The translations under genes and the position numbers were made by a program. The notes under the pieces were generated by a model. The model ran no database searches. It was not told the origin of the DNA and saw only the letters and a list, made by a program, of their open reading frames with translations. DNA of 64,000 nucleotides from Escherichia phage JLBYU40, in the sequence record NC_105514.1. The stretch is one strand, 5' to 3'. Positions 1-64,000 of this stretch are shown here, one piece after another. The number at the start of each line of letters is the position of its first letter. Positions within the stretch are counted from its first letter, which is position 1.

Positions 1-15
1 TTTCAACTTTAATTA

Positions 16-750
16 TTACGCAACTTTTAATTTCTCAATATATTGTTGCGGGCTGCAACTATATTCTGCGCGTTCTTCTTCGGTCATACCTTCCCAACAT
101 AATTGCAGGCGGTCGGCTAGGAACTGATAATCATTATCATCCTCAAGAGATTCATCAATAAAGGTTTCACCTATCAATGTCACGCCGATTGATAGAATAT
201 CGTTAACGGCTTGCGCATCCAGCGTTTTAAATCCGTATGATGCCGCCGCTGATAGCACGCCTTTATGATCATCAATCATTGTAAAATCAGCGTTCGGATA
301 TAATTGTTTAAATAATTCAAAATAATAAGATTTATATACTGCGTCCTTGCTGTGGTATATTTCGCTAACCTTATCAGCTTCAAAATATTTGTGTAGTGTA
401 TCGCGGGAAAATACACGGATATTACTATCCCCACGCCCTCGCAATCCTTGTTTACGCAAATAATAATAATCCGACTTGCTCATCAGTCGAGCGGTACAGA
501 TAATGTTTAACGTGTTAACATCATTCATGCACTGGCGCATATATGTAACAAGGGGCAATAGTGTATCTTGCATTATTAAATCATGTTTGCAGGCTTCATT
601 TTTATACTTATTTAAATCTAAATTGCCCTCGCTATCAAAGCAAGGCGCTACACGATGAAACGAATTAATGATAGTGCCGTCCAGATCCCAAATCATGACG
701 CGGGAAATATGCGGGAAATTACGGGTAATATTCGTTTTAACTTGATTCAT
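16..750 (-). CDS. dmp: HAD-superfamily phosphatase, likely 5'-deoxyribonucleotidase (T5 Dmp-like)
   Basis: 244 aa; N-terminal IWDLDGTI (HAD DxDGT motif); first gene of a dmp-A1-A2-like array. Confidence 0.6.
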   Translation of the reverse strand: MNQVKTNITRNFPHISRVMIWDLDGTIINSFHRVAPCFDSEGNLDLNKYKNEACKHDLIMQDTLLPLVTYMRQCMNDVNTLNIICTARLMSKSDYYYLRKQGLRGRGDSNIRVFSRDTLHKYFEADKVSEIYHSKDAVYKSYYFELFKQLYPNADFTMIDDHKGVLSAAASYGFKTLDAQAVNDILSIGVTLIGETFIDESLEDDNDYQFLADRLQLCWEGMTEEERAEYSCSPQQYIEKLKVA

Positions 751-830
751 TTTGTTACGTTCTCCATTTAAGGGATTAGATTAATTCAGCATTACCCGCT
801 ATTTATAAGCGGGTAATAATAAATTAACTA

Positions 831-1223
831 TTAAAGACCATAAGCCAACGCATCAGCGATAAAACTAACATCTTCACCCGATACACTGGAACGAATCCCC
901 GCACAAGTATATACTTTTGCGCTGATCAATTGATCATCAAGACAAGCGGGGCAAGGCGCGACAACTGCAAAGGCTAGGCCGGATTTTACGGCGTCGATGA
1001 TAATCGTTTCTTGTTTCACCGTGTCAACATAAACGCCTGCGGCCTTAATGTAACTACTTGCGCGGCCTTGCGTATAGGCAAAGGTAGTAACCTGCAAAGC
1101 GTCATTAAAGTCTAGTAGTTCATCAATAACGTGCCCTGCCTCGACGTGGTAACGTTCGCCGTTAGAATAAACCAGAACAATTGAGGACTGAGCGCGATCG
1201 AATGGAATATTTTGCTTTTTCAT
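831..1223 (-). CDS. hypothetical pre-early protein
   Basis: 130 aa ORF, co-oriented and tightly packed with neighbours. Confidence 0.45.
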   Translation of the reverse strand: MKKQNIPFDRAQSSIVLVYSNGERYHVEAGHVIDELLDFNDALQVTTFAYTQGRASSYIKAAGVYVDTVKQETIIIDAVKSGLAFAVVAPCPACLDDQLISAKVYTCAGIRSSVSGEDVSFIADALAYGL

Positions 1224-1261
1224 ATTTATATAACTCCAATTAGTTTAATAAGGGGTTTAAT

Positions 1262-1519
1262 TTATTTGATAATAATCTGCATCTGGTACGGCGTTAATTC
1301 ACCGTTTACGGGTAAATTATTATCGCTTAGCCACTCATAAAAAGCACCATCATCATCAAAAGGGACAATATCGTTATCACGGGAATCGACGGAAATAATA
1401 CCATCCGTATTAGTTTTGGCGGCTAGGATAGGCCCGAAGCTGTAAACTTTATCAGATTCCATTTCATCCGGTGAAATGAATACTTTTTCGTCCAATGTTT
1501 TGGGAAGAGTAACTTTCAT
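1262..1519 (-). CDS. hypothetical pre-early protein
   Basis: 85 aa ORF, acidic. Confidence 0.4.
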   Translation of the reverse strand: MKVTLPKTLDEKVFISPDEMESDKVYSFGPILAAKTNTDGIISVDSRDNDIVPFDDDGAFYEWLSDNNLPVNGELTPYQMQIIIK

Positions 1520-1536
1520 TTAATTTAGCTCCTATA

Positions 1537-1562
1537 ATAGCGGCTATATTTCAAGCCGCTAG
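1537..1562 (-). terminator. intergenic hairpin after the A1-like gene
   Basis: 8-bp stem TAGCGGCT/AGCCGCTA with 8-nt loop. Confidence 0.35.
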
Positions 1563-1575
1563 GGGAATAATTTAA

Positions 1576-3330
1576 TTACGCGAAAAATTTACCGTTTTTA
1601 AAGTCAATCAAAGTACGCTGACCGTTTGCATAGGTAATTAAATGCGTTTGCGTCCAGCTTGACGCGCCAACGTTGTAACCCATATCCAGACTACCAGCTA
1701 CGCCAGCGGTATAAACGCCGCCATAAATGCTTGCCGTATGAGTATGCCCTGTGTTTAATTTGCCCAATTTCTTAAATTGTTTCGGGTTGCCACGGCTGCC
1801 GTTAATGCCATTGTGACCGTGTACGCCGCATTCAATGCCTGCAATTTTAAATGATTGGTCAGTTGTTAGAAAAATGGCGTTAAACTCGCAACCTGCAACC
1901 TTACGCAGCGCATAATCTAGCACGTTGAAAGTATCGTCTTTTTCTGCAATAGCTCCATAAATCGCGGCATTTAGGCGGTGATATAGTTCCGCGTTTGCGG
2001 GGTCGTCTTTAATGTTAGCATTACGATCATCCAGCCAACGGGATAGCGCCAAATCGTGATTCGATTCAACAATGATCGTTTGACTAAAATCACGTTCCAT
2101 CGATTCCAGCACGCGCCCCGTATCGATAAGATCATCCAGAACTTTATCACGTCCGGCGGCATACTGTTTTGCTAGGAATACACCCGAAGCGCGGTTGTGA
2201 TGGTTGCGTGATGTAAAGTCGTGAACGTCATGGATAAACTGATATTTTGGTTTAAGAATATCAAGCAAGCTATTTTCGCCAGCCCATGACGCGGCGGCGC
2301 AATCGTCATCTAATTTTTCAGCGTGAATATCACCATATTGCAAGCCTAAAACATGCCCCGATGTTTCATAACATCCGGCGGGAGTGGCGCAAACATTCAG
2401 ATCATAAAACACGCCGCTTTCGTCCATTGTTTCAAGCTGGCGAACAAAAAATTCCCCGTCGTCGTCGAACTCAACAATCAGCGCCCCGAAATTATGCAGT
2501 GCTTCCGCTTTCTGCCCTGCTTTCTGCTGAATGTAATTTTTGAGCGTTGCCGTTCCGGTTGAATACATGCGGCGCACAATTTCACCTTTTAAAGCTGGCA
2601 CGCTTTCGGCGGTGATTTTAGCGTGACCAATTGCCAGACCTTCAAGATTAAGCGCGGTTGCAGTTTCAGCGAATCCAGATAGCGGATAGTCTGCGGTTGG
2701 CAAAACATTAATTTCAGCCATGAAAGCAAAACGGCGATTATTCAAAAACACGTTTTTGCTGCAAATATATTTATCGAACGCGGAATCATATTTTATTCCA
2801 TCCGCGCCCTCGCCATTTTGGAATCCGTTTTTATTATAAATATACTTAGAAACAAGCAAATCAGCGCCACAATATTTAGCATATTGTTCGAGCGAGGACA
2901 AAAAGTTTTTATGCGGGAACGTATTATTCTGAATCGATGTAATAATAAAGCGTTTACCCTGCTTTACTTCCCATTGTTCAACCGTGCTAGAAACAATCCC
3001 CGCCGCTTCTGGGCGCTCATCGTTTTTAATGGCTTTTGCTGCTTTCGCCGCTTTCGGTTTAGCTGGTTTATTTGCTTCCAACCAATCACAAATGGCGGTC
3101 GAGTGTTTTGTTGTATCGTAGACCGCTTTTGATATATCGTCGCAGACCTCCAGTTTAGTGGCGCGCAGACGTTTACCATAGAAATTAAAGTCAGCGGCCA
3201 TTTTCAGGATAGCGGTTTGTTTTTCTGCGGAAATAATCATAGTATAAAACTCCATTAAAGGGACTAGGTTAATAACGGCAATATTGCCAAATATAACGCC
3301 TATTATTTGAGGCGTTATAATTTGCAACAT
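1576..3330 (-). CDS. A1: pre-early A1-like protein with C-terminal metallophosphoesterase motifs
   Basis: 584 aa; C-terminal GVHGHNGINGS...GHTHT calcineurin-like motifs; size and position match T5 A1. Confidence 0.55.
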   Translation of the reverse strand: MLQIITPQIIGVIFGNIAVINLVPLMEFYTMIISAEKQTAILKMAADFNFYGKRLRATKLEVCDDISKAVYDTTKHSTAICDWLEANKPAKPKAAKAAKAIKNDERPEAAGIVSSTVEQWEVKQGKRFIITSIQNNTFPHKNFLSSLEQYAKYCGADLLVSKYIYNKNGFQNGEGADGIKYDSAFDKYICSKNVFLNNRRFAFMAEINVLPTADYPLSGFAETATALNLEGLAIGHAKITAESVPALKGEIVRRMYSTGTATLKNYIQQKAGQKAEALHNFGALIVEFDDDGEFFVRQLETMDESGVFYDLNVCATPAGCYETSGHVLGLQYGDIHAEKLDDDCAAASWAGENSLLDILKPKYQFIHDVHDFTSRNHHNRASGVFLAKQYAAGRDKVLDDLIDTGRVLESMERDFSQTIIVESNHDLALSRWLDDRNANIKDDPANAELYHRLNAAIYGAIAEKDDTFNVLDYALRKVAGCEFNAIFLTTDQSFKIAGIECGVHGHNGINGSRGNPKQFKKLGKLNTGHTHTASIYGGVYTAGVAGSLDMGYNVGASSWTQTHLITYANGQRTLIDFKNGKFFA

Positions 3331-3528
3331 TTAACTAATCGGCATTAGACTAGAACTAACACCACAAACAACGGCGGCAATAAAGCAAAGTAAGCCTAAA
3401 CGCTTTGCCAATTTAGATTTACGTTTAAAATAATATGAATCTAAATCATTTTGAAAATAAGCGAATAGTAATGAGGCCGCCATAATAAATAAACCTAGAA
3501 TTAACGATTCAGTAGGGTAAAAGATCAT
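3331..3528 (-). CDS. small membrane protein
   Basis: 65 aa, two hydrophobic segments; start abuts A1 stop. Confidence 0.4.
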   Translation of the reverse strand: MIFYPTESLILGLFIMAASLLFAYFQNDLDSYYFKRKSKLAKRLGLLCFIAAVVCGVSSSLMPIS

Positions 3529-3582
3529 TTTAATAACTCCTGATTTAAGGGAAGAAAATAACTATCGCTAAACAGTTATATT

Positions 3583-3609
3583 CTTGCCCCCTCACTAGAA
3601 GGGGGCAAG
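3583..3609 (-). terminator. strong hairpin after the A2-like gene
   Basis: 9-bp G/C stem CTTGCCCCC/GGGGGCAAG. Confidence 0.45.
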
Positions 3610-3618
3610 GTATAACTA

Positions 3619-4026
3619 TTATTCGCCTGCGGCTTGTTTCACTTCATCGGCAACGCCTAACAGTTGCGCTACGGCGTCCAGCGTTTCAAGTTTTGCACTT
3701 TCCAGACTTGCCAGATCGTCGGCGTCTTTAATAATGCCGGAATCGATAGCATGTTTAGCAATAACGCGCACGTAATGCGCTTTGCGGATTGAGCTACCGC
3801 CGCCAACTTTACGCGGCTTATCGCTTTTCTGATACGCTTTTGCGCTGGTCAATTTTGACCGAACGGATACGGGAGAAGCCGCGCCAACTGCTTTTGCAAT
3901 TTCTTTTAAACCGTCGCTATTTGCGAAATCTAAACCGTTTTCATTGATTAACTGCTGGTACATAGAAACAGCTTTCTGAGTGTTTTCTTCATTCCATGAG
4001 AATTTTGCGGTTTTAACGTTAGTCAT
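3619..4026 (-). CDS. A2: pre-early A2-like protein
   Basis: 135 aa; synteny downstream of A1-like gene; strong hairpin terminator follows at 3583-3609. Confidence 0.45.
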   Translation of the reverse strand: MTNVKTAKFSWNEENTQKAVSMYQQLINENGLDFANSDGLKEIAKAVGAASPVSVRSKLTSAKAYQKSDKPRKVGGGSSIRKAHYVRVIAKHAIDSGIIKDADDLASLESAKLETLDAVAQLLGVADEVKQAAGE

Positions 4027-4124
4027 GGTAAAAACTCCTATTAGTTTAATTTAAGGGATAAGATTAACATAATGTTAATCATTATATTCCCCATATTTCA
4101 GAGGAATATAAAGTTAACACTAAA

Positions 4125-4376
4125 TTATAAAACAGCTTCCCATTTTTCGTTGCGTTGAACAACCTTTACAACGTCGCCGGATTTAACGCGAACGCTAAAA
4201 ACGGTTTTGCCGTTGTTACTACGTTCATTTTCAGCGTATACCGCGTCGATTGTATCAAACGGCATAAGCGCCGCACCTTTAATACGTTCGGCTTTTCCGG
4301 TTAATTCATCCGTTTTAGTAACGAAAGGAATAAAAACGGATTGACCAATTTTTGGCGCGGTAATAACGTTTTTCAT
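4125..4376 (-). CDS. hypothetical protein
   Basis: 83 aa ORF. Confidence 0.4.
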   Translation of the reverse strand: MKNVITAPKIGQSVFIPFVTKTDELTGKAERIKGAALMPFDTIDAVYAENERSNNGKTVFSVRVKSGDVVKVVQRNEKWEAVL

Positions 4377-4412
4377 AGTATAAACTCCGAGTTATTTGGT
4401 GGATTGTTCCGC

Positions 4413-4439
4413 ATTACCTGCTGGAAAGTAGCAGGTAAT
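4413..4439. terminator. intergenic hairpin
   Basis: 10-bp stem ATTACCTGCT/AGCAGGTAAT with 7-nt loop. Confidence 0.4.
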
Positions 4440-4574
4440 AAGTAACAATCCGCTCGCCAGTATAATCGATTTAAAGAACTCCACGTAGGCCGCTATATCC
4501 CAGTTAGGGGGCGGGATGCATTATGGTAAGCACCGACCGTCAAATTTTATCAAGTTATCGCTCTTATCGAACTG

Positions 4575-4598
4575 GGTACATCTTAAAACCTATCGGCT
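4575..4598. repeat. left arm of 24-bp inverted repeat
   Basis: GGGTACATCTTAAAACCTATCGGC; 23/24 match to the reverse complement of 4841-4864. Confidence 0.7.
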
Positions 4599-4604
4599 AG
4601 GTTG

Positions 4605-4808
4605 TCAAACTATTTTTTGCAGTTTTTTATGATTTTCTTTCAGGTCAATCATAATATTGCGCCAGATCATTTCCAGACCTTGCTGGCGGCCTTTCTTGTA
4701 CTGCTTAAATCGCCATTTTACCGATCTTTGCGCTACTGTCAACAATTTTTTAGTTTCGCTATCCAGTGCCTTGCTAGGTTTACCAGTGATCAATAAAGTT
4801 TGTTTCAT
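4605..4808 (-). CDS. small basic protein flanked by 24-bp inverted repeats
   Basis: 67 aa, K/R-rich; bracketed by near-perfect inverted repeats at 4575-4598 and 4841-4864. Confidence 0.35.
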   Translation of the reverse strand: MKQTLLITGKPSKALDSETKKLLTVAQRSVKWRFKQYKKGRQQGLEMIWRNIMIDLKENHKKLQKIV

Positions 4809-4840
4809 ATCGTCGATTCCTTATATTATATAAGTTTACC

Positions 4841-4864
4841 GCCGATAGGCTTTAAGATGTACCC
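4841..4864. repeat. right arm of 24-bp inverted repeat
   Basis: GCCGATAGGCTTTAAGATGTACCC. Confidence 0.7.
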
Positions 4865-5581
4865 AATTTTTAAAGAGCGTGGCGGTAAACTTCCCGCCGT
4901 GTAGTTCGTCATTGCCGCCCTACGAGGTAAATACTAGCAAATACCAAAAATGGCGCAACCTTATTTTTGTAAAGAAACGTAAAGACACGATTCACCGGAT
5001 GGCGTGCGGCGACCTGGGCGCGGCGCATTAAAATTAAAGGAAACGGGCGCGCGAATACCACAAAACATAGCAGATAGGCAAGTAATTTTTTCATTTATAT
5101 TTGCTTTGCCCTACTTGACAAAATCTAAAAAGCTCAGGGTAGCGATAAACGGGCTATCCCTTTATGATGGGATGCCTGAAAAATTTACCGCGTCAGAAAG
5201 CGTTTTAGGCGGCTTATTTTCGATTTAACAAATATTTAACAAAAGCAAAATTGAAAAATAGTTGAAAAAGGTCTTGACTTTTAAAAATCAAGACTAAACG
5301 AGTTATTTTATAAAATTAATTAATTGACTTTTGTTTGTTGTTGTGTATTAGAAAGATAGCAGACTAATAATTACTAGAATGATAATCATGCTGGTGGATT
5401 GTAACAGCCTGAACCATTAGCAGACTATTAATCACGGAAAATCTCATTAGCCAACTAACTATTTCATGATATATAATATACTTATAAATTAATGAGAAAT
5501 AATAAGTATAATAAATAATAACTACAGTAAATAATAACTATAAGAAATTATCGGCCTAAGTGAGAACCACTATCATTTAAG

Positions 5582-5689
5582 TTATCCACAAGTTTATTAA
5601 CAGCACAAAATGATTTGACACGATAGGCGGCGATATAAAGACTTATCTACAGACTTATCCACAGGTTATCCTACTGTATAAATATACAG
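5582..5689. repeat. left arm of ~110-bp imperfect inverted repeat with DnaA boxes
   Basis: TTATCCACA at 5582-5590 and 5655-5663, TTATCTACA at 5643, palindrome CTGTATAAATATACAG at 5674-5689. Confidence 0.65.
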
Positions 5690-5956
5690 GGTAAATGGGT
5701 AGTATATTATAAGGATGTCGATTTTAAGCGGCCTAAAACGCTTTCTAACGAGCTAAATGCGGTGGGGTAATATTAAAGTAAAGCCTTCACCCGTCGCCCT
5801 GGTGGCTTCGCCGTGTTTTGCTCTTTATTACACCGCTGCGCGGTTATCATAAAAATATGCGCTAGGCAAGGAAAATAAAAAGGTAAAATAATCTTTGCCT
5901 ATGCTAGAAAATTACCTTTATCATTCACTCACCGATTAACGAGGGAGGCTGAACAA

Positions 5957-6967
5957 ATGAGGCTTTATAAACCTGATAATGCCACCGTTTTAAAAGGTGC
6001 ATTGCGCAACCTGCTGGACGGTAGCAAGTCAACCAGCATTAAACATTTTATTAACAAGGTTGAAACTATTCATCAAAACTTTTTTGATGAATATGACGCC
6101 TATGATATGGATAGTTTTCTACCCTTATATAAGCAAGGGGCAACGCTAGTTTTATATAATCGGGATTGCCATATCTTTACAGGCAGGGGAGCGGGACCGG
6201 ATACCGATTTTATTGTTGCGCAGGGCAATACTATTGTTGCGTATCATAGCAATTCAGGCCGTCAATCATTTAATATAAATGCTTTTGAGCTTATTGGGCT
6301 TGATCTTATAAACGGGCTTTCTAGCATTGAGGGATTTTTAGATGTTATCTGGAAGTATTTACCCGCTGGATGGTATAAGCCGGATAATGACGGATCTCAA
6401 TATACCGCTATAATGGCTTTTGATGGCGATGGTAATTTTTTGTTACCTTCGAAATTATACCCTTATGTATATAATGATCTAATAGAAGAGGCTGGTTTTT
6501 CTTTCTGGAAAGATGATGATCAGCCCATTGACAATATAGAAAACCATGCTGTAAATTCTAACACTCAAAGCGTTAACACTCAAACTACTGAAAACAAAGG
6601 AAAAAATACCATGACCAAGATCGCTAATATCGTTGCCGCTAATAAATCCGCCGTTGTAAATGCTGCAAAACTGGAAGCGGGTAAAATTGCACTGACTCAA
6701 ATTACGAAAGTAGCGGCTAAAAAAGCACCGTTCATGATTAAAGGTTATATTGATACACCTATCGGTCGAGTAGTGATTGCCAACCTGCTGAGCGTAGCGG
6801 TTGACCAGTATGCCCCGAACAACCAGAAAGCGAAAGCGGTAGCAGGTGCAGCTATGGAAGCGGCTATGTTAGAAATGGTACAAAGTTTCAATATTGCTGA
6901 AATGATTGATGAAATGGTAAAAGGTATTGATATTTCTACTTTTACTACTAACACTGAAAGCGAGTAA
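5957..6967 (+). CDS. hypothetical pre-early protein (336 aa)
   Basis: RBS GAGGGAGG upstream of ATG; first gene of plus-strand cassette between inverted-repeat arms. Confidence 0.55.
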   Translation: MRLYKPDNATVLKGALRNLLDGSKSTSIKHFINKVETIHQNFFDEYDAYDMDSFLPLYKQGATLVLYNRDCHIFTGRGAGPDTDFIVAQGNTIVAYHSNSGRQSFNINAFELIGLDLINGLSSIEGFLDVIWKYLPAGWYKPDNDGSQYTAIMAFDGDGNFLLPSKLYPYVYNDLIEEAGFSFWKDDDQPIDNIENHAVNSNTQSVNTQTTENKGKNTMTKIANIVAANKSAVVNAAKLEAGKIALTQITKVAAKKAPFMIKGYIDTPIGRVVIANLLSVAVDQYAPNNQKAKAVAGAAMEAAMLEMVQSFNIAEMIDEMVKGIDISTFTTNTESE

Positions 6968-7084
6968 TAAATAATCTAATGTAAAGTTTTGTAAAGGCCG
7001 CCTTTTATGGTGGCCTTTTTTGTTATAATGCCTTTACACCGTTTGAGGACGGTTGAAAATTTCCCAAAAAATTGGAGGCTTAAA

Positions 7085-7315
7085 ATGGTTGCATATTCTT
7101 CTTCTGACGCTCTTTTCACTGGAAAAGGCTGGGTATCAAATCGCTGGATCATTCAAGAAATGGTGCAAGAATACGGCATTGCTAAAACTTACACTACCAT
7201 TCAGGCGCTTTATGATAATGATCAAATCGATCAGCAAACGGCTGGCTTTTTGCTGGATACCCTGAAGGCGGAACATTGCACCAAAAAACAAGCCGCTAAA
7301 ATTATTTTAATGTAA
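7085..7315 (+). CDS. hypothetical protein
   Basis: in-frame ATG at 7085 preceded by RBS TGGAGG; the longer 7007 start lacks an RBS. Confidence 0.45.
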   Translation: MVAYSSSDALFTGKGWVSNRWIIQEMVQEYGIAKTYTTIQALYDNDQIDQQTAGFLLDTLKAEHCTKKQAAKIILM

Positions 7316-7513
7316 TTAATAACGGGGCGTTACTTTCGCCCCACTAACTAGGAGAATGAAAATGGTTATTTTTCGAGCTATTTTAGCGGGTATCTTGGGC
7401 GCTATTTTATCGTTGTTTGCAATAGCTTTCGGTGTTCACGCCGTTATTATCGGCGCGGGGATTGCCATTTTTTCTTATTTGCTGGGCTGCATGACTAGTA
7501 AAGGAGAATAAAA

Positions 7514-7726
7514 ATGATCCGCAACGTTTCTCTTGCTCGTTCGAAAGGCTTTAAGCTGGTGGACGTTAACACGTTCGAGCGTGAAGATTGTAAAATCGAA
7601 TATGTAGCGCGGAATAAAAACGCTTTTCGTGTTACCGAGAAAAAATTCGATAAGCGCGGCAACGTGATAGCTGAAACAGTTAAACATTTTGCCACCTTTT
7701 ACGCTGCGTTTCGTGGGGTACTATGA
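7514..7726 (+). CDS. hypothetical protein
   Basis: 70 aa; RBS AAGGAGA upstream. Confidence 0.45.
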   Translation: MIRNVSLARSKGFKLVDVNTFEREDCKIEYVARNKNAFRVTEKKFDKRGNVIAETVKHFATFYAAFRGVL

Positions 7727-7849
7727 AAAGCGTTATCATTATTATCCTTGCAATGGTTGGCGGTTTTACCGCCACCTTATTTAAAAATGATCCCCTTTTA
7801 CTGGGGATTTTTATGCTTTTATCTGGCTATCTGATTGGGAGGTTATAAA

Positions 7850-8194
7850 ATGGTAATTTATGAAGGCAATCGTTTTGTTGCTAATTGCCGTCCTGCATTG
7901 CTAGCAAATTACTTAAATCAGCTTTCACCAGCTTATAAGGGCGTCATTAATATTTACGAGGGCAAAGCGCATTATAAGATTAATGCGGTCGTTGCCCGTG
8001 AACTAGCGTTTCAATTTTTGACCTTTGCATCTTGTGACGTTCAGGTCATGGGTGAGGCGTTAATTGCAGAAAATGATGATGATTTTATTAACATTTTTCG
8101 CAAGGTATGCACCGAGCGCCTGATAATGAAAGGCGCATATATTCAATCCACTGCGGATAGTATTGAAACAGCGTTTCGAAAGGTGGCGCAATGA
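7850..8194 (+). CDS. hypothetical protein
   Basis: ATG at 7850 preceded by RBS GGGAGG; internal start of the 7835 ORF. Confidence 0.45.
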   Translation: MVIYEGNRFVANCRPALLANYLNQLSPAYKGVINIYEGKAHYKINAVVARELAFQFLTFASCDVQVMGEALIAENDDDFINIFRKVCTERLIMKGAYIQSTADSIETAFRKVAQ

Positions 8195-8367
8195 AAAAGT
8201 TTTTAATAGCTGGCATGTTTCCCTTGTTGCCTTATGTAATTTGCTGGGCTTTATATGCTCATGGTGCTAGTGTTCCCGGTGTGGTGTCATTTGGTGTATC
8301 GGCGGGCTTTCTAGCTGGACTATTGGCAAGCGTATATTTACGCAAATAATTAATAACGGGGGTTATT

Positions 8368-8562
8368 ATGAGCAATAAAATTATTGTAACCAAAACTACC
8401 ACAATGGTTGACGTTTTTTATGTGCCCGATACGCCGGAAAACCGGCAAGCGGTCGAGCGTGGCGAGTATGATAAAGTGATTTATGATCACGATGGTTATT
8501 ATCAGCATTTGGTCGATTCCTACGGGGAGGAGGAGAAGATCACGCATCAATTACCTGACTGA
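8368..8562 (+). CDS. hypothetical protein
   Basis: 64 aa; RBS-like GGGGG upstream; last gene of the cassette. Confidence 0.45.
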   Translation: MSNKIIVTKTTTMVDVFYVPDTPENRQAVERGEYDKVIYDHDGYYQHLVDSYGEEEKITHQLPD

Positions 8563-8705
8563 TAACAAGCGGGGAGCAGATCCCCGTTTTTCACGCCTCC
8601 AGATAAATACCCCTCTGTTTTAGTATCCCCACCAAAATTAAACGCGTTAGAATGCGATTCAGGACGGTTTAGCGGTATATTAGAATTATTCACTACATAG
8701 GAATA

Positions 8706-8813
8706 CTGTATAAATATACAGTAGGATAAGCTGTGGATAAGTCTGTTAATAATGCCTCAAAATGGCTAGGATTTTGTCAAGTCAAATCGTGCTGTTGATA
8801 AGTCTGTGGATAA
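8706..8813. repeat. right arm of ~110-bp imperfect inverted repeat with DnaA boxes
   Basis: same 16-bp palindrome at 8706-8721; TGTGGATAA at 8732-8740 and 8805-8813; shared AACAGCAC...GATTTGAC blocks. Confidence 0.65.
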
Positions 8814-8829
8814 CTTAAATAGCAGTGTT

Positions 8830-8876
8830 TCTCACTTCCATTTTTAAATGCGAGTCATTATCATTTGCATTTCACT
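8830..8876. repeat. 47-bp direct repeat, copy 1
   Basis: TCTCACTTCCATTTTTAAATGCGAGTCATTATCATTTGCATTTCACT. Confidence 0.7.
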
Positions 8877-8933
8877 ATCTAACCGATAATCATTCCACTT
8901 TTTAAATGAGAATCATTTCACTTCCTGAATAGT

Positions 8934-8980
8934 TCTCACTTCCATTTTTAAATGCGAATCATTATCATTTGCATTTCACT
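8934..8980. repeat. 47-bp direct repeat, copy 2
   Basis: identical to copy 1 except one base. Confidence 0.7.
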
Positions 8981-9046
8981 TTTTAAATGAGATTGATTCT
9001 CATTATCATTCGCATTCAAGCGGGCAGGGCAATTGCCCTGCGCTTT

Positions 9047-9647
9047 TGTGCAAATCCGACATTGCTCCACTGGTGTTACGTGTGGGCATGTATGTGCGAA
9101 TCCGACAATTTTTGGTAGTGTGCAAATCCGACCCGAAAAATTTTTATAGTGTGCAAATCCGACAATGAATTTTCCCAAAAACTCCAGCAATCCGATGCTG
9201 CGCATCAATCCTGTGGAATTAGCTAGAATATGTGCAAATCCGACATGGGTTTATTTGTGCGAATCCGACAAGATTTTTGTGACTTTGATTGGAGGGTGTG
9301 TGATTGTATGGGTTTGAGGAGAAGATGAGAGAGTGAGAGAAATTTGAGGGAACTGTGAGAGGGGCGCAGGATTGGTGCGGAGCACCTGATTTGCGGGGAT
9401 TTTGGGGAAGAGTTGAGAAGATTTGGGTTAATTTGAGATAGGTGCAGAAAAAGCGAAATTTTATTAGCTAAAGGGGGTAAAATAGCTTGACAAGTGAAAA
9501 TTTCTGTGGCTCAAAAAACACAAGCAATCATGGGCCTTCGGCCCGAAATAATGCTGCTATTTTCAGGAGAGTAAGAGTTCCTAAAAACTTAGGCGTTTGT
9601 GCAAATCCGACCATAAATTTCTAGAAATGCAGTGTGCAAATCCGACA
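9047..9647. repeat. iteron array: 8 co-oriented copies of TGTGCRAATCCGACM
   Basis: copies near 9047, 9093, 9118, 9150, 9230, 9256, 9598, 9633. Confidence 0.7.
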
Positions 9648-9690
9648 GTAATTTCTGGAAATGTGTTTTCAAAAAATGTTTCCTAGAAAT

Positions 9691-9763
9691 AACCGCCCTC
9701 CCTATAACCGCCCTGTATTAAACCGCCTAGTATATGTTCCTAGAAACTTAGGAGAACCGCCCT
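9691..9763. repeat. cluster of four AACCGCC(C/T) repeats with CTAGAAA palindromes
   Basis: AACCGCCCT at 9691, 9706, 9755 and AACCGCCTA at 9721. Confidence 0.6.
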
Positions 9764-10110
9764 AGAAAGAGCGGTATCTCGTGAGAACTCTGGAGTTTCT
9801 AGGAAAGTGTTATGCCATCCTAGCAGATGAGCGGCAACAGGTGTATCATCTTGAACACAGATATTGCCTTTAAATATTATAAGGTAAATTAAAAGTAAAG
9901 TAGCCCCCATTACATGTGTGCTTACTCGTGGGGCGCGTGATTAATTACGTAAGTCCTCGACTGTCATACCCCTGTTGCTCGGTCGCAAAGAGTTAACGAA
10001 GTCTCGTGTAATAATCATCGCCCCTAGAGTTCAAAACAAGAGTTGTTTTTAATCTATGTGATTATTATAACATGTGCCGCAATGAGTTGTCAAGAAGATT
10101 TTGTTAACGT

Positions 10111-10338
10111 TTATACATCCTCTTCGAGATTGGTATTGGGATCGTAAATTTTCTTAGCTCCTGTATTTAATAGGAATCGCTCTGCAAGTTGTGGGTGAAT
10201 ATCAAAGAACTCTGTGCATCCTTCGAATCCCTTTAAATTACAGCGGTATTTCTTAAAGTAGATATGTGCAGCGGCTTCTAGATCTCTAGGATTATGGGTT
10301 TCATAGATTCCCATACACGTATAAATCGTCAAAACCAC
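10111..10338 (-). CDS. hypothetical protein
   Basis: 75 aa ORF. Confidence 0.35.
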   Translation of the reverse strand: MVLTIYTCMGIYETHNPRDLEAAAHIYFKKYRCNLKGFEGCTEFFDIHPQLAERFLLNTGAKKIYDPNTNLEEDV

Positions 10339-10454
10339 GATAAACTATCTTATCTAAGTTTAGTGTTTGAATCCTATTATGTGGGTTCATACTAATACTG
10401 ATCTTTGTTCTCTTAGGGATCTTCGTCAGATCCCTATTTGCAAGAATATATACT

Positions 10455-11171
10455 TTATATAGTGACATTCTTTCTAGCCTTGAGTTTGATACCGAGAGAT
10501 GCGAAGTAGATATAAGTTGCTAAATAGGACATAGCAGATCCTGTCTCTTCGTAAGACAGAGTCCCTTTCACGTACCGCTCATATTCTGGCTCTAGATTAA
10601 TAATCGTAGTACTTGGCAATCCTAGCGAATTACATAATGATTTGAATGTTTCTTTATCTCTATGAATCGCATAGTGAATGGCTTTCTCTGTAGGAGTTAG
10701 TTCTAGATCTTTGGTAATGGCTACGTGCAAACTCGCTATAGTCATGCCAATTCCACGATACGTTTCTTCCTTATTAAGGGAAGGTTTCTGTTTCTCTAGC
10801 TCAGGAAGATGTGCAAATTCTCCTTTCTTTCTAGGAATCTTATCATCACTAAGTAATGCTGTTAAGAAATCTGTTTCTTCATAGGCTGGGAGCACTTCAT
10901 CAATCAATACTAGAATAGAACTAGCATTGATACCTTTCGCACTAGGATCTAAAGATTTTAACGCTTTATTAGTTTCAACGTAGGAGCCTGCTAATACTAC
11001 CTTTGAGCTATTCCTATCATATTTAATTTTATTAGCTTCCCAACGTGCAGGACGATAATCAGATAGGAACATTACAGCATACTTCTGTTCATCAGTTAGC
11101 TCAGAGAAACATTTCTGGTTTGATTCTTTTGCTAATGCAATAAGATGCTTTAGTTTTTCTGCTTTATTCAT
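10455..11171 (-). CDS. hypothetical early protein
   Basis: 238 aa ORF. Confidence 0.5.
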   Translation of the reverse strand: MNKAEKLKHLIALAKESNQKCFSELTDEQKYAVMFLSDYRPARWEANKIKYDRNSSKVVLAGSYVETNKALKSLDPSAKGINASSILVLIDEVLPAYEETDFLTALLSDDKIPRKKGEFAHLPELEKQKPSLNKEETYRGIGMTIASLHVAITKDLELTPTEKAIHYAIHRDKETFKSLCNSLGLPSTTIINLEPEYERYVKGTLSYEETGSAMSYLATYIYFASLGIKLKARKNVTI

Positions 11172-11173
11172 TG

Positions 11174-11563
11174 TTAAACCTCTTGAGCTTTATCTTCTGT
11201 ATAGAAATCTTCGGTAGCTTGATAGTGTAATGTAAAGAATTCAAATGACAAGCAATCTGATGCTGTATTTTGAATGTATCTTAATTCATTAATAAAGGAT
11301 TCTTTGAAGATCTTACGGTTAGGTTTTAGTTCTATCAGTTGGTTAATAAGCTCACCGATTAATTCTATTGCATCATCTATATACTCATCCATAAATACTG
11401 GGGATTCATAGATTATTTCCTCAACTCCATTAGTAACTAAAGCTACTACAATTACCTCTCCGGCAGTTTCTTCAGGGTAGAGATAACCTGCATCTATTTT
11501 ACGAACAGTAACACGAGTTTGACTAGTAATTTGACGATTTATAGCAATAATATAATGTAACAT
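11174..11563 (-). CDS. hypothetical early protein
   Basis: 129 aa; 2-nt gap to downstream gene. Confidence 0.5.
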   Translation of the reverse strand: MLHYIIAINRQITSQTRVTVRKIDAGYLYPEETAGEVIVVALVTNGVEEIIYESPVFMDEYIDDAIELIGELINQLIELKPNRKIFKESFINELRYIQNTASDCLSFEFFTLHYQATEDFYTEDKAQEV

Positions 11564-11625
11564 AAATTCTCCTAATATGCCTCCCCCTAATAGAAGGTCT
11601 GGAGAGGCGTAGACCTATAAATTAA

Positions 11626-12246
11626 TTAGTAATCTCTTTTATCCTCATTAATAGCAGCCCCTAACGCCTCCATAATAACATCTTCTAAACTTCCATGTTT
11701 ACTAGGATTATTAAAATGAATAGTGCAAATAGAACTCCTAGAAACTCCAGCATCCGCAGGTGCTACGCTTCGCATATCAGATTCAAAAGCTTCTTGGGTA
11801 TGTTGCAACTGTACAGAAGGGCCGTAATCTTCACCAAACTTATATGACTTCGTACTACTTACCACACCCCCACAAGGAACATTGTGCATATCCGACATTA
11901 ATCTTTTATCGGAGTTACTCAGCATTGAGATTGGCCCTGACTGCCACGGATCTCGAATAGTCACAGGAGTACTAGGACGGTTAACCTCAGTCTTCACAAG
12001 TTTATAACCAGCATCTATTAATGTGTTAATAAGGTTATCAGCTGGAATGCGAGCCGTGCCAAAAATCTTACGAGCATCTTCGAGCTTACCTTCAAGATCT
12101 TTACAGGCTCTAAGGTCAGTGTGTGCAAATGTTAGCTTCATAGATTTGAACTGTACAGTGGCAGTTAAGTCTTTAAAGCTATAATCCCATGTGTTCAGTT
12201 CATGATCTGGTACTACTTGAATAGCTTGTTGTGTATTAAAAGTCAT
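11626..12246 (-). CDS. hypothetical early protein
   Basis: 206 aa ORF. Confidence 0.5.
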   Translation of the reverse strand: MTFNTQQAIQVVPDHELNTWDYSFKDLTATVQFKSMKLTFAHTDLRACKDLEGKLEDARKIFGTARIPADNLINTLIDAGYKLVKTEVNRPSTPVTIRDPWQSGPISMLSNSDKRLMSDMHNVPCGGVVSSTKSYKFGEDYGPSVQLQHTQEAFESDMRSVAPADAGVSRSSICTIHFNNPSKHGSLEDVIMEALGAAINEDKRDY

Positions 12247-12431
12247 TATTTATTCTCCAGTTTGTCTAACAGTTTATGGGCTGCTAGGTTATATTGTTTA
12301 AGCTCACGATTAAGGATTTGGTTTTCACATTTTAACTCCAAATTCTTATTATTAAGAATATTACAGATTAGTAGAAGTGCTAGTATAACTAGCAGGGAAC
12401 CCACGAGCATTAAAAGAAAAAGAGTTTCCAT
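12246..12431 (-). CDS. small membrane protein
   Basis: 61 aa, one hydrophobic helix. Confidence 0.4.
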   Translation of the reverse strand: METLFLLMLVGSLLVILALLLICNILNNKNLELKCENQILNRELKQYNLAAHKLLDKLENK

Positions 12432-12664
12432 TATTTAATTCCCATATAGCGTTTGAGGTATATGATGAAGTCTTCTGTTGTATGTTCTACGCTACCCTGA
12501 ACCACAAACAACTTTAAAGCCTCTCGCTGTAATTTAAGAGCAGCCAACTCACCACGTAATTTTGTTATATCTTCCGCTAGTTCTCTAGCTCTGCGCATAA
12601 TAGCAAATGATACAAATGTTACAATAAATAACATAACTGCTAAAATAATTACTATGATCTCCAT
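12431..12664 (-). CDS. small membrane protein
   Basis: 77 aa, N-terminal hydrophobic helix. Confidence 0.4.
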   Translation of the reverse strand: MEIIVIILAVMLFIVTFVSFAIMRRARELAEDITKLRGELAALKLQREALKLFVVQGSVEHTTEDFIIYLKRYMGIK

Positions 12665-12942
12665 ATTAACATCCAGCTCTTATCGTATATTTGGGCATGT
12701 TCTACTAATTCATTTATCGATATAGAATTATCGTAGATACCCTCTAGTAAACGTTTTCTGTCAAATTTATCAACCAAATACTCTGTGCCATTTATCACTA
12801 CCCTATACAGCTCTGGAACTAAGGAGTGTTTGTTTGGTATTGGGCGACTACCTAAGTCTATTTCATTATATCCCCACGTTGTTTTAAATAGTTTGTTACT
12901 AAGTGCTGCTAGTGGGTTTGACCATACAATATAGCTACTCAC
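12652..12942 (-). CDS. hypothetical protein
   Basis: 96 aa ORF. Confidence 0.4.
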   Translation of the reverse strand: MSSYIVWSNPLAALSNKLFKTTWGYNEIDLGSRPIPNKHSLVPELYRVVINGTEYLVDKFDRKRLLEGIYDNSISINELVEHAQIYDKSWMLIWRS

Positions 12943-13423
12943 TACTTATCTCCATTCTTAGCTTTGAAAACTTATTATACCAAACTATATGATTATCGTC
13001 AATTACAAATTTATGGTAACATGCTGGTACGGTATAAGTTCCATAATCCGTGACACGCTGCACAACCTTGTGTGCACACAGTCGACAACCATGCCCTTCT
13101 AAATGAGATCTAGCAGTCTGCCAGTAATAACCATCGTGATCTGGACAATAGATCTCGACTTGCTGTTGCATTGTCTTATAATTTACACGCTCATATCCGA
13201 AGAAAGCCCCGTGAGCTGCAACGGCTTTCTTGATAAATATAAGGTTTAGTGCTTCTTGCTGGAAGTCGGGATGTAGCTGCTTAATCTTAGTTCTATTAAT
13301 AGATCCATCCGATTTAATGAACCTATTTATTGGAAAGTTGTTAGCTTCCTCGATTAATAATTCATTTACTTTCTCTCTCATATTAGATACTCTCACAACT
13401 AAGATGGAAACATTCGTAAGCAT
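12935..13423 (-). CDS. hypothetical Cys/His-rich protein
   Basis: 162 aa; CPDHDG...HLEGHGCRLCAHK suggests metal binding. Confidence 0.45.
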   Translation of the reverse strand: MLTNVSILVVRVSNMREKVNELLIEEANNFPINRFIKSDGSINRTKIKQLHPDFQQEALNLIFIKKAVAAHGAFFGYERVNYKTMQQQVEIYCPDHDGYYWQTARSHLEGHGCRLCAHKVVQRVTDYGTYTVPACYHKFVIDDNHIVWYNKFSKLRMEISSE

Positions 13424-13661
13424 CCCCAGTAAACTCTTTATCTAGTAGTATACACTTAGCCTGGTCTTCGGGTACTCCAGCATCTAATAATTGTTGTTTA
13501 CTTGGCTTTTCAGCGAATACTTTTACAAAATACTCACCATCCTGATTATACTCATTTATATCTCTGGTAAGGACATATACTTGCATTTGAAGTTCCTTGA
13601 AAACATAAAAGGCCAGAACAATTAAGTCCTGGCCTCTAGAATTAGTGAAGTTGTTTACCAC
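13383..13661 (-). CDS. hypothetical protein
   Basis: 92 aa ORF. Confidence 0.4.
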   Translation of the reverse strand: MVNNFTNSRGQDLIVLAFYVFKELQMQVYVLTRDINEYNQDGEYFVKVFAEKPSKQQLLDAGVPEDQAKCILLDKEFTGDAYECFHLSCESI

Positions 13662-14079
13662 TTCGTAACATAGTGGCCGTTTCCATAAGACCTAGTGTAG
13701 TATCACGCTTATTGATCTGTTTACCGAGTTCATCGGTACGTTTACCGATGTAAGCGTTAATAGCCATATTCATAGCTGAGGCGAGATCTTCTTTGGTTAT
13801 CTCTTCGTCATCTAAGGCTAATTTAGCCAAAGAATCAAATGTGCTAGAGAGTCCTATAAGATCGGAGGTTTCTTTGGCCAAAATAGGATTAATATTATCT
13901 ACTGTTACTTCTAGCATGGAGTTAACAATATCTTCTCCGTCTACTAGACCAGATTCAATATTACTCTCCCACTCCTTCATCTGCTCCAATAATGGATTTT
14001 TCTTTTCTGTCATGGTAGAGGTTTCCTGTGTCAGTTGGTAAGAAGGATGATTGAGCTTTAGGCGGATGTTGTTTAGCAA
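13642..14079 (-). CDS. hypothetical protein
   Basis: 145 aa ORF; true start may be an internal Met. Confidence 0.4.
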   Translation of the reverse strand: MLNNIRLKLNHPSYQLTQETSTMTEKKNPLLEQMKEWESNIESGLVDGEDIVNSMLEVTVDNINPILAKETSDLIGLSSTFDSLAKLALDDEEITKEDLASAMNMAINAYIGKRTDELGKQINKRDTTLGLMETATMLRSGKQLH

Positions 14080-14422
14080 TCCAGTTAAGAATCAGTACAC
14101 GACTAGGAACAATATCAGTGTTGTACCAGAAATCATGAACCCATTGACGAGCATCCTCAAACTTACCAAATTTATATTCTTTCTTAAACAATTCAAACCC
14201 AAAACAATCTGGTGTAAAGTCTACTTCACGATATTGAACTACTTTAGAACCAGTTAGGTCTTGGATCGCTGCATTAATTTCTGTATGCGAGAATTTTGTT
14301 TCGTGAAACTTATTAAAGAATCGGTAGTTGAAGCGTCCGTTCGTTTCGACAAACAACTGGATGAAAAGATCGTTAAATTGGTTATCAAACCAGTAATTCT
14401 GTAGTTGTTGTAGTGCTGTCAT
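13961..14422 (-). CDS. hypothetical protein
   Basis: 153 aa ORF. Confidence 0.45.
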   Translation of the reverse strand: MTALQQLQNYWFDNQFNDLFIQLFVETNGRFNYRFFNKFHETKFSHTEINAAIQDLTGSKVVQYREVDFTPDCFGFELFKKEYKFGKFEDARQWVHDFWYNTDIVPSRVLILNWIAKQHPPKAQSSFLPTDTGNLYHDRKEKSIIGADEGVGE

Positions 14423-14619
14423 TTACGAACTCCGTTAATTGCCACGATGATGCCTTCATACATAAAAGGAAGTAGTTCAGAAGTGTAGAAGATATTTTCC
14501 GTTATTCCTAGATGTCGAAAAAGTATATTAAATAATGCTGTTAGAAATACAATCTGGGGCAGTAATACAAAATACTCAGTTACAATCTTTGGTGCCCGAT
14601 AAACAAGACGTTTTATCAT
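14419..14619 (-). CDS. small membrane protein
   Basis: 66 aa, hydrophobic. Confidence 0.35.
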   Translation of the reverse strand: MIKRLVYRAPKIVTEYFVLLPQIVFLTALFNILFRHLGITENIFYTSELLPFMYEGIIVAINGVRK

Positions 14620-14718
14620 TGTTTTTAAGTCTCCTTATTACTTTGGCCTGCTCCACAATAATGAAAACTGCGAGCACTAATAGTGCTATTAGCCCCGCAG
14701 TAATTGGTACTAAATCAA

Positions 14719-15096
14719 TCATGGGAGACGCCATACGTAATTAGCTGTCTGTAGAACCTTAGGTGTGTCATCATGATACATTACTACAGACTTTGGTGAA
14801 TAGCTATCAGCTAGCTCTTTACGAATCATCTTACATTCTTCACCAGTATCGATATTTTTAACTATCACTTTCATATTAAGAGGTGTTAATACAGAAAGCG
14901 GTTTCCAGAAGTCCTCAATCTCAATTCCTACCTTTTTCTCGATTACCATGAGGACTTCTAGTGTATCATCTGGAATACTAATATTATTATTCACAAACTG
15001 TAATATCTCATGTAAGGTATTTAATTCATTAAAATTAAGCTTCATCTTTAAGAATATCCTCAACCATATCACAGGACTGTTGCAATTCGTCAGCAA
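14719..15096 (-). CDS. hypothetical protein
   Basis: 125 aa ORF. Confidence 0.45.
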   Translation of the reverse strand: MLTNCNSPVIWLRIFLKMKLNFNELNTLHEILQFVNNNISIPDDTLEVLMVIEKKVGIEIEDFWKPLSVLTPLNMKVIVKNIDTGEECKMIRKELADSYSPKSVVMYHDDTPKVLQTANYVWRLP

Positions 15097-15280
15097 TGCG
15101 CTTAATATCGGTCTTCGTCACTCTACCGATTAACATCACCAGTAACATAGAAAGTATAATAAGTGGGACTGGAATAACAAATAAAGCTACCTTAACAACA
15201 TTCTTTGGCGTCCATGTGTGGTACTTAGTAACCAGTACACCAACCACAATTAGATAAAACGCTAGAATAAACATCATCAT
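15035..15280 (-). CDS. small membrane protein
   Basis: 81 aa, two hydrophobic helices. Confidence 0.4.
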   Translation of the reverse strand: MMMFILAFYLIVVGVLVTKYHTWTPKNVVKVALFVIPVPLIILSMLLVMLIGRVTKTDIKRIADELQQSCDMVEDILKDEA

Positions 15281-15558
15281 TTTTTAATCTCCGTAATTAT
15301 CTGAGCACGCATTACTTTATTAGGTAGTTTTGTATTCCCAGCAATTGCTTCAATATTGTTTAGTTTTTCTTTTAGAATATCTGAGCGTCTCTGTGCTAGT
15401 TCAATATCTTGTTCTTGTTCTATTAAGCGGCAGTGAAGTCCACTATTAGTAGTAAGCATACTCTCTATATTTTTTCGCATGCTTACAATACCAATAACCC
15501 CACCAATCGCTACTAGTGTCATAAGCACTAGCAATCCAATGAGAATTTCAGTTAACAT
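15277..15558 (-). CDS. small membrane protein
   Basis: 93 aa, N-terminal TM helix. Confidence 0.4.
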   Translation of the reverse strand: MLTEILIGLLVLMTLVAIGGVIGIVSMRKNIESMLTTNSGLHCRLIEQEQDIELAQRRSDILKEKLNNIEAIAGNTKLPNKVMRAQIITEIKK

Positions 15559-15721
15559 TAAATGCCCCTACATTTTTCGTTATTTGGCGTTACTTTGCAA
15601 ATCTCTACGTTTAGCTCATGAAGAGACTTGTCTACTTCAGTTAAGCGTATGTTAAGAGAAACCATATTATATATTAGTATTCCTATAAGGAATGACAGTA
15701 TTGAAATTGATACTCTTTCCA

Positions 15722-16018
15722 TTATTTCTTACCTTTCAGTTGCTTAACTTCACGCTCAAAAGATGCTGCACGACGTTCGGCAGTCGCTTGATGCTCTTTA
15801 GCAAAACGTGCTTCCTGTTTTGCAAGGTTGAATGCCATAGCATTCTTATTCAGAGAATCATACATCTTTTTCATTGCCGGAATAGACATCTTCATGAGCT
15901 GACCCTCAAATCCTTGCATGTCGAGGAGAATTGCTAATACATTGGCCATTTCAGTCTTGGTAAGGTTAGAGGCGTCGAAGTCTTTAGTCATGTTTTCCAT
16001 TAGAATTTCCTCTCTCAT
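15722..16018 (-). CDS. hypothetical protein
   Basis: 98 aa; directly downstream of early promoter 16033-16061. Confidence 0.5.
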   Translation of the reverse strand: MREEILMENMTKDFDASNLTKTEMANVLAILLDMQGFEGQLMKMSIPAMKKMYDSLNKNAMAFNLAKQEARFAKEHQATAERRAASFEREVKQLKGKK

Positions 16019-16032
16019 TAATTTATGAACTT

Positions 16033-16061
16033 ATTATACAGAATTTTAAGGCTTAAAGCAA
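16033..16061 (-). promoter_or_regulatory. early promoter (TTGCTT-17-TATAAT family)
   Basis: minus-strand -35 TTGCTT (plus AAGCAA 16056-16061), 17-bp spacer, -10 TATAAT, conserved A/T leader. Confidence 0.55.
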
Positions 16062-16078
16062 CTGAATTTTTTAATTAC

Positions 16079-16510
16079 TTACCAATCGTTAACAACGCCG
16101 GAGAACTCAGAAGCAAAAACTTTTTCAAATTTCTCTGCAATTTCAGGATGATCTTTGCAGATCAGCTCAATACATGCTTCTGGAGTCATTCCTTCATCTT
16201 CAGGATCACCATAGTATTTATCCCAAAGATCATCGGGAATGATATGCTCCGCCAAATCTTGGAAAGAGACTAACTGATAACGTTCTGCCTCCTCAGCGAT
16301 AAGAATTTCGCACAGATCTTTATCTATATCGCTACGATAATCCGCAATTAATAAGGCATTGCAAGCATGACACTCCCAAACCATCAAGCGTTCAGAAATA
16401 GGATTAGACTTATCCTGTACGTAAGACTGAAACAGGGTTCGGAAAGTTGCCTTAACTTGTTCAAACTTATCTGCTGCTGCGAAAACTAGAGCTTTATCAA
16501 CTTTGTTCAT
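16079..16510 (-). CDS. hypothetical acidic protein
   Basis: 143 aa; downstream of early promoter 16541-16569. Confidence 0.5.
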   Translation of the reverse strand: MNKVDKALVFAAADKFEQVKATFRTLFQSYVQDKSNPISERLMVWECHACNALLIADYRSDIDKDLCEILIAEEAERYQLVSFQDLAEHIIPDDLWDKYYGDPEDEGMTPEACIELICKDHPEIAEKFEKVFASEFSGVVNDW

Positions 16511-16540
16511 TTTGATTCCTTCTCATCAATTTATAAAGTA

Positions 16541-16569
16541 ATTATACAGAAACTTAAGCATTTTAGCAA
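16541..16569 (-). promoter_or_regulatory. early promoter
   Basis: -35 TTGCTA, 17-bp spacer, -10 TATAAT; leader ATAAATTGATGAGAAGG. Confidence 0.55.
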
Positions 16570-16677
16570 ATAAAACTTTTAATTAAAATGCCTAATCCTG
16601 TGCCAATAGCAATACAAATGATTATAAGTATTGCTATCGCCTGTATGATTCGTTTAATAATAACCTCAGCTATATAC

Positions 16678-17271
16678 TTAGACATTTATATCGCCACGCA
16701 ATACAGCAGCTACGTCTTCTCCTATTTGTAATACCTCGCCGGTAGTACAATTAACCACTCTATCGTAACTAGTAAACTTACCAGACACAATATCCTCTAG
16801 TGGAATTGGAGTTCTACTCATTTCAAATGAGACATTAATATAACGTGGATCACGTAAAGAAGTAGTATGTACATGTCCGTGAATATTTAGTTTGCCACGA
16901 AGTTCATTGGGATGCAAAGGGCAGTGAGATAGCCAAAACTTTTTGCCACCTCCAGTCTGTTTGCCTAGAGCTTGAATATCGTCATAAACTTCCGCTAAGT
17001 CCCTAATACTCAGTCCTTGACGCTCCGCATCATGATTACCCATAATGAGTTGATTAGGGACATTGTGGATAACCGACTTTAATTTGGCCAGACCTTCACG
17101 ACCTACTGCAATATCTCCTAGCAAAATAAGTTTTGTTCGTTTACCAATATGCTTGGATAAAGTATCTAGAATATACTCATCGTGCTCTTTCATGTTCTTA
17201 AACCACGGACGGAAACGTAGTGCTCCAGGGTGGTCTAAGTGCAAGTCTGACCAGAATTTAACCTTCATCAC
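16678..17271 (-). CDS. metallophosphoesterase (calcineurin-like)
   Basis: 197 aa; motifs DLHLD, GDIAVGREG, GNHD, GHVHT. Confidence 0.6.
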   Translation of the reverse strand: MMKVKFWSDLHLDHPGALRFRPWFKNMKEHDEYILDTLSKHIGKRTKLILLGDIAVGREGLAKLKSVIHNVPNQLIMGNHDAERQGLSIRDLAEVYDDIQALGKQTGGGKKFWLSHCPLHPNELRGKLNIHGHVHTTSLRDPRYINVSFEMSRTPIPLEDIVSGKFTSYDRVVNCTTGEVLQIGEDVAAVLRGDINV

Positions 17272-17555
17272 TTACTCCTTTTTTGTATTAAATTATCAAC
17301 CCAGGTAGTTAATACTCTAGTTTTAAACTCCTCGGGAGTCTCTCCTTCCTTAAGGTCTACCTCATTAAGGTAGGTAGTAAGCCTTGTTTCTATCTCTATT
17401 TCAGCAGGAGAATTAAAACAAAAATTGACTGCTATTCCAGAATATATTACTCCGGTATCCCCTTTGACGAAAGCATTAACTAATGCTCTCCAACGAAGGG
17501 CATCAATACGCATTGCTCGTAATTCTTCTCGTACTTCTTTCATTCTATCATTCAT
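17268..17555 (-). CDS. hypothetical protein
   Basis: 95 aa ORF. Confidence 0.4.
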   Translation of the reverse strand: MNDRMKEVREELRAMRIDALRWRALVNAFVKGDTGVIYSGIAVNFCFNSPAEIEIETRLTTYLNEVDLKEGETPEEFKTRVLTTWVDNLIQKRSK

Positions 17556-18430
17556 TAAAGAATCCTCTGTACACCGCAGCTATCAATTTTGTCTGTGGTA
17601 AATGTGGTGATTTTGCCAGTTTCATCGTTAACTTGCGCAACCGTCAACTGCCCGTTGAAAACACCGCCAGTATCAAGATAAACACGGTTCTGGTATAAAA
17701 TCGGGTAGGGTACTCCAGTATGCCCATGAAATACAAAGTCTACTCCATTAACTGGGGGTACTTCTACCATGTATTTTTCCTTAAATCCTGCATAACGCTG
17801 GAAATACGGGTGTTCCTCCCCATTTTTGGACAAGTAGAAGCCTATTTCTTGGATTACATCTCGATCCCATAAATATGGTTCAATATGGTATCCAGGATGG
17901 TCATGTGGGTCTTCCTTAGCTGCTTCTACTTGTGCAATAAGATTATCCCATACTGGGGTTTCTACTTCATTACCACATTCTTTGTACGTAAAAGGTACAC
18001 CACCATGAACAACACCAAACTTCTTACCACGATGTCTAACAGTTAGGAATACTGGCATTTTTTCAGCCATATCTTCGGCAATATTTTTAATTGTGTCTGC
18101 ATCTAGTTCATTCATGGCCCACATACCCCCATTATACATCCAATTAGTCCAATCTCCCACAATCATAAATTGATCATGATTACCACGGACACTGATAAAA
18201 CGTGGATTATATAGGAATTTGGCTAAAACTTGTAGGTTTTGTGTGCCTCGGTCAATTAAGTCACCAACACATACTACGCAATCTTTTTTGCTATTATAGC
18301 CAGCCAATTTCAACGCATCTTCTAGCAAATCATTGCATCCATGAATATCACCAACGAAAAACAAGTTGGCATCATCCGGCACTACTAGAGTTTTATGTAC
18401 ATTAAATTCTTTTTTCATAATTATTCCCAA
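17555..18430 (-). CDS. Ser/Thr protein phosphatase (PPP family)
   Basis: 291 aa; GDIHG, GDLIDRG, RGNHD motifs. Confidence 0.7.
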   Translation of the reverse strand: MGIIMKKEFNVHKTLVVPDDANLFFVGDIHGCNDLLEDALKLAGYNSKKDCVVCVGDLIDRGTQNLQVLAKFLYNPRFISVRGNHDQFMIVGDWTNWMYNGGMWAMNELDADTIKNIAEDMAEKMPVFLTVRHRGKKFGVVHGGVPFTYKECGNEVETPVWDNLIAQVEAAKEDPHDHPGYHIEPYLWDRDVIQEIGFYLSKNGEEHPYFQRYAGFKEKYMVEVPPVNGVDFVFHGHTGVPYPILYQNRVYLDTGGVFNGQLTVAQVNDETGKITTFTTDKIDSCGVQRIL

Positions 18431-18666
18431 ATAACAGTTAAAATAGTTGTGCCATAATCATTAGATAGTTGGAGAGTATAACCCTCTTTATAGAGGGCTT
18501 TTATAGCTTCATAACTAATTTCATCACGATTAAACTGCACAAAAGAACCCCCAATTCCCACAGAAGAAACTATTCTCTTTTTAACATACTTATATGGTTT
18601 CTTTCTGCTATTAAGGAGTGCAGCTCTATTTATCCTGGCTAAACATTTTGCTTGTTCCGCTAACAT
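18421..18666 (-). CDS. hypothetical protein
   Basis: 81 aa ORF. Confidence 0.4.
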   Translation of the reverse strand: MLAEQAKCLARINRAALLNSRKKPYKYVKKRIVSSVGIGGSFVQFNRDEISYEAIKALYKEGYTLQLSNDYGTTILTVIWE

Positions 18667-18670
18667 TTAA

Positions 18671-19075
18671 TTATCTCCAGTGGTTAGTATGCTTCTCAGC
18701 TTCTGTATCATTTGGCTCAAAGACAACATGACAATCAATAGCTTCCCAGAAAGCTTCACGGATTAAAGAGTTTTTAGCTATAATATCCAACTCTTCCCAT
18801 TCTTCTAATGTTTCTAGATCTGTATCAACTTCGGTATCACAGCCAACCAGCCCCAAAGAAACAACAATAGTAACGCGATCTTCACGTTGTTCGGGATAAA
18901 CATCAGCATATTCCCAAGCAGCTTCTTCAACATAATATTGTTGTTCCTTTTCTGGAAGTGACTTATACTTTTCTTCTGTAATACCCATCTCAACGGCGCG
19001 AGTACCACAAACTACATTGTTATTAATAATTAGATATGCATAGTTCATCGTAATACTCCTATTTCTTGGGGGCAA
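18671..19075 (-). CDS. hypothetical acidic protein
   Basis: 134 aa ORF. Confidence 0.45.
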   Translation of the reverse strand: MPPRNRSITMNYAYLIINNNVVCGTRAVEMGITEEKYKSLPEKEQQYYVEEAAWEYADVYPEQREDRVTIVVSLGLVGCDTEVDTDLETLEEWEELDIIAKNSLIREAFWEAIDCHVVFEPNDTEAEKHTNHWR

Positions 19076-19126
19076 AGATAGTCATTAATATGACTAAAAT
19101 CCGTACAAAGATAGATGATGTAATCA

Positions 19127-19345
19127 TTATCTCCACCGTGGATAGTCATTACAGGTATATTTAAATTCAATTTTCTGAGTAGGAGTAAATATCATATCAC
19201 CATTGGTGCTAATAGATGTAAGAGTAGTAGATACTGTTCGCATTTCTTGCGTTTGTACACAGTTCTGGGCTGCCATTTCTTGGGCATCCTTAGCTTTATA
19301 ATAGGCTTGTACCACTACCTTACCCAAGTGATTATATAATATCAT
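19127..19345 (-). CDS. hypothetical protein
   Basis: 72 aa ORF. Confidence 0.4.
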   Translation of the reverse strand: MILYNHLGKVVVQAYYKAKDAQEMAAQNCVQTQEMRTVSTTLTSISTNGDMIFTPTQKIEFKYTCNDYPRWR

Positions 19346-19445
19346 TAATTAATCCTCCCATCAATTTATATAAGTATTATACCAAAATTTTTAGCAAAAA
19401 GCAAGTAAAATAAAAGCCTGATCAGCTAAGATCAGGCTTTGTTTA

Positions 19446-19736
19446 TTAGTCCTCTGGATTATCATCCAGGAAATTTTTAATAGCTTCGTGCATAGTTTCT
19501 TTACGAAGCTGACGTCCAATCAGAATATGATTAGCTTCTACTCGACCATTAGGTAAGCGATCCGCCAGAACTACTACAGGAACTTGGCGTACGCCAAATT
19601 TCTGCATTAATTCTGTATTATCAGTCTCTTTATGGACTTCCAAATTATATTCATTGACTACTTTATCAAATACTGGCTCAAACATTTTGCAAGGATTGCA
19701 AGTAGAACCTTTCAATAGATATACTAATTTACTCAT
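19446..19736 (-). CDS. thioredoxin/glutaredoxin-like protein
   Basis: 96 aa; CNPC (CxxC) near N-terminus. Confidence 0.5.
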   Translation of the reverse strand: MSKLVYLLKGSTCNPCKMFEPVFDKVVNEYNLEVHKETDNTELMQKFGVRQVPVVVLADRLPNGRVEANHILIGRQLRKETMHEAIKNFLDDNPED

Positions 19737-20160
19737 AGTTATTAATGGCCTCTAAGAAGTTTTTCATAGTTTTTACGGTTGCGGTGCTCAGATCAAGATT
19801 TACACCCAAACACTCGGTTAATGCTTCCTGATAAGGAGCCTTTAATCTGCCTTCTGGGACTTCTACCTTCTTATATTCTTTATTTTTGACCTTTTTAATC
19901 ATAGTCTCTAGTACAAGAAGCGGTAATTTAGCACCTTCAATATCAGTACCCAAAAGTTCAGTTAAAATTTTATTAAGATCAAGACGAGTTAACTTTTTGC
20001 CCTTAGACATAGATGCACCTACCTTTGTATCAATAGATTTTTCCGCTTTCTTTTCGAGCTTTTTGTACTCAGGAGAGTCATGATCACGGAGTGCAATGTT
20101 TAGCTCGTAATGTGGTATACGAAAATGTTCCGCCATTTGAGTATAGAAACGATCAGACAT
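19729..20160 (-). CDS. hypothetical protein
   Basis: 143 aa ORF. Confidence 0.45.
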   Translation of the reverse strand: MSDRFYTQMAEHFRIPHYELNIALRDHDSPEYKKLEKKAEKSIDTKVGASMSKGKKLTRLDLNKILTELLGTDIEGAKLPLLVLETMIKKVKNKEYKKVEVPEGRLKAPYQEALTECLGVNLDLSTATVKTMKNFLEAINNYE

Positions 20161-20235
20161 AATATATACCTCTCTTAACTAATTTATGTATATATTATAT
20201 AATAACTGGGGCTAAAAGTCAACTACTTTTTTATC

Positions 20236-20652
20236 TTAATCTACTGCATGTATAAATCTTTTCCTAACTAGATACATAGTTATTGGGTAAATTGAGTACA
20301 TAAGTATCGGGGAGAAAAGGGTGAAATACGCTGTAACTCCCCCAGCTAACATCAAAGGTATTAATGCTAGAGTAAGGGCCATAAGAATCATGCCGAATGA
20401 AACAGCCAAAGCTATGGATATGGGATTCTCTAGTTCCATCCATAACCAACAATATTTCGTATCTCTATGGCAATTGCATTTACAAACGCCGAATGAACCC
20501 ATAATTATATACTCTAGTCCGTGAATAACCTTTACTAATAAGCTATTTCGGGTAGTTAATGCAATGATAGTAAAGACTATCATTAAAACGAATACTACTA
20601 GACTTATTTTCCAGATACCTAGCAGCATCATAGTGAATAGTTCTGCAAACAT
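20236..20652 (-). CDS. multi-pass membrane protein
   Basis: 138 aa with about four hydrophobic helices. Confidence 0.45.
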   Translation of the reverse strand: MFAELFTMMLLGIWKISLVVFVLMIVFTIIALTTRNSLLVKVIHGLEYIIMGSFGVCKCNCHRDTKYCWLWMELENPISIALAVSFGMILMALTLALIPLMLAGGVTAYFTLFSPILMYSIYPITMYLVRKRFIHAVD

Positions 20653-20729
20653 GGCTTTCTCCTATCTTCAAAAATTATTAAAGCCCCCTTTGCCTAAAAA
20701 GGCGGGAATATTCCCGCCTCAGTTATTAA

Positions 20730-21143
20730 TTAAACTAGTTCGACATGACCGCCATCATAGGTACCACGTTTTATTTCGTCGTGATAATCTCCTGAAGCAT
20801 TCCAATCAGCACCAAAACGAAGTTTAATGCCTAGTTCTTTACCAGCTTGTTCAAAAGCCTTTTTAACTGCCCAAAATGCTTCTAAGTCATTCCAATCAAT
20901 TTTGCCATTAATGTATGGAGCAAAATCAAGGGCATCCCCAGTAATATGCTTGCTTTTACTAGGATCTTTTAAAAATGAAGTACCATTAGCAATATTCTGG
21001 GCACTTTGTGCTACTGTACGAATACCCTGTACGATCGTGAAATCATATGGAGATAATTCTAAAGCTCTACGAGCTACTTTTTGTAGCTCTGGCTTAACGG
21101 TAGCTAATTGTTTTTCGCTATTTTTACCAAATTTAAAACTCAT
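20730..21143 (-). CDS. lys: endolysin, likely L-alanyl-D-glutamate peptidase (T5 Lys-like)
   Basis: 137 aa; H..D...H-type zinc peptidase residues; immediately downstream of putative holin. Confidence 0.65.
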   Translation of the reverse strand: MSFKFGKNSEKQLATVKPELQKVARRALELSPYDFTIVQGIRTVAQSAQNIANGTSFLKDPSKSKHITGDALDFAPYINGKIDWNDLEAFWAVKKAFEQAGKELGIKLRFGADWNASGDYHDEIKRGTYDGGHVELV

Positions 21144-21796
21144 ATTGATCTACCTAAAGATCTCTGTTGTGGAGAACAGAGCTTTGTTAAATACTCGTTA
21201 AATTTCTCAGAATCGGCCGCATCTACAGGATTATCTTTCCAAGCAATACCAATATATCCAGCATAGATATTGTTTAGATTGAAATACGGACAAGTGTATA
21301 TGTAATTAAAAGTAACGTTCTTAAACGCAGGTATATTTAACCCCATGTATTTATTTACTTTTACACTTAAATCCGATGCGTAGTTAAAGCCCTCTAAGTG
21401 ACGTCTATATAGCTCAGACGTTTTATTTACCGCTTTATCGGCCAAGTCAGCCCTATCTAATTGCGCATTGCTTTCCCATGCAATAATGTTAGAATAATCA
21501 TTAATGGCATCGGGTTTATACTTGACGACAAAAACAGCATCCGCACCCGTTTGAGAAAAGAGTACCATGCTCTTTTCTCTAGCTACATTAGGAAAGTTAT
21601 CTATCCTTTGAGTTTGAACATCCTGTAGAACCGCAGACGTGGAGAAAGTCTTTAAGAATGACATCACCTCGCTAGTATTACTAACAAATAAGAAAATAAT
21701 GACAGCAACTAAGATAGTTAGCAGACGTTTAAGAAGCGATGCTGGATCTTTCGCTTCTTGGAGCAGTACCGTTAATAATTGTAAGAACTTTTCCAA
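21140..21796 (-). CDS. putative holin
   Basis: 218 aa with one N-terminal TM helix; 4-nt overlap with endolysin start. Confidence 0.45.
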   Translation of the reverse strand: MEKFLQLLTVLLQEAKDPASLLKRLLTILVAVIIFLFVSNTSEVMSFLKTFSTSAVLQDVQTQRIDNFPNVAREKSMVLFSQTGADAVFVVKYKPDAINDYSNIIAWESNAQLDRADLADKAVNKTSELYRRHLEGFNYASDLSVKVNKYMGLNIPAFKNVTFNYIYTCPYFNLNNIYAGYIGIAWKDNPVDAADSEKFNEYLTKLCSPQQRSLGRSI

Positions 21797-21952
21797 TTGT
21801 AACCTCCTCTAACCAGTACCATTATACTAATTTTGGAGGAAAATTACAATGTGTTTTTAAAGATCACTTCTGGAGCATAAAATTTTGTCGTTGTCAAGAA
21901 GAATTTTAGATAAAAGAAAAGCCAGGGTCGTTAAACCCTGGCTTAAAACTAC

Positions 21953-22552
21953 TTACTCTTCGTTGTACCCATCGAATTGAGGTAACTGGGCTTTATTATA
22001 TTGCTCAGATCGATATTTTGCCAAGATTTCAATACGCTTATGGATTTCTTTGCTATCTAGATAGATATTTTTGTTGTCTTTTACCATCTCGTCGATTTCA
22101 TCTATTGAGAAGAATGGATAGTAGACATCTAGCATCATATCTTCTACGAACTTGTTGTAAGATTCATAGGCTTTCTTGATTTCTTGACCTTTCTCACAGA
22201 ATCCGCCAGAGAACGTGTGTCCCATTAACGTAGCATGTGGATGTACTACCCATCCATGACAGGATAGGAAAATTGTGCAGTAAGCAGAAGCACTAGGACC
22301 AATCAGATGTCCTATAACTGTTCCACGGCAATTAGCAATTAAGTTAGATAACTGTGCAGCAGTATCAACATAACCACCCGGGCCATTGATCATCAGATTA
22401 ATTTCGTCGTCCTCATTTGCCTGCATAAGTACCATTGATAAATCACGGTATTCATCCGGCGGGCCTAATTCTTCATCAAAGAAAAAGGTATACTCATTAG
22501 ATTGGCGAATGGAGTGAAACAGGTTAGTCTTTTCTTCTTTTTTATTAGTCAT
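21953..22552 (-). CDS. ClpP-like serine peptidase
   Basis: 199 aa; INGPGG (cf ClpP INSPGG) and GPSASAY Ser-motif-like segment. Confidence 0.45.
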   Translation of the reverse strand: MTNKKEEKTNLFHSIRQSNEYTFFFDEELGPPDEYRDLSMVLMQANEDDEINLMINGPGGYVDTAAQLSNLIANCRGTVIGHLIGPSASAYCTIFLSCHGWVVHPHATLMGHTFSGGFCEKGQEIKKAYESYNKFVEDMMLDVYYPFFSIDEIDEMVKDNKNIYLDSKEIHKRIEILAKYRSEQYNKAQLPQFDGYNEE

Positions 22553-22564
22553 AGCGATCCTTGA

Positions 22565-23317
22565 TTATCCAACTAGTGGTTCTAGCTCTAAGTCACAGAA
22601 GTTATAAACTTCTAGTTTAAGGTTATTGATACCATCGAATTTATTAACTAATTCGTGAGTAATATATTTTGCAGGAATACCACTTTCAGATGGATGATCT
22701 GATTTAATAGTGAACTTCTGCTCAGCGGGTACTACATTTACTATCAAAGAATCCATATCTAAATGGTTTGTTTCTCTTAGTAACTCTCCTTCATTGGGGA
22801 ATCTAACATCTGTTATTACGGCGACGTCTGGGTCGTCTTTAGCGATGGATTGCTCCAGAATTATGAGCCAAATGCGTTCATGCACCAGCTGCCTTCCTAG
22901 CTCTGTTCCTACGAGCTGTAACATTTTTCTCGGAGAAATAAATAAACTATAAAGACCATCTTCTTTACTCTCTGAGATAAGTTGTTGAGGATTAAGATAT
23001 TTTTCCTCAAAAATAGGCCAAACGTACGAGAAGTCTTCAAACTTATCGATACCATACTTAACCCACACATCTCTGGCTCGCTCCAATTGAGATTGTGTGA
23101 CTGTAAACCATTGGTCAATCTCTTTTCCCTTGCGCTCTCCTAGAAACTCTGGAGTTACACCGAGGATTACGGATGCAAGTTCATAAACGGGCTTAGCAAA
23201 ACTATAACGACGAGAAAAACACGTTGGATACGTGTCATTACACCAATCGATAATTAATTTTGCAACGGTATCTTTTCCCGAACCAGCTTCACCATGTAAA
23301 CCGACTAATACTGACAT
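22565..23317 (-). CDS. dnk: deoxynucleoside monophosphate kinase
   Basis: 250 aa; P-loop GEAGSGKDT; T5-like position. Confidence 0.6.
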   Translation of the reverse strand: MSVLVGLHGEAGSGKDTVAKLIIDWCNDTYPTCFSRRYSFAKPVYELASVILGVTPEFLGERKGKEIDQWFTVTQSQLERARDVWVKYGIDKFEDFSYVWPIFEEKYLNPQQLISESKEDGLYSLFISPRKMLQLVGTELGRQLVHERIWLIILEQSIAKDDPDVAVITDVRFPNEGELLRETNHLDMDSLIVNVVPAEQKFTIKSDHPSESGIPAKYITHELVNKFDGINNLKLEVYNFCDLELEPLVG

Positions 23318-23670
23318 TAATCTTTCCTATTTGTAATGGGTGGATAGTAAACTAAGCAACGTTTTTCTTGTAAACCTTGACGATAGAAGCAGACCATACC
23401 AGTCAGTCGTGAAATGTAAGAGTAAACTGCTTCCTCACATTTTGCTTTTGCATTCCAATCTTTGTATGGTATAACAACTACTACGCCGTCTTCTCCATTT
23501 GTAGCTAATTTCTTTTCAAACCTAAAGTTAAAGCTACAAGGTTGAAGTCCTTTAGGCCAGTCTACATGAGCTTGCTTTAACTCATGAGATGGCTCTGGTT
23601 TTATTTCTTCTGCACAGCCTGTGATTGTGATTGCGGCTGCGAGCAGTATTCCAAGTTTCCAGTTAAACAT
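23317..23670 (-). CDS. lipoprotein, candidate o-spanin
   Basis: 117 aa; signal peptide ending ITGC (lipobox-like); start overlaps the upstream gene by 70 nt. Confidence 0.4.
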   Translation of the reverse strand: MFNWKLGILLAAAITITGCAEEIKPEPSHELKQAHVDWPKGLQPCSFNFRFEKKLATNGEDGVVVVIPYKDWNAKAKCEEAVYSYISRLTGMVCFYRQGLQEKRCLVYYPPITNRKD

Positions 23671-24050
23671 GCTAATCTTTCCTCGAACTCTTTATTCTGC
23701 TTTTTAGCAATTAATGTTACCAATCCAGGCTTTGCAGCGATAACATCTTGACGACTAAGAGCTTTATCTAGCTGCTTAATCTTTTTGTCTAGATCTGCTT
23801 GCGAAATATTATTCATTGTGAAATACTGATTCATTCTAGTCTCACGAAGTTCGCTTTCAGCTTTCACCTTGTTAAGGGAAGTCTCTAGAGAAGAAATCTT
23901 TTTAGTAGCTACCGCAAGATCTCCCGCCAAAGTCTCCACTTTATTTACTAAGTGATAAGCACCGAACCCGATGCCTATCGCTAGACCTGCTCCCAGGATA
24001 TACCACTTACCGTGCCATATTCCTGAAAGAAGTTTTTGTATCAAATCCAT
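23601..24050 (-). CDS. N-terminal-anchored coiled-coil protein, candidate i-spanin
   Basis: 149 aa; N-terminal TM then coiled-coil; overlapped Rz/Rz1-like arrangement. Confidence 0.4.
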   Translation of the reverse strand: MDLIQKLLSGIWHGKWYILGAGLAIGIGFGAYHLVNKVETLAGDLAVATKKISSLETSLNKVKAESELRETRMNQYFTMNNISQADLDKKIKQLDKALSRQDVIAAKPGLVTLIAKKQNKEFEERLACLTGNLEYCSQPQSQSQAVQKK

Positions 24051-24705
24051 GCGCTGCTAACCTGTCTTTATCTGATACTTTAATTATATCAGGCTCACCA
24101 GTTCCTAGTACACCAAAGATATACTGTTCGAGAACTTGGTGTAAACGGTATAAGTTACTTTCAATTTCCTGCCACGGAATACCGGACTGATGGAAACGAA
24201 TGTTAGTCTGAATTACGAAGTTACGAACATCATCGTTATCGTTCTTTTTAATACCTTTCACATATGCAATCGGTACACGCAGTTCGGATAAGATACGTTC
24301 TGCTTTAGGTTTTGCTTCAGCTAGTAGATCACGCATTGTTTCACGAACATCTCCACGACTCTTATCCATTAAGTAAGAGCGAGCATGTAACCCCATCTCT
24401 TCCATTTTATCAAACATAGTGTCGAGATTAAACGTTTTGAAGCTAAATGCTGGATGCCAGCAGTACAGCTCGTGTAACCAGTAAACTTCACCTGCAACAA
24501 ATAGGGGGTTTACGAAGTATTCGAAATCACCACGGAAAGATAGCGAACCATCACGAAATACCTGGCGAGTATGCACAATGTTCTTTTCTGCATCATCGGT
24601 TACTTTAACCAGTAACTCCTCAGTTTTACGTTCCCACACACGATCTGGGTCGAACAAACTGTTCTGCAAATCATACACATCGGCGAACTTAGAAATAATC
24701 CTCAT
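24007..24705 (-). CDS. hypothetical protein
   Basis: 232 aa ORF. Confidence 0.5.
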   Translation of the reverse strand: MRIISKFADVYDLQNSLFDPDRVWERKTEELLVKVTDDAEKNIVHTRQVFRDGSLSFRGDFEYFVNPLFVAGEVYWLHELYCWHPAFSFKTFNLDTMFDKMEEMGLHARSYLMDKSRGDVRETMRDLLAEAKPKAERILSELRVPIAYVKGIKKNDNDDVRNFVIQTNIRFHQSGIPWQEIESNLYRLHQVLEQYIFGVLGTGEPDIIKVSDKDRLAAHGFDTKTSFRNMAR

Positions 24706-24859
24706 ATTTAATCCTCTTGCCTCAATCTATAAACATATTATACAAAAGTTTGGGCATCTAAGCAACTAAAATTTTATTATAAAAATAGCCCAGTCGCAAA
24801 AGTGCAGGCTGGGCTTTGTCATTATTTGCTTTTGCTAGTAAGTTGATTTAGTATCAATC

Positions 24860-25240
24860 TTATGTAATATTAGTTTCTCTAGCTTTACGCAGTACCCCTG
24901 CATTTCTCCACAATTTGATGTCAGCAACTGTTTCCTTATATGGGGCAATGGTAGAACCAATTGGGCCAGCAACTAATAGTCCAAAGAACCCTACAATACG
25001 CATGTAGAACAAGCATTCTTTGGCTGTCATATTATTTACTGCTTTTTTCTGCTTTTCATCTTTAAACTTCTGTTCTTGATCATCAATACGTAGATACTTA
25101 ATAAACCATTCAGCAGAATATTCGTCCAAATGTCTAATAATAGCTATCGCATATCCAGCACCGATTAAAAACCAAGTTGTAACAAGAATTAGTAATATAG
25201 TCATATTATCTCCAGTTAGGGCTAGCAGCCACCTCACCAC
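24860..25240 (-). CDS. membrane protein
   Basis: 126 aa, several hydrophobic helices. Confidence 0.45.
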   Translation of the reverse strand: MVRWLLALTGDNMTILLILVTTWFLIGAGYAIAIIRHLDEYSAEWFIKYLRIDDQEQKFKDEKQKKAVNNMTAKECLFYMRIVGFFGLLVAGPIGSTIAPYKETVADIKLWRNAGVLRKARETNIT

Positions 25241-25314
25241 TTACCGCACTAAGGGGCACGACTCCCTTATCCGTAACAGTTGCAGGTGACGCAACTCGGT
25301 CCTACGCGAGTTCT

Positions 25315-25599
25315 TTAAGTATTCTGCATTTCAGCTTTAAATTTTTTCATATTACGAGTTTTTCTATAAAAGAAAAACACAGATGTTGGGCCTAGAAGAA
25401 TATCCACAATAAATATCACAGATCTAGCACATCTGAGTAATGTTTTATCATCAAGAGGTGGCAGATCTAACGGTCGAGTTTTATGTATAACGTATAATAT
25501 TACATCTCTATTCTTAGAAATATACAGATCATCAACCAAGCTGTAAATAGCAACCACAGACCCAATGACGAACCAAAGAGCAAACGGAGAAATAATCAT
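25315..25599 (-). CDS. membrane protein
   Basis: 94 aa, two hydrophobic helices. Confidence 0.4.
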   Translation of the reverse strand: MIISPFALWFVIGSVVAIYSLVDDLYISKNRDVILYVIHKTRPLDLPPLDDKTLLRCARSVIFIVDILLGPTSVFFFYRKTRNMKKFKAEMQNT

Positions 25600-25892
25600 T
25601 TCAGATCCTTTTCATTAATTAGAATATTAGTAAACAGTGGAGTAACTCCTAGACTCATAGTGGGTCCAAACGTATTCATGGCTACCCACATTTGCATTGT
25701 GATCATCCCATCTTTAATCTCTGGATCTTTATATTCTTCGATACGTTTTTTGGCAAAGGCAACTACATCTGGGTTATTTTTATTTTCCTGGATATAGGCA
25801 TGCCAAAACTGGGTATTCTCACTACGTAGGAATGTTAAAATATCCTTAGTTGCTGGGATCTGTACTGTGCTATTGATGTTTAGTCTTTTCAC
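25596..25892 (-). CDS. hypothetical protein
   Basis: 98 aa ORF. Confidence 0.4.
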   Translation of the reverse strand: MKRLNINSTVQIPATKDILTFLRSENTQFWHAYIQENKNNPDVVAFAKKRIEEYKDPEIKDGMITMQMWVAMNTFGPTMSLGVTPLFTNILINEKDLK

Positions 25893-26289
25893 GTTCTTCT
25901 CTCCGACGTTTGCGTTCTTTCATCATATGAGCTGCTACAACTTCATGGTAGTAGTCATTAATGTTATCTTCTGGCAAGAAATGCTTAATAGTCATTAGCT
26001 GACAAATAACTCGATGAAGATGGTTATTTGGTAGACACAATTTTATACCTGCAACAAATCCAGAGAAGCCGGGAACACTAAACATGGGTTGGGCTTCTAC
26101 TCTACCTTCAGAGTTGATATTAAGCTCAATTGAGATACCCATTTTCATACTATAAAGCTGGCAATATTCTCCATTACCAGACCTTGACCAAACAGTAAAA
26201 TCCTCATCAATTTGATCTTGGATTTCTGTAATTGCAAATTTAATTCTAGGGTCTAAATTATTCATCTTCACCTTCAAAGTCGCAATCAT
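25870..26289 (-). CDS. hypothetical protein
   Basis: 139 aa; basic C-terminus. Confidence 0.45.
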   Translation of the reverse strand: MIATLKVKMNNLDPRIKFAITEIQDQIDEDFTVWSRSGNGEYCQLYSMKMGISIELNINSEGRVEAQPMFSVPGFSGFVAGIKLCLPNNHLHRVICQLMTIKHFLPEDNINDYYHEVVAAHMMKERKRRREEREKTKHQ

Positions 26290-26623
26290 AACGACAAGTA
26301 AAAGAATCAGAACTATTAGTACGTTGAGTGGTTATTTCACCGCGTTTGCTAATAGTAACGGCTGGAGTAGAAAAGTTTTTGTTAGTATAGATTTCTACTT
26401 TACCATTACGTTCTTTAACATCACGAACTTTACCATACTCGGTAATAATGCCGTTCTGTTGGACTTTAACACTGCCATTTTTCATAGAAACTTTGGTAGA
26501 TGCCAGAGAACCGAAACTAACTGCGGAGATCATCAGTGCAATAATAAACTTATTCATCTTCATCCTCCCCACTACAATCACGACATACATCATAATCGTT
26601 GAAAGAACGTTCGTGAGCTTCAC
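26258..26623 (-). CDS. secreted/periplasmic protein
   Basis: 121 aa with signal-peptide-like N-terminus. Confidence 0.4.
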   Translation of the reverse strand: MKLTNVLSTIMMYVVIVVGRMKMNKFIIALMISAVSFGSLASTKVSMKNGSVKVQQNGIITEYGKVRDVKERNGKVEIYTNKNFSTPAVTISKRGEITTQRTNSSDSFTCRYDCDFEGEDE

Positions 26624-26831
26624 ACCACCAAGAACAAGAATCGCAGAGGAACATTTCGGTTTTCTCCAGTGCTTGACCTAAAAGATCATCAGCTTCCTCA
26701 GCAGTAATCTTCAATCCGCACACATCTGCCACACGTTCTTTAATTAAACGACCTGCTTCGTGGTAAGACATACAGGTTCCCGCAACATCATGTTCAAGAA
26801 CATGAATGGCACAGTCTAGGCGATTTTTCAT
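26550..26831 (-). CDS. Cys-rich protein
   Basis: 93 aa; several Cys pairs; downstream of early promoter 26862-26890. Confidence 0.45.
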   Translation of the reverse strand: MKNRLDCAIHVLEHDVAGTCMSYHEAGRLIKERVADVCGLKITAEEADDLLGQALEKTEMFLCDSCSWWCEAHERSFNDYDVCRDCSGEDEDE

Positions 26832-26861
26832 TTCAAACCTCTCTCATCAATTTATAAATAT

Positions 26862-26890
26862 ATAATAGCAAGAAAAGAGAGGTTTAGCAA
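26862..26890 (-). promoter_or_regulatory. early promoter
   Basis: -35 TTGCTA, 17-bp spacer, -10 TATTAT; leader ATAAATTGATGAGAGAGG. Confidence 0.5.
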
Positions 26891-26907
26891 ATGAATTATT
26901 TCAGAAT

Positions 26908-27255
26908 TTAGTCATAGCACCACCATAATCCACGCTTACGCATGTCATGATCGCGATTATAGTCGTAATTTTCTGGATCTTTCATCACGCGATGTAGTTC
27001 TTGGCGATTCCCTTGACGAACCATTTTATTAGAATGCCACTTAACATTCTTACTAATAGAATTCCAGTTATAACCATCCTTTTTCTCATTACGAATGGTT
27101 GCTTCCTTCATTTCCTGTTCTACATCATCCCAGGATTTAGCATAAATAACACGAATCCAGTAGCCATTTTCTTTTAGGAAAGAATATTCTTGAGAGAATT
27201 GCTCTTTAGACTTCCACCACTGATCACCAGATTGTCTACGATAAGTACGGCTCAT
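26908..27255 (-). CDS. hypothetical Trp/basic-rich protein
   Basis: 115 aa ORF. Confidence 0.45.
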   Translation of the reverse strand: MSRTYRRQSGDQWWKSKEQFSQEYSFLKENGYWIRVIYAKSWDDVEQEMKEATIRNEKKDGYNWNSISKNVKWHSNKMVRQGNRQELHRVMKDPENYDYNRDHDMRKRGLWWCYD

Positions 27256-27376
27256 ATTACCTCCATTAAGTCTTTTAAATTAACCTAATGTGGATGAATT
27301 TTATTATACATAAACTATCTCCCTGTATACAGAAAAACCCCAGACTACTTATTCAATAGCTGGGGTTTGTTATTAA

Positions 27377-27691
27377 TTACAGATCGGGGCGTTCATCTTC
27401 GAAACAGCCTGAGCTGATTCCTTCTCCGAATCCTACAAAGCCATCAAATTCATCATTTGAGATGCCAATAATCATTGCTTCCATTTTCCTGATCTCCGAG
27501 GTTTTCATACCTGCTTTACTATTCTTATAGTATTTGCGAGGGTTCCCACACATCCAACAAGAACAGATGCAAGGAGTAGTAGTGACAATACCTAACCGCT
27601 TGGGGCTTTCTTCATGTGGGAAGACTGTCCAATACTTCTTGCGATTGTTCTTCACACGTTGCCGGTGATGGCGTCTTAATGCTCGATCCAC
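27377..27691 (-). CDS. Cys-rich basic protein
   Basis: 104 aa; CICSCWMC cluster. Confidence 0.4.
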   Translation of the reverse strand: MDRALRRHHRQRVKNNRKKYWTVFPHEESPKRLGIVTTTPCICSCWMCGNPRKYYKNSKAGMKTSEIRKMEAMIIGISNDEFDGFVGFGEGISSGCFEDERPDL

Positions 27692-27772
27692 ACATTTCTC
27701 CTAAAACTTGGGAGATAAATGGAGTTTGCTCGACTACCTTGCGTAGCTGGGAGAAATCGTATCCAAACCCCA

Positions 27773-28141
27773 TTACATCGCCTGAGTAAATGTACGACTA
27801 ATAACGTCGTTCTGTTGTTCACGAGTCAGTGCGTTAAATCGAACAGCGTAGCCAGATACACGGATAGTTAATTGAGGGTATTTTTCAGGATGTTTCTGTG
27901 CGTCTAAAAGCTGATCACGACTTAACACATTGACATTTAGGTGCTGACCGCCTTCGATTTGAGGGGCGACTTCCACTTTGACTTCACGGAAGGCTTCGGG
28001 ATCGAATTGTGGTGTGATACCTTCTAGATCTTCAACTAGAACTTTCTGTTTAAGTTCACCGTTATCGGAGTATAGCTGAATGATCTGATTTTCATGAACG
28101 AGATTGATTACGCCAGATTTAAGATTTTGATATGCTTTCAT
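27773..28141 (-). CDS. autonomous glycyl-radical cofactor (GrcA/YfiD-like)
   Basis: 122 aa; C-terminal RVSGYAVRF glycyl-radical motif. Confidence 0.6.
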
Positions 28142-28183
28142 TAGATCTCCCTGATGTTAGAATTTGGCTCAGCTCTTTATTCT

Positions 28184-28378
28184 CTATAGTTTACCACGAT
28201 ATACAGAAACTGTCTTACCAGTTTGGTTCATAACGTATGCTACTTCATCTTCTTTTAAGAAGATTGCTTGATCTATTCCAGAAATAGCTATGCTTTTATT
28301 TCTGGGATTAAACCCTACGCTTTTACCAACATGGATCTGCTCACCACCATCAGTGGACATTATTTTAACTGTTAACAT
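28184..28378 (-). CDS. hypothetical protein
   Basis: 64 aa ORF. Confidence 0.35.
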   Translation of the reverse strand: MLTVKIMSTDGGEQIHVGKSVGFNPRNKSIAISGIDQAIFLKEDEVAYVMNQTGKTVSVYRGKL

Positions 28379-28415
28379 AATTGCTCCTATATTTAGCTAT
28401 CTCTAGCTCTTTTAA

Positions 28416-28491
28416 TGGTAGTTAGTAGTGGATTTGAACCACTGTAGTCGCTCCGTATGAAGGAGGTGCATAACCACTCTGCCAACTAACT
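28416..28491 (-). tRNA. tRNA (anticodon CAT; Met, fMet or Ile2)
   Basis: hand-folded: 7-bp acceptor AGTTAGT/ACTAACT, T-arm, encoded CCA, anticodon loop TTCATAC. Confidence 0.55.
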
Positions 28492-28587
28492 GTTATGTTT
28501 TACTAGACTAAGTAAGTATTCTTTATACTCTTTAGACCAATTAGCTTTTTTAAACTTTCCTGGACGCATAGTCTTAATTCCTAAATT

Positions 28588-28664
28588 TGGTACTCCGGGA
28601 GGGATTTAAACCCCCGATCTCTCGGTTATCAGCCGAGTGCTTTAGATCGCTAAGCTACCGAAGC
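28588..28664 (-). tRNA. tRNA-Ile (GAT)
   Basis: acceptor with two G-U pairs, T-arm, CCA, anticodon loop CTGATAA. Confidence 0.55.
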
Positions 28665-28665
28665 A

Positions 28666-28893
28666 TTAACATTTTACAGCAGAACGTTTGCCATTTCTAG
28701 GTGCACCTGGAAGTCGTGCACGTTCTGCCATTCTTCGCTTAATCTTTGAGATATCTTCTAGTGTTTGTTCTTCAGGCTTAATACCTGAAACACTACACCA
28801 CTGATTACCATCCCATGCGGTAATGATCATAACACCGTTACTCATGATCTTTTCTGTGAAAGTAATCCTCATTATAGCAACTCGTCTAAGCAA
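28666..28893 (-). CDS. hypothetical protein
   Basis: 75 aa ORF. Confidence 0.35.
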   Translation of the reverse strand: MLRRVAIMRITFTEKIMSNGVMIITAWDGNQWCSVSGIKPEEQTLEDISKIKRRMAERARLPGAPRNGKRSAVKC

Positions 28894-29165
28894 GAGGTAT
28901 ATTTAAGTTTACCATCTTTATCTACTTTGATTTCGACTTCCGCTCGTGGTACTTGACGAACTACACCATGAATCATCTTATAGTTAATAGACTTAGACGG
29001 TTCATAATCTTTTGTGAAGACTTGCTTAATCGTTACTACCTTGTACCCATCACGCGGTGTTAACACAACAACTTGATCACCTTCTTTGATCTTCCAAGAG
29101 CTAGGAAATTCATAGGTATAGCGTTGACCACCAGTTTGGAACACAACAGAAAGATAACGTTTCAT
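28872..29165 (-). CDS. hypothetical protein
   Basis: 97 aa; downstream of early promoter 29195-29223. Confidence 0.45.
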   Translation of the reverse strand: MKRYLSVVFQTGGQRYTYEFPSSWKIKEGDQVVVLTPRDGYKVVTIKQVFTKDYEPSKSINYKMIHGVVRQVPRAEVEIKVDKDGKLKYTSCLDELL

Positions 29166-29194
29166 TTGGTTTCCCTCTCATTAATTTATATAAA

Positions 29195-29223
29195 TATTAT
29201 AACAAGAAATAAGAGAGAAAGCA
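29195..29223 (-). promoter_or_regulatory. early promoter
   Basis: -35 TTGCTT, 17-bp spacer, -10 TATAAT; leader ATATAAATTAATGAGAGGG. Confidence 0.55.
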
Positions 29224-29232
29224 AATGAATTT

Positions 29233-29427
29233 TTAATAAAGTTTAGTCACTTCATAAACTATACTACGAGATTCTTTATTTCGTTCTATTAAATTAGTAT
29301 ATGCTTTTTCAGCTTCATTTTTAGTATTAAAGTCTATAACGTGGGAGGTATTCGCTCTATTTGATTGACTATACCAGATAACTACTAACAGTTTAAACAT
29401 AATAGTCCTTAAATTGGTGCTGGGCAC
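29233..29427 (-). CDS. hypothetical protein (start uncertain)
   Basis: 64 aa ORF; listed start overlaps a tRNA 3' end, so the internal Met near 29400 is more likely. Confidence 0.3.
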   Translation of the reverse strand: MPSTNLRTIMFKLLVVIWYSQSNRANTSHVIDFNTKNEAEKAYTNLIERNKESRSIVYEVTKLY

Positions 29428-29501
29428 AGGATTCGAACCTGCAGCGGGATTACTCCTCCTGATTACAAATCAGGTGCATTCAACCATTCTGCCAACCCAG
29501 C
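29415..29501 (-). tRNA. type II tRNA, anticodon unresolved (canonical register TGT)
   Basis: perfect acceptor, GGTTCGAATCC T-arm, CCA, ~15-nt variable arm; anticodon stem CCTGA/TCAGG with loop TTTGTAA. Confidence 0.45.
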
Positions 29502-29666
29502 AGAACCCGTTATTTCAACGGGATTTCTTTTTCAATAACAGGAGACTTATCAGTCATAACTGCCATTGCCATTTGTTGTAGAAATTCAAAGGTGAAGGCT
29601 ACACGTTCTTCACCAATCTCTACTTCTACACGTTTCTTTTGTTTGTCGATCTTGACTTTTAGGTTA

Positions 29667-29918
29667 TCAGCCATTAGATAGTACAGTACTGGTAGTTGGC
29701 AATACTACAGATGAAGCAACAGTATTTAAATGCTTTCTCCAGTCTAGGTTAAATTGTTTTCGAAACTCTTCATAAGGTTCTTCTGGATAAAAGCTAAAAC
29801 CTCCTTTCTCATCATTCAGGATAACAGTGCCGTCAGTTTGTTCGTATGCTCGGTATGTTTCTCCAATAACAATAACTCGTTTATCAGTACTTTTATTACG
29901 GAACTCAAAAACGTGCAT
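29667..29918 (-). CDS. hypothetical protein
   Basis: 83 aa ORF. Confidence 0.4.
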   Translation of the reverse strand: MHVFEFRNKSTDKRVIVIGETYRAYEQTDGTVILNDEKGGFSFYPEEPYEEFRKQFNLDWRKHLNTVASSVVLPTTSTVLSNG

Positions 29919-29934
29919 AACGTTTCCTTAAAGT

Positions 29935-30010
29935 TGGAGCGGCTAGAGGGAATCGAACCCTACTCAGCGAGGCTTGGAAGGCCTGCGGCACAACCCGTAT
30001 GCTTAACCGC
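29935..30010 (-). tRNA. tRNA-Gly (TCC)
   Basis: acceptor GCGGTTA/TAGCCGC, T-arm GGTTCGATTCC, CCA, anticodon loop CTTCCAA. Confidence 0.55.
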
Positions 30011-30018
30011 TTATTATT

Positions 30019-30094
30019 TGGCTGGAGAAGGAGGAATCGAACCTACCATTAACGGAGTCAAAGGCCGTTGTGCTAACCGTTACACTACTCTCCA
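30019..30094 (-). tRNA. tRNA-Gln (TTG)
   Basis: U1-A72 acceptor, anticodon loop CTTTGAC, CCA. Confidence 0.55.
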
Positions 30095-30100
30095 ATTATT

Positions 30101-30176
30101 TGGCTGGGATGCCACGGATCGAACGTGGAACCTTCGGAGTCAGAGGCCGACGATCTGCCAATTGATCTACATCCCA
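30101..30176 (-). tRNA. tRNA-Gln (CTG)
   Basis: U1-A72 acceptor, anticodon loop CTCTGAC, CCA; close paralog of the previous tRNA. Confidence 0.55.
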
Positions 30177-30188
30177 ATAATTTTTATT

Positions 30189-30383
30189 CTACGGAAAAAT
30201 TGTTGTTGGCTCAGATTCTTCCAAACGTTTGCCTTCATGATCTACTCGAATAACTCCGCATCCCTCGCAAATCACAACAGCACCGTAGCCTTCTTTAACT
30301 TCAGCTTCTGTAATCAAACCAGAAAGATCACCAGTATCTCTGCCCCACATATCAATGGAGCATTGTTTGCAGAAATCAGCCAT
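30189..30383 (-). CDS. hypothetical Cys-containing small protein
   Basis: 64 aa ORF. Confidence 0.4.
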   Translation of the reverse strand: MADFCKQCSIDMWGRDTGDLSGLITEAEVKEGYGAVVICEGCGVIRVDHEGKRLEESEPTTIFP

Positions 30384-30408
30384 ATTTTATTTCCTATTTA
30401 AGTTAATT

Positions 30409-30485
30409 TGGGGTGGCTAGTGGAATTCGAATCCACATAGGCCTGATTCACAATCAGGATCATTAACCAATTATGATATAGCCAC
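30409..30485 (-). tRNA. tRNA-His (GTG)
   Basis: perfect acceptor, D, anticodon (loop TTGTGAA) and T stems; discriminator C; CCA. Confidence 0.65.
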
Positions 30486-30853
30486 AATTGAAAACTCGCA
30501 GGGTTAGCGAAACCATCCTCAATTAGCATGTTCTAGAATACTAATCAAGTTATCTCCTATTGCACGCAGCTCAAGACGAGTACGAATTTTCAATTGTGGC
30601 GGCTCTCCGAAACTCTTCTACTCTAGCCTTAGCAGCTTACTCCCGAACGCATGTCGGGAAAGTCTTACTAAGAGCATCAAATAGCACCGTTACACTTTGA
30701 GCCATTGATGTATCAAGGAATAGAAGGACTTGAACCTTCATGAGTTAGACCATTTAACTCAACCGCTTTTAAGGTATATTTCTAGGAGTGGATGTTCCTA
30801 GTAAACCTATTGGGCAGTCCCGTCTACCAATTCCGGCATATTCCAAGAATTAT

Positions 30854-31105
30854 TTAAAACTTATAGCCTTCAGGAACCTTATCTTTAACACCGTCATACT
30901 TAGCCTGAATGTAGTAGTCTGGTACATGATCTTTTGGCAGATTTTTATTAGTATCATGAACCTCAGCTCTAGCTTCTTCTTCAGAATCAAAGCCACGATA
31001 CCAGATTTCACCGCCCCACCCACGTTCACTTTCAGTATACTTAACAATATGTTTCATAAGGTTTTCCTTATAAGTTGGAGGAAGGTAATGGAGTCGAACC
31101 ATCAC
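30854..31105 (-). CDS. hypothetical protein
   Basis: 83 aa ORF between tRNA blocks. Confidence 0.45.
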   Translation of the reverse strand: MMVRLHYLPPTYKENLMKHIVKYTESERGWGGEIWYRGFDSEEEARAEVHDTNKNLPKDHVPDYYIQAKYDGVKDKVPEGYKF

Positions 31106-31165
31106 CGTATCACTACAGCGGGCTAGTTTTCAAGACTAGTTGCGTACCACTACGCCCTACCTTCC
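31076..31165 (-). tRNA. tRNA-Ser (TGA), type II
   Basis: acceptor GGAAGGT/ACCTTCC, anticodon loop CTTGAAA, long variable arm, CCA. Confidence 0.55.
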
Positions 31166-31172
31166 ATTTGTT

Positions 31173-31263
31173 TGGCGGAAGAGGAGAGATTTGAACTCTC
31201 AAGCCGTTTTACCAGTCAGCCACTTTCCAAGCGGTTTTCGTCGCCAATTCGATTTGCTCTTCC
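31173..31263 (-). tRNA. tRNA-Ser (GGA), type II
   Basis: perfect acceptor, T-arm GAGAG-TTCAAAT-CTCTC, CCA, long variable arm; 4-bp anticodon stem with one G-U, loop TTGGAAA. Confidence 0.45.
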
Positions 31264-31299
31264 AATAATAAGATGATGCCTCTATCACACCAGGCAGTT

Positions 31300-31372
31300 A
31301 CGCCTCGCTGGGATTCGAACCCATTAAAACAGCTCAACCGAGATAGTAGGTTTAGTTTACTCTGACCATCAA
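31300..31372 (-). other. tRNA-like element (T-arm only)
   Basis: canonical T-arm (rc of CTGGGATTCGAACCC) in a slot between two tRNAs, but no complementary acceptor or anticodon stem found. Confidence 0.2.
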
Positions 31373-31375
31373 ATT

Positions 31376-31452
31376 TGGTGCGTGACAAGGGATTCGAACC
31401 CTCAAAACCCGACTTCTAAGGACGGTATGTATGCCAATTCCATCAATCACGC
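31376..31452 (-). tRNA. tRNA (anticodon TAG, Leu-type; short variable loop)
   Basis: good acceptor, T-arm, CCA; anticodon stem has one U-U mismatch, loop CTTAGAA. Confidence 0.4.
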
Positions 31453-31457
31453 GTATT

Positions 31458-31531
31458 TGGTGGAGAAAGAGGGAGTTGAACCCTCGTCTTCTGCGTGCAA
31501 AGCAGATGTTCTACCATTAAACTATATCCCC
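31458..31531 (-). tRNA. tRNA-Ala (TGC)
   Basis: G3-U70 pair in acceptor, anticodon stem TCTGC/GCAGA, loop TTTGCAC, CCA. Confidence 0.6.
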
Positions 31532-31769
31532 AAATTCTTTAGTTTACTAAGGCTATTAGCTCGGCGTAACTACAGCACCTTCGCTTCGAGCGGAAGTAAC
31601 CGCGTCATCTCGCAAACCCGATACACTATTCAGTTGCCGCTGAATCTAGTGGACTAATCTAGAACCTCTCCCAAATCGTAGGGATCGTGCTTTTTGGCAG
31701 CCAGTCCTAGGTCGAGCTAATACCTTAGTGAACTATGATGAGGATTTCTCCTCATCAATTTATATAAAT

Positions 31770-31798
31770 ATTATAACAAGAAATTAAGCATCAAGCAA
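31770..31798 (-). promoter_or_regulatory. early promoter driving a noncoding leader plus tRNA block
   Basis: -35 TTGCTT, 17-bp spacer, -10 TATAAT; about 200 nt without a plausible ORF before tRNA-Ala. Confidence 0.5.
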
Positions 31799-31816
31799 AT
31801 GAGTTTTTCTTGAAAT

Positions 31817-31895
31817 TGGTAGATCGCCTGGGACTCGAACCCAGAACCTTCCGATTAAAAGTCGGATGCTACTAAACCTATTGAGCTAGCGATCT
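31817..31895 (-). tRNA. tRNA-Lys (TTT)
   Basis: perfect acceptor, anticodon stem TCCGA/TCGGA, loop CTTTTAA, CCA. Confidence 0.6.
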
Positions 31896-32084
31896 ATTAA
31901 TAACTATTGTATACTTCTTTAATAGAGTGAACTTTCAAGTAAGGGTGATTAGTACTAAACTCTATCATTACTTCATCCCAATTTTTACCATAATGAGCAA
32001 GTAAGGATTTTGATGTATTCTTACCTAAACGTTTGTCACTTACTACTAATCGAAATACTTTCATTTCGAAATCCTCTATTAAAG

Positions 32085-32162
32085 TGGAAGCGGGTGCAGG
32101 AATCGAACCTACCTCTTTCTAGCTTATGAGACTAGCGATCTCTACCAGAGATCTAACCCGCA
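32085..32162 (-). tRNA. tRNA (anticodon CAT; Met, fMet or Ile2)
   Basis: unpaired 1-72 (U-U), D-stem GATC/GATC, anticodon loop CTCATAA, CCA. Confidence 0.45.
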
Positions 32163-32168
32163 ATTGTT

Positions 32169-32246
32169 TGGTCTCCGTGGGAGGATTTGAACCCCCGACC
32201 CTATCGCCCCAAACGAAACGCTCTGGCCAAACTGAGCTACACGGAG
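32169..32246 (-). tRNA. tRNA-Pro (TGG)
   Basis: perfect acceptor, D-arm GCTC/GAGC, anticodon loop TTTGGGG (stem with one U-U), CCA. Confidence 0.5.
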
Positions 32247-32619
32247 AATATTATTTCTTTAACCACAGCAAAGATAAGCCCAGCATACTAAAACCGCTAA
32301 CTAATCCGATACATTTTTCTTCTATAGTAAAAGTATCTAGATTAAATGCTGTTATAGCTATTGGCATACACCATAATGCCATAAAAACTTGAGATATCTT
32401 GTGTTTCATTTTGCTTTCCTTCTCTTCACTTTATAAAATATATTATACAGATAATAAAGCAGAATAGCAAATGAATTTTTAATAAATTTACTTATTGTGT
32501 AGGCCACCTGGAGGCTACCAACCCCACGGCTGACAAAGAAGTTTGCGAGACCTCTCTTAAATGCCAGAATAGACCCGCCGGTCTATCGGAACCTACATAA
32601 TAAGTAAACTTTATAGTGT

Positions 32620-32740
32620 CATTCTAGACAGGACTCGAACCTGTTATCACTTGTGCGGACTTACGAGAACCATTCTTTCACTCGAATCGAACGAGCTTCT
32701 GCCCCCGCCAAGCTGGTTTCCCCATCAACCACGCTAGAAT
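32620..32740 (-). other. oversized tRNA-like element (~120 nt)
   Basis: canonical T-arm (rc of ACAGGACTCGAACCTGT) but the only complementary acceptor partner lies ~115 nt away; no CCA. Confidence 0.2.
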
Positions 32741-32862
32741 GTTTGATTGTTTTCAGTGCAAGAGTCCGAGTCTTGGACACGACCGCTTCGCAAGTACATA
32801 GGCGGCTTATCATGAGTCAGCACTTCCGAATTGCTAGCTTCGTGTTCTGCACTGAAATTTTG

Positions 32863-33210
32863 TTAATTTAATAGTAAAGTACGATCTACTTCACCATTAA
32901 TTGTTCGGCATTCTTCTGGGATTGCTGGTGTAGTCTTATATTCCCACCATTCAGAACCATCATATTCACCACGTTCTAACCAAGTTCCATCGGTAAACCA
33001 TACGTTACCATAAAGCAATTGTCCGCCGAAACCAGAATCATATTTAAAGTCTAGATTATCTAGAAAATCTTCAATATCTTTTTCTGTATAACCTACGGGT
33101 AATACCCAAACTTCTTTATCCCCATAATAACCGAATTCTATCTTAATACACTTAACTTCAGAATTAGTATTCTTTAGGGCAAGTAACAATTCTTCTTTAG
33201 CATTAATCAT
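32863..33210 (-). CDS. hypothetical acidic protein
   Basis: 115 aa ORF. Confidence 0.45.
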   Translation of the reverse strand: MINAKEELLLALKNTNSEVKCIKIEFGYYGDKEVWVLPVGYTEKDIEDFLDNLDFKYDSGFGGQLLYGNVWFTDGTWLERGEYDGSEWWEYKTTPAIPEECRTINGEVDRTLLLN

Positions 33211-33236
33211 AGCGTATTTCTCGTGCTAGTTTAGTT

Positions 33237-33313
33237 TGGCGCGACCGATGGGATTCGAACCCACATTCTCTCCCGTGACAGGGGAGTACCATTACCAAGC
33301 CAGCCCCGGTCGC
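33237..33313 (-). tRNA. tRNA-Asp (GTC)
   Basis: perfect acceptor, anticodon stem CTCCC/GGGAG, loop CTGTCAC, CCA. Confidence 0.65.
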
Positions 33314-33322
33314 ATAATTCAT

Positions 33323-33508
33323 TTACTCAGCTTTGAGTTTTTCAATAGCTGCATTAAGTTCCTTAAGAAACTCTTTTCGTACATTAAGACGATTAAGACT
33401 TACTAGTATATCATGTTTAAGTTCTTCGATGTATTTCTTCTCAACTTCAATATTGTTGATAGTGCTATCACGATGAACTTCTAGCTGTGCAATTACGTTC
33501 TTGGACAT
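33323..33508 (-). CDS. hypothetical coiled-coil protein
   Basis: 61 aa ORF. Confidence 0.35.
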   Translation of the reverse strand: MSKNVIAQLEVHRDSTINNIEVEKKYIEELKHDILVSLNRLNVRKEFLKELNAAIEKLKAE

Positions 33509-33610
33509 GCTTGTTTCCTCAGTTATTAATGAAAATGGTATCTGTGGCTGAATTCGATGTCAGCAATGATAGCTGGTTGGCTACCGGTTTACTTAACTCT
33601 ACACAGAATT

Positions 33611-33688
33611 TGGCGGTTCCTGCTGGATTCGAACCAGCAACCCTCAACTTAACAAGATGCCGCTCTAACCAATTAGAGCTAAGGAACC
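33611..33688 (-). tRNA. tRNA-Asn (GTT)
   Basis: perfect acceptor and T-arm, CCA; anticodon loop TTGTTAA but stem has two mismatches. Confidence 0.45.
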
Positions 33689-34183
33689 ATATAAGTCAGA
33701 ACTAGAGTTAATACGTTCTAGATATTTACTAAGATCTCTAGAATTTATACTAAACCACTCATGTTCTTTTAAATCTTTGAAATACTGGTGAATTAGTTTT
33801 TCACCTTTTCGTTTGTCAAACCAAAAAGACCAATGCTCTAACTTATAATCCCTATAAGGGGAATAAGTCTGATATTGAGCTAATCTCTCTTTTGGATTTT
33901 GACTCATACCTATTTTATACTGATTTTTCCATGCAGGATTACTAATACAGTATACAAAACCTTCAGAAATAGGAAGTTTATTTTCCTGCTTAAACTTTAT
34001 AAAGGAAAGTGCAGCAAGTTTTCTCGAATACATAGTATTTGTATTCTTTTTGGTATTACCATTGGTTCCTGAAAGATTTATATATTCTTCCATAAATCTT
34101 TGGATTAGTTCTGCGGTTATATAGAAGGGCTCATTAGTAACAATACCTTTCTTTACCAAACTATCAAAAACTCTTGTATGCAC
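33665..34183 (-). CDS. T5orf172-domain (GIY-YIG-like) protein
   Basis: 172 aa; GFVYCISNP...YKIGMSQNPKERLAQY resembles the T5orf172 motif; 3' end overlaps tRNA-Asn by ~24 nt. Confidence 0.55.
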   Translation of the reverse strand: MHTRVFDSLVKKGIVTNEPFYITAELIQRFMEEYINLSGTNGNTKKNTNTMYSRKLAALSFIKFKQENKLPISEGFVYCISNPAWKNQYKIGMSQNPKERLAQYQTYSPYRDYKLEHWSFWFDKRKGEKLIHQYFKDLKEHEWFSINSRDLSKYLERINSSSDLYGSLALIG

Positions 34184-34204
34184 TACTTCTTTCCTTTAGT
34201 AATT

Positions 34205-34280
34205 TGGACGACCGCATGAGATTTGAACTCACATAAAAAGGATTTGCAATCCTTCGCCTAAGCCATTCAGCCAACGGTCG
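34205..34280 (-). tRNA. tRNA-Cys (GCA)
   Basis: acceptor with terminal G-U, anticodon stem AAGGA/TCCTT, loop TTGCAAA, CCA. Confidence 0.55.
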
Positions 34281-34357
34281 GTTTATCTTGTTCTGTCATG
34301 TTGCTTCTCCAGTTCAATTTATGTAATTATTATACAGAACTTTTGGAAACTAAGCAA

Positions 34358-34627
34358 CTACATTTTTAAGAATTTGATGCCTTTCTTTTTCTTCTTATAT
34401 TTCCACGTTAATGGATTCTGCCGATTGTGAACGCTTGAGATCTTCGTCTCGTCAAAGTTCTTCAATATCATGTAATCACAAGATAATTGTTCTAATGGAA
34501 TGTGATCACCGTCAAAAGCATATACATAAGGCTGTTGACTAACACGATAATGATAGACTTTGTTAATTCTACGTTTTAGCGACTTATCAGCGCAGTAAAT
34601 AAAGAAGTTTTCAGGATGCATCAGCAT
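34358..34627 (-). CDS. hypothetical basic protein
   Basis: 89 aa ORF. Confidence 0.4.
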   Translation of the reverse strand: MLMHPENFFIYCADKSLKRRINKVYHYRVSQQPYVYAFDGDHIPLEQLSCDYMILKNFDETKISSVHNRQNPLTWKYKKKKKGIKFLKM

Positions 34628-34638
34628 CTCCTTCGATT

Positions 34639-34713
34639 TGGTGCACCCTGTTCGTATCGAACGAACCTCTCAAGCTCTTCAGGCAAGCGCTAATCCATCT
34701 CAGCTAAAGGTGC
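34639..34713 (-). tRNA. tRNA, probably Phe (GAA)
   Basis: good acceptor, T-arm, CCA; anticodon loop CTGAAGA but stem has two U-U mismatches. Confidence 0.4.
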
Positions 34714-34719
34714 AAATTT

Positions 34720-34796
34720 TGGCAAACCTACTAGGACTCGAACCTAGACCGTACGGTTTTGGAGACCGACATGCTGTCCAGTAACACTCTAGGAAT
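34720..34796 (-). tRNA. tRNA-Trp (CCA)
   Basis: anticodon arm CGGTCTCCAAAACCG as in bacterial tRNA-Trp; perfect T-arm; acceptor has two U-U mismatches; CCA. Confidence 0.5.
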
Positions 34797-34804
34797 GCAG
34801 AAAT

Positions 34805-34881
34805 TGGCGTCCTGTGCGGGGATCGAACCCGCAAATCCTACCTTGAAAGGGTAGTGACTTTACCAGTTTGTCTAACAGGAC
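34805..34881 (-). tRNA. tRNA-Glu (TTC)
   Basis: perfect acceptor, anticodon stem CTACC/GGTAG, loop CTTTCAA, CCA. Confidence 0.65.
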
Positions 34882-34888
34882 TTAAATT

Positions 34889-34979
34889 TGGTGTTGGATG
34901 ATGGAGTCGAACCACCCGAGACCCTTCCGAGTCGGCAGATTTACAGTCTGCTTCGCTACCTCTACGATACTAATCCAAC
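34889..34979 (-). tRNA. tRNA-Tyr (GTA), type II
   Basis: anticodon arm GCAGACTGTAAATCTGC, long variable arm, CCA. Confidence 0.65.
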
Positions 34980-35107
34980 ATATTTAAAAGTATTCAAATA
35001 CTAGTTTAAACACTTTTAAATATGTTTCCGAATTAGATAACTATTATATCAAGTTTTAAGGCACTGAGCAAGTCAAATTTTAAAGAACTTGCTCAGTGCT
35101 GTATTAG

Positions 35108-35383
35108 TTAGTCGAACTTAGGAGTGACAGTTAAGGAGAACGGAAGTTCGAAAACTTCTTCGCCCTCATTACTAACGGTAACTACACGACCTTTAAGTTC
35201 AGACATTAAAATATCAATATCAGCTTTTGCATCTGGAGCCATGCCAGCTTCAATACATTTAGCTTTAACTTCCGGTAAAAGCTCTACGTTATAGAGATAG
35301 AGCCACTCAATCTCACCTTCCCAGTCTTCCCAGGATTTGCAGATTGCACTTTCAATACCAGTTGCTACAACACGATTTTGCAT
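35108..35383 (-). CDS. hypothetical acidic protein
   Basis: 91 aa ORF with early promoter upstream. Confidence 0.45.
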   Translation of the reverse strand: MQNRVVATGIESAICKSWEDWEGEIEWLYLYNVELLPEVKAKCIEAGMAPDAKADIDILMSELKGRVVTVSNEGEEVFELPFSLTVTPKFD

Positions 35384-35473
35384 TAATTAACTCCTTCATC
35401 AATTTATATAACTATTATACCAGAAATTTAAAGTAAAAGGCAAGTACATTTTTAAAAATTCTGTTTGGAGGAG

Positions 35474-35680
35474 CTAAACTCCAGATTTTTCGGCCAAGTC
35501 TAGACTAATAAGAGTTATAGCCATAATTGCTGCACCGTGTTCTTTTTCTCCGGTGTTTTTAGCAGAGTCTATAATATCCTTAATCTGTTCGTAATAACTT
35601 TTTACTTCTTGTTCAATGCCTGCCTCGGCTATCATGCCTTTAGCCATGAATCGTTGCATGGTAATTTCAGGATTAGCCAT
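35474..35680 (-). CDS. hypothetical protein
   Basis: 68 aa ORF. Confidence 0.4.
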   Translation of the reverse strand: MANPEITMQRFMAKGMIAEAGIEQEVKSYYEQIKDIIDSAKNTGEKEHGAAIMAITLISLDLAEKSGV

Positions 35681-35855
35681 GTTGTTTCTCCAGTTTCATT
35701 TTTAATAGTTTACAGATGAAATCAACGTCTTCATCTGTGCCTAAGTCTCTATCCTCAAGGGTCGCCTTGAAGTTTTTCGTCAATTCCATGAGGATGACTT
35801 CCCTAGAACGACGTGTTGGCGGAGGTGGATGTCTATACATCTTATTTCCTTAATT

Positions 35856-35932
35856 TGGTAGGGGTGGTGGGATTCGAACCCACAAAACCTGAATTTTAAG
35901 TCCAGTACCTATGCCAATTCGATTACACCCCC
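35856..35932 (-). tRNA. tRNA (anticodon TAA, Leu-type; short variable loop)
   Basis: acceptor GGGGGTG/CACCCCT, anticodon stem CTGGA/TTCAG, loop CTTAAAA, CCA. Confidence 0.45.
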
Positions 35933-36148
35933 GTGTAATTTAGTCAATTACTTTTGAAGCTTCAAGGTAGTCGATATAGTGTACGTTTTCTACCGTAATC
36001 ATATAATCTGCCACTTTATCCATAGCTTGGGCTTCAGAGGTAGCTCTGGCTAACCTATATCCTTTTTTATATTCATCAGAGTATTCTCTATCTTGAATAA
36101 ACACAACATAAACTACGTATAATTCCACTTGTAACCCCCTAATTAAGT

Positions 36149-36226
36149 TGGTGGCTCCCCGAGGATTCGAACCTACGTACCTTCCGGTTATGAGCCGGGT
36201 GCTCATACCATATGAGCTTGAGAACC
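36149..36226 (-). tRNA. tRNA (anticodon CAT; Met, fMet or Ile2)
   Basis: acceptor with two G-U pairs, D-arm GCTC/GAGC, anticodon loop CTCATAA, CCA. Confidence 0.5.
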
Positions 36227-36232
36227 AAAATC

Positions 36233-36321
36233 TGGCGGAAGAAGTGGGAATCGAACCCACAAGGCTATATTTCAAACCGACAGATTAGCAATCTGCTGCA
36301 ATACCGTTATGCTATTCTTCC
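36233..36321 (-). tRNA. tRNA-Ser (GCT), type II
   Basis: perfect acceptor, anticodon stem GCAGA/TCTGT, loop TTGCTAA, long variable arm, CCA. Confidence 0.6.
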
Positions 36322-36342
36322 GAATTTATAAGATATATTATA

Positions 36343-36862
36343 TTAGAAATTTAGCTTCATAGCAAGAAAATTTTTCAAGTTTTCGGTAGACATCTCATCT
36401 ACATCTACAGGAGAAACAAAGCCGTTTAATTTTCTAGCAAATTTTTCACCATCGGGATCATTGTCTCCAACAGCTACCAATTTAAAAGGTAGTAATTTCA
36501 GTTGCTTTAATAACGCTTTTCCTGGAGAAGAACCCAACATTGCTAGGGCTGGATAACCAGCGTTATGTAACGCAACTGCCTTAAATACAGATTCAGCAAT
36601 CAATACTACTTTTTCATCTCCATTGAGAGTTTCTAGTCCCCATACACACTGGGTAGTAGAATAAGTAAAGTATTTAGCTTCAAAGGGGCACTTACCATGA
36701 CCTTTTGGAGCAGAAGGATTATAAGTTTGATAGCCCCTCAACATCCCAGAGAAGTCATACAACGGGACTGTTAGCCATCCTTCTGGACTTAACCAGCAAT
36801 GATATTTATCTGTATCAAATCCCCTAGATAAGAGGTGCTGTGTTAGCTCATCAACATTCATA
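36343..36862 (-). CDS. Toprim-domain protein
   Basis: 173 aa from the Met at 36862 beside an early promoter; IAES...VAVGDNDPDGEKFA resembles the Toprim E + DxD signature. Confidence 0.45.
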
Positions 36863-37036
36863 TTTGGTTCCTCTCTCAAATTTATAGATATATTATACAG
36901 AGAATTTAGCATTCAAGCAATCAAATTTTTTAACTTTTTAGAGGAAAATCATAGGGCGCTTAAGGGTAACAGATAAGTGGTGAGGACCAAAATTTGTGAC
37001 CCCACTAAAAATCCGGGGGCAATTTTTAAAGACCCC

Positions 37037-37065
37037 TTGACATTTTCGCTGGGGTAGTGTAAAGT
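37037..37065 (+). promoter_or_regulatory. sigma70-type promoter of the plus-strand island
   Basis: perfect -35 TTGACA (37037-37042), 17-bp spacer, -10 TAAAGT preceded by TG; unlike the phage early promoter family. Confidence 0.5.
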
Positions 37066-37127
37066 ATATGTTATGGATGAGTGATCAAAGAGACACACAT
37101 TTTCTATATACTAGGAGGTGTCAAAAA

Positions 37128-38114
37128 ATGACAGAAGAAGTAGCTAAGAGTCCTGAGACCGTCGCTAGCGTTGCAGCAGAACTGCACCGTCACGAGGAAT
37201 CAGATAAGAAAAAGTGGGAGAAGGTCAGAGCCTACGAAGAAAAACATCGTGAACACGATGATGAAGAAGATGACGATGATGAACATTGTCATAAATATGG
37301 AAAACATAAAATGCAAGAACCAGTAAACGTATTCACTAGTGGCTTCCCTGGCCTACTGGGTGGTTACCCAGCAAACGCAGGTGCTTTCGGTGGTGAAGGT
37401 ATGGGACTATTCGGAGCTATCCTAATCGGTGCTCTATTAACAGGTGGATTCGGTGGTTTCGGTGGATTCGGTGGACGTGGTGTAGTTGGTGAAGGTACCG
37501 CAGTTGATGCAGTACTTCAGAACCAAGATACCGCTAGTATTCTAGCAGCTATTAACACTACTCGTACAGAAGCTAATCAGGGTACTGGGGCTGTGTTAAG
37601 CGCAGTTAACAATGGTTTTAGCCAGACATCCCAAAACCAGAGCCGTGATACTCAGTCTGTACTAACTACGATTTATGGTACAGGTGCTAATCTGTCTAAT
37701 CAGATCTGCCAGGAAACTCGCAACGTTATTCAGGGTCAGTTCGATCTTTCTCGCCAGATTGATCAATCTTTCGCAGCTAACCAGATAGCTCGTGCACAAG
37801 ATAAATTTGATTCTGCACAGATCGCTTTCCAGCAGACTTTACAAACTAATAACCAGTTTGCCGCTGTTCAGGCTCAGATGTGTGCTAACCAGAACTCTCT
37901 GGAACGTCAGATCGCTGAATGTTGCTGTGAACTTCAGACTGCGATCGCTGGTGTAACTACTGCGCGTATCCAGGATGAGTTAGATGCATGTCGCCTACGT
38001 GAGGCAATCGCTGCGGGTAATGGTGCTAACGATCAGGTAATTAATCAAATCGCTGTAAGTCTTGGTGCAATCACTCAGACTCTGGCTGGTCTGCAGGCTA
38101 AACTGCCGGCTTAA
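37128..38114 (+). CDS. glycine-zipper membrane protein with acidic/His-rich N-terminus and Q/N-rich C-terminus
   Basis: 328 aa from ATG 37128 (RBS TAGGAGGTG); GLFGAILIGALLTGGFGGFGGFGG segment; CCC motif; GC visibly above flanks. Confidence 0.55.
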   Translation: MTEEVAKSPETVASVAAELHRHEESDKKKWEKVRAYEEKHREHDDEEDDDDEHCHKYGKHKMQEPVNVFTSGFPGLLGGYPANAGAFGGEGMGLFGAILIGALLTGGFGGFGGFGGRGVVGEGTAVDAVLQNQDTASILAAINTTRTEANQGTGAVLSAVNNGFSQTSQNQSRDTQSVLTTIYGTGANLSNQICQETRNVIQGQFDLSRQIDQSFAANQIARAQDKFDSAQIAFQQTLQTNNQFAAVQAQMCANQNSLERQIAECCCELQTAIAGVTTARIQDELDACRLREAIAAGNGANDQVINQIAVSLGAITQTLAGLQAKLPA

Positions 38115-38135
38115 TATTAAGGGGAGGAGCCCATT

Positions 38136-38552
38136 ATGAGTAAATATGGTTTTGTAAATAACGGACTTAATCAAAGTATGGGCTCCCAGCAGCCCATTCC
38201 GGGTCTGGATAACCCCTACTTACAACAATTGCAACAGCGTTTAGCAGAAGCGCAACAGATGCAGCAACAACTCCAGCAAAACCCTGGAAGTGTGAGTCCT
38301 ATGCAAATGATGCAGCAAATGAGCGGGCAGTCGCAAATGCCTCAACAAATGCAGCAACAGGTGCCTCAGCAGCAAGTTCAGCAACAAACCCAACAACCGC
38401 AGGTTTCTGCGGAAGGACAGGCAGTACTAGCCCTTTTCGAAGACTTCGCAAAGACAGAGGATGGGAAACAGCTTGTATCACTTATGGGTAAGTTTAATAG
38501 CTTCTGCCAAAGCCAGGTTGCAAAAGCTCAAAATAGTGGTAATAACTCCTAA
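38136..38552 (+). CDS. glutamine-rich low-complexity protein
   Basis: 138 aa; RBS GGGGAGGAG; long Q/M/P-rich stretch. Confidence 0.5.
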   Translation: MSKYGFVNNGLNQSMGSQQPIPGLDNPYLQQLQQRLAEAQQMQQQLQQNPGSVSPMQMMQQMSGQSQMPQQMQQQVPQQQVQQQTQQPQVSAEGQAVLALFEDFAKTEDGKQLVSLMGKFNSFCQSQVAKAQNSGNNS

Positions 38553-38561
38553 GGAGGAATT

Positions 38562-38756
38562 ATGTGTTGCAGAAAATCTGTTTCGTGCTGCCCAATGCCT
38601 GTAGCACGTTGTTGCTCTCCAGCAATGTTTACGCAAATACCGGCGTTCAATCCGTTTGCCTTTAAGCCTACTCTTATCCTGCCCCCTAGAGTAGATTTTC
38701 AGTCAAGATTGGCCTCCCGTATGGGTAGTTGCTGTAACAAGAGTATATGGTTCTAA
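38562..38756 (+). CDS. small Cys-rich protein
   Basis: 64 aa; RBS AAGGAGG; four CC doublets. Confidence 0.45.
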   Translation: MCCRKSVSCCPMPVARCCSPAMFTQIPAFNPFAFKPTLILPPRVDFQSRLASRMGSCCNKSIWF

Positions 38757-38769
38757 GGAACCAAACAAT

Positions 38770-38810
38770 AAAGCCCCTAGTCGAAAGACTTAGGGGCTTT
38801 TCTTTTATCT
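38770..38810 (+). terminator. Rho-independent terminator of the plus-strand island
   Basis: ~11-bp GC-rich stem with GAAA loop followed by TTTTCTTTTATCTT. Confidence 0.6.
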
Positions 38811-38851
38811 TAAATACAGAAAAGCCCTGCGCTCTCTAGGAAACGCAGGGC
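38811..38851 (-). terminator. Rho-independent terminator for the SPFH gene
   Basis: 9-bp stem AGCCCTGCG/CGCAGGGCT with a T-run on the minus strand. Confidence 0.55.
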
Positions 38852-38876
38852 TTATTTCAGATGTTACATGCGGGTA

Positions 38877-39824
38877 TTATTTATTACGCATATCCATAAT
38901 CATTTGGCCATCATAGCCAGTGCCAACCACAGTCTGCGGTACACCACCTTGGTATTTCTGAGCACGAATCATTTCAACTTCCAGTTGCTTCCAGCGAATC
39001 ATCTCAGGAGTAATGGTACGTTGCAATGCGGCGTTAGCTTCAGCTTCTTTCTTAGCTGCATATAGTTTAGCATCTGCGTCACGTTCATTGGCAATAGCTT
39101 GGTTGTTGCGAGCTTCACGGTCTGCTTCTGCTTGTTTAACTTTTTGCTGTGCTTCCTGTTCAACGCGAGCCAGTTCAGCTTTCGCAGCATTAACTTGCTC
39201 TTCACGAACTTTGGTATTCTGTACCTGTTCCATGATTACCGGTGGCAAAGTAATATCCTGAAGGAATACCTGCTTAACTGTATAACCATATGGGCGTGCA
39301 TACTCTTCAACTTCCTGTTGAATTGCAGTTTGCAATTGAGCCTGAATTTTAGCATCAAACAAATCTTGTGCTTTAGGTACAGACTTACCAAACTCACGAA
39401 TAGTAGACAGTAATTTTTCAGTTACATACTTGTCTAGTGCCTGATCCTGAGTACCTGCGTTAATACGGTTAATTGGTGCCTTAGAACCATCAAACTGCAA
39501 CATAACAGTCAGGTCAACAGTGGATTTAAACTTATCCTGGCTAGGAACCTGAAGTTTATCTAATTTTACAGCAATATCTTTTGTACTAAAAGTGTCGAAA
39601 GATGCAAATGGGTTTACAAGATGGAAACCTGGTAATACTGGGTTAGGATCTACTTTACCCAGAAATGTTTGGGTTTTAACCGTACCATCAGAAACAATAG
39701 TATATGAATTAAAAGCTAGGATTAAACCTGCTAAACCAACTACAGCACCAATACCCCAACGTTTAATAGTACGAATTACTTTCTGCTCAGAAGTCAGTTC
39801 TTTCATATTTTTAGTATTAAACAT
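38877..39824 (-). CDS. SPFH/band-7 (prohibitin/HflC-like) membrane protein
   Basis: 315 aa; N-terminal TM helix, SPFH-like core, long charged coiled-coil C-terminus. Confidence 0.6.
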   Translation of the reverse strand: MFNTKNMKELTSEQKVIRTIKRWGIGAVVGLAGLILAFNSYTIVSDGTVKTQTFLGKVDPNPVLPGFHLVNPFASFDTFSTKDIAVKLDKLQVPSQDKFKSTVDLTVMLQFDGSKAPINRINAGTQDQALDKYVTEKLLSTIREFGKSVPKAQDLFDAKIQAQLQTAIQQEVEEYARPYGYTVKQVFLQDITLPPVIMEQVQNTKVREEQVNAAKAELARVEQEAQQKVKQAEADREARNNQAIANERDADAKLYAAKKEAEANAALQRTITPEMIRWKQLEVEMIRAQKYQGGVPQTVVGTGYDGQMIMDMRNK

Positions 39825-39858
39825 ATATTTCCTTTGTTTTAGTTACAGTTAATAAAAT

Positions 39859-39933
39859 TGGCCGAGGTGACAGGATTCGAACCTGCATAAAGGAATTTAG
39901 AAGACTCCTGCCTCTCCCTTAGACTACACCCCG
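39859..39933 (-). tRNA. tRNA-Arg (TCT)
   Basis: acceptor CGGGGTG/CACCTCG, anticodon stem GGAGT/ATTCC, loop CTTCTAA, CCA. Confidence 0.5.
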
Positions 39934-40435
39934 TTTAAGTATTTTTAAGAACTCTCGTAAAAACTCTTAAAAATACAGACGATACCGGGAGAGTCATAGG
40001 TCTCACTCATTAAGTATTTCAAGACAAAATACAGTAACGTCTATTATTTTCCAGTTTAAGTCAGGGTGACTTAGTGGTTATGTCCTGCGGTATATTGAGG
40101 ACTCGGTTAGGCTTGGGGTCATGACTTCCCGCCTTTTGCTGCTACTCAACAGGAGTTATCGCGAATTACCTGTGCTATTGTGCACCATTAGTGACATCTC
40201 TCATGCCAGCATTTCCCACTTTGTGGATAGCTTGAAAAACTACTCCGATATGGAGAAAGAACTTCACTATCCTAGAATACCTTCTAAAGTTCTTCTTTAG
40301 CCTGGACATAGTTAAATCGTAATAAAACTATTCAGCAGACCGGTTGGTTAGTCTGGAACCAACTACCGCGTGGTTTAGGCAGTGCGCAACTAACCTCGGA
40401 AGCTTTTACGTTAAAAGCATCAGTTATCCAGTTCT

Positions 40436-40507
40436 TACCGACCGTAGGATTCGAACCTACATCTTCCACCAGTTACGGCTTGATAATACCAATTATACTA
40501 GGACGGC
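40436..40507 (-). tRNA. tRNA, anticodon unresolved
   Basis: perfect T-arm, acceptor with one U-U mismatch, no encoded CCA; no convincing anticodon stem by eye. Confidence 0.3.
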
Positions 40508-40730
40508 AGTGTTACTACATAAGTGATTTCCACACCCCACTATTTATAAATTAGAGAAGAGTTTAGGGAAGAGGTTTCAGACGCCTCATTTTACACGTTC
40601 TAGCCACTAACCGGGATTGCCGCCCCCTGTGTACTAGTTTTACAACTAACCCACCGACTCTATTCAATGCACTCCGGTTGGGATTCTGCACTCAGCGTAA
40701 TCGGCTCGCTGTTCCCTAATTTATGAATAT

Positions 40731-40759
40731 ATTATACAGAATTTATAAGCATTTAGCAA
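40731..40759 (-). promoter_or_regulatory. early promoter
   Basis: -35 TTGCTA, 17-bp spacer, -10 TATAAT. Confidence 0.5.
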
Positions 40760-40767
40760 ATGAATTT

Positions 40768-41202
40768 TTAGAAAAATTCACTAGCGATCAAAGCAGTTGT
40801 TTTACCGTCATAACGTCCAGGAAATTCTGCCTTAATAGTTTTCATTAATAGAGCTTTGGTAATACCTGGGTTTAATTTAACCAGTTCTGCAAAATACTCA
40901 CGAATTTCAGTTTCAGTCAGTTGACTTGGCTGATACTCTTGCAGCATGGAATAAAGCAGTTGCTCATAGTCTACATCAGTAGGAACTTTCGTACCAACTT
41001 TAATAGCGCGCTGCTTTGCATTTTCTAGAGCCTTAATCTGAGCTTTCAGATAGGCTACAAACTCGGTTCGAGTAACAATGTCTTTATCAATACGTTGCAG
41101 GTCGCCAATCATGGTCTGAAGATTAAGTGCCCGCTCTTTATCACCGTGAGTACGTGCTAGACTAAGCAGTCCACGAAGGGTCATTAGGATATTTTCACCC
41201 AT
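40768..41202 (-). CDS. hypothetical protein
   Basis: 144 aa ORF. Confidence 0.45.
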   Translation of the reverse strand: MGENILMTLRGLLSLARTHGDKERALNLQTMIGDLQRIDKDIVTRTEFVAYLKAQIKALENAKQRAIKVGTKVPTDVDYEQLLYSMLQEYQPSQLTETEIREYFAELVKLNPGITKALLMKTIKAEFPGRYDGKTTALIASEFF

Positions 41203-41440
41203 TATTTCATCCCCAATGCTTGGTTAAAAGATTGTTCTGTCATAACTGCTGAGACTTTGGCGAAATCAAACTTTTTAGGGTTCGTAGTGATTTCAGCAAC
41301 GTTAGAAGTTTTAACAGTTTTCGTAGTACGAATACCGCGAGTGTTAACACCAATAATTACAACTGATTTCATATTTCGCTTCCTCTCATTAATTTATGAA
41401 AGTATTATACAGAAATTTAAGTATTTAAGCAAGTAAATTT

Positions 41441-41908
41441 TTAAGTTTTAGTGACAACAGGTTTATAAAACGTATGTCCCTTAATCTTAGTTGTTTTCTT
41501 AAACTTCTTTGTCCAGTAAGGTTTATCTTTACCACTATGGAAGTATAGTGCTCCATGTGTAGGATCTTGTGGTAAATCAACGTAGTATATCACTCTAGCT
41601 AAATTCTTAGCGGTTTGCCAAGCCTCATCAGTTTTATCAACTTTTGGTCTCTTAGATACCCAAGAGAACTGGTTAGACTGATATACTACTTTACAGTAGG
41701 AATCTGGGAATTTACCGGAGTTTACACGGTTTTTAGTAACATGTGCAATCGCCGTCATTCCCTTTATGCCCTCACCACGACTTTCGAAATAGATATTTTT
41801 AGCAATGCAATCTATTTCTTTTGCATCGTGCGATGCCTGACTACTAAAGCTGAAGGTAAGGGCAGCTACTAAAAGCAAAGCTGCCTTCATTCTTTTTACT
41901 ACTGCCAA
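41441..41908 (-). CDS. secreted cell-wall hydrolase (SleB-like)
   Basis: 155 aa; signal peptide; IAHVTKNRV...FPDSYCKVVYQSNQFSW resembles the SleB hydrolase core. Confidence 0.5.
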   Translation of the reverse strand: MAVVKRMKAALLLVAALTFSFSSQASHDAKEIDCIAKNIYFESRGEGIKGMTAIAHVTKNRVNSGKFPDSYCKVVYQSNQFSWVSKRPKVDKTDEAWQTAKNLARVIYYVDLPQDPTHGALYFHSGKDKPYWTKKFKKTTKIKGHTFYKPVVTKT

Positions 41909-42213
41909 TCATATTCAACACGATTGGGATTTTCTTTATACCCTAAGTCAAGCAAATCATTACGCATATTTTGCTTAGCTACTGGGTTCGAGGTTACTAG
42001 TACCACTTTCTTTGGTCTCTGCCCAAATTCTAAGAGTAAACGAAGAATTTGATAACCTTCCATACCATCTACAGCCAAGTCATTATCCATATAAACGAAA
42101 TGGCCTGTGGTATCAGTTTTATTCAGAAACTCTACAGCGGCTTCTGGGGTTCGAATGATAATGTCCATTCCGTGAAGATTGCGCACGTCATCAATCAAAA
42201 TATGAAAAGTCAT
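41899..42213 (-). CDS. hypothetical protein (possible receiver-like fold)
   Basis: 104 aa; weak resemblance only. Confidence 0.35.
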   Translation of the reverse strand: MTFHILIDDVRNLHGMDIIIRTPEAAVEFLNKTDTTGHFVYMDNDLAVDGMEGYQILRLLLEFGQRPKKVVLVTSNPVAKQNMRNDLLDLGYKENPNRVEYDWQ

Positions 42214-42655
42214 AATAGCCTCGTTTCATCAATTTAAAAATATATTATACACATAATTTAGTAAATTAGCAAATACATTTTTAAATTGTGAAACTAGTAA
42301 ACCGATAAACAGCCTAGAGGCGCCACAGGCCATATCTTATGAGCCATGTACCTTTGATCTAGGGTTTGAATCATCAATGAATACTTTGCATCTTTTAGCT
42401 TTAGAAGTTTAGAAGTTTGAGTTCTTTAAACTTTTCAGCTTTCATACTTAAATGTTGATCTTTGAAGTTGTGTCGGTAATATCAACGACGCTTTGTTTTT
42501 ACGTGTCAGATTAAATGTCTGATGTAATAAACATAATCTCCAATAGATTATACTTTATAGTATGGTCAGCGGTCTTATTTAACCTCGTATTTCAACCGCT
42601 GCTGCGAGGTAAGATGCTTGGGCTTTCGTCTACCGATTTACTAGCTTTTAAATTA

Positions 42656-43294
42656 TTACTCTACTTCAATGAAGGTAGAGGCGTTAGACTCGGACAGAAC
42701 AAAGTCAACATTTGTTGCAAAGTCCTGATATTCCTCGTCATGCTGTTTAATCAGCTTTTCCAGTTCCAGCGGATCAATCAAGAATGGGGTATTCTTGAGT
42801 TCCAGCAGGTTGAGCTGCATTTTAACTTCATCTTCGGAAGTTTTCTTATCGCGGGTAGCCATGCTATCCTGCAAACGCTCATATTTAGCATCAAACTGTG
42901 CTTTCTGCGTATTAAACTTAACCGTAGCGGCATGGAACTGCTTACGCATGTTAGCCAGCAGTTGGGCTTTAAGTTCCATAGAACGCTTAGCTTCAATTGC
43001 TTCCGCAACGGTCATCTTACGAGAGCCAATCTCAACGATTGTTTCAGCATTGCTTTTAATCAGAGCAGCTTTGATACGATCACGCTGGGACATCATATCC
43101 AGGAGAGATTGGAAATCTGCCTTAATACGAGCAGACAGATCGTCTACTTCGATTGCAGCGCCAACTACAACCTTATTTTTATCCTTACCTTCACCAACAG
43201 CGATCAGAAGCTGCTGTTCAGTAGCTTTACGGATTTTAGCTTCCAGAGATTTGATAGTTGCCAGAGCGCGGGTTTTAGAAATACGAGTAGTCAT
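42656..43294 (-). CDS. hypothetical coiled-coil protein
   Basis: 212 aa; plus-strand ORFs here are antisense shadows. Confidence 0.5.
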   Translation of the reverse strand: MTTRISKTRALATIKSLEAKIRKATEQQLLIAVGEGKDKNKVVVGAAIEVDDLSARIKADFQSLLDMMSQRDRIKAALIKSNAETIVEIGSRKMTVAEAIEAKRSMELKAQLLANMRKQFHAATVKFNTQKAQFDAKYERLQDSMATRDKKTSEDEVKMQLNLLELKNTPFLIDPLELEKLIKQHDEEYQDFATNVDFVLSESNASTFIEVE

Positions 43295-43570
43295 TATTTG
43301 CTTCCTTATATGAAGTTTGAGATTTGAATTTGTTTAAAGTTGGTCTATTACAGACCAATTGCCAGCAGAGTGCGCAGAACAGTATCGTTACTGTTATCAA
43401 TTTTAGGATTAGCACGATTTAGCAGATCAAAGATTTTCTGGACACCTGATTGACGTTCAGCCATACGACGGATACCCAGATTACGAGTAGCTTTCTTACC
43501 ATTTTTACGAACATTTTTAGATACTGGCGTATTTGTTTTCCTTTTATTGTTTTCTCAAATTTATGAATAT

Positions 43571-43599
43571 ATTATACAGAATTTTGGGGCCGGAAGCAA
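43571..43599 (-). promoter_or_regulatory. early promoter
   Basis: -35 TTGCTT, 17-bp spacer, -10 TATAAT. Confidence 0.5.
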
Positions 43600-43600
43600 A

Positions 43601-44302
43601 TCAAATTTTCATTTTTTCGATCATAGCTGCAACACAATAGCTTTCAACTAAGGCATCAAATGCAGGATCATGCTTAACCGGATAGATCCCATAACGAATA
43701 GTGTCCATCTTCTCCATTTTAGCTATTGCCCAGCTAATAGCTTCGGTCTCTAGAGCCTTATAACTGTATCCAGCTTGCATCCAGAGATTACGAAGAGATC
43801 GAACATTACCCAAATTCCAGAATTTCCACGGAACTACCTCTTCATTGGTTCCAGCATGGAACGTGTTTGCAGAGTAGATAGTCATATCAAATTCTGGGCC
43901 ATTGCCATAATACAAAGCATTTTCGCCTAGAGCCAACTCCATAATATTTTGAGCCATAGAGAAGGCAGCATAGTTAGAGCCGAGCTTATTAGTACAGTGA
44001 TGTTTACCATTTTGGAAGGCAATCAGTTTTGGATTACGTTCCTTCATAGCTTCCATTATGTGAATAGCAGAGGGGCTATTTTTAGCTTGATCCATCCAGA
44101 ATGCTAGAGTAGATGCTGTAACTTTGGCACCAGAATTAAGCTGATCCTGCACATCCAAAGTAACAAATACTAAGTCAGGGTCTTTGTCAATCCCATGCAT
44201 AGCCACAAAAGCGAAAGAAGGCATTGCGATATGAGTAGTACCACAATCTCCTGGAGTTCCTAGAGATTCAATATCTAGCATACCAAATGGTTTTACTTTC
44301 AT
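43601..44302 (-). CDS. putative DEDD-type 3'-5' exonuclease
   Basis: 233 aa; FGMLDIESLG (DxE) and C-terminal HDPAFDALVESY (H-x4-D). Confidence 0.45.
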   Translation of the reverse strand: MKVKPFGMLDIESLGTPGDCGTTHIAMPSFAFVAMHGIDKDPDLVFVTLDVQDQLNSGAKVTASTLAFWMDQAKNSPSAIHIMEAMKERNPKLIAFQNGKHHCTNKLGSNYAAFSMAQNIMELALGENALYYGNGPEFDMTIYSANTFHAGTNEEVVPWKFWNLGNVRSLRNLWMQAGYSYKALETEAISWAIAKMEKMDTIRYGIYPVKHDPAFDALVESYCVAAMIEKMKI

Positions 44303-44330
44303 AACTTATCCTTTATTGTGTAGAAAACTA

Positions 44331-44567
44331 TTAAAGAGCTGTCTCTTTAATAGACTCCCACTTCTTGGGGTCTTTAAAACCAGGAAGCATATCCTCACTG
44401 ACATCCCAGTTCTCTTCCATAGAGAAGTCGGGCCATTCATTCCAGCTACCTTCCAGCTCTTCATAACAGGCATCCATTACCTCATGAATAGAAAGTCGTG
44501 TATAATCCCTAGCTGACTTATGGGTGCTAGCACGGTTAAAATCATTCTTTGCTACAAAATTACGCAT
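44331..44567 (-). CDS. hypothetical acidic protein
   Basis: 78 aa ORF. Confidence 0.4.
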   Translation of the reverse strand: MRNFVAKNDFNRASTHKSARDYTRLSIHEVMDACYEELEGSWNEWPDFSMEENWDVSEDMLPGFKDPKKWESIKETAL

Positions 44568-44608
44568 AGTTTCTCCAAATAAGAGGGGCCTTCGCCCCCT
44601 GATTTAAA

Positions 44609-44824
44609 TCACTTGCCCAGCAGTTTAAGGATATTTTCCATAATAGTTTGGGCAGATTTTTCACTCTTGTTGGTTTCAGCCAACTTTAAAGCGAGTTCTT
44701 CCTGCTGTTTCTGAATATCCGCAGCAATTTTTTGATCAGCCTCAATACGAGCTTGAAGCTCATCAGTGATAGTGGTAAAGGAAGCAACGATTTCAGTAAC
44801 AGAACGTGGTTTCTTAGAGAACAT
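44609..44824 (-). CDS. hypothetical coiled-coil protein
   Basis: 71 aa ORF. Confidence 0.4.
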   Translation of the reverse strand: MFSKKPRSVTEIVASFTTITDELQARIEADQKIAADIQKQQEELALKLAETNKSEKSAQTIMENILKLLGK

Positions 44825-44887
44825 AAAAATATCCTTGATTAGTTAGAGAATTAGTAGATTGTAGGGGCTTCTGCCCCTATTTATCTA

Positions 44888-45403
44888 TTACTTCGCTTTA
44901 CGCTTGCGAGCTGGTTTAGCAGATTTACGAGCAGAATCACCCGTGAACTTAATGCCTACACCGTAACACAGAGCACGAACGTTATCTTTGCTATACTCTA
45001 CACCGAAGATATTTGGCTTAACAGAACCAAACTGTCCACGAGTATCACGCAATACATCTGCCGTTGGTTTGCGTTTCTGGTTAACTGCTTTCTCGTAATC
45101 TTTCATGGCCATGCCATTACGAGGGAACAATTCTGCTCCAGCATTGAAACTCAGTGCTACTGGAACAGATTTGTGACCGTAACCCTGTACATAGGTCACA
45201 AGGCGGGCTACAGAACGAGTTGCGTTCTTAGCCTTCGGCTTTTGACGAATCGGAGCCGGACGATTCAGTGCCTGTGCAGCTTGAGCATCAGTAGGGTGCT
45301 TGCGCAGGTGGCGTTCCAGACGAGCTTTGCGGTTAGCCTCAGTCTGAGGGAAAGTTTTAACTGTAGTAGCTGCTTGAGTTTTTGCGTTTTTCTGCTTAGC
45401 CAT
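44888..45403 (-). CDS. basic, probably nucleic-acid-binding protein
   Basis: 171 aa, K/R/A-rich termini. Confidence 0.45.
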   Translation of the reverse strand: MAKQKNAKTQAATTVKTFPQTEANRKARLERHLRKHPTDAQAAQALNRPAPIRQKPKAKNATRSVARLVTYVQGYGHKSVPVALSFNAGAELFPRNGMAMKDYEKAVNQKRKPTADVLRDTRGQFGSVKPNIFGVEYSKDNVRALCYGVGIKFTGDSARKSAKPARKRKAK

Positions 45404-45441
45404 TATTTATTTTCCTTTTTGTTTATCAATTTATGAAGTAT

Positions 45442-45470
45442 ATTATACGAGAATTTGAAGCGTTTAGCAA
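45442..45470 (-). promoter_or_regulatory. early promoter
   Basis: -35 TTGCTA, 17-bp spacer, -10 TATAAT. Confidence 0.5.
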
Positions 45471-45486
45471 ATGAATTTTTTAAAAA

Positions 45487-45765
45487 TTATCTACCAACCA
45501 TCTTGGCTTGTTCTGCATCGGAAACATATTGATACGCTCCTTTATTATACGCTGGAGCAGTACACATTTTCTTACGCTCAATCTCTTCTTGAGCTTTTCT
45601 TTCGCGTTCAGCTAATTCTTCGTCCAGATAAACTAAACGTTGTTCTGGAGGGGGTGGAAGACGTGTCTCTGGCTCACCAATATTAGCCTTTCTTATTTGA
45701 CGAGGTGATTGTGCACGTTTTCTCAATGGTTTAAATCCTAATGAATTTGAGTTATAAATCCGCAT
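45487..45765 (-). CDS. hypothetical protein
   Basis: 92 aa ORF. Confidence 0.4.
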   Translation of the reverse strand: MRIYNSNSLGFKPLRKRAQSPRQIRKANIGEPETRLPPPPEQRLVYLDEELAERERKAQEEIERKKMCTAPAYNKGAYQYVSDAEQAKMVGR

Positions 45766-45841
45766 AAAGCCCTCCTCACTTTCAATATGAATATTATACT
45801 AAATTAGAGGGCTTTAAGCAAGAAGATTTTTAATTTATTTA

Positions 45842-46330
45842 TCACATCTCGGCCATTTCAGCTTCAGTAATAACTGTGTTACACAATGCATCTACAGCTT
45901 CATTACCACTAATACCAGAATGTCCTTTAACCTTAATAAAGGTAGGATTAGTATTGTGAAAGTTGATATACTGCTGTGTTAATTTAAATGCTTCCTGCCA
46001 AAGTTCTAGATTAAGAGGGACTTCACCATCTGCTTTCTTCCAGCCTTTCCTTTGCCAAGAAAACATCCAACTTTCCATACCATTTTTGCAATAAGCAGAA
46101 TCAGTATAGATAACAATTGGTCTATTATCTTTTTTAACTGACCAACGTAGAGCCTCTACAATAGCCGTGAGTTCCATCTCATTATTTGTAGTTTTAGGAC
46201 TATATCCAGATTTAGAACCTAAACGATCGTCGTTATCATCATAGACAATAAAACCCCAAGCACCTGGACCTGGATTAGACTTACAAGCACCATCTGTATA
46301 AATGTGGAAAACCGACATTATACCTCCCAA
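45842..46330 (-). CDS. rnh: ribonuclease H
   Basis: 162 aa; YTDGAC...GPGAWG, TNNEMEL, YTDSAY RNase HI motifs. Confidence 0.7.
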   Translation of the reverse strand: MGGIMSVFHIYTDGACKSNPGPGAWGFIVYDDNDDRLGSKSGYSPKTTNNEMELTAIVEALRWSVKKDNRPIVIYTDSAYCKNGMESWMFSWQRKGWKKADGEVPLNLELWQEAFKLTQQYINFHNTNPTFIKVKGHSGISGNEAVDALCNTVITEAEMAEM

Positions 46331-46599
46331 CTAATTTTAAGACCCATGTCTACAAAGGCGGCTTCTCGGTAGTATTGTGAGAGATGATACCCCTTATCCG
46401 ATAAGGTTTTTAGTACCGATTTAGCTGCTCCTGGCATTTCTCTAGGATTATATAGCCATCTAGCGTAAGGATTATCTCGAATAATTACTTCTGTATTTCC
46501 AGACTTAGCAGCTTCTACAATCTTTTCTTCTATAAACTTTAGAAATGCGGGTACTTCTGTTAATCCTGCAAGTTCTTGGGCTTCTTTGGCTGAAATCAT
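46318..46599 (-). CDS. hypothetical protein
   Basis: 93 aa ORF. Confidence 0.45.
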   Translation of the reverse strand: MISAKEAQELAGLTEVPAFLKFIEEKIVEAAKSGNTEVIIRDNPYARWLYNPREMPGAAKSVLKTLSDKGYHLSQYYREAAFVDMGLKISWEV

Positions 46600-46692
46600 T
46601 GTATACCTCCAATTTATAAAATATATTATATTTAAATTTCACTAAATAAGCAAATGAAATTTAAATATAATAGCCCCGAAGGGCTATTTAAG

Positions 46693-47532
46693 TTAAGAGG
46701 ACATTTTAGCTTTAAGAGCCGGATGCGGATCATATCCTTCAAGCTGGAAGGACCAAGCTGCCGTATTATTTTCTAATAAATCGTAAAGATCTACAAACTC
46801 TGGCATTACTAGAGTAGGTAAAGCACGAGGTTTACGTTTTACCTGCTCTTCTACCTGTTCCATGTGGTCATTATAGATATGAGTATCACCGCCACTAAAG
46901 ATAAGATAACGAGGTTTTAATCCTGTCAGTTTTGCTAATATGTGCGTTAATAAAGCATAACTAGCAATATTGAAAGGTAAACCGAGGAAACAATCTACAG
47001 AACGTTGGGTCCATTTAAGATCTAGGTATCCATCGTTACTTACATAGCACTGGAAGCCGTAGTGACATGGTGGTAATGCCATTTTATCAAGTTCAGCTAC
47101 GTTCCATGCAGAAACTAGATGTCTGCGGCCATGAGGATTATTCTTGAGTCCTTCAATAAGTTCTATAATCTGATCTCTCCCACCAAAGTTGCGCCACTGT
47201 TTACCATATACTGGTCCTAGATTACCCTTATCATACCCCATACTTATAGCTTGGTCTTCATAATTTGGAGTCCAGATGGTCCACTGTCCTTCGTCACGAC
47301 CAAATGTGAATACACGTAGATCATGGAGATTTGTGGAACCAGACAAGAACCATAAGAGTTCTCCTACTACTGATTTCCAGGCCAGGCGTTTAGTAGTTAC
47401 AGCCGGGAATCCCTCACGTAGGTCGAACTTAGCATAGGAATCAAAAATCGAAACTGTGCCCGTTCCTGTACGATCGTTACGTGGTTCACCTAGTAAAATT
47501 ACATCTGTCAAAATTTTTAAGTATTGTTGCAT
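46693..47532 (-). CDS. thyA: thymidylate synthase
   Basis: 279 aa; catalytic-Cys motif PPCH and RLAWKSVVGELLWFLSGSTN. Confidence 0.8.
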   Translation of the reverse strand: MQQYLKILTDVILLGEPRNDRTGTGTVSIFDSYAKFDLREGFPAVTTKRLAWKSVVGELLWFLSGSTNLHDLRVFTFGRDEGQWTIWTPNYEDQAISMGYDKGNLGPVYGKQWRNFGGRDQIIELIEGLKNNPHGRRHLVSAWNVAELDKMALPPCHYGFQCYVSNDGYLDLKWTQRSVDCFLGLPFNIASYALLTHILAKLTGLKPRYLIFSGGDTHIYNDHMEQVEEQVKRKPRALPTLVMPEFVDLYDLLENNTAAWSFQLEGYDPHPALKAKMSS

Positions 47533-48065
47533 TAATAAGTAACCAATTCCTGTACAAATCGCAGGCTGTTATCACTGTTTGCGCCAGTTGCGTAAACTAA
47601 ACGAGTAGATTCATAGTTGTAATCTAGAATCGTATTATCCAGATGTACATCTGCCTCTAGTTTTTGATCACTAAAGATTGTGGATACAAAAGCACTTTCA
47701 ATATGTCCATGAATATACATTTCTAGAAGAAGGTTAGCCCCACCTAGAACTACTGTCTGCTGATCTTTCAGAAATGTAGGTAAAGCATCCCCAATCTTAG
47801 AAATTGGAGTGTAAATATCATGTGTAATATCGTCTGGCAGTGGACGATCAGCACGAATAAATAGGTCAGAAGCTCCAATCATACGTTCTCTAACGGCGTA
47901 TGGAAGAGCTAAATAAGTACCCGCACCAATGATGATGTTATCTGGATTCAACACGTCCAGTTGAGAATAGAAAGCATCTAGTTCTTCTTTGAAGGAACCC
48001 CATGGAAGTTTACCGCGGAGGCCGAACTCCCCATTCGGCCCAACTGCATACATTGCTGTAATCAT
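47532..48065 (-). CDS. frd: dihydrofolate reductase
   Basis: 177 aa; GKLPW and N-terminal fold motifs; start overlaps thyA stop. Confidence 0.7.
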   Translation of the reverse strand: MITAMYAVGPNGEFGLRGKLPWGSFKEELDAFYSQLDVLNPDNIIIGAGTYLALPYAVRERMIGASDLFIRADRPLPDDITHDIYTPISKIGDALPTFLKDQQTVVLGGANLLLEMYIHGHIESAFVSTIFSDQKLEADVHLDNTILDYNYESTRLVYATGANSDNSLRFVQELVTY

Positions 48066-49207
48066 AAGAAATCTCCAAATTCATTACCTAGATCTTTCAG
48101 AGTATCAGCAGAGGTCTCAGTTACCTGACCTACACGGTAAGCTGCACCAATCTGGATTTCTTGCGGAGCAGGCTGTAGAGAAGTAGTATCCAACCAGTTC
48201 ATGATCCATGGAATAGGGTTTTTGGTGATTACTGGTAAGTGACTAGGCCATTCTACACCGATGTGCATAAATGCATTACGTCCCACAAAGTACAGATATT
48301 CTTCTAGAAGTTCTGCATTCAAGCCAATCAGACTACGACCTTTGAAAATGAAATGACCCCATTCAATTTCAGTTTTCAGAGTTTTCAGGAGCTGTGCTGG
48401 TGCTTTAGCCACTGCTTCATCTACCAGATCTTTGTCAAACTGCTGAAACATAATCTGGATGATTGCTTTGGACATCTGAGTGTGCAGAGCTTCATCTTTA
48501 GCGATTAATTGCAGATTTTTAGCAATACCTTGCAGAATATCGTTCTCTGCTAATGCAAAGGTACATGCAAAGGATGCGTAAAACTGCATTGCTTCCAGAC
48601 CATAGATAGCAAAGTAAGCGTCTAATAGTTTAGCCTGAGTTTCACGTTTAACTTCAGGGAACTCCGTTTCTGGATATGTATTGTCGCCACGATGATCGCG
48701 TACTGCGATGAAATACTGACCTAACTGGTACAGTTCATCGAATAGTTCAACAGAATCAGCGATGCGTGCGAATGCTTCTTGGTTTTTGGTTACAGAATCA
48801 ATAAATTCTGCTGGGTCAGTCAGCACATTACGAATAATATTGCTATAAGCACGACTATGCAGGTCTTCAAAATAGCTCCACTGTTTGAGCATACCTTCCA
48901 ATTCTGGACGACTTACAAGTGGCATAATAGCTGCTTCAGGGGCACGACTGATAAAGGAATCAGTTTGAGTCTGCCATGCTAGGTTCAGGAGTGTAATTTC
49001 CTGAATTTCCCGTGGGAGGTTAGGCCATTGTTTCTTATCTGCTTCCAGACTGATTTCAGTTTCAGTCCAAAATTGAGAGCGTTGCAGAAGTGCCAGACGT
49101 TCTAGTTCTGGATGTGCTACACGTACATAATCTGCGATACCGAGAGAATCTCCCAGGAAAAGGTCAGCATTAGTATGATCCCAATTCAGGTTTAGTAAAG
49201 TAGTCAT
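48062..49207 (-). CDS. nrdB: ribonucleotide reductase class Ia small subunit
   Basis: 381 aa; di-iron/tyrosyl-radical family signature; 4-nt overlap with frd. Confidence 0.75.
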   Translation of the reverse strand: MTTLLNLNWDHTNADLFLGDSLGIADYVRVAHPELERLALLQRSQFWTETEISLEADKKQWPNLPREIQEITLLNLAWQTQTDSFISRAPEAAIMPLVSRPELEGMLKQWSYFEDLHSRAYSNIIRNVLTDPAEFIDSVTKNQEAFARIADSVELFDELYQLGQYFIAVRDHRGDNTYPETEFPEVKRETQAKLLDAYFAIYGLEAMQFYASFACTFALAENDILQGIAKNLQLIAKDEALHTQMSKAIIQIMFQQFDKDLVDEAVAKAPAQLLKTLKTEIEWGHFIFKGRSLIGLNAELLEEYLYFVGRNAFMHIGVEWPSHLPVITKNPIPWIMNWLDTTSLQPAPQEIQIGAAYRVGQVTETSADTLKDLGNEFGDFL

Positions 49208-49313
49208 TGATTTTCCTCTTTCTCACTATTTCAGGAATATTATAGCAAATCTGGTAGCGATTAGCAAGTAAAATTTCAAAGAAAAAGGAGACCCGAAGAT
49301 CTCCTTATTTTTA

Positions 49314-51644
49314 TTAAATAGTACAACCGCCTGATGCACAACCGGCTGCTTCTTCTCCTGCACCACCACCATTAGCGGTGTTGAAGTTTGCGTAGTAGAA
49401 AGTCTTCCACCCATACTTAACAGCAGTCATGAAATCACGAACTACTACTGGACCAGGAATGATTTCATTCTCAAACTTGGTGTAGTCATAGTACATATTC
49501 GTACTGATAGACTGACTGAAGAATTTCTGCATAGTTGCTACCCATTTGATCCACTCGATACGATCTACATCATAAGCCAGTTTATAGCTCATTAACGTTT
49601 CCCAATCGGTTGCACCCGGAGCAATTGCAATTACTTTATTCACTGCACTACCCTTGATAGATACAATCTTACGAGGCGGTTCAATAGAGTTAGTAACACC
49701 TAACAGAACAGAAGAACTTTCTCCCGGCATCTGAGCAGTCAGAACAGAGTTACGCATACCATATTTCAGAATATCTGCACGTAGAGACTCCCAATCCATT
49801 TCTAGACCTACGGATACCAGTTCATCAACAGTTTTCTTGTACGTGTCGATTACCAGAATTCCTTTAGATGGTTTAGTACGATCAAACCACTCACATGCAC
49901 CCTGTTCTTTAGCTAGGCGTACAGAGGCTTTATGTAGGAAGTAGGACAGTTTTTCAGCCTCACGGTGAATCCAGTTACGGGCTTCAATACCTTCGTAAGC
50001 CAGACCTTCTGCTGCCATTGCACCTGCTGCGTTCATTAGGCCAATACCAACATTACGACGTTTCTTAGCCGTATATTCCATAGTTGGGAACGGATAATCC
50101 TGAATTTCGATAATTGTATCAACGAATTTCAGAAGGATGTAGCAAGTTTTTTCCCACTCAGCTAGAGATTCCATGCGTCCAAGTACAACACCACCTAAGT
50201 TACACAGAGATACTTCACCAATATCCTCCGGCTTCATTTGATCAAGCTGCTCTTTTGTCTTATACAGCTCTGTAATGTGATGGAATGGGCGTGTAGGCTG
50301 AGTAATCTCAACACAAAGGTTTGTCATACGGATCGGATCAAGGAAATTACCGTGACGATTAGATTCCCCGATGTGATGAGCATACATACGTCCTGTTTCC
50401 ATTCGGATACGTAGCCAAGTATCTAGGATTTCTTTTGCAGAGACTTTAGGAGCTGCAGGAACTGTTTTTCCTTCGTGGTCGATCTTTGTAAGAGATGCCA
50501 CACGTTTCTCCGCTGCCACGTAGATTTCTTCAAATTTAGCCTCGTCATCACTATAAAACGCTTCATGAACTTCTGGAGCATAGAAGTATGACATTAGCGT
50601 AATATCTTCATTTTTCAGATAACGTTTTAACAAAAGATTGTTGAAGCTCAGAGAATAATCCATCTTATCGATTTTATTCTCATCTGTAGCACGTTGTTGC
50701 TTAACCTGCATTAATTGAATGATTTCAGGGTCGAAGTATGGATAAGACACTGTAGCAGAACCACCACGAGTTTGCTGAGTATTGGCCTTTACTGAGCGGT
50801 CAATGTGTCGATAATATGGCAGTTTTCCGGAATGCGGGAATGCCCCATTTCGCACCGGATCAGCAATTGATCGGCTTTCAAGATGATACCCGATTCCCGC
50901 TCTGGCTGCGACCATTTTGAAGACGATGTGCTCGGCGGTGTCGATTGAATCCAACGTGTCAGTGGAATCCACGAGGCAGCAACTAGCAAATCCACGGTCA
51001 CTAGAGCGCAGACCAACCAGTGGCGGCGTAGGAACGTTGATTTTGTGGAGCGACATTGCGTTGTAGAGGTCGATTGCATCTAGAATTGTCCAGTTAGGTT
51101 GAGATAACATCGCCATTGCCATACCCATGTAGGCAAACTGCGGGGTTTCGTAAATTTCACCAGTGGCTATGTTACGACGGGAATACTTATCAAAGAACTG
51201 CTTCAGCCCACCACTAGTAAAAAGACGGTCACGATCATGGTCGATAACCTGATTCAGAGCTTCAAATTGCTCATCGGTAATCCATGCACTCATGTCTTCC
51301 CATGCACCTACGCTAACCATGTGGTCATGGAAGAAGCGTAGAGAAGGTGGTTCGAAAGAGTCATAAAGGCGTTTACGCATTTGCGCAAGACGTAATTCCT
51401 TTGCTGGCACATCGTATGCTGGGTTATCTTTGATAAGACTTTCAGCAGCTTTAATTAATGCGTCCATCAGAGTGTCGGAATCTACAACCCCTTTAGGTAG
51501 AGTTTTTTGAGCAGCCATAGTAATGGCTGACCAGCTTACATCAACTGTTTTGCAACCATACTCTGCCCAACCATTGAGTTTTTCAGGAGCAAAGTCTTCT
51601 ACAGTACCGTCACGTTTAATTACTTTTTCAATGCGATGGCTCAT
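49314..51644 (-). CDS. nrdA: ribonucleotide reductase class Ia large subunit
   Basis: 776 aa from the Met at 51644 (RBS AAAGGAAAG); ATP-cone VIKRDGTVEDF; C-terminal Cys pair; the longer 51749 start is probably not used. Confidence 0.75.
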   Translation of the reverse strand: MSHRIEKVIKRDGTVEDFAPEKLNGWAEYGCKTVDVSWSAITMAAQKTLPKGVVDSDTLMDALIKAAESLIKDNPAYDVPAKELRLAQMRKRLYDSFEPPSLRFFHDHMVSVGAWEDMSAWITDEQFEALNQVIDHDRDRLFTSGGLKQFFDKYSRRNIATGEIYETPQFAYMGMAMAMLSQPNWTILDAIDLYNAMSLHKINVPTPPLVGLRSSDRGFASCCLVDSTDTLDSIDTAEHIVFKMVAARAGIGYHLESRSIADPVRNGAFPHSGKLPYYRHIDRSVKANTQQTRGGSATVSYPYFDPEIIQLMQVKQQRATDENKIDKMDYSLSFNNLLLKRYLKNEDITLMSYFYAPEVHEAFYSDDEAKFEEIYVAAEKRVASLTKIDHEGKTVPAAPKVSAKEILDTWLRIRMETGRMYAHHIGESNRHGNFLDPIRMTNLCVEITQPTRPFHHITELYKTKEQLDQMKPEDIGEVSLCNLGGVVLGRMESLAEWEKTCYILLKFVDTIIEIQDYPFPTMEYTAKKRRNVGIGLMNAAGAMAAEGLAYEGIEARNWIHREAEKLSYFLHKASVRLAKEQGACEWFDRTKPSKGILVIDTYKKTVDELVSVGLEMDWESLRADILKYGMRNSVLTAQMPGESSSVLLGVTNSIEPPRKIVSIKGSAVNKVIAIAPGATDWETLMSYKLAYDVDRIEWIKWVATMQKFFSQSISTNMYYDYTKFENEIIPGPVVVRDFMTAVKYGWKTFYYANFNTANGGGAGEEAAGCASGGCTI

Positions 51645-51682
51645 TTGGCTTTCCTTTTTATAGTTATCAGGATTTAAGGAAT

Positions 51683-51711
51683 ATTCTACTTTATTATCGG
51701 TCATTAGGCAA
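51683..51711 (-). promoter_or_regulatory. candidate nrdA promoter
   Basis: -35 TTGCCT, 17-bp spacer, -10 TAGAAT, about 40 nt upstream of the proposed nrdA start. Confidence 0.4.
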
Positions 51712-51786
51712 ATAAAATTTTCTGATAGAAAAGGCCCGAGTATTTTCATACCCAGGCCCTGTATATTACCAGTCTAGCTTTTTAGC

Positions 51787-52008
51787 TTATTCAATTACTT
51801 TAGCTCTAGCTACTTCTTTTAATAGAATATCTATGGAGGTGCTCAGCTCGTTATAATTGAATGGTTTATTTGGATTTGAGGTTACAATTTTCCACGCTAG
51901 GGTTGTCTTAGGACTTTCTTCCCCTTCCTTACGTGTAATCATATTAGCAGCACTCAGTGAAGTACGATGTATTTTAGTTTTACGGCTCAGATGAACGACG
52001 TTTCCCAT
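51787..52008 (-). CDS. hypothetical basic protein
   Basis: 73 aa from internal Met (MGNVVHLSRK) with RBS; the listed longer ORF overlaps phoH. Confidence 0.4.
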   Translation of the reverse strand: MGNVVHLSRKTKIHRTSLSAANMITRKEGEESPKTTLAWKIVTSNPNKPFNYNELSTSIDILLKEVARAKVIE

Positions 52009-52009
52009 A

Positions 52010-52771
52010 TTACACCTTCCCCATGTCTTTAAAAATATCATAGAATGCTTTAGACTCAACAGAACGAACGTTATCAATCAATTCGATCATTGAGAAGGGG
52101 GCATTTTCGTATTTCTCATAGACTTCCATAAGGAGTGCTAGACCTGAGTCGCCTTTAATGTCTTTCTGGGCTATATCTCCGCAGATAATTAAACGGCAGT
52201 CTTGTCCTACACGAGTTAGGAGACAAATCATTGCCTCAACGGAAATATTCTGAGCTTCATCGACAATTACATAGGAGTTGTTGAAAGTTCTGCCACGAGC
52301 ATGTTCGATAGCCAAAAATTTAATTTTCTGACGTTCGACATACCCTTTATATGCATGATCGCCAATGGCCCATTTCATACCATCAGCTATTGGCTCCAAC
52401 CAAGGCTCTAGCTTTTCCGCTAGATCACCAGGAAGCATACCAAGAGACTTACCTAGAGGTTCATTAGGACGTACGAGAATCACTTGCTCAATATCTGAGT
52501 GAATGTCTACTAGTTCCTGAGCTGCAAGAACGGACGGAATAAAGGTTTTACCAGTACCTGGCTCACCGATACCCACAGTCACTGTGTTGTTCTTGATCAT
52601 ATTGATATATGATTTTTGCTCGCGGTTTTTACCTACTAGGGATTTAGCAACTGGGTTAGCGTAATCATTAGAAAAATCAGCCTGAATTACGTTATTCTCA
52701 TATTTGTTGCCACGCTTTCTTGAACCATTGCGGTTCTCTCTTTTTTGACGTGCTTTTCCCATAAATAACAC
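52010..52771 (-). CDS. phoH: PhoH-like ATPase
   Basis: 253 aa; Walker A GEPGTGKT and Walker B VIVDEAQN. Confidence 0.75.
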   Translation of the reverse strand: MLFMGKARQKRENRNGSRKRGNKYENNVIQADFSNDYANPVAKSLVGKNREQKSYINMIKNNTVTVGIGEPGTGKTFIPSVLAAQELVDIHSDIEQVILVRPNEPLGKSLGMLPGDLAEKLEPWLEPIADGMKWAIGDHAYKGYVERQKIKFLAIEHARGRTFNNSYVIVDEAQNISVEAMICLLTRVGQDCRLIICGDIAQKDIKGDSGLALLMEVYEKYENAPFSMIELIDNVRSVESKAFYDIFKDMGKV

Positions 52772-53056
52772 TCCTATAGTGTACTTCGCTAACAGAGGAT
52801 CAACAAAAAGATCTTGTTTATCAACTTACAAATATATTATACCAATATATACAGTAAAAAGCAACTACAATTTTAAATAAGCCTATGATATTGCATTTAA
52901 ATAAAAAATTTGCTTGCTTTTAACGTGAGATGTGTGATACTAGATAATCATTTTATATCGCGTGCACGAGTGCGTGATTATACAATTTTTAATAGAGATT
53001 GGCAAATAAAATTTTTTGACTCAGATCATGTTATAGAACTTTATAGTAAAATATTG

Positions 53057-53085
53057 TTGACATCCGCCCTCGAATGAGTTATAAT
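53057..53085 (+). promoter_or_regulatory. consensus sigma70 promoter upstream of nrdD
   Basis: -35 TTGACA, 17-bp spacer, -10 TATAAT; FNR-like TTGAC-N4-ATCAT at 53016-53029. Confidence 0.55.
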
Positions 53086-53114
53086 AGTAGTCTTAGTTAG
53101 AGAAGGAGGGTGTA

Positions 53115-54989
53115 ATGAATCGTAATGAAGAACTAAAATATAAAGAAATGCAGGCGTTAATTAGAAACTGCAAAGAGATTATCGAAGGGTCAGCAGATGA
53201 AGAGCTGCTGTTTAATAATGCTAATAAACCCTCAGAACGTTTCCCTACACAAAGGGATATGCTTGCAGGTGAATTGAGTAAGTATCTAATTCTAGAAGAA
53301 ATGCCAATTCAGATTCGAAATGCTCATATGATTGGGGATATTCATTTCCATGATGCTGATTATGCTGCATTAGGCATGACTAACTGTTGCCTGGTAGCTC
53401 TGGAAGATATGTTGAAGAATGGTATGAAGGTTGGTAATGCTGAAATTAGCACTCCAAACTCTATCACTACTGCGGCGGCTATTACTGCTCAGATTATCAC
53501 TCAGGTTAGCTCCCATCAGTATGGTGGTACTTCTGTAGATCGCCTTGATGAAGTATTAGCCCCTTATGTTCGTAAATCCTATGACAAAAATCATGCGTTT
53601 GCAAAACGCTGGACTAAGGATGAGGCCAAAGCATCCGTAATGGCTACGGAGATGACTGAAAAAGAAGTCTATGATGCTTGTCAGGGTCTAGAGTATGAGA
53701 TCAATACGATGTTCAACTCTAATGGTCAGAGTCCATTTATTACCTTTGGTTTTGGTCTAGGAACTTCTTGGGAAGCTCGTCTAGTACAGAAAGCAATACT
53801 GAAAGTACGTATGGATGGTTTAGGTATCAATAAACGTACAGCTATCTTCCCGAAACTGGTATTTGTACTTCGTGATGGAGTAAATATGAAACCAGGAGAT
53901 GTTAATTATGACATCAAGAAGTTAGCTATGAAATGTACTGCTGAACGTATGTATCCAGATTATATCAGCTATGACAAAGTTGTAGAAGTTACTGGAGACT
54001 ACAAAGTTTCTATGGGCTGCCGTTCATTCCTAGCTGCTACAGAAGATGGTGAAACTGCAGGTCGTAATAACTTAGGTGTTGTTTCTGTAAACTTGCCTAG
54101 AATTGCTATCGAAGCTGAAGGAAATATTGACCTATTCTTTGATTTGCTTGAGCTACGTGTAGATACAGCATTAAAAGCGTTGGAGTGGAGAGTTGATCGC
54201 TTAAAATACATTCAAGCTAAAGCTGCACCCATCCTCTATATGTCAGGAGCCTTTGGGTTACGCTTAGGGCCTGATGAATATGTATTTGATCATTTCTATA
54301 ACCGTGCTTCTGTATCTCTAGGGTATATTGGTTGCCATGAAATGCTACAGTTCATGTTTGGCAAAGATGTAGACACAATGTCCGAGACCTGCATTAAGTT
54401 TGTTCAGCGTGTATTGCAGTACATGCGAGATAGAGTCGATCAGAAGAAGGAAGAAACTAAGTTAGGTTATAGCCTGTATGCTACACCATCAGAATCCCTA
54501 TGTGATCGTTTTTGTCGTCTAGACCGTGAATATTTCCCGGAGCATGAAGATATTCTGTCTAAAGGATACTACACTAACTCGCACCACCTTGATGTAGAAC
54601 GCAAAGTTGCTCCCAATGTGAAATTTGATTATGAATCTAATTTTACTCCGATTGCTTCTGGTGGGTGCATTTCCTATGTAGAACTACCAGATATGAAACG
54701 ATTCCCAGATGCACTGGAATGGGTTATTAATTATGCTGCTAGTAAAGTTCATTACTTCGGTATTAATACTCCAGTGGATTCTTGTGGTAAATGTGGATTC
54801 TTAGGTGAAACAATAGCATCCGAAGATGGATTTAAGTGCCCTATCTGTGGTAATCATGACCCCGAAACTCTTGAAGTAACTCGTCGAGTTTGTGGGTATC
54901 TTGGAAATCCAGGTGCTCGTCCATTTAACCCGGGCAAACAGCACGAGGTTATGGGCAGAGTGAAACATCAGGATATTCGAGCTAAATAA
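53115..54989 (+). CDS. nrdD: anaerobic ribonucleoside-triphosphate reductase (class III)
   Basis: 624 aa; C-terminal RRVCGYLG glycyl-radical motif and CxxC zinc ribbon. Confidence 0.75.
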   Translation: MNRNEELKYKEMQALIRNCKEIIEGSADEELLFNNANKPSERFPTQRDMLAGELSKYLILEEMPIQIRNAHMIGDIHFHDADYAALGMTNCCLVALEDMLKNGMKVGNAEISTPNSITTAAAITAQIITQVSSHQYGGTSVDRLDEVLAPYVRKSYDKNHAFAKRWTKDEAKASVMATEMTEKEVYDACQGLEYEINTMFNSNGQSPFITFGFGLGTSWEARLVQKAILKVRMDGLGINKRTAIFPKLVFVLRDGVNMKPGDVNYDIKKLAMKCTAERMYPDYISYDKVVEVTGDYKVSMGCRSFLAATEDGETAGRNNLGVVSVNLPRIAIEAEGNIDLFFDLLELRVDTALKALEWRVDRLKYIQAKAAPILYMSGAFGLRLGPDEYVFDHFYNRASVSLGYIGCHEMLQFMFGKDVDTMSETCIKFVQRVLQYMRDRVDQKKEETKLGYSLYATPSESLCDRFCRLDREYFPEHEDILSKGYYTNSHHLDVERKVAPNVKFDYESNFTPIASGGCISYVELPDMKRFPDALEWVINYAASKVHYFGINTPVDSCGKCGFLGETIASEDGFKCPICGNHDPETLEVTRRVCGYLGNPGARPFNPGKQHEVMGRVKHQDIRAK

Positions 54990-55031
54990 GCTAATCAGCT
55001 GGGTTGCTAGTCGACCTGGCTTTTATTTTAT

Positions 55032-55060
55032 TTGCTTTCAGCCAAAAATTTATATATAAT
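55032..55060 (+). promoter_or_regulatory. plus-strand early promoter
   Basis: TTTATTTGCTTTCAG...17...TATAAT then ATAAATTTGAGAGG leader; near-duplicate of the promoter at 62722-62750. Confidence 0.55.
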
Positions 55061-55088
55061 AGATTTATAAATTTGAGAGGAGAAAGCT

Positions 55089-55370
55089 ATGAGCGAGTTG
55101 CTTCCTAAAGTAGATGTCTCCCATCTTGGAGAGCCTAGTGAAGAACGTAAGGCTCTAGATTGGTTGGGTGGATTTGATTATCGTCGTGTTGTTGCAACAT
55201 GGAATGATAAGAAAGTTAAGAAGTTTCGGGTACATTATGTAGGTAAAGACAAGTGGCTCTGGATTGATTATGAAGAATCAAAGGGGTCTACTAAGGCTGT
55301 GAAAATTTATTGTATGTATGGGTATTATTATGCTCACTGTGATAAGAATGAATTTACAGTACAGAACTAA
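55089..55370 (+). CDS. hypothetical protein
   Basis: 93 aa; RBS GAGAGGAGAAAG. Confidence 0.5.
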   Translation: MSELLPKVDVSHLGEPSEERKALDWLGGFDYRRVVATWNDKKVKKFRVHYVGKDKWLWIDYEESKGSTKAVKIYCMYGYYYAHCDKNEFTVQN

Positions 55371-55379
55371 GGAACAAGA

Positions 55380-55583
55380 ATGAAAAACGTAAAACATCTT
55401 AAATATCGCTTAATTTACAACGGACGTATGGAAACAGAAGATCTGGCCCAATTAGCTATTAATTCTAATGAGGTTACGGTGCGTGCTCTGGCAATTGAAA
55501 AGTTGCGTGCCTCTTATGAAAATCGTGTTATGGAACTGGAGGAGAAACTTTATGGACTTCTTGAATCAGAATCTAAAAAGTAA
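55380..55583 (+). CDS. hypothetical protein
   Basis: 67 aa ORF. Confidence 0.4.
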   Translation: MKNVKHLKYRLIYNGRMETEDLAQLAINSNEVTVRALAIEKLRASYENRVMELEEKLYGLLESESKK

Positions 55584-55746
55584 TCCAGAAAACATGCTTA
55601 TTGAGCAATGGAACTTTGGTTATAATGCTGGTGTAGCTACTTGTATTGCTAGATTGGATACGCTTATTAAGCAAGAAAAGGTACGCCCTGAGGAAGCAAT
55701 TTTACTCCAAAATATTATCGAAGGATTTAAGCAAGGAATCGTATAG
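55552..55746 (+). CDS. hypothetical protein
   Basis: 64 aa from ATG 55552 with RBS GGAGGAGAAA; internal start of the longer listed ORF. Confidence 0.4.
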   Translation: MDFLNQNLKSNPENMLIEQWNFGYNAGVATCIARLDTLIKQEKVRPEEAILLQNIIEGFKQGIV

Positions 55747-56582
55747 TGCGTAGATTAGTTATTATTAGCGGTGCAGGTTTGAGTGTTGAAAGTGGTGTAC
55801 GAGCTTTTCGTACTGATACTGCTAGTGGTAAAGCATTGTGGGATGATTATGATCTAGAAGAAGTATGTAATATTCATGCCTTTCGTGGTAATTTTTATCA
55901 TAAAACCCATATGTTTTACAACAAACGTCGTGAAGAGCTAAAAACTGTTGAACCCAATCTTGCACATTTGCGTATTGGTGAATGGTATAAACAATATCCA
56001 GGTCAAGTAGTAAACTTGACTACCAACGTTGATGACCTTATTGAGCGTGCTGGCGTTCCACATAGTGACATTCTGCACATTCACGGATATTTAAAAGAGG
56101 TTGTTGTAGCTGATAGCTACAATAGTAGCAATAAACGGATTATTGATGTAGGGTATAATTCTATTGATCCAGATGATTATAAATGGGTTAAACCTAATGT
56201 AATCTTCTTTGGAGAACATGCTCCTGCATACGCAGAAATGTATAATGTTTTTGATGGTATTACCAGTCAAGATATGATCATTGTGGTTGGTTGCTCTAAT
56301 CAAGTAATTAACTTCTACTGGGAATTATTTCCTGTTCTTAATTTGACTGCTGCCAAACTAATGGTAGTTAACTACTATGATAGTGCCATAGCAGCAGAGC
56401 CAGGCTATCAAGGTATGACTCGTAGTGAGATGTACCAACTGGAAGATCGTGGTATTCCTTACTGGAGTAAAGGTGCAGTAGATGCTTTTAGTGACCCTGA
56501 TTTTATTGCTCGTGTGGAAGCCCATTTAGAGGGTAGACCTTATGTGCCGGAGAGAAGGGGAAACAGATATGTCCATAGTTAA
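55746..56582 (+). CDS. Sir2-like (sirtuin-family) NAD-binding protein
   Basis: 278 aa; GAGLSVESGVRAFR, TTNVDDLIERAG and HIHGYL sirtuin-type motifs. Confidence 0.6.
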   Translation: MRRLVIISGAGLSVESGVRAFRTDTASGKALWDDYDLEEVCNIHAFRGNFYHKTHMFYNKRREELKTVEPNLAHLRIGEWYKQYPGQVVNLTTNVDDLIERAGVPHSDILHIHGYLKEVVVADSYNSSNKRIIDVGYNSIDPDDYKWVKPNVIFFGEHAPAYAEMYNVFDGITSQDMIIVVGCSNQVINFYWELFPVLNLTAAKLMVVNYYDSAIAAEPGYQGMTRSEMYQLEDRGIPYWSKGAVDAFSDPDFIARVEAHLEGRPYVPERRGNRYVHS

Positions 56583-56751
56583 ATCTGTTTATACACATCC
56601 CGATGATATATTTGTATGGGCGGACGGTAGTTGGTGCTATCGCTGTGAGCTGTGGGAAATGGACTATAAATCCGATGACTATGGTGTCATATATGTTGAT
56701 ACGGCTGAGTATGATACGTTCTTAGAAAGGAACAAAAATGGAAATAAGTAA
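56569..56751 (+). CDS. hypothetical acidic protein
   Basis: 60 aa from ATG 56569 with RBS AGAAGGGGA. Confidence 0.35.
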   Translation: MSIVKSVYTHPDDIFVWADGSWCYRCELWEMDYKSDDYGVIYVDTAEYDTFLERNKNGNK

Positions 56752-57244
56752 TACTCCAATTATTTTTCTAGATATTGATGGGGTGCTCAATTCGAGCATC
56801 TCCCACCATCATGCGCCTGATCATGAAAAGATTTTCTTTGGAAGTGACTGGGTTTTCAAACCGCTTCTCAAGGCTTTTCAGGACTTTATTCGTCCTTCTC
56901 CGATAATGATTGTTGGAGTATCCTCATGGTTCCCTGTCAGGAATGAGATGGAGAACGTTCAGATTATGACCGGATTAGGTCTTATCGATCGTTTTCTTGG
57001 TACAACGGATTTTACTGGTGGTGGGCTATCTAGGGGTAATTCTGTTCTTCGCTTCGTTGAAAAGCATAAGCTCAAACATTGGTGTGTGCTGGATGATGCT
57101 GGTGCTATGATGTACCAGTATCCAACGGTTATAGTCAACGGTAGAACTGGAATAAATCTTCAAGATTTAAGAGCTGTTAGCTATATGCTAGAATTTAGCC
57201 CAGATCTTGAAATGTGTAAATCCTTACAACAATTTAAGGTGTAA
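56738..57244 (+). CDS. HAD-like hydrolase
   Basis: 168 aa; N-terminal IIFLDIDGVLN (DxDGV). Confidence 0.45.
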   Translation: MEISNTPIIFLDIDGVLNSSISHHHAPDHEKIFFGSDWVFKPLLKAFQDFIRPSPIMIVGVSSWFPVRNEMENVQIMTGLGLIDRFLGTTDFTGGGLSRGNSVLRFVEKHKLKHWCVLDDAGAMMYQYPTVIVNGRTGINLQDLRAVSYMLEFSPDLEMCKSLQQFKV

Positions 57245-57246
57245 AT

Positions 57247-57675
57247 ATGTTCAATAATGTATTCTCTAAAGAAGCTAACCCAATTTTGGTTAACTTTTGG
57301 CGTACTCTCCCGGCTAGCCTGTATAATGAGGCTATTAACTCCTTGAAAATATGGTGTGAAAATAATGAAATCTCCTTTGCTTTTAAAGATGATATTGATG
57401 AGGCCCCCTGTATTGGTTTAGTTGTGCAGGTAGAGGATGGTCTTGAAGAGATTGTGGGCTGGAAAGAGTTAGACGAAATGGGCTTAGTTTTTGCGTTAAA
57501 TTATAAGCTGTTTATGCCTGCTAAGCATCGCCTCGTTGTTAACCATAAAACTAGTGAATCTCCTGGTTTTCAGGTTAATGAACGTTATGGTTGGTCTTAC
57601 TCACCGGAAGAAGTAAATGAGGGGATTCAGAAACTTCGCCGTTTTGGTTATCAGATTCCGGGTTTAACTGCTTAA
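57247..57675 (+). CDS. hypothetical protein, paralog A
   Basis: 142 aa; shares D(D/E)PCIG...W(K/N)EL(D/S)(E/A)MGL(V/I)(F/V)ALN(Y/F)(K/S)LF(M/H)P and ...Y(Q/V)(I/P)PGL(T/N) with the next ORF. Confidence 0.5.
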   Translation: MFNNVFSKEANPILVNFWRTLPASLYNEAINSLKIWCENNEISFAFKDDIDEAPCIGLVVQVEDGLEEIVGWKELDEMGLVFALNYKLFMPAKHRLVVNHKTSESPGFQVNERYGWSYSPEEVNEGIQKLRRFGYQIPGLTA

Positions 57676-57684
57676 GGAGGCAGA

Positions 57685-58077
57685 ATGGAACAAGTATATT
57701 GGCGTCAGATTGATCCTAGTTTGGTGAAGCGTGCGGAGAAGCTGCTACAACGTTGGTTGGGGGTAAGACAAGCCTCCTTCACTTTTCCGGAGCAGCAAAT
57801 AGACGATCCCTGTATTGGTGTTTTCCTATCAGGCTACGCTAGGGAATGGGAATTGGATTGGAATGAATTGTCTGCTATGGGCTTGATTGTTGCCCTAAAC
57901 TTCTCTTTGTTCCATCCACGTGGTTTGGCCATATGTCGTGTGCCTGATGACGGTTGTTCGCCCCATCTTTTACAGGTGGAAGATGATATTTGGGAGTACA
58001 CTCCAGATATTCTCACAGAAGCTAAAGAACAATTAAATCGTGTTGGGATTTATGTTCCGGGCTTAAATGATGAATGA
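57685..58077 (+). CDS. hypothetical protein, paralog B
   Basis: 130 aa; tandem paralog of 57247-57675; RBS AGGAGG. Confidence 0.5.
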   Translation: MEQVYWRQIDPSLVKRAEKLLQRWLGVRQASFTFPEQQIDDPCIGVFLSGYAREWELDWNELSAMGLIVALNFSLFHPRGLAICRVPDDGCSPHLLQVEDDIWEYTPDILTEAKEQLNRVGIYVPGLNDE

Positions 58078-58168
58078 TTTTTATTAGCTGAAATTTGTAA
58101 TCCGGGCTATTAGTGCTCGGATTATTACATAATCTTTCCAGTCGATTGACAGTCAAAATAAATTGTCG

Positions 58169-58197
58169 TTGACAATTTGGATGGATTATGTAATAAT
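58169..58197 (+). promoter_or_regulatory. candidate promoter with palindromic TTGACA repeats
   Basis: GATTGACAGTCAA...GTTGACAAT with an A/T-rich -10-like AATAAT at 17 bp. Confidence 0.3.
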
Positions 58198-58216
58198 ATA
58201 TGTATTGGAGGTGAGG

Positions 58217-58669
58217 ATGTCATTCACACAGCAAGAACTTTTAGATAACTTCCGATATGAAGATGGTAAGTTATTTAGAACTACAGGAAGAAATGCAGGG
58301 AAAGAATGTTGTGTTTCTACGGGTAACGGATATTATCGTATATCTCTAGGGAATAGGACTATGCTTCGGCATAGAGCAATATTTTTAATGCATCATGGAT
58401 ACTTACCTGATTTAGTAGATCATGTGAATACTATAAAAGGTGATGATCGTATTGAAAATCTTAGAGAGCAGACAGTGTCCGGTAATCTAAGAAATATCAA
58501 ATATAAGAAAGGAATGCATGTTTACCCTTCTGGTAGTAAGAACTGGCAAGTAGTATTTACTATTAACCGTAAACGTATAGTTAAAGGAACATATGACAAC
58601 TATGAGGTTGCATGTTCTATGGCCAAGATGTTTAGAGGTCAATTATACGGTAGGGAATCAATCCAGTAA
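58217..58669 (+). CDS. HNH homing-endonuclease-like protein
   Basis: 150 aa from ATG 58217 (RBS GGAGGTGAGG); HRAIFLMHHGYLP...VDHVNTIKGDDRIENLR. Confidence 0.55.
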   Translation: MSFTQQELLDNFRYEDGKLFRTTGRNAGKECCVSTGNGYYRISLGNRTMLRHRAIFLMHHGYLPDLVDHVNTIKGDDRIENLREQTVSGNLRNIKYKKGMHVYPSGSKNWQVVFTINRKRIVKGTYDNYEVACSMAKMFRGQLYGRESIQ

Positions 58670-59204
58670 AATTTCATTTGCAAGGGAGTATTATTTTATA
58701 GTATAATATTCCCATAAATGAGAGACATTAGTAAAAATTGATTTTGCTAATTTTTCTTGTTTACAATCCGCGATACGGAACAGTTAGGCTGCCCCATTAA
58801 GGGTTGTTTTAACTGTTACGTGTTAGTTTTTAAACAAATAGTTAATAGAATACTTAGCGATCTGCGTCCCATAGGAACCCTGGTAAGGCCTCGAAGCAAC
58901 CTAGTATGAGGTGGTTGTGAAGTGAGATGGGAGGAGTGAAAAACTCCGAGACGTGATTCTGTAAGTTATATTGCATCTAGTATGAGCTAGTATATGAAGC
59001 ATTAGGTGAGCAAATCTGGCTTAGCGGCCATCCTCAAGGATTTGTGCGGTATAACAAAGCAGCAGCGCAGCGTGAAAGTGGAAGTTGCCACCCCACTTCA
59101 GTATTTGCGATTAATTTGTTGAGAAATTGACAGTAACAGTTGTTCTATTCTTTCTGAATAGTCCTAAAGAAAACTTATTTCATTTCCAACACAGGAGTAT
59201 TGTT

Positions 59205-61991
59205 GTGTTTTCAATCCTACAAGGTCATGCAGGATTTCATCGCGATTTAGCCACAGGCAATTGGCGAGAAGTTAAAGCAGAAGACTATCTTTTTGCTAAA
59301 AGATTTTCCTCAAAGCATCCTGAAGGTAAACCAGCTTCAATGCCCTTCAAGTTTGATGTAATTGATGAAGTTGATCCTCAAACCCTAGTAGAAATGCTTC
59401 CTCTTATGAGACGTTTAACGTCTGACCCTCATATCGTTGCGGTACGAGGTCGATGTCTTGCACCTAAAAATAATGTGCGACGTAAGAAGGGCAACTTTAA
59501 TGTATCTAACCCAAGTCATATAATTGCAATGGACGTGGATGGTATTGTAGATACAGGTGGTTGTAACAAGTTTGATCTTGTTGGCATGGCCCGACATATT
59601 ATTAGGATGTTAAATAGTATTAGTGAGGATATGTTTCCTCTTGATGCAGGGTTTATCGCTCATGCATCATCTTCGGCTGGGCTAAAACCAGGTATCCGAA
59701 TGCACTTAATACTAGAATCTAATGTTAAAGTAACTCAGGGTCAAATCAAGTTCTTATTTACATCTATCAATGAAAGTAGTAGACAAAAGTATGGCTTTGA
59801 TATTGCCGACTTAGCTTATTACTCTTCCGTACAGCTCCATTATTTTGCAGATCCGTTATTTACAGATGGTATAGTAGATCCGTTTAAAGCGGAGGGTGCT
59901 TCACGTCTGGTATTTGTTAAGGGTTCTAAAGTAAATTTACCCAATAATCTGGTTGACTATGAAACAACTAGAGGCGAGTTTAAAGAGGAGTTTTACTCTT
60001 TACTCGATCAAATTAAAGGTAAAAAAGCCGCCTCCGATAAAGTAGAGGAAACTATCAGCGAACTAGAAGAAGCTGAGGATGGAGTGTATCTACGTATTAT
60101 TCCTAAACTCTATCACAGGGCTTTAGAGGATGGTGTTGATTTTGCATGGCTAGAAAAAGAAATCCGTCCAGCCTTATCAGAGTATATTGCAACTAAAGAT
60201 AATAGTCGTAATATTCAAGACTACTTTAACAACGGTCGTAAGCAGGCTCTGAAAGCGTTTGTTAATAATTCTAAACGTGATATACCGGATGTTTTAAAAG
60301 GTATTCCACTTAAAAAGCTAGAAACTAACTCTCTAGAGACTGATAACTTCTTGAAATTAAATACTGTACCACCAGAAGGTTATATGACTTTTGTAAAAGC
60401 AAGTCTAGGTACAGGTAAAACTACGGCGGTTGTGCGTTGGCTGGATTCAGGAGTTATTAAGGGTAATTTCTTAGCAATTACCAATACTAGGGCACTAGTG
60501 TCTTCAAATGCTAAGAAATTTAGTGCAGGACAATATGATAAGTCTGTAGATATGCTTAATTTTAAGCGCGGTGCTATTGACCGTATGTCCACAACTATTC
60601 ACTCTTTACATAAGTTCAAGAGTTTTATTGGTCAAATTGATGCAATCTTTATCGATGAATGTGATGCTGTAATGAATGACCTATTATTCGCCCCGGTTGT
60701 TAAGCAACGTCGCGAGTGTATTCAGGTTCTTCGGGATATTCTTGCAACTGCAAAAATCATTATATTATCTGATGGTGATATTAGTGCTGAAACAATTGAA
60801 GCATATGGTTCTTTGATTGAGTTTGATAAACCGGTTGCATTTTATAATCATCACCGTAAGATGCTGTCAAAAGCTCATGCTTATGAGTTCCCTGATGAAT
60901 CTAGTATTTGGGTTGCACTTCAGACTTCTCTAGAGATGGGTGAGAAATCTATTCTGGTATCTGACTGTGGGCCGGATGAGCTGAATGAGAAGGGCATGGC
61001 ATTGCGTCATAATACGGGTGCATTAGTTAAGGAAATCCACTCAAACTCTACGTCTGATGTAGATATTAGACGTATCCTGGATTACACAACTAATGAGTTA
61101 ATTGACCAACAAATTGATTGCTTATTATGTAGTCCATCCGTAACGAGTGGTGTTGACTTCAACTATTTTGATAACGTATTCGTTATTACTAGAACCAGTA
61201 ATCAGGCGCCAAACATGCGTTTCCAAGCAATCAGGCGCGACCGTGGTGCTCAGAACATCTATTATTTTATTGATAAATCCACTAGTGGATTCTCCGCAGG
61301 TTCCGAACAATATAATATTGATGAAGGTTGGCTGGAGTTAGCACAGCAATTATACGCACGTCGCAGAGAGCTAGAATCTAGGAACTATACTAGTACTTTA
61401 CGTTATTACTTGCTTGATCAGGGTGCAACTATTGATATTTTCAGCGAAAGCTGGGGAACTATTGAAGGTGCTGGTAAAGAGTACACAGAAGAGCGAATTA
61501 AAGCTATTCTACATTCAACTCCGGATTATTGTGCTCCACGTCATGCGGATGCGTATGAAGCTAAACTACTTCTTGTTCGCTATTATCATCTCGAGTCTAT
61601 TAAAGATGTAACAGTTGAGCATGTTGAACAATATATCAAAGATAAACCAAATGATCGAGCTGCATTCTTCCATAAGATGCATGAGATGTTCTGGGAAGAT
61701 ATTAAGAAGTGTTCAAATGTGACCATTAAACCATTCATAGAAGCTCTGAAAGGTAAGAAGAAGGATTTCTTCCTTAAAACAGGTCAGAGTGCTAACCCAA
61801 AATATGCTAGAATGTATCTTGGTATGATGGGTATTGGTAAGGATATGAACACTGAAAATATTGTAGACTGGTACAGAACCTATTGTAAAATCGAGTGTAT
61901 GCCAATTCCTTTCAAATTCATGACAGAGGAAGAGAAGGCTATGGCAGAAGAAGTAATGTCCGAACTTGGAGCAACCAATGAAGATGCATAA
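59205..61991 (+). CDS. large Walker A/B NTPase, helicase/replication-initiator-like
   Basis: about 928 aa from GTG 59205 (RBS AGGAG); ORF track gives 954 aa from a TTG; Walker A GTGKT, Walker B FIDECD. Confidence 0.5.
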   Translation: MFSILQGHAGFHRDLATGNWREVKAEDYLFAKRFSSKHPEGKPASMPFKFDVIDEVDPQTLVEMLPLMRRLTSDPHIVAVRGRCLAPKNNVRRKKGNFNVSNPSHIIAMDVDGIVDTGGCNKFDLVGMARHIIRMLNSISEDMFPLDAGFIAHASSSAGLKPGIRMHLILESNVKVTQGQIKFLFTSINESSRQKYGFDIADLAYYSSVQLHYFADPLFTDGIVDPFKAEGASRLVFVKGSKVNLPNNLVDYETTRGEFKEEFYSLLDQIKGKKAASDKVEETISELEEAEDGVYLRIIPKLYHRALEDGVDFAWLEKEIRPALSEYIATKDNSRNIQDYFNNGRKQALKAFVNNSKRDIPDVLKGIPLKKLETNSLETDNFLKLNTVPPEGYMTFVKASLGTGKTTAVVRWLDSGVIKGNFLAITNTRALVSSNAKKFSAGQYDKSVDMLNFKRGAIDRMSTTIHSLHKFKSFIGQIDAIFIDECDAVMNDLLFAPVVKQRRECIQVLRDILATAKIIILSDGDISAETIEAYGSLIEFDKPVAFYNHHRKMLSKAHAYEFPDESSIWVALQTSLEMGEKSILVSDCGPDELNEKGMALRHNTGALVKEIHSNSTSDVDIRRILDYTTNELIDQQIDCLLCSPSVTSGVDFNYFDNVFVITRTSNQAPNMRFQAIRRDRGAQNIYYFIDKSTSGFSAGSEQYNIDEGWLELAQQLYARRRELESRNYTSTLRYYLLDQGATIDIFSESWGTIEGAGKEYTEERIKAILHSTPDYCAPRHADAYEAKLLLVRYYHLESIKDVTVEHVEQYIKDKPNDRAAFFHKMHEMFWEDIKKCSNVTIKPFIEALKGKKKDFFLKTGQSANPKYARMYLGMMGIGKDMNTENIVDWYRTYCKIECMPIPFKFMTEEEKAMAEEVMSELGATNEDA

Positions 61992-62496
61992 ACCAATGCC
62001 TCCTATGGCATTTATCCTAGAAAAGCTTAGGTATGACGAAAGTACTGGGGACTTAATTTGGTTATCTGGCCCAAGGAAGGGAAAGATAGCGGGCTCCAAA
62101 ATGAAAACTGGGAGACAGTTAGAGTTTATGATAAATGGAGAGCATACAGCTTACTTAGCCCATAGAATAATCTGGTTTATAAAGACAGGCGAAGATCCTG
62201 GAGATAAAACTATCGACCACAAAGACGGTGATAGTTTAAACAACTTGTGGGATAATTTACGTAAGGCTACCTATTCCGAAAATGGAAAGAATAAGAAGTG
62301 TTCTACTAATTCTACCGGATTCACTGGAGTTGTAAAACGAGGTAATAGGTATATGGCCTACGCTTACTGCAATGGAAAACAGCATATTTTTGGTAGACGA
62401 GATACCCCGGAAGAAGCCCATCAGCTATACCTTAGGGGAGTTAAAGAACTGTTTGGTGAATTTAATCCCTCGGAGAGATATGACAGTGAAGAATAA
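61966..62496 (+). CDS. HNH endonuclease with AP2-like domain
   Basis: 176 aa; IDHKDGDSLNNLWDNLR then GFTGVVKRGNRYMAYAYCNGKQHIFGRRDTPEEAH; start overlaps upstream stop. Confidence 0.55.
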   Translation: MEQPMKMHKPMPPMAFILEKLRYDESTGDLIWLSGPRKGKIAGSKMKTGRQLEFMINGEHTAYLAHRIIWFIKTGEDPGDKTIDHKDGDSLNNLWDNLRKATYSENGKNKKCSTNSTGFTGVVKRGNRYMAYAYCNGKQHIFGRRDTPEEAHQLYLRGVKELFGEFNPSERYDSEE

Positions 62497-62713
62497 AAAA
62501 TGGGAAACAAGGAAGTTCCCCGTAAAAGAGCGTAAAGTTCCTGTTTACGATACTTCGGAAAAGCTATGTAGGGTGGTACCGCACAGATTAGCTGGCATCC
62601 CTAACATATCCGAATGGTTACTTAAACAACGGAAAACAAACGTGTCTCTTCGCATCGGCTTTGAGTTAGATAAAGTCTATGCTGAACTTGCTTCTTTGCT
62701 CAAGGAATCGTAA
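62480..62713 (+). CDS. hypothetical basic protein
   Basis: 77 aa from ATG 62480; the longer listed ORF overlaps the HNH gene. Confidence 0.35.
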   Translation: MTVKNKKWETRKFPVKERKVPVYDTSEKLCRVVPHRLAGIPNISEWLLKQRKTNVSLRIGFELDKVYAELASLLKES

Positions 62714-62721
62714 AAATTTAT

Positions 62722-62750
62722 TTGCTTTCAGGAAAATTTTTCTGTATAAT
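62722..62750 (+). promoter_or_regulatory. plus-strand early promoter
   Basis: -35 TTGCTT, 17-bp spacer, -10 TATAAT, then ATAGATTCATAAATTTGAGAGAGAGGAG leader. Confidence 0.6.
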
Positions 62751-62783
62751 AGATTCATAAATTTGAGAGAGAGGAGTTTAAAT

Positions 62784-63488
62784 ATGGCTGGTTCTCGCAG
62801 AAAGAAACATATCCATGAAATCCCGGATGAAGTCTTTAAAAAAGTTATAGAGCATCTGGAGAACGGTGGTACTAAGAAAGCAGCATGTGAAATGCTTGGC
62901 GTATCATCCAATCCAACTATGGAAAGGATGATTGAAGAATGGCAAGACCGCCAGATTCAAGTTGCCGAGATGAAGAAAAAGAAACGTGGTACACTCATTG
63001 AAGGTATTGAGTTGGCCAACGTTATTGAACAGTATCTATCTGGCGATTCTTTTGAAGAAATTGCCGACCGTAATTACCGCTCTGTAGCAATGGTTAAATC
63101 TGTTCTGGAACGCTATGGTGCTTTGCTTCGTTTGAACGATATTGTAGACCCATTGAATCCTCCAATTATTCCTGATGATGCTGTGGCAGAAGAATTTGAA
63201 GTTGGTGAGCTTGTTTGGGTTCCTGGATACCAGTGTATTGGTGAAATCAAAAAAGCAATGGATAATCCTGTTGGTTGTTACCGTGTTTGGCTTCTATCAG
63301 AAGGCAAACAACAGAACGTCCATTATATGAATTACGAGCTGGCTTCTGTTAAACATCTGGAAAAGTTAGGGGTAGACGTAAAATCTCTAGGGTATAAATG
63401 GACTCGTGAAGAAATTATCACACTGATTAATGAAGCTGTTAAGGCTGCCTTGAAACTTGATAAAGAAAAAGGAAAACGCCGTGAGTAG
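62784..63488 (+). CDS. hypothetical protein, possibly DNA-binding
   Basis: 234 aa from ATG 62784 (RBS GAGGAG); the longer 62679 start lies within the promoter. Confidence 0.5.
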   Translation: MAGSRRKKHIHEIPDEVFKKVIEHLENGGTKKAACEMLGVSSNPTMERMIEEWQDRQIQVAEMKKKKRGTLIEGIELANVIEQYLSGDSFEEIADRNYRSVAMVKSVLERYGALLRLNDIVDPLNPPIIPDDAVAEEFEVGELVWVPGYQCIGEIKKAMDNPVGCYRVWLLSEGKQQNVHYMNYELASVKHLEKLGVDVKSLGYKWTREEIITLINEAVKAALKLDKEKGKRRE

Positions 63489-63732
63489 ACTAACTGATTT
63501 ACTTAAAGATGGAGAAGTAAAAACTCTGTATCGTAGAAGCTGGGATAATGATAATAATGGCTTAGTGTTACTAACTTTAGATGCTGACTCAGATGTAGCT
63601 ACTCAGCATACCTGGGTAGCCGGTAACTATCCATATAGCGAGGTTGTTTCATTAACAGTATGCGAAGCTATTGCTGACGATTGGGAGGTTGCCAGCATTG
63701 ATGATATGCTCGCTGTTGGCCTGGTGGAGTAA
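63481..63732 (+). CDS. hypothetical acidic protein
   Basis: about 83 aa from in-frame GTG 63481; the ORF-track start is a TTG. Confidence 0.35.
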   Translation: MSRLTDLLKDGEVKTLYRRSWDNDNNGLVLLTLDADSDVATQHTWVAGNYPYSEVVSLTVCEAIADDWEVASIDDMLAVGLVE

Positions 63733-63835
63733 CTACTTAAAAATTTCAGTTGCTTAATCCTACAATTCTTGATATAATATTCTCATAGTTTGAAAGAACT
63801 ATTCTGTTTAATTCTTAATTAAGGAAATATAAAAT

Positions 63836-64000
63836 ATGACTACTCCAACTCAGTGGACTGATGAACTGTTCGAAAAAATGTCTTCCGAATACGTTGCTCG
63901 TATGGAGCAATTCCCAGAGGATGAACGTCCGGGTGTTAGCATGGAAATTGTTAGCGAAATTGCCCAGGAAAATGGTGTAACTCCGAACGGTTTTCGTATG
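63836..64000 (+). CDS. hypothetical protein, 5' partial (runs off window)
   Basis: ATG 63836 with RBS AAGGAAAT; open to the window end. Confidence 0.45.
   Translation, partial: MTTPTQWTDELFEKMSSEYVARMEQFPEDERPGVSMEIVSEIAQENGVTPNGFRM

Follow-up and report, generated by a model that had tools for sequence, protein, structure and literature searches.

The first 9.5 kb of an Escherichia phage JLBYU40 genome window: probably most of a T5-like long terminal repeat

T5-type phages transfer their DNA in two steps, pausing between them at about 8% of the genome, and the left physical terminus of T5 begins TGTCCACTGCC…; for the phage analysed here, two-step transfer is suggested by orthology only. Decades of study have gone into the T5 terminal repeat and two-step injection, hundreds of relatives have been sequenced, and the T5-type terminal repeat with its first-step-transfer (FST) region is a feature already known. 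Judged by homology, the first ~9.5 kb of the window (the whole 64,000-nt stretch of JLBYU40 DNA that we analysed, from NC_105514.1) is such a terminal-repeat/FST region, ordinary for the group. Hence there is no new biology here, and the gain is one of annotation: the pre-early/FST genes, the injection-stop field, the nick site and a predicted repeat end at 9512 are now placed (Table 1).

A preliminary description had positioned the start of the window inside a T5-like FST region at 1-10100, with dmp-like, A1-like and A2-like genes in T5 order, a repeat field and then minus-strand early genes. All of these elements were located as described. The three named genes lie on the minus strand in the order of T5, at the amino acid identities given in Table 1, and the ORFs of the minus-strand early region begin at 10111. 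Window position 1 aligns with T5 109, Elw 95 and Kenya-K18 76, which places the start inside the left terminal repeat; according to these alignments, the left terminus itself (~75-108 nt) is outside the window. Hundreds of T5-like phages align over window 1-12000 at 88-92% nucleotide identity, as do the direct terminal repeats (DTRs) of relatives over the repeat segment, and the best phage-record matches to the window DNA are 91-95% identical. The pre-early gene order is that of T5.001-.017, without T5.003,.009, hegG and.016. Two promoter-like sites found in a promoter scan (4608-4580 and 4742-4715) overlap the hdi homologue, and their position matches that of T5 P-D/E20 and P-H22.

The three named proteins had no significant match in the Pfam copy used, which does not hold the newer T5-specific families. 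Dmp carries HAD motif I (DLDGT), and its match to Pfam HAD_2 was sub-threshold (E=0.15, 12.6 bits versus a cut-off of 23.8); its orthologues are tagged PF26880 (Phage_T5_dNMPase), and no record identical to the exact protein was found. The exact A2 protein is present on 10 contigs, all of them only ~90-92% identical in DNA, and the identical protein in relatives carries PF26822 (Phage_T5_A2). For A1, the preliminary description gave a 584-aa protein with C-terminal metallophosphatase motifs. The ORF is indeed open over 1576-3330(-), but the true A1 most likely has 554 aa and spans 1576-3240, because residues 31-584 align with T5 A1 over its full 556 aa at 95% identity, the gene is called as 554 aa in every relative, and a GGAG lies 11 nt ahead of M31. 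Five strings resembling metallophosphatase motifs (GDIH303, HDVHDF337, SNHD393, GVHGH472 and GHTH498 in the 554-aa numbering) follow one another in the canonical order of the calcineurin-like set DxH / GDxxDR / GNH[DE] / H / GHxH. A profile search with A1 returned no Pfam match even at E<=10, and comparison with PDB sequences returned noise only. The protein has been termed a putative or predicted metallo-phosphatase (bioRxiv 10.64898/2026.04.02.716235), and we annotate it as a putative metallophosphatase/nuclease that second-step transfer and the degradation of host DNA require.

The repeat field that had been noticed after the pre-early genes is real and far above chance: the DRD repeat TGTGCRAATCCGAC occurs in eight copies within 9047-9646, versus 0.02 expected. 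The field also holds a 27-nt unit five times and two 67-nt repeats. Four consensus DnaA boxes (TTATCCACA) are present, each paired with a variant box 3 bp off, and a palindrome (9024-9041) adjoins the homologue of the T5 nick site. This anatomy of IRC/IRD, paired DnaA boxes, DRE and DRD agrees with the description of the T5 injection-stop signal (iss) by Davison (bioRxiv 10.1101/866236). The field outruns the predicted repeat end at 9512 by ~250 bp; in T5, it likewise extends past the terminal repeat into unique DNA, by ~270 bp (Davison, bioRxiv 10.1101/866236).

Table 1. Features placed in the first 10.1 kb of the window.
Feature	Position	Strand	Basis or remark
Predicted left terminal repeat (LTR/DTR), without its first ~75-108 nt	1-9512		Homology to relatives' DTRs and mapped DTR ends
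dmp, 5'-deoxynucleotidase (pre-early)	16-750	-	244 aa; 99.2% identity to T5.001 (T5 Dmp); phrog_415
T5.002 homologue	831-1223	-	90% aa identity
85-aa pre-early ORF, in place of T5.003	1262-1519	-	phrog_8297; 85-aa genes at same position in Elw and others
A1, 554 aa	1576-3240	-	95% identity to T5 A1 from M31 on; phrog_1745; GGAG before M31
T5.005 homologue, small membrane protein	3331-3528	-	93.8% aa identity; phrog_4820
A2, DNA-binding, required for second-step transfer	3619-4026	-	135 aa; 98.5% identity to T5 A2
T5.007 homologue (DUF7177)	4125-4376	-	
T5.008 (hdi, host division inhibitor) homologue (DUF7416)	4605-4808	-	88% aa identity
Inverted arms, 153 nt	5558-5710 / 8685-8837		
IRC-spacer-IRD inverted repeat (T5 Repeat Region 2)	5558-5689		Paired DnaA boxes, TTATCCACA at 5582 and 5655
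T5.011 homologue (DUF7566)	5957-6967	+	90.8% aa identity; Pfam
Terminator after T5.011 homologue	6993-7018		Terminator scan
Plus-strand pre-early block, whole	7085-8562	+	
T5.012 homologue	7085-7315	+	
T5.013-like	7356-7511	+	
T5.014 homologue	7514-7726	+	
41-aa ORF	7723-7848	+	
T5.015 homologue, Ung-dependent AP nickase	7850-8194	+	PF26847 on 114-aa orthologue
52-aa ORF	8191-8349	+	
T5.017 homologue	8368-8562	+	
Terminator hairpin closing plus-strand block	8570-8591	+	Equals T5 9275-9296
Repeat Region 3 / injection-stop-signal field	8685-9765		T5 description and T5 iss annotation
IRD'-spacer-IRC' with DnaA boxes	8706-8837		
DRE repeats (n=2)	8829-8895, 8933-8999		
Homologue of T5 major single-strand interruption (nick)	9043-9044	-	T5 9748/9749 maps there; context GCCCTGCGC/TTTTGTGC conserved
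Predicted right end of repeat (terminase cut site)	9512-9513		…TTCTGTGGCTC/AAAAAAC
Predicted unique (single-copy) non-coding spacer, repeat to first early gene	9513-10110		Homologous DNA outside DTR in T5, BF23, Elw, L6jm
AACCGCC repeats (n=4)	9690-9765		
Sigma-70 consensus promoter and hairpins, conserved	9924-10093	-	Comparative
5' hairpin of predicted transcript	10049-10033	-	
Rod-like hairpin, 108 nt	10031-9924	-	

Where does the repeat end? The preliminary description took positions 1 to about 10100 as probably part of the long terminal repeat. Up to 9512 this has support, but a right limit of about 10100 is not supported, since the ends of four relatives map to 9512: those of T5 (NC_005859, 10,219 bp), Elw (9,935), L6jm (10,386) and BF23 (9,743 bp). 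Window 9472-9512 matches all four up to …TTCTGTGGCTC, and the BF23 end was set from reads by PhageTerm (PMC10644984). Because these four repeats stop at the equivalent of 9512, the DNA from 9513 to 10100 is predicted to be single-copy. By homology, then, we hold it probable (roughly 85%) that window 1-9512 constitutes most of the long DTR of a Tequintavirus (T5-like, Demerecviridae), with the first ~100 nt to the left of the window and the second copy ending …TTCTGTGGCTC (9512). The base directly right of the cut is A in the window instead of T, an observation that counts against this reading. The ends of Elw and L6jm may have been set by homology to T5 and so would not be fully independent.

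The boundaries deposited for relatives vary on both sides of this position. Only in the Kenya-K36 record does DNA homologous to 9513-10110 lie inside the DTR, whose exactly duplicated 8,641 bp end at window ~10117, just past the promoter. Taken as a guide, this record would extend the repeat as far as the first early gene, to ~10100-10117, and would duplicate the promoter/hairpin module at the right end as well. We consider such an extension unlikely: the four ends named above all correspond to 9512 and not to ~10100-10117, and K36 keeps the conserved T5-type cut-site sequence internally. Moreover, ends in the sister Kenya records are scattered, 20-100 nt away from 9512 (K37 at 9483 and K15 at 9493), and their left ends are 33 nt off the T5-type terminus, which suggests imprecise end calling. 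Other annotations would have the repeat stop before 9512, at the nick (9043; AY692264, repeat 1-9749) or at 9306-9411 (chee24, 9,968 bp, at 9306; Kenya-K18 at 9411). This is very unlikely in our view, as a nick can mimic an end, the read-based BF23 end is at 9512, and two other T5 records support the later end (Moscow, 10,219; Hangzhou, 10,139, in a sequence without 75 bp).

That JLBYU40 has no long terminal redundancy, or that the source record is one collapsed copy, with no second copy in the "complete genome", appears highly improbable. It is true that roughly four-fifths of the deposited relatives (~107-111 kb) carry a single copy (444 records, 529 places) and that the window starts only 15 nt from the dmp stop, much as do records re-oriented to dmp (e.g., FFH_1 and VSe12). 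Nevertheless, every relative with resolved ends has the repeat, and in five complete relatives (T5, Elw, L6jm, Kenya-K18 and Kenya-K36) the two ends of the genome carry terminal repeats with 100% identity. The single copy in a deposited record is an assembly artefact, the repeat having been collapsed by assemblers, as noted by Davison (bioRxiv 10.1101/866236). Where assemblies of relatives are collapsed, dmp directly adjoins right-arm genes (the pb5 receptor-binding protein and terminase), a junction expected of a terminally redundant genome. The absence of a second copy is an unsafe refutation, because most relatives' records hold the collapsed form, and terminal redundancy could exist even where a record shows one copy. 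Within the 64 kb of the window, the repeat segment has no internal second copy, and the exact 41-mer at the repeat boundary had 0 matches in IMG/VR, JGI metagenomes and GTDB genomes.

By analogy with T5, the stepwise transfer and pre-early program of JLBYU40 would run as follows. The left repeat copy would enter the cell first, and transfer would pause in the injection-stop region, at window ~8700-9000. Host RNA polymerase would then transcribe the pre-early genes from strong sigma-70 promoters, Dmp would dephosphorylate dNMPs, and A1, as a putative metallophosphatase-type nuclease, would destroy the host DNA. The right end of the virion DNA would carry the identical second repeat copy, terminating at the conserved …TTCTGTGGCTC, and 9513-10110 would be single-copy non-coding DNA, made up of the tail of the repeat field and the promoter/hairpin module, with the leftward early genes next.

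If anything here rewards further work, it would be this conserved promoter with a hypervariable rod hairpin, outside the repeat and beside the predicted terminase cut site. The promoter (10093 to 10064, TTGACA-18-TGTTATAAT, predicted start near 10057) lies directly downstream of the final early gene, pointing toward the repeat end. Among T5-like phages, the rod-like hairpin is 103-153 nt long and conserved in shape, while its interior varies, with at least eight sequence types that are unrelated to one another, that of T5 among them. The support for the hairpin is comparative and not by energy rank, as a genome-wide scan for stable 120-nt folds did not single it out by raw energy. An Rfam search of the window gave 24 tRNAs only and nothing credible at 9400-10200, and literature searches turned up neither a small RNA of T5 nor an RNase III site at this module. 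A 56-aa ORF at 9740-9910(-) was rejected as a conserved gene, having no family match and an ATG that is not kept in BF23. We propose, tentatively and with considerable doubt, that T5-like phages conserve 9513-10110 as a non-coding module, one for which we found no prior description. Its RNA would carry the 5' hairpin and a rod of 103-153 nt and would then cross the repeats flanking the predicted cut site. It could possibly act as a stable small RNA or an RNase III substrate under diversifying selection; another possible role, by analogy with T7 concatemer junctions, is in processing or packaging that is coupled to transcription at the repeat boundary.

Compared with T5 (NC_005859, 1-10219), the window has dmp-A1-A2 plus 11 more pre-early genes, ordered and oriented alike, promoters that match by position, the same iss anatomy, and a shared nick-site context and repeat right-end sequence. 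It differs in lacking T5.003,.009 and.016, in its extra 85-, 41- and 52-aa ORFs, in a predicted repeat of ~9.6 kb versus 10.2 kb, and in DNA that is unrelated to T5 from ~9855 rightward until 11624. BF23 (OR083247, with a 9,743-bp PhageTerm-defined repeat) shares the gene order, the right end at window 9512 and a promoter/hairpin module past its repeat, but its nucleotide identity is 85-88%, its hairpin interior is of another sequence type, and its module ends in a clear terminator. The best collinear matches are Escherichia phage vB_EcoD-Elw (91% over window 1-6970) and Salmonella phage L6jm, which have an identical right-end sequence, whereas both carry an extra 164-aa gene past the T5.011 homologue and a different hairpin type. 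The linear genomes of T7-like phages are likewise terminally redundant, with exact direct repeats that packaging regenerates from concatemers. The T7 repeats, however, are ~160-230 bp long and non-coding, whereas the T5-type repeat, at ~10 kb, holds the whole pre-early gene set together with the injection-stop signal.

Could the stretch belong to the long direct terminal repeat of a T5-like phage and, if so, where does the repeat end? By megablast, window positions 1–12000 matched 550 phage records, mostly Salmonella and Escherichia Tequintaviruses, at 88–92% identity, and positions 12001–36000 showed ~95% identity to the same Tequintavirus group. The window is that of a T5-like phage, with 24 tRNA genes on the minus strand at 28.4–40.5 kb, and because none of the matched phage records was near-identical to it, it represents its own lineage within a genus that has been sampled very densely. 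Position 1 aligns to position 109 of T5, 108 of BF23, 95 of Elw and 76 of K18. The window therefore starts inside the repeat, as had been proposed; the outermost ~75–108 nt lie outside it, and with them the physical end and the terminator hairpin of dmp.

To locate the right end, both genome ends were fetched for five complete relatives, and the two terminal repeats were 100% identical to each other in all five: T5 (10,219 bp), Elw (9,935 bp), L6jm (10,386 bp), Kenya-K18 (10,020 bp) and Kenya-K36 (8,641 bp). Pairwise alignment placed the repeat ends of T5, Elw and L6jm at window 9512 (…GAAAATTTCTGTGGCTC followed by AAAAAAC), and the BF23 repeat, determined as 9,743 bp from reads by PhageTerm (PMC10644984), ends at the same base. 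The figure of 10,139 bp often given for T5 comes from the Hangzhou sequence; with 75 bp absent there (bioRxiv 10.1101/866236), it marks approximately the same end as the Moscow 10,219 bp. These four ends indicate that the ~10100 boundary of the preliminary description was misplaced by about 600 bp.

The Kenya-K36 record, with a repeat end at ~10117, leaves a small probability for a repeat reaching 10100. The Kenya-K18 and K36 records, however, start 33 nt in from the left terminus of the T5 type and still hold the conserved T5-type cut-site sequences internally, and we therefore took both as less precise. Deposited T5-like repeats (AY692264, MF431730, OQ291029/31/33/34), mapped into window coordinates, disagree on the boundary by up to ~1 kb (table). 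The nick context at 9043/9044, where the AY692264 repeat ends, is conserved and matches the T5 major interruption. [quoted passage not shown] This sequence, also found at the same sites of Elw, L6jm and BF23, is possibly an inverted terminal cut-site motif; the left end is outside the window.

Features of the left part of the window, and repeat ends of other records in window coordinates (identities are of amino acids, to T5 NC_005859)
Feature	Position	Strand	Remark
Dmp	16–750	-	99.2%
T5.002 counterpart	831–1223	-	90%
A1, longest ORF	1576–3330	-	95%
T5.005 counterpart	3331–3528	-	94%
A2	3619–4026	-	98.5%
T5.007 counterpart	4125–4376	-	89%
T5.008 (hdi) counterpart	4605–4808	-	88%
T5.011 counterpart	5957–6967	+	91%
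T5.012–.015 and.017 counterparts	7007–8562	+	67–100%
Inverted arms	5558–5710, 8685–8837		153 nt
DRD, six copies	9047–9269		left of 9512
DRD, two copies	9598–9646		right of 9512; at 9598 and 9633
AACCGCC repeats	9690–9765		four
Rod-hairpin module	9924–10093	-	
Consensus promoter	10093–10064	-	TTGACA-18-TATAAT, extended -10 TG
T5orf172/MUG113-type gene	10111–10468	-	GIY-YIG-like
Repeat end, AY692264	9043		ends at nick
Repeat end, chee24	9306		
Repeat end, Kenya-K18	9411		
Repeat end, Kenya-K37	9483		
Repeat end, Kenya-K15	9493		
Repeat end, Kenya-K36	~10117		

No second copy of 1–10100 was found elsewhere within the 64-kb window, and an identical copy at the other genome end is predicted from homology, which supports it strongly. 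In collapsed assemblies of relatives, dmp adjoins right-arm genes (the pb5 receptor-binding protein and terminase), which is a signature of terminal redundancy. Only one copy is present in most deposited relatives, which Davison put down to assembly software (bioRxiv 10.1101/866236); a missing second copy would therefore have to be judged by read depth rather than from the record alone.

The translated ORFs, compared with the annotated T5 proteins, have the order and orientation of T5, so that the proposed dmp-A1-A2 order held; T5.003, T5.009, hegG and T5.016 had no counterpart in the window. A1 had been described as 584 aa, which is right for the longest ORF but probably not for the gene: the T5 A1 alignment begins at residue 31, A1 is called as 554 aa in all relatives, and GGAG lies 11 nt upstream of M31. 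The 90 nt 5′ of this start (3241–3330, minus) are open and in frame, and the extended ORF has its ATG immediately next to the stop codon of the T5.005 homologue (TAAATG); the equivalent stretch of L6jm carries an annotated 31-aa ORF of its own, which overlaps the start of A1 and matches phrog_33010. Five metallophosphatase-like motifs follow one another in A1 in the canonical order, with no sequence hit in Pfam or the PDB; a 2026 preprint describes A1 as a predicted metallo-phosphatase that is required for the degradation of host DNA and suffices for it (bioRxiv 10.64898/2026.04.02.716235). RefSeq and PHROG 4227 label the 70-aa T5.014 (window 7514–7726) as the endonuclease nicking abasic sites generated by Ung, whereas Pfam PF26847 (Phage_T5_AP_Endonuclease) and the same preprint both give this activity to the 114-aa gene 015 (window 7850–8194); the NC_005859 label looks displaced by one gene.

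The repeat field expected after these genes was also confirmed. The short direct repeat DRD (TGTGCRAATCCGAC) occurs 8 times, exactly or nearly so, where chance would give 0.02 copies, alongside two 67-nt repeats and a 27-nt unit in five copies. The inverted arms flank the plus-strand gene block, align with T5 IRC-spacer-IRD and IRD′-spacer-IRC′, and contain four consensus DnaA boxes, each accompanied at a distance of 3 bp by a variant box, the anatomy reported by Davison in 25 T5-like phages (bioRxiv 10.1101/866236). DRD lies on both sides of the predicted terminase cut at 9512, and AACCGCC repeats lie beyond it; this layout would suit a packaging-recognition site, besides an injection-stop signal. 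The T5-type terminal repeat was correctly recognized, and it is an already known, textbook feature.

Drawing on the T5 literature, we infer that in JLBYU40 the left repeat would enter the cell ahead of the remaining DNA and transfer would then pause at the injection-stop signal, with a calculated shear point in the 67-nt repeat DRE2 (~8933–8999). Host RNA polymerase would transcribe the pre-early genes, A1 would degrade host DNA, and A1 and A2 together would allow second-step transfer. Promoter-like sites at 4608–4580, 4742–4715 and 5895–5924 coincide with T5 P-D/E20, P-H22 and the gene-011 promoter.

The promoter scan gave a single perfect consensus promoter, which adjoins the last early gene on its downstream side and, as a sigma-70 promoter, is aimed at the repeat end. 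The -10 region does not vary among BF23, Elw, L6jm and K18, and the promoter was found again at 13 retrieved loci and on 18 IMG/VR contigs; the T5 positional analogue is 10879–10851 (module NC_005859 10650–10879). In every phage compared, a short 5′ hairpin with compensatory changes is followed by a single rod-like hairpin of 103–153 nt, whose shape is conserved across T5-like phages while its interior falls into at least eight unrelated sequence types: four have the outer helix in common and are unrelated towards the apex, and four more, T5 included, are different over their whole length. Each of the eight folds into one rod (z-scores -4.0 to -8.7 vs dinucleotide shuffles; 0/200 shuffles as stable), the minus-sense fold being the more stable in six. 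In the eight-type alignment, 78% of cells pair, compared with 30–48% in slid controls, with both-sided changes at seven pairs. A clear terminator directly follows the rod in the BF23 group, whereas the window type has none. The module had no Rfam match and no annotation in the T5 and BF23 records, and we found no description of the promoter/rod module in the literature.

Beyond the right end of the repeat lies a mosaic hot spot. The first early genes (9856–11623) are unlike T5: in place of T5.018 are 238-aa and 129-aa ORFs plus a T5orf172 remnant, an arrangement shared with Kenya-K18. Compared with the intact 118-aa Kenya-K18 gene K18_017, a frameshift near 10300–10310 divides the T5orf172-type gene into ORFs of 55 aa and 75 aa; either this is a pseudogene or the sequencing introduced an error. 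Within the repeat, the plus-strand pre-early genes that lie between the inverted arms (window 5780–8622) are missing altogether from two relatives (Logan SRR26165478 and SRR26165477), a counterpart in nature to the engineered removal of hegG-017 from T5, which leaves the phage viable.

Follow-up and report, generated by a model that had tools for sequence, protein, structure and literature searches.

Results

The locus and the hdi gene

The DNA analysed here is a stretch of 64,000 nucleotides from Escherichia phage JLBYU40 (NC_105514.1), which is called the window below. The 1.5 kb around the inverted repeat described here matched 452 phage records at 80–95% identity, nearly all of them Tequintavirus or Epseptimavirus phages of Salmonella and Escherichia. 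From these matches and the T5 pre-early gene neighbours (Table 1), the window starts in the left terminal repeat of a T5-like phage (Tequintavirus), in its pre-early, first-step-transfer DNA.

The original prediction had noticed exactly one small basic ORF between two inverted arms, and this was borne out, as hdi is the sole coding-strand ORF of at least 30 aa there. Its product contains 13 K and 4 R against 5 D/E. The ORF matched PF24188 (DUF7416) with an E value of 1.2e-35 and 121 bits (cutoff 27). It is 88% identical to T5.008 and lies at the equivalent locus, which makes it the orthologue of T5.008. Mahata et al. [quoted passage not shown] In the 39-sequence alignment, diversity in hdi was 0.235 at third codon positions, 0.121 at first and 0.096 at second positions, and the excess at third positions fits hdi being translated. 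The Hdi family is narrow, with 62 clusters that all carry DUF7416 at 73–94% identity, and all clusters with a source name come from T5-like phages. More distant Hdi-like ORFs occur in Sugarlandvirus and in phage My1.

Table 1. Genes, promoters, repeat arms and RNA signals around hdi in the window
Feature	Position	Strand	Remarks
A1	1576-3330	minus	T5 pre-early gene
A2	3619-4026	minus	T5 pre-early gene
T5.007	4125-4376	minus	T5 pre-early gene
Outer helix strand AAGAGCG	4559-4565	minus	7 bp; pairs with CGCUCUU of boxA (4873-4879); T5-type only
AGTTCGATAAGAGCG	directly 3' of trailer arm	minus	last seven bases pair with CGCTCTT of the boxA motif
Trailer (3') arm GCCGAUAGGUUUUAAGAUGUACCC	4574-4597	minus	T5 'inverted repeat A'; spacer and -10 of next promoter
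Promoter TTGACA-17-TAAGAT (T5 'T5P1')	4580-4608	minus	sigma-70 type; promoter scan and T5 annotation
hdi (T5.008 homologue), 67 aa	4605-4808	minus	Pfam DUF7416, phrog_4718
Internal promoter TTGACA-16-TAAAAT ('P-H 22')	4715-4742	minus	inside hdi; promoter scan and AY543070 annotation
Shine-Dalgarno AAGGAA of hdi	4817-4822	minus	in loop, outside helix; conserved in alignment
Gap between leader arm and hdi (32 nt)		minus	holds AAGGAA
Leader (5') arm GGGUACAUCUUAAAGCCUAUCGGC	4841-4864	minus	T5 'inverted repeat A''
boxA CGCTCTTTAAAAATT (RNA CGCUCUUUAAAAAUU)	4865-4879	minus	directly 5' of leader arm
boxA consensus CGCTCTTTA	4871-4879	minus	agrees with the rrn-type boxA consensus
Small hairpin GGCGG-N8-CCGCC	4881-4898	minus	upstream of boxA, at position of rrn boxB; predicted folds

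The inverted repeat

A 24-bp near-perfect inverted repeat had been predicted around the ORF. The pairing of 23/24 positions with 4841-4864 was confirmed, and the left arm GGGTACATCTTAAAACCTATCGGC was corrected to 4574-4597, since it had been placed one base too high. In minus-strand RNA the sole mismatch of the 24-nt arms is a G·U wobble. The repeat search extended the repeat to 39 nt at 85% (4559-4597 / 4841-4879), which as RNA gives 28 uninterrupted pairs, separated by a 4x4 internal loop from another 7 pairs. No further copy with up to 3 mismatches was found in the 64-kb window, none appeared in 100 dinucleotide shuffles, and by our own estimate about 1e-5 inverted repeats of 23/24 within 1 kb would be expected in 64 kb. 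The terminator scan detected no intrinsic terminator at either arm, and the sequence 3' of the trailer arm is not U-rich. No Rfam covariance model matched in 3500-6200 at E <= 1.

In T5, "inverted repeat A" (4682-4706) and "A'" (4950-4974) are annotated in AY587007 (Wang et al. 2005), and a comparison of 25 T5-like phages listed the repeat as the conserved, "untranslated" "Repeat Region 1" and gave no function (Davison, bioRxiv 10.1101/866236). Repeat A/A', with a sequence of 24-25 nt per arm, lies in the same place, between T5.007 and T5.009 in the terminal repeat, and its arms are 243 nt apart in T5 as in the window. The T5 arms (locus L003, 4683-4706 / 4950-4973) differ from those of the window by one base per arm, and the flanks are 89.7% identical. 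The repeat in the window is thus the orthologue of T5 inverted repeat A/A', with no structural difference. Contrary to the description as untranslated, the region is translated, with hdi between the arms.

Promoters around the arms

Promoter positions of T5 were taken from the annotated features of AY543070 and AY587007. The -35 TTGACA of T5P1 (4603-4608) overlaps the hdi stop codon (4605-4607), while its 17-nt spacer and its -10 TAAGAT lie within the trailer arm; the promoter serves the next genes. In this compact genome, the trailer strand is the sole non-coding stretch after the ORF and coincides with the core of the next promoter, and the leader arm therefore is the reverse complement of a spacer and -10.

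Neither the promoter scan nor the alignment revealed a conserved promoter in the interval from the leader arm to the start codon of hdi, so hdi would be read from upstream, with the leader arm in its 5' UTR. A TATAAT between leader arm and hdi was rejected, having no -35 and not being conserved in the alignment. A divergent promoter in the leader arm was also rejected, with no -35 at the required spacing in T5-type phages and PR1. The promoter scan placed none with confidence 5' of the hdi boxA in the window, and the query sequences used for the promoters PH207 and PD/E20 had no match in the T5 terminal repeat. Transcripts from P-H 22 carry the trailer arm only, and transcripts from P-H 22 or the trailer promoter, with at most one arm, would be unaffected by a helix between the arms.

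boxA and the upstream hairpin

The exact sequence GCTCTTTAAMAA occurs once in the 64-kb window, in the boxA beside the leader arm, and boxA columns 4-15 were invariant among the 33 distinct T5-type sequences. The motif CGCUCUUUA unites the lambda type CGCUCUUA with the rrn type UGCUCUUUA, using the rrn and lambda reference sequences of PMC2724277. The AAAAUU 3' of the T5-type boxA equals the lambda nutL spacer (cgcucuuaaaaauuaa), and the CAC on its 5' side equals the rrn flank (CACugcucuuuaacaauuua). In KEY, My1 and PR1 the boxA reads CGCUCUUUAACAAU, compared with ugcucuuuaacaauuua in rrn.

The small hairpin upstream of boxA is conserved among T5-type phages as well as in Erwinia phage KEY. 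Two loci (L005 and L007) have the hairpin loop in inverted orientation, which indicates that palindrome events at the DNA level do happen near boxA. A 12/12 local repeat (4832-4843 / 4881-4892) was considered as an alternative 'switch' hairpin enclosing boxA and the leader arm and was discarded, as it is lost in the same two loci and is not in the MFE structure.

Viral contigs were scanned with the exact pattern CGCTCTTTAACAAT. Among the matches listed, most were unrelated contigs and only 4 had a helix 3' of boxA. One unclassified contig (L097) resembles the boxA-arm module of T5-like phages. Another contig (L117) has boxA plus a helix in a replication-gene context, which may be chance.

Predicted folding, covariation and conservation

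About 60 related loci from IMG/VR, metagenomes and GenBank phages, of about 530 Demerecviridae genomes, were compared; 16 of the loci were added by a metagenome scan with T5.007. When minus-strand RNA 4540-4910 was folded, the long-range helix was predicted in the MFE as well as the centroid structure (-115.7 kcal/mol, z = -9.5, 0/100 shuffles), and the leader alone was predicted to have no strong local structure. The core of the helix comprises 24 pairs, and the window allows up to 35. A 3-bp inner extension (GGU/ACC) was left out since it is not conserved. For the outer helix, 98.7% of the cells were paired in T5-type sequences; the helix runs unbroken through boxA in phage 2-3 (L092), and the outer strand is replaced by a second boxA in L069-L072.

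Pairs were counted on the 35-pair structure in the 33 distinct T5-type sequences of boxA plus arm. Standard pairs made up 99.1% of the 1147 pair cells, a level that 0/500 shuffles reached, and a slid partner gave 30–40%. Five pairs change on both sides; for example, Epseptimavirus has A-U in place of U-A, another pair passes from C-G via U-G to U-A, and DT57C has U-A in place of C-G. In L016 both arms carry a 1-nt insertion. Such matching would be expected from two sites of one DNA-binding protein or from homogenisation by gene conversion as well.

On the coding strand, G·U occurred in 79 cells at 11 pairs, some of them in 9-28 of the 33 sequences, and A·C in 6 cells, each in one sequence. The coding strand was 99.1% paired and the opposite strand 92.8%. 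Outside the arms, transition sites were strand-symmetric (64 vs 65) and 53% of the substitutions were transversions, so mutation bias does not explain the G·U excess. Of the six uncompensated arm changes, five were of the G·U type (P ~0.003 by hand from the background proportion), and non-singleton variants were found at 8/11 G·U sites vs 0/6 A·C sites (Fisher P ~0.007 by hand); both P values treat sites as independent and are only indicative. Counted per variable site, 11 G·U vs 6 A·C make for a modest wobble bias, which depends mostly on frequencies among related sequences, whose cell counts overstate the number of independent events.

Nucleotide diversity was 0.04 in the arms (0.044 in the leader arm), 0.10-0.23 in the ORF and 0.15 in the downstream spacer, so that the arms were 2-5 times less diverse than the coding sequence that they enclose. 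The near-invariance of the arms in T5 plus Epseptimavirus exceeds what a helix needs and suggests an extra sequence-specific constraint, either promoter function or a protein.

Content of the cassette

The content between identical arms varies. It is hdi alone in T5 and in the window, an extra ORF of ~52 aa plus hdi in L016 and L034, and a 56-aa ORF in place of hdi in DT57C and L062; the latter shows a weak resemblance to the ORF that comes first in the Sugarlandvirus cassette. Conservation extends to the RBS region and the -35, and the variable part is the coding sequence within a fixed regulatory frame. Homologous recombination, not transposition, appears to have removed or swapped the ORFs.

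The original prediction had also likened the repeat to a miniature inverted-repeat element, and had suggested comparing the locus across related phages. This comparison showed the repeat to be conserved, with no empty site among the ~60 loci and only the ORF content varying. The likeness to a mobile element was abandoned: the repeat is single-copy in the window and without target-site duplication, a functional gene lies inside, and the downstream arm is a conserved promoter core. The flanks of the 24-nt arms (cgaact / aatttt) and of the 39-nt arms (caagttat / tggcggta) are not direct repeats. The hdi locus does share terminal inverted repeats with such elements.

The same layout in other Demerecviridae

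The order of boxA, arm, one or two small ORFs and promoter-arm was found in six Demerecviridae lineages with differing arm sequences. The distant cassettes belong to the same leftward pre-early operon; they lie upstream of A2 and, where a T5.007 homologue is present, immediately upstream of that gene. Sugarlandvirus (Roth50 and four others) has arms of ~29 nt with one bulge, two G·U and no A·C around two ORFs, the second of them Hdi-like. Erwinia phage KEY has 25-nt arms (24/25) and two ORFs, as does its metagenomic relative L089 (25/25); the arms of L089 differ from those of KEY by two changes, of which one is compensatory on both sides and the other repairs a C·A mismatch. Two adjacent cassettes are present in Providencia phage PR1, with arms of 27 nt and 23 nt (each 96%) and one ORF each. 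Pectobacterium phage My1 likewise carries two adjacent cassettes, with arms of 38 nt and 16 nt, enclosing one ORF and two ORFs (one Hdi-like), respectively. In both PR1 and My1, the arm pair of one cassette does not match that of its neighbour. C·A or A·A are among the few imperfect pairs of KEY, PR1 and DT57C. The predicted folds of KEY and of the PR1 double cassette contained the helices in MFE and centroid structures, with boxA unpaired.

In 11/11 cassettes boxA either overlaps the leader arm, as in My1 I1, or has its end 2-18 nt upstream of the arm; this distance is 2-7 nt in most cassettes and 18 nt in My1 I3. A TTGACA/TTGCAA-17(18)-TAnnAT promoter with its -10 inside the trailer arm was also present in 11/11 cassettes. 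KEY, PR1, Sugarlandvirus and Epseptimavirus have another boxA 3-21 nt beyond the trailer arm, and the next boxA of My1 I1 lies within the trailer arm. Counted from the predicted promoter, a boxA follows after 3-21 nt in KEY, Sugarlandvirus, Epseptimavirus and the tandem cassettes of PR1 and My1. With boxA before the arm, a promoter in the trailer and a further boxA behind it, the unit is promoter, boxA, leader arm, ORF(s), and trailer arm with the next promoter.

Discussion

The repeat (IRA/IRA') and the gene (Hdi) at this locus are already known. What is new is the boxA beside the leader arm, the identity of the trailer arm with the spacer and -10 of a promoter, the recurring layout and the pairing statistics. 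We lean, by a small margin over an even chance, towards a long-range RNA helix in the manner of rrn operons, in which the two arms pair as leader and trailer strands within the leftward pre-early transcript. The original prediction had proposed an RNA stem around the cistron for processing or translational control. The stem is favoured by the compensatory changes, the coding-strand wobble, the adjoining boxA and the recurring layout. Control of hdi by occlusion is unlikely, because the Shine-Dalgarno sequence and the start codon are in the loop, 19-33 nt from the helix.

Both arms are probably co-transcribed from a promoter upstream of 4880, since no conserved promoter precedes the ATG and a boxA is meaningful only in RNA. 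Such a transcript would contain, in order, the small hairpin, boxA, the leader arm, hdi with its own Shine-Dalgarno sequence, and the trailer arm. By analogy to rrn, boxA would recruit NusB/NusE and thereby render the polymerase resistant to Rho along the long untranslated leader, and NusB/NusE at boxA may also hold the leader strand near the RNA exit. The trailer, once transcribed, would pair with the leader so that hdi is looped out. The resulting 24-35-bp duplex is a candidate RNase III substrate, and a cut there would split hdi from the T5.007-A2-A1-dmp message; alternatively, the duplex may protect the ends of the hdi mRNA. The helix thus probably acts as an RNase III or stability element. 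The pairing of the outer helix with boxA in T5-type phages fits awkwardly with NusB/NusE holding boxA. This trailer-boxA pairing may release the Nus factors after the cassette, or may be a mere relic of the DNA origin of the repeat.

An unlikely alternative is that the arms form a pair of DNA operators, each binding the same protein (a host factor, or a pre-early regulator such as A2 or A1) for repression or looping, e.g. in pre-early shut-off. The trailer arm coincides with the promoter spacer and -10, the arms are near-invariant in T5 plus Epseptimavirus while the ORF diverges, and two sites for one protein would co-vary like a helix. The adjacent cassettes of PR1 and My1 argue the other way, as arm pairs that do not match each other are needed for correct RNA pairing and not for a shared DNA-binding protein, so that a separate protein would be required for each arm pair. 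Furthermore, the common variants are only G·U on the coding strand, whereas a double-stranded site is blind to G·U vs A·C. For an operator half-site, arms of 24-38 bp that pair at every position would be exceptionally long, and boxA, an RNA-only signal, is fused to the upstream arm in all lineages.

We regard as still less probable that the arms and flanks serve as homology for swapping pre-early cassettes between co-infecting phages, or are MITE-like ends. Variable ORFs do lie between identical arms, and other ORFs occupy the equivalent frames of KEY and PR1. Inverted repeats, however, would invert the segment and not excise it, and the inverted orientation was not seen in the ~60 loci. The exchange junctions are at the ORF boundaries, inside the arms, with the RBS region and -35 also conserved; target-site duplication, empty sites and, within the window, a second copy are all absent; and complementarity, wobble bias and boxA are left unexplained. 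Module exchange is better seen as a consequence of the conserved flanks than as their purpose. Finally, a functionless inverted duplication of the promoter region, its upstream copy kept by linkage or by constraints on boxA and the hdi leader, is very improbable: the repeat runs into boxA in phage 2-3 and T5-type phages as a DNA-level duplication would, and the nearby loop flip shows that DNA-level palindrome events occur, but the leader arm is conserved like the trailer arm although without a -35 it is no promoter, and complementarity survives substitutions, an indel and full sequence turnover between lineages.

The leader-trailer helix can be compared with several known systems. The rrn leader has a boxB hairpin, boxA and boxC, the last being part of the helix that brackets 16S and contains an RNase III site, and NusB-bound boxA has been proposed to keep the leader strand close to the RNA exit until emergence of the trailer (PMC10250234). 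The phage locus shares the order of hairpin, boxA, leader strand, product and trailer strand, and a long-range duplex of >17 bp brackets the product. It differs in that the bracketed product is a 204-nt protein-coding cistron and not a stable RNA, so that it is a variant and not a member of this class, and in that the trailer strand doubles as a promoter. The spacing also differs, with 18-19 nt between boxA and boxC in rrn (PMC10250234) and 2-7 nt between boxA and helix in most phage cassettes.

Like the lambda nut site (boxA, boxB and N), the locus has a boxA in a phage early transcript, and the T5-type boxA with its spacer resembles nutL. Unlike in lambda, no boxB hairpin follows the T5-type boxA, and the adjoining element is the strand of a long-range helix. 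The RNase III sites of T7 early mRNA are local intercistronic hairpins in mRNA made by host RNA polymerase. The T5-like helix would similarly be intercistronic double-stranded RNA in early phage mRNA made by host RNA polymerase, but its strands are 243-406 nt apart and enclose a cistron. In T4-type phages, the promoter-early stem-loop (PeSL) cassettes have directly repeated motifs with local stem-loops, for which a role in mediating recombination has been proposed. In both cases, small early ORFs are framed by motifs of promoter plus structure and the ORF content varies between relatives, whereas the T5-like repeats are inverted, cassette-specific and complementary over a long range. In the searchable literature, whose coverage is incomplete, nothing relevant was found on T5 with boxA, NusB or RNase III, or on such an architecture.

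The pre-early operons of T5-like phages might be built of repeated rrn-like modules with one or two small host-takeover ORFs each. The phage would then rely on the host's Nus antitermination complex and on long-range helices, probably cut by RNase III, for transcribing and parcelling out small cistrons such as hdi during the first minutes of infection. We put this wider proposal forward tentatively, at somewhat less than an even chance. If the modular reading is true, it would provide the first example of protein-coding cistrons organised by the ribosomal leader-trailer design.

[quoted passage not shown] The repeats of the region have been catalogued since genome sequencing without a function, and the helix reading, if true, gives one to IRA/IRA'. 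Since the arms overlap a promoter and flank the toxic hdi, deletion or replacement of hdi in engineered T5-like phages could disturb the expression of the essential A1 and A2. If the reading holds, T5-like phages carry a host-type boxA and so probably rely on Nus factors, in both pre-early operons, and the design of the rrn leader-trailer helix with its antitermination complex would reach mRNAs.

Predicted promoters, hairpin and upstream ORF at hdi

The predicted promoter within the coding sequence of hdi, the FtsZ-inhibitor gene, was conserved in the hdi genes of T5-type phages and Epseptimavirus, but it was missing from the divergent Hdi-like gene of locus L072. The T5 counterpart of the 61-aa ORF upstream of the hdi boxA was truncated (T5.009, 35 aa). 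The stop codon of this 61-aa ORF coincides with a weak candidate, TTGCGC-16-TAGTAT, for a promoter that might drive the hdi leader from upstream.

In the related loci L005 and L007, the loop of the GGCGG...CCGCC hairpin was inverted compared with other phages (GAAGTTTA vs. TAAACTTC, equivalent to window 4881-4898). This inversion is a DNA-level flip of the hairpin loop, and it also destroys the 12-bp local repeat (4832-4843 / 4881-4892) present in the window.

Features of the window and of related loci
Feature	Source	Position	Strand	Remark
Near-consensus promoter TTGACA-16-TAAAAT within hdi	window	4715-4742	-	counterpart of T5 'P-H 22'
Hydrophobic 61-aa ORF	window	4909-5094	-	SPC35_0008-like; upstream of hdi boxA
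Longest A1 ORF, 584 aa	window	1576-3330	-	
Three intergenic hairpins, leftward operon	window	4401-4451, 3280-3331, 781-827		arms 20-22 nt, ~86% complementary
41-nt inverted repeat	window	5183-5223 / 5718-5758		83%
Paired DnaA boxes TTATCCACA	window	5582-5594 and 5655-5667		
Second boxA TGCTCTTTA with small G+C hairpin	window	5800-5827	+	exact rrn-type sequence
Three boxA copies in a row	PR1 (L094)	5166-5174, 4718-4726, 4308-4316		
boxA, 25-nt arm, 36-aa ORF, complementary arm, second boxA	L097 (IMGVR_UViG_3300013837_000006)	~2590-2830	-	

Other elements of the window

A role as additional processing or stability elements is possible for the three intergenic hairpins. The first of them is located within the T5.007 5' UTR, and it has GCATTACCnGCT / AGCnGGTAAT in common with the hairpin at 781-827. 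For A1, the phrog profile match begins at residue 38 of the longest ORF, which is thus N-terminally extended relative to the profile; it is also N-terminally extended relative to the T5 A1 annotation, and the true A1 start is probably internal to this ORF.

The 41-nt inverted repeat encloses the IRC-spacer-IRD region discussed by Davison, and the stretches aligning to IRB/IRB' of T5 are part of it. The stretch it brackets is non-coding and carries the paired DnaA boxes.

On the plus strand, the boxA directly follows its small G+C hairpin, and the first rightward pre-early gene (5957) starts ~130 nt downstream. This putative boxA is conserved in T5, SPC35, oldekolle and DT57C, but the annotated rightward promoters of T5 lie downstream of it.

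Cassettes in other phages

Two successive inverted-repeat-bracketed cassettes were found in both Providencia phage PR1 (4300-5185) and Pectobacterium phage My1 (L093, 6360-7050), in which each cassette has its own arm sequence and is followed by a boxA. The boxA/arm module of L097 lies on an unclassified viral contig, ~1.7 kb from a tail-spike-like gene, and therefore the boxA/arm/ORF module may also occur outside the phages examined here.

Follow-up and report, generated by a model that had tools for sequence, protein, structure and literature searches.

The left end of the genome of Escherichia phage JLBYU40 (NC_105514.1) carries a pair of inverted repeat arms around a block of pre-early genes, and these arms most likely represent a host-protein binding module linked to two-step DNA transfer. 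More specifically, we put at roughly 55% the probability that the arms, as the T5-family repeat pair, are landing modules for host DnaA and LexA and that the right one is a partner of the two-step-transfer pause. How T5 DNA injection halts once 8% of the genome has entered, and how it later resumes, has been a question for more than 50 years, and the sole recent model of the T5 stop is built on DnaA boxes in precisely these arms. One more phage with the element adds little. A near-perfect LexA operator present family-wide in the module would provide a second host protein candidate that is cheaply testable, and it suggests a composite landing pad for host proteins as opposed to a DnaA-only site.

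An inverted repeat encloses the plus-strand pre-early genes

The window, by which we mean the whole stretch of 64,000 nucleotides that was analysed, covers the left end of a T5-like phage genome, and its gene order of dmp-A1-A2, left arm, cassette, right arm and DRE/DRD repeats matches that of T5 (Table 1). An ungapped inverted pair of 153 nt (5558-5710 and 8685-8837) is 73% complementary, and gapped local alignment lengthens the arms to 5558-5777 and 8619-8837, where 163 of the 213 aligned columns carry the same letter (76%). The arm pair has an alignment score of 123, far beyond the scores of 500 shuffles (19.6 ± 2.4, maximum 31), and the left arm's best reverse-complement match across the whole window is the right arm. 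The inverted repeat is real, as the self-alignment called for in a first-pass annotation of this DNA confirmed, and the two imperfect arms described there do exist, at about twice the ~110 bp that they had been given. An Rfam scan of 4800-10000 identified no family close to threshold. As also claimed, the arms enclose the only plus-strand genes of the pre-early region: all genes at 5957-8562 are on the plus strand and all other pre-early genes, from dmp through 4909-5094, are on the minus strand, as the T5 annotation has them. The cassette genes match phage protein families (Pfam, PHROGs) and encode a 336-aa DUF7566 protein, a homologue of the T5 abasic-site nicking endonuclease (7514-7726) and six small proteins.

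Judged by alignment and location, the arms are the IRC-spacer-IRD and IRD'-spacer-IRC' repeat pair of the T5 family. Neither arm differs in length from its T5 counterpart, to which the left is 79% and the right 93.5% identical. [quoted passage not shown] When coordinates are transferred from T5, the published T5 first-step shear point falls near 8990. Since the arms correspond to the published T5 pair, the core finding is already known: Heusterspreute et al. in 1987, Wang et al. in 2005 and a review by Davison in 2015 reportedly described the T5 IRC/IRD repeats. The eight DnaA boxes of the pair have been proposed, as a hypothesis only, to be part of the injection stop signal, and the recruitment or titration of DnaA suggested in the first-pass annotation matches this published hypothesis for the same elements (Davison 2020, bioRxiv 10.1101/866236).

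Table 1. Features in and around the repeat pair of JLBYU40, in window coordinates
Feature	Position	Strand	Remarks
AT-rich repeats, 16-bp period, just outside left arm	5497-5551	.	GC 23-28%
Left module, T5 IRC-spacer-IRD equivalent, from outer block AAGTGAGAACCACT to end of LexA-like core	5558-5689	+	aligns with T5 NC_005859 6098-6249
Left arm outer DnaA-box pair TTATCCACA-AGT-TTATTAACA	5582-5602	+	
Left arm inner DnaA-box pair TTATCTACA-GAC-TTATCCACA	5643-5663	+	
Third, degenerate DnaA box TTATCCTAC	5666-5674		overlaps left LexA-like box
Left LexA-operator-like box TACTGTATAAATATACAGGG	5672-5691	.	3 mismatches to 20-bp consensus; perfect CTGT-N8-ACAG core
Left arm inner extension	5690-5777	+	
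41-nt element within left inner extension	5718-5758		also inverted relative to 5183-5223
Variable accessory pre-early cassette	5957-8562	+	
GC-rich hairpin followed by T run	8570-8592	+	past last cassette gene; position of T5's annotated terminator
Right arm inner extension	8619-8705	-	
Right LexA-operator-like box TACTGTATAAATATACAGTA	8704-8723	.	1 mismatch to 20-bp consensus
Right module, T5 IRD'-spacer-IRC' equivalent	8706-8837	-	93.5% identical to T5 9390-9542
Right arm inner DnaA-box pair TTATTAACA-GAC-TTATCCACA	8732-8752	-	
Right arm outer DnaA-box pair TTATCCACA-GAC-TTATCAACA	8793-8813	-	
Two 67-nt direct repeats (DRE type)	8829-8999	+	begin at outer end of right arm
Eight copies of TGTGCRAATCCGAC (DRD type), rest of iss-type repeat region	9047-9646	+	

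Each arm carries paired DnaA boxes and a LexA-like operator

Our search for exact copies of TTATCCACA revealed five in the window against 0.63 expected, and four of these lie inside the arms, on the plus strand at 5582 and 5655 and on the minus strand at 8732 and 8805, in agreement with the two consensus boxes per arm noted earlier. Every one of the four has a near-consensus partner box 3 bp away, and the eight DnaA and DnaA-like boxes form four pairs of this spacing, two per arm. A scan of the window for TTATNNACA-N3-TTATNNACA found four matches, in the arms only, where none is expected; the looser consensus TTWTNCACA was not enriched window-wide (10 matches, 8.0 expected). The strong boxes are 73 bp apart in either arm, or about seven helical turns, and the paired sequence blocks of the first-pass annotation, AACAGCAC and GATTTGAC, were found in both arms as well. 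Reading inward, each module consists of an outer block, a tandem DnaA pair, a spacer that contains a TTGAC block, another tandem DnaA pair and, 10 bp further inward, a near-consensus LexA-like operator. Motif identity and spacing argue strongly that the boxes are DnaA boxes.

The 16-mer CTGTATAAATATACAG is identical on the plus strand at 5674-5689 and 8706-8721. Its identity between the arms had been noted correctly, and it had been taken for a palindrome as such; the palindrome is imperfect, its central AA not being self-complementary, and its identity as a LexA operator had gone unrecognised. As judged against the 20-bp Gammaproteobacteria-type consensus TACTGTATATATATACAGTA, the 16-mer is the core of a near-consensus LexA (SOS) operator, one per arm, with a palindromic CTGT-N8-ACAG core, an A/T-rich spacer and 1 and 3 mismatches in the two boxes, while in E. 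coli K-12 the operators of recA and lexA have 4, 5 and 6. The window contains two such boxes against 0.03 expected. A position matrix from 40 distinct contexts found CTGT and ACAG to be almost invariant, with CTGG, CCAG and ACAA as variants.

The module is conserved among T5-like phages

The right arm was found in 536 phage records, and arm identity is 0.929 between right arms, 0.866 between left arms and 0.75 between left and right. Few non-coding stretches besides the arms can still be aligned as DNA with the Sugarlandvirus-like, Serratia, My1 and Vibrio phages. A LexA-like box is also present in T5, the Sugarlandvirus-like phages, Serratia phage Kamaji, My1, Vibrio phage VPT02 and Providencia phage PR1, the last of which has the right module only. 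Six divergent Demerecviridae lineages retain the core of DnaA pair and LexA box, with a fixed distance between the LexA-like box and the inner DnaA pair, and the neighbouring proteins are 33-65% identical or undetectable. We also searched IMG/VR and one genome per GTDB species for the composite (a DnaA box, a gap of 8-12 nt and a LexA box), which occurred in T5-like DNA only; the lone 'bacterial' match in the GTDB scan was a T5-like fragment in a MAG, and no analogous host locus was found in these collections.

Proposed role in two-step DNA transfer

We hypothesize that host DnaA and, as newly proposed here, LexA bind the modules once phage DNA enters. The right module, which is universal, more constrained and ~150 bp inside the mapped end of first-step DNA, would be the cis-acting partner of the pause separating first- and second-step transfer, and the left module would be a diverged second copy, possibly bridged to the right one via bound proteins. 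The LexA operator, which the third, weak DnaA box overlaps, may belong to the functional cis-element, which could tie transfer to the host SOS state. Transfer is not halted by the left module, 3 kb short of the stop, so a module by itself is insufficient, which weighs against this role. The earlier suggestion that the arms form part of a DNA-transfer pause signal is partly supported by the position of the right arm in the accepted iss annotation. With distinctly less than even odds, we extend the proposal to all T5-like phages, in which LexA and DnaA would be putative ligands of the injection-stop modules and act in the pause or the release of transfer or in pre-early regulation.

T5 growth is reportedly independent of host replication genes, which counts against the landing-module view. 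Proteins bound inside the cell would not readily explain the halting of DNA that is still in the tail, the LexA boxes do not lie over an evident strong promoter, and phage proteins such as A2 may be the real ligands; each of these likewise weighs against that view.

The boxes could instead be transcriptional operators or insulators at which LexA and DnaA control weak inward promoters or block read-through. The blocked read-through would be that from one divergent pre-early operon to the other and that into the iss repeats. LexA is usually a promoter repressor, the cassette is readable from either side depending on the genus, and promoter-like sites overlap both LexA boxes, on the plus strand at the left (5683-5710, TATACA-16-TATTAT) and in mirror image on the minus strand at the right (8712-8685, TATACA-16-AATAAT); several genera also have a -10-like TAATAT or TGATAT ~23 nt inside the box. 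However, these promoter-like matches are weak, 9-of-12 where they overlap the LexA-like boxes, and their overall number is at chance level (17 versus 14.8 expected). Further, T5 has the known promoter of its first cassette gene ~185 bp downstream of the box, and the right box sits past the terminator and faces no gene in T5-type genomes. We consider this reading unlikely, if deserving of some weight.

Rather less probable still is that phage proteins (A2, A1 or others) read the conserved boxes and that the likeness to host operators is incidental or mimicry. A2 is a DNA-binding protein needed for second-step transfer, and its single-sequence AlphaFold model (pLDDT 75, pTM 0.40) has two three-helix units that would be compatible with DNA binding. 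A 19-of-20 match to the LexA consensus together with four exact R-type DnaA boxes would be an unlikely accident, however, and the sites stay constant while A2 falls to 50-65% identity or, in the Vibrio phage, becomes undetectable; a protein and a site that co-evolve would be expected to drift together. When this low-confidence model was compared with the PDB by Foldseek, no structural match reached significance, and the only resemblances, all weak, were to three-helix (Myb or homeodomain-like) folds; the model has no LexA-like winged helix. The A2 sequence had no PDB matches. A2 has no Pfam family, and neither A2 nor the cassette proteins contain a LexA-like domain by Pfam or PHROGs. The idea of A2 as a LexA mimic gained no support from the model.

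The cassette is inverted in two lineages

In the Sugarlandvirus-like phages and Pectobacterium phage My1, the same arms enclose the cassette genes in reversed order and on the opposite strand, and the inner flanks of the two arms have changed places. The published accounts that we found describe this cassette as having hardly any DNA homology to T5 and as being transcribed from the opposite strand, and do not call it inverted. From gene order and flank sequence, we conclude that the cassette is inverted, not replaced, in these phages, with breakpoints within the arms, and that the inverted homology of the arms permitted at least one ancient inversion (once or twice). This ability to recombine explains the difference between genera in the strand from which the cassette is read.

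Both orientations, which the first-pass annotation had proposed to look for in related genomes, were not found: a synthetic inverted-junction query matched none of 542 phage records, and the segment is in forward orientation in each of the 26 informative Tequintavirus/Epseptimavirus-like contigs. A recent inversion polymorphism is ruled out by the absence of the junction from these records. Concerted evolution of the arms is ruled out as well, left-right identity being alike within (0.751) and between (0.748) genomes. Given the missing junctions and arms that have not been homogenised, the segment is, as far as the sequence data go, not a programmed switch; of the earlier description as invertible or recombinogenic, only the second term survives, on an evolutionary scale.

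The arms might also serve mainly as homology anchors for cassette exchange or rearrangement between co-infecting T5-like phages, with no protein-binding role of their own. The LexA cores are 1606 to 4340 bp apart around cassettes of mosaic content, all four combinations of AA and TT centres are found in the two boxes, and the inverted cassettes of the two lineages have their breakpoints within the arms. Anchors would need no exact host operator motifs, no 3-bp and 73-bp spacings and no conservation across subfamilies, however, and the PR1 right module without a left partner and the unhomogenised arms also argue against this reading, to which we give little credence. It is more improbable again that a DnaA-dependent origin-like element is formed by each arm and the AT-rich repeats outside it, for instance for duplication of the terminal repeat: clustered R-type boxes do adjoin AT-rich repeats at the outer flank of each arm, but mapping placed the T5 origins near the genome centre, and second-step DNA carries the replication genes (Davison 2020, bioRxiv 10.1101/866236). 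A programmed invertible segment or a transposon with terminal inverted repeats, which inverted repeats around a one-strand gene block could suggest, has almost no chance of being correct, as neither recombinase nor transposase was found among the cassette and flanking proteins (Pfam, PHROGs), the bases flanking the arms beyond 5558 and 8837 differ, unlike a target-site duplication, the inverted junction is missing and the ~75% identical arms are not homogenised.

Comparison with known systems

The JLBYU40 arms, for which the landing-module reading remains our preferred one, have in common with the T5 IRC/IRD pair their location between the A2-side operon and the iss repeats, a 131/132-bp core, tandem DnaA-box pairs 3 bp apart and adjoining DRE and DRD repeats. 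JLBYU40 differs in having all eight boxes, where T5 is described with seven (Davison 2020, bioRxiv 10.1101/866236), and in lacking the HNH endonuclease insertion that T5 has left of the left arm. The LexA operator, the cassette inversion and the evidence against a programmed switch go beyond the published accounts that we found. No mention of a LexA operator was found in accounts of the T5 repeat pair (Davison 2020), and T5 and LexA literature contained nothing relevant by title or abstract, though Wang 2005 or Heusterspreute 1987 may contain an earlier mention.

Inverted repeats around a gene block whose orientation varies between related genomes are reminiscent of the Mu G and P1 C segments and of Salmonella hin, but the JLBYU40 arms are long and just 75% identical, no invertase is present and the orientation is fixed within each genus. 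Tandem R-type TTATCCACA boxes, helical phasing and AT-rich neighbouring DNA are shared with the clusters of oriC, datA, DARS and P1 oriR, whereas the arm pairs are 3 bp apart and their DNA enters before any phage replication gene. Finally, the arm boxes share the CTGT-N8-ACAG core, the A/T-only spacer and the TA flanks with E. coli-type LexA operators, and they match the consensus better than the operators of E. coli recA and lexA do. Unlike the E. coli-type operators, they occur in a virulent phage with no identifiable regulated promoter beneath, and they are duplicated in inverted modules at a fixed distance to DnaA boxes.

Setting and structure of the inverted arms

In a phage record search, 5400-9000 was matched by 529 records at 80-95% identity, from T5-like phages of Escherichia, Salmonella and Klebsiella, with the top matches at ~92% (e.g. 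EC100 and NBSal005). Genes are arranged as in the T5 left terminal repeat, with minus-strand dmp, A1 and A2 followed by a plus-strand block and a long non-coding repeat region. Together, these matches and this gene order identify the region as the pre-early, or first-step-transfer, DNA of a T5-like phage. In T5, the non-coding repeat region on the left is interrupted by an HNH endonuclease gene, which is missing in the window (5095-5557, compared with T5 5411-5929), as is typical of most T5-like phages. The content of the plus-strand cassette varies among relatives via large insertions and deletions, and its 336-aa gene, for example, is absent or truncated in L009, L018 and L038. T5-like first-step-transfer DNA was also present in records labelled Listeria and Campylobacter phages, with mislabelling or contamination the likely cause. 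Further, a 3-kb contig (L084, RZZU01000077.1) from a MAG labelled 'Clostridia bacterium' is a T5-like phage fragment spanning both arms and a shortened cassette, and is probably a binning contaminant.

The first-pass annotation had described ~110-bp inverted arms around the cassette, sharing DnaA boxes and an identical 16-bp palindrome. A repeat finder and gapless alignment both recovered the inverted arms (153 nt, 73% complementary), and gapped local alignment extended them to about twice the annotated length, with 163 of 213 aligned columns identical and a score of 123, far above the 19.6 +/- 2.4 obtained in shuffles. The left arm had no rival reverse-complement match close to the right arm's anywhere in the 64-kb window. 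The DnaA boxes were likewise confirmed: exact TTATCCACA occurs five times in the window (0.63 expected), four of them inside the arms, and every strong box is partnered by a near-consensus box at 3 bp distance. Scanning the window for this paired pattern returned four instances where none was expected, all confined to the arms, and the strong boxes are spaced 73 bp in left and right arm alike. Each arm does carry the 16-mer CTGTATAAATATACAG as an identical plus-strand sequence, but its AA centre is asymmetric, which makes the palindrome imperfect.

Arms, boxes and neighbouring repeats in the window
Feature	Position	Detail
Arms, repeat finder	5558-5710 / 8685-8837	inverted
Arms, gapped alignment	5558-5777 / 8619-8837	inverted
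LexA-like box, left arm	5672-5691	20-mer
LexA-like box, right arm	8704-8723	TACTGTATAAATATACAGTA
41-nt element pair	5183-5223 and 5718-5758	83% complementary; brackets AT-rich region and left arm
Third copy related to 41-nt element	8635-8684	right-arm inner flank
TGTGCRAATCCGAC, eight exact copies	9047-9646	right of right arm; DRD-type repeats of T5 injection stop signal (iss) region
Fur-box-like sequences	120-144, 4068-4086, 8989-9007	
Further Fur-box-like sequences	5378-5393, 8847-8862, 8951-8969	

A related motif, CTAAAACG...TCTAACG, recurs in Vibrio phage arms, and tandem GTCTAAACGTCTAGA repeats, related to the 41-nt element motif, lie right of the module of Providencia phage PR1. The first 9 kb of the window holds a cluster of Fur-box-like sequences (GATAATGATAATCATTATC), in which four 19-mers with three or fewer mismatches compare with 0.03 expected for the window, an expectation that controls only in part for local AT-richness and coding constraint. 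A2 begins 42-60 nt downstream of one of them, another falls within a DRE direct repeat close to the transferred T5 shear point, and dmp of one Sugarlandvirus-like phage contains a copy with one mismatch. This cluster may be relevant because the T5 entry receptor, FhuA, is Fur-regulated.

A LexA-like box in each arm

Compared with the E. coli LexA-box consensus TACTGTATATATATACAGTA, the right-arm box is off at one position and the left-arm box at three; two such matches were found against 0.03 expected. In E. coli K-12 itself, the recA operator has four mismatches and the two lexA operators have five and six. T5 carries the box at 6213 and 9411. We surveyed the arms in 29 informative IMG/VR contigs plus five distant, annotated phages; the strict core was present in the right arm of 27/29 contigs and the left arm of 24/29, with further instances of the box in Sugarlandvirus-like phages, Serratia phage Kamaji, Pectobacterium phage My1, Vibrio phage VPT02 and PR1. 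The gap between the inner strong DnaA box and the LexA-like box is 10 nt in aligned T5-like, Sugarlandvirus-like and Serratia modules and 9 nt in VPT02. Among 40 distinct box contexts CTGT and ACAG are almost invariant (deviants CTGG, CCAG and ACAA). A degenerate third DnaA box, TTATCCTAC, overlaps the first LexA half-site, so that DnaA and LexA might compete there. From sequence, we infer that LexA would bind the arm boxes.

The central two bases are only AA or TT, never AT or TA (same 40 contexts; window and loci L003-L046), and all four left/right combinations are present among genomes, which suggests that short patches were exchanged between the arms, or that a hairpin loop inverted, rather than that mutation proceeded step by step. 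In the right module of VPT02 (L044, 3223-3320) a second LexA-like half-palindrome, ACTGTATATTTATACAT, adjoins the outer DnaA box, and the left-side box of this phage lies outside the DnaA boxes, not inside.

The right arm was found in 536 phage records, mostly at two places per terminal-repeat copy, and both arms were present in all examined phages except PR1, which has the right module alone. Across IMG/VR and one genome per GTDB species, the DnaA-plus-LexA composite was restricted to T5-like DNA. Among 24 distinct close relatives, identity was 0.929 between right arms and 0.866 between left arms, and left-right identity was nearly the same within genomes (0.751) as between them (0.748), indicating that the arms split before these relatives radiated and ruling out homogenisation within genomes. 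The blocks common to both arms are therefore kept by selection acting separately on each. In comparisons with the Sugarlandvirus-like, Serratia, Pectobacterium and Vibrio phages, the arms belong to the little non-coding sequence that can be aligned at the DNA level, and the proteins encoded next to them share 33-65% identity or go undetected. These comparisons show the arms to be a conserved composite of what read as host-type operator sequences in fixed geometry.

Cassette orientation

The cassette had also been proposed to be invertible or recombinogenic. Every Tequintavirus/Epseptimavirus-like contig has it oriented as in the window. Sugarlandvirus-like phages (L040-L042 and VAC51) carry on the minus strand, in reversed gene order, both a full-length homologue of the 336-aa DUF7566 protein (33-36% identity, E ~1e-33) and a fragment of the 119-aa gene, and in My1 the counterparts of DUF7566 and of the last cassette gene are also reversed. 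The right-arm inner flank of the window matches the left-arm inner flank of these phages, and vice versa, while the outer arm parts retain positional identity, which puts the breakpoints within the arms, where recombination between inverted homologous sequences would be expected to leave them. Davison (2020, bioRxiv 10.1101/866236) described this region as sharing hardly any DNA homology with T5 and as read from the other strand; our data show that the cassette region in Sugarlandvirus-like phages and My1 is an inversion. A programmed switch finds no such backing: a synthetic inverted junction reached at least 80% coverage in 0/542 records, and no recombinase is encoded near the cassette. The inversion is rare and evolutionary in scale; it does not act as a switch.

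Possible roles and comparison with T5

The right module lies ~150 bp inside the published first-step DNA shear point; by coordinate transfer, the T5 shear point falls near 8990 and the T5 nick near 9043. DnaA and LexA could load onto the modules during DNA entry, and the resulting complex may have a part in pausing or releasing transfer. Against this, transfer is not stopped by the left copy, intracellular proteins have no obvious way to halt DNA in the tail, and the boxes lack an overlapping strong promoter. Alternatively, the boxes may be transcriptional operators or insulators, or may be recognised by a phage protein such as A2, for which a low-confidence structure model lent LexA-like recognition no support. 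The arms could also be pure homology anchors, a reading to be set beside the breakpoints inside them, or an origin-like element.

The first-pass interpretation of the arms is partly supported, and the inverted DnaA-box element is already known. The arms align with T5 (NC_005859) 6098-6249 and 9390-9542, where 131-bp stretches at 6098-6228 and 9411-9541 fit the published IRC-spacer-IRD (6022-6152) and IRD'-spacer-IRC' (9332-9462), whose coordinates refer to AY587007 and are slightly offset from NC_005859. The observation is a correct rediscovery of a published element. The T5 GenBank record annotates 9140-10149, including the right-arm equivalent, as "injection stop signal". Davison compared 25 T5-like phages, dated the earliest DnaA-box observation to 1987, and hypothesized that injection stops when membrane-bound DnaA holds the boxes. 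LexA or SOS is nowhere mentioned there, and full-text searches combining T5 with LexA returned nothing relevant, judged by title or abstract; within the literature accessible to us (without Wang 2005, Heusterspreute 1987 and Davison 2015), the LexA-like box in T5-family arms is likely new. The LexA operator and cassette inversion are modest additions to a known element, the former offering a cheap and specific way into a long-standing question. The arms in the window have exactly the arrangement that Davison described for T5-like phages: four pairs of DnaA or DnaA-like boxes (eight in all) with 3 bp between the members of a pair, a spacer that stays constant, and two copies whose separation varies.
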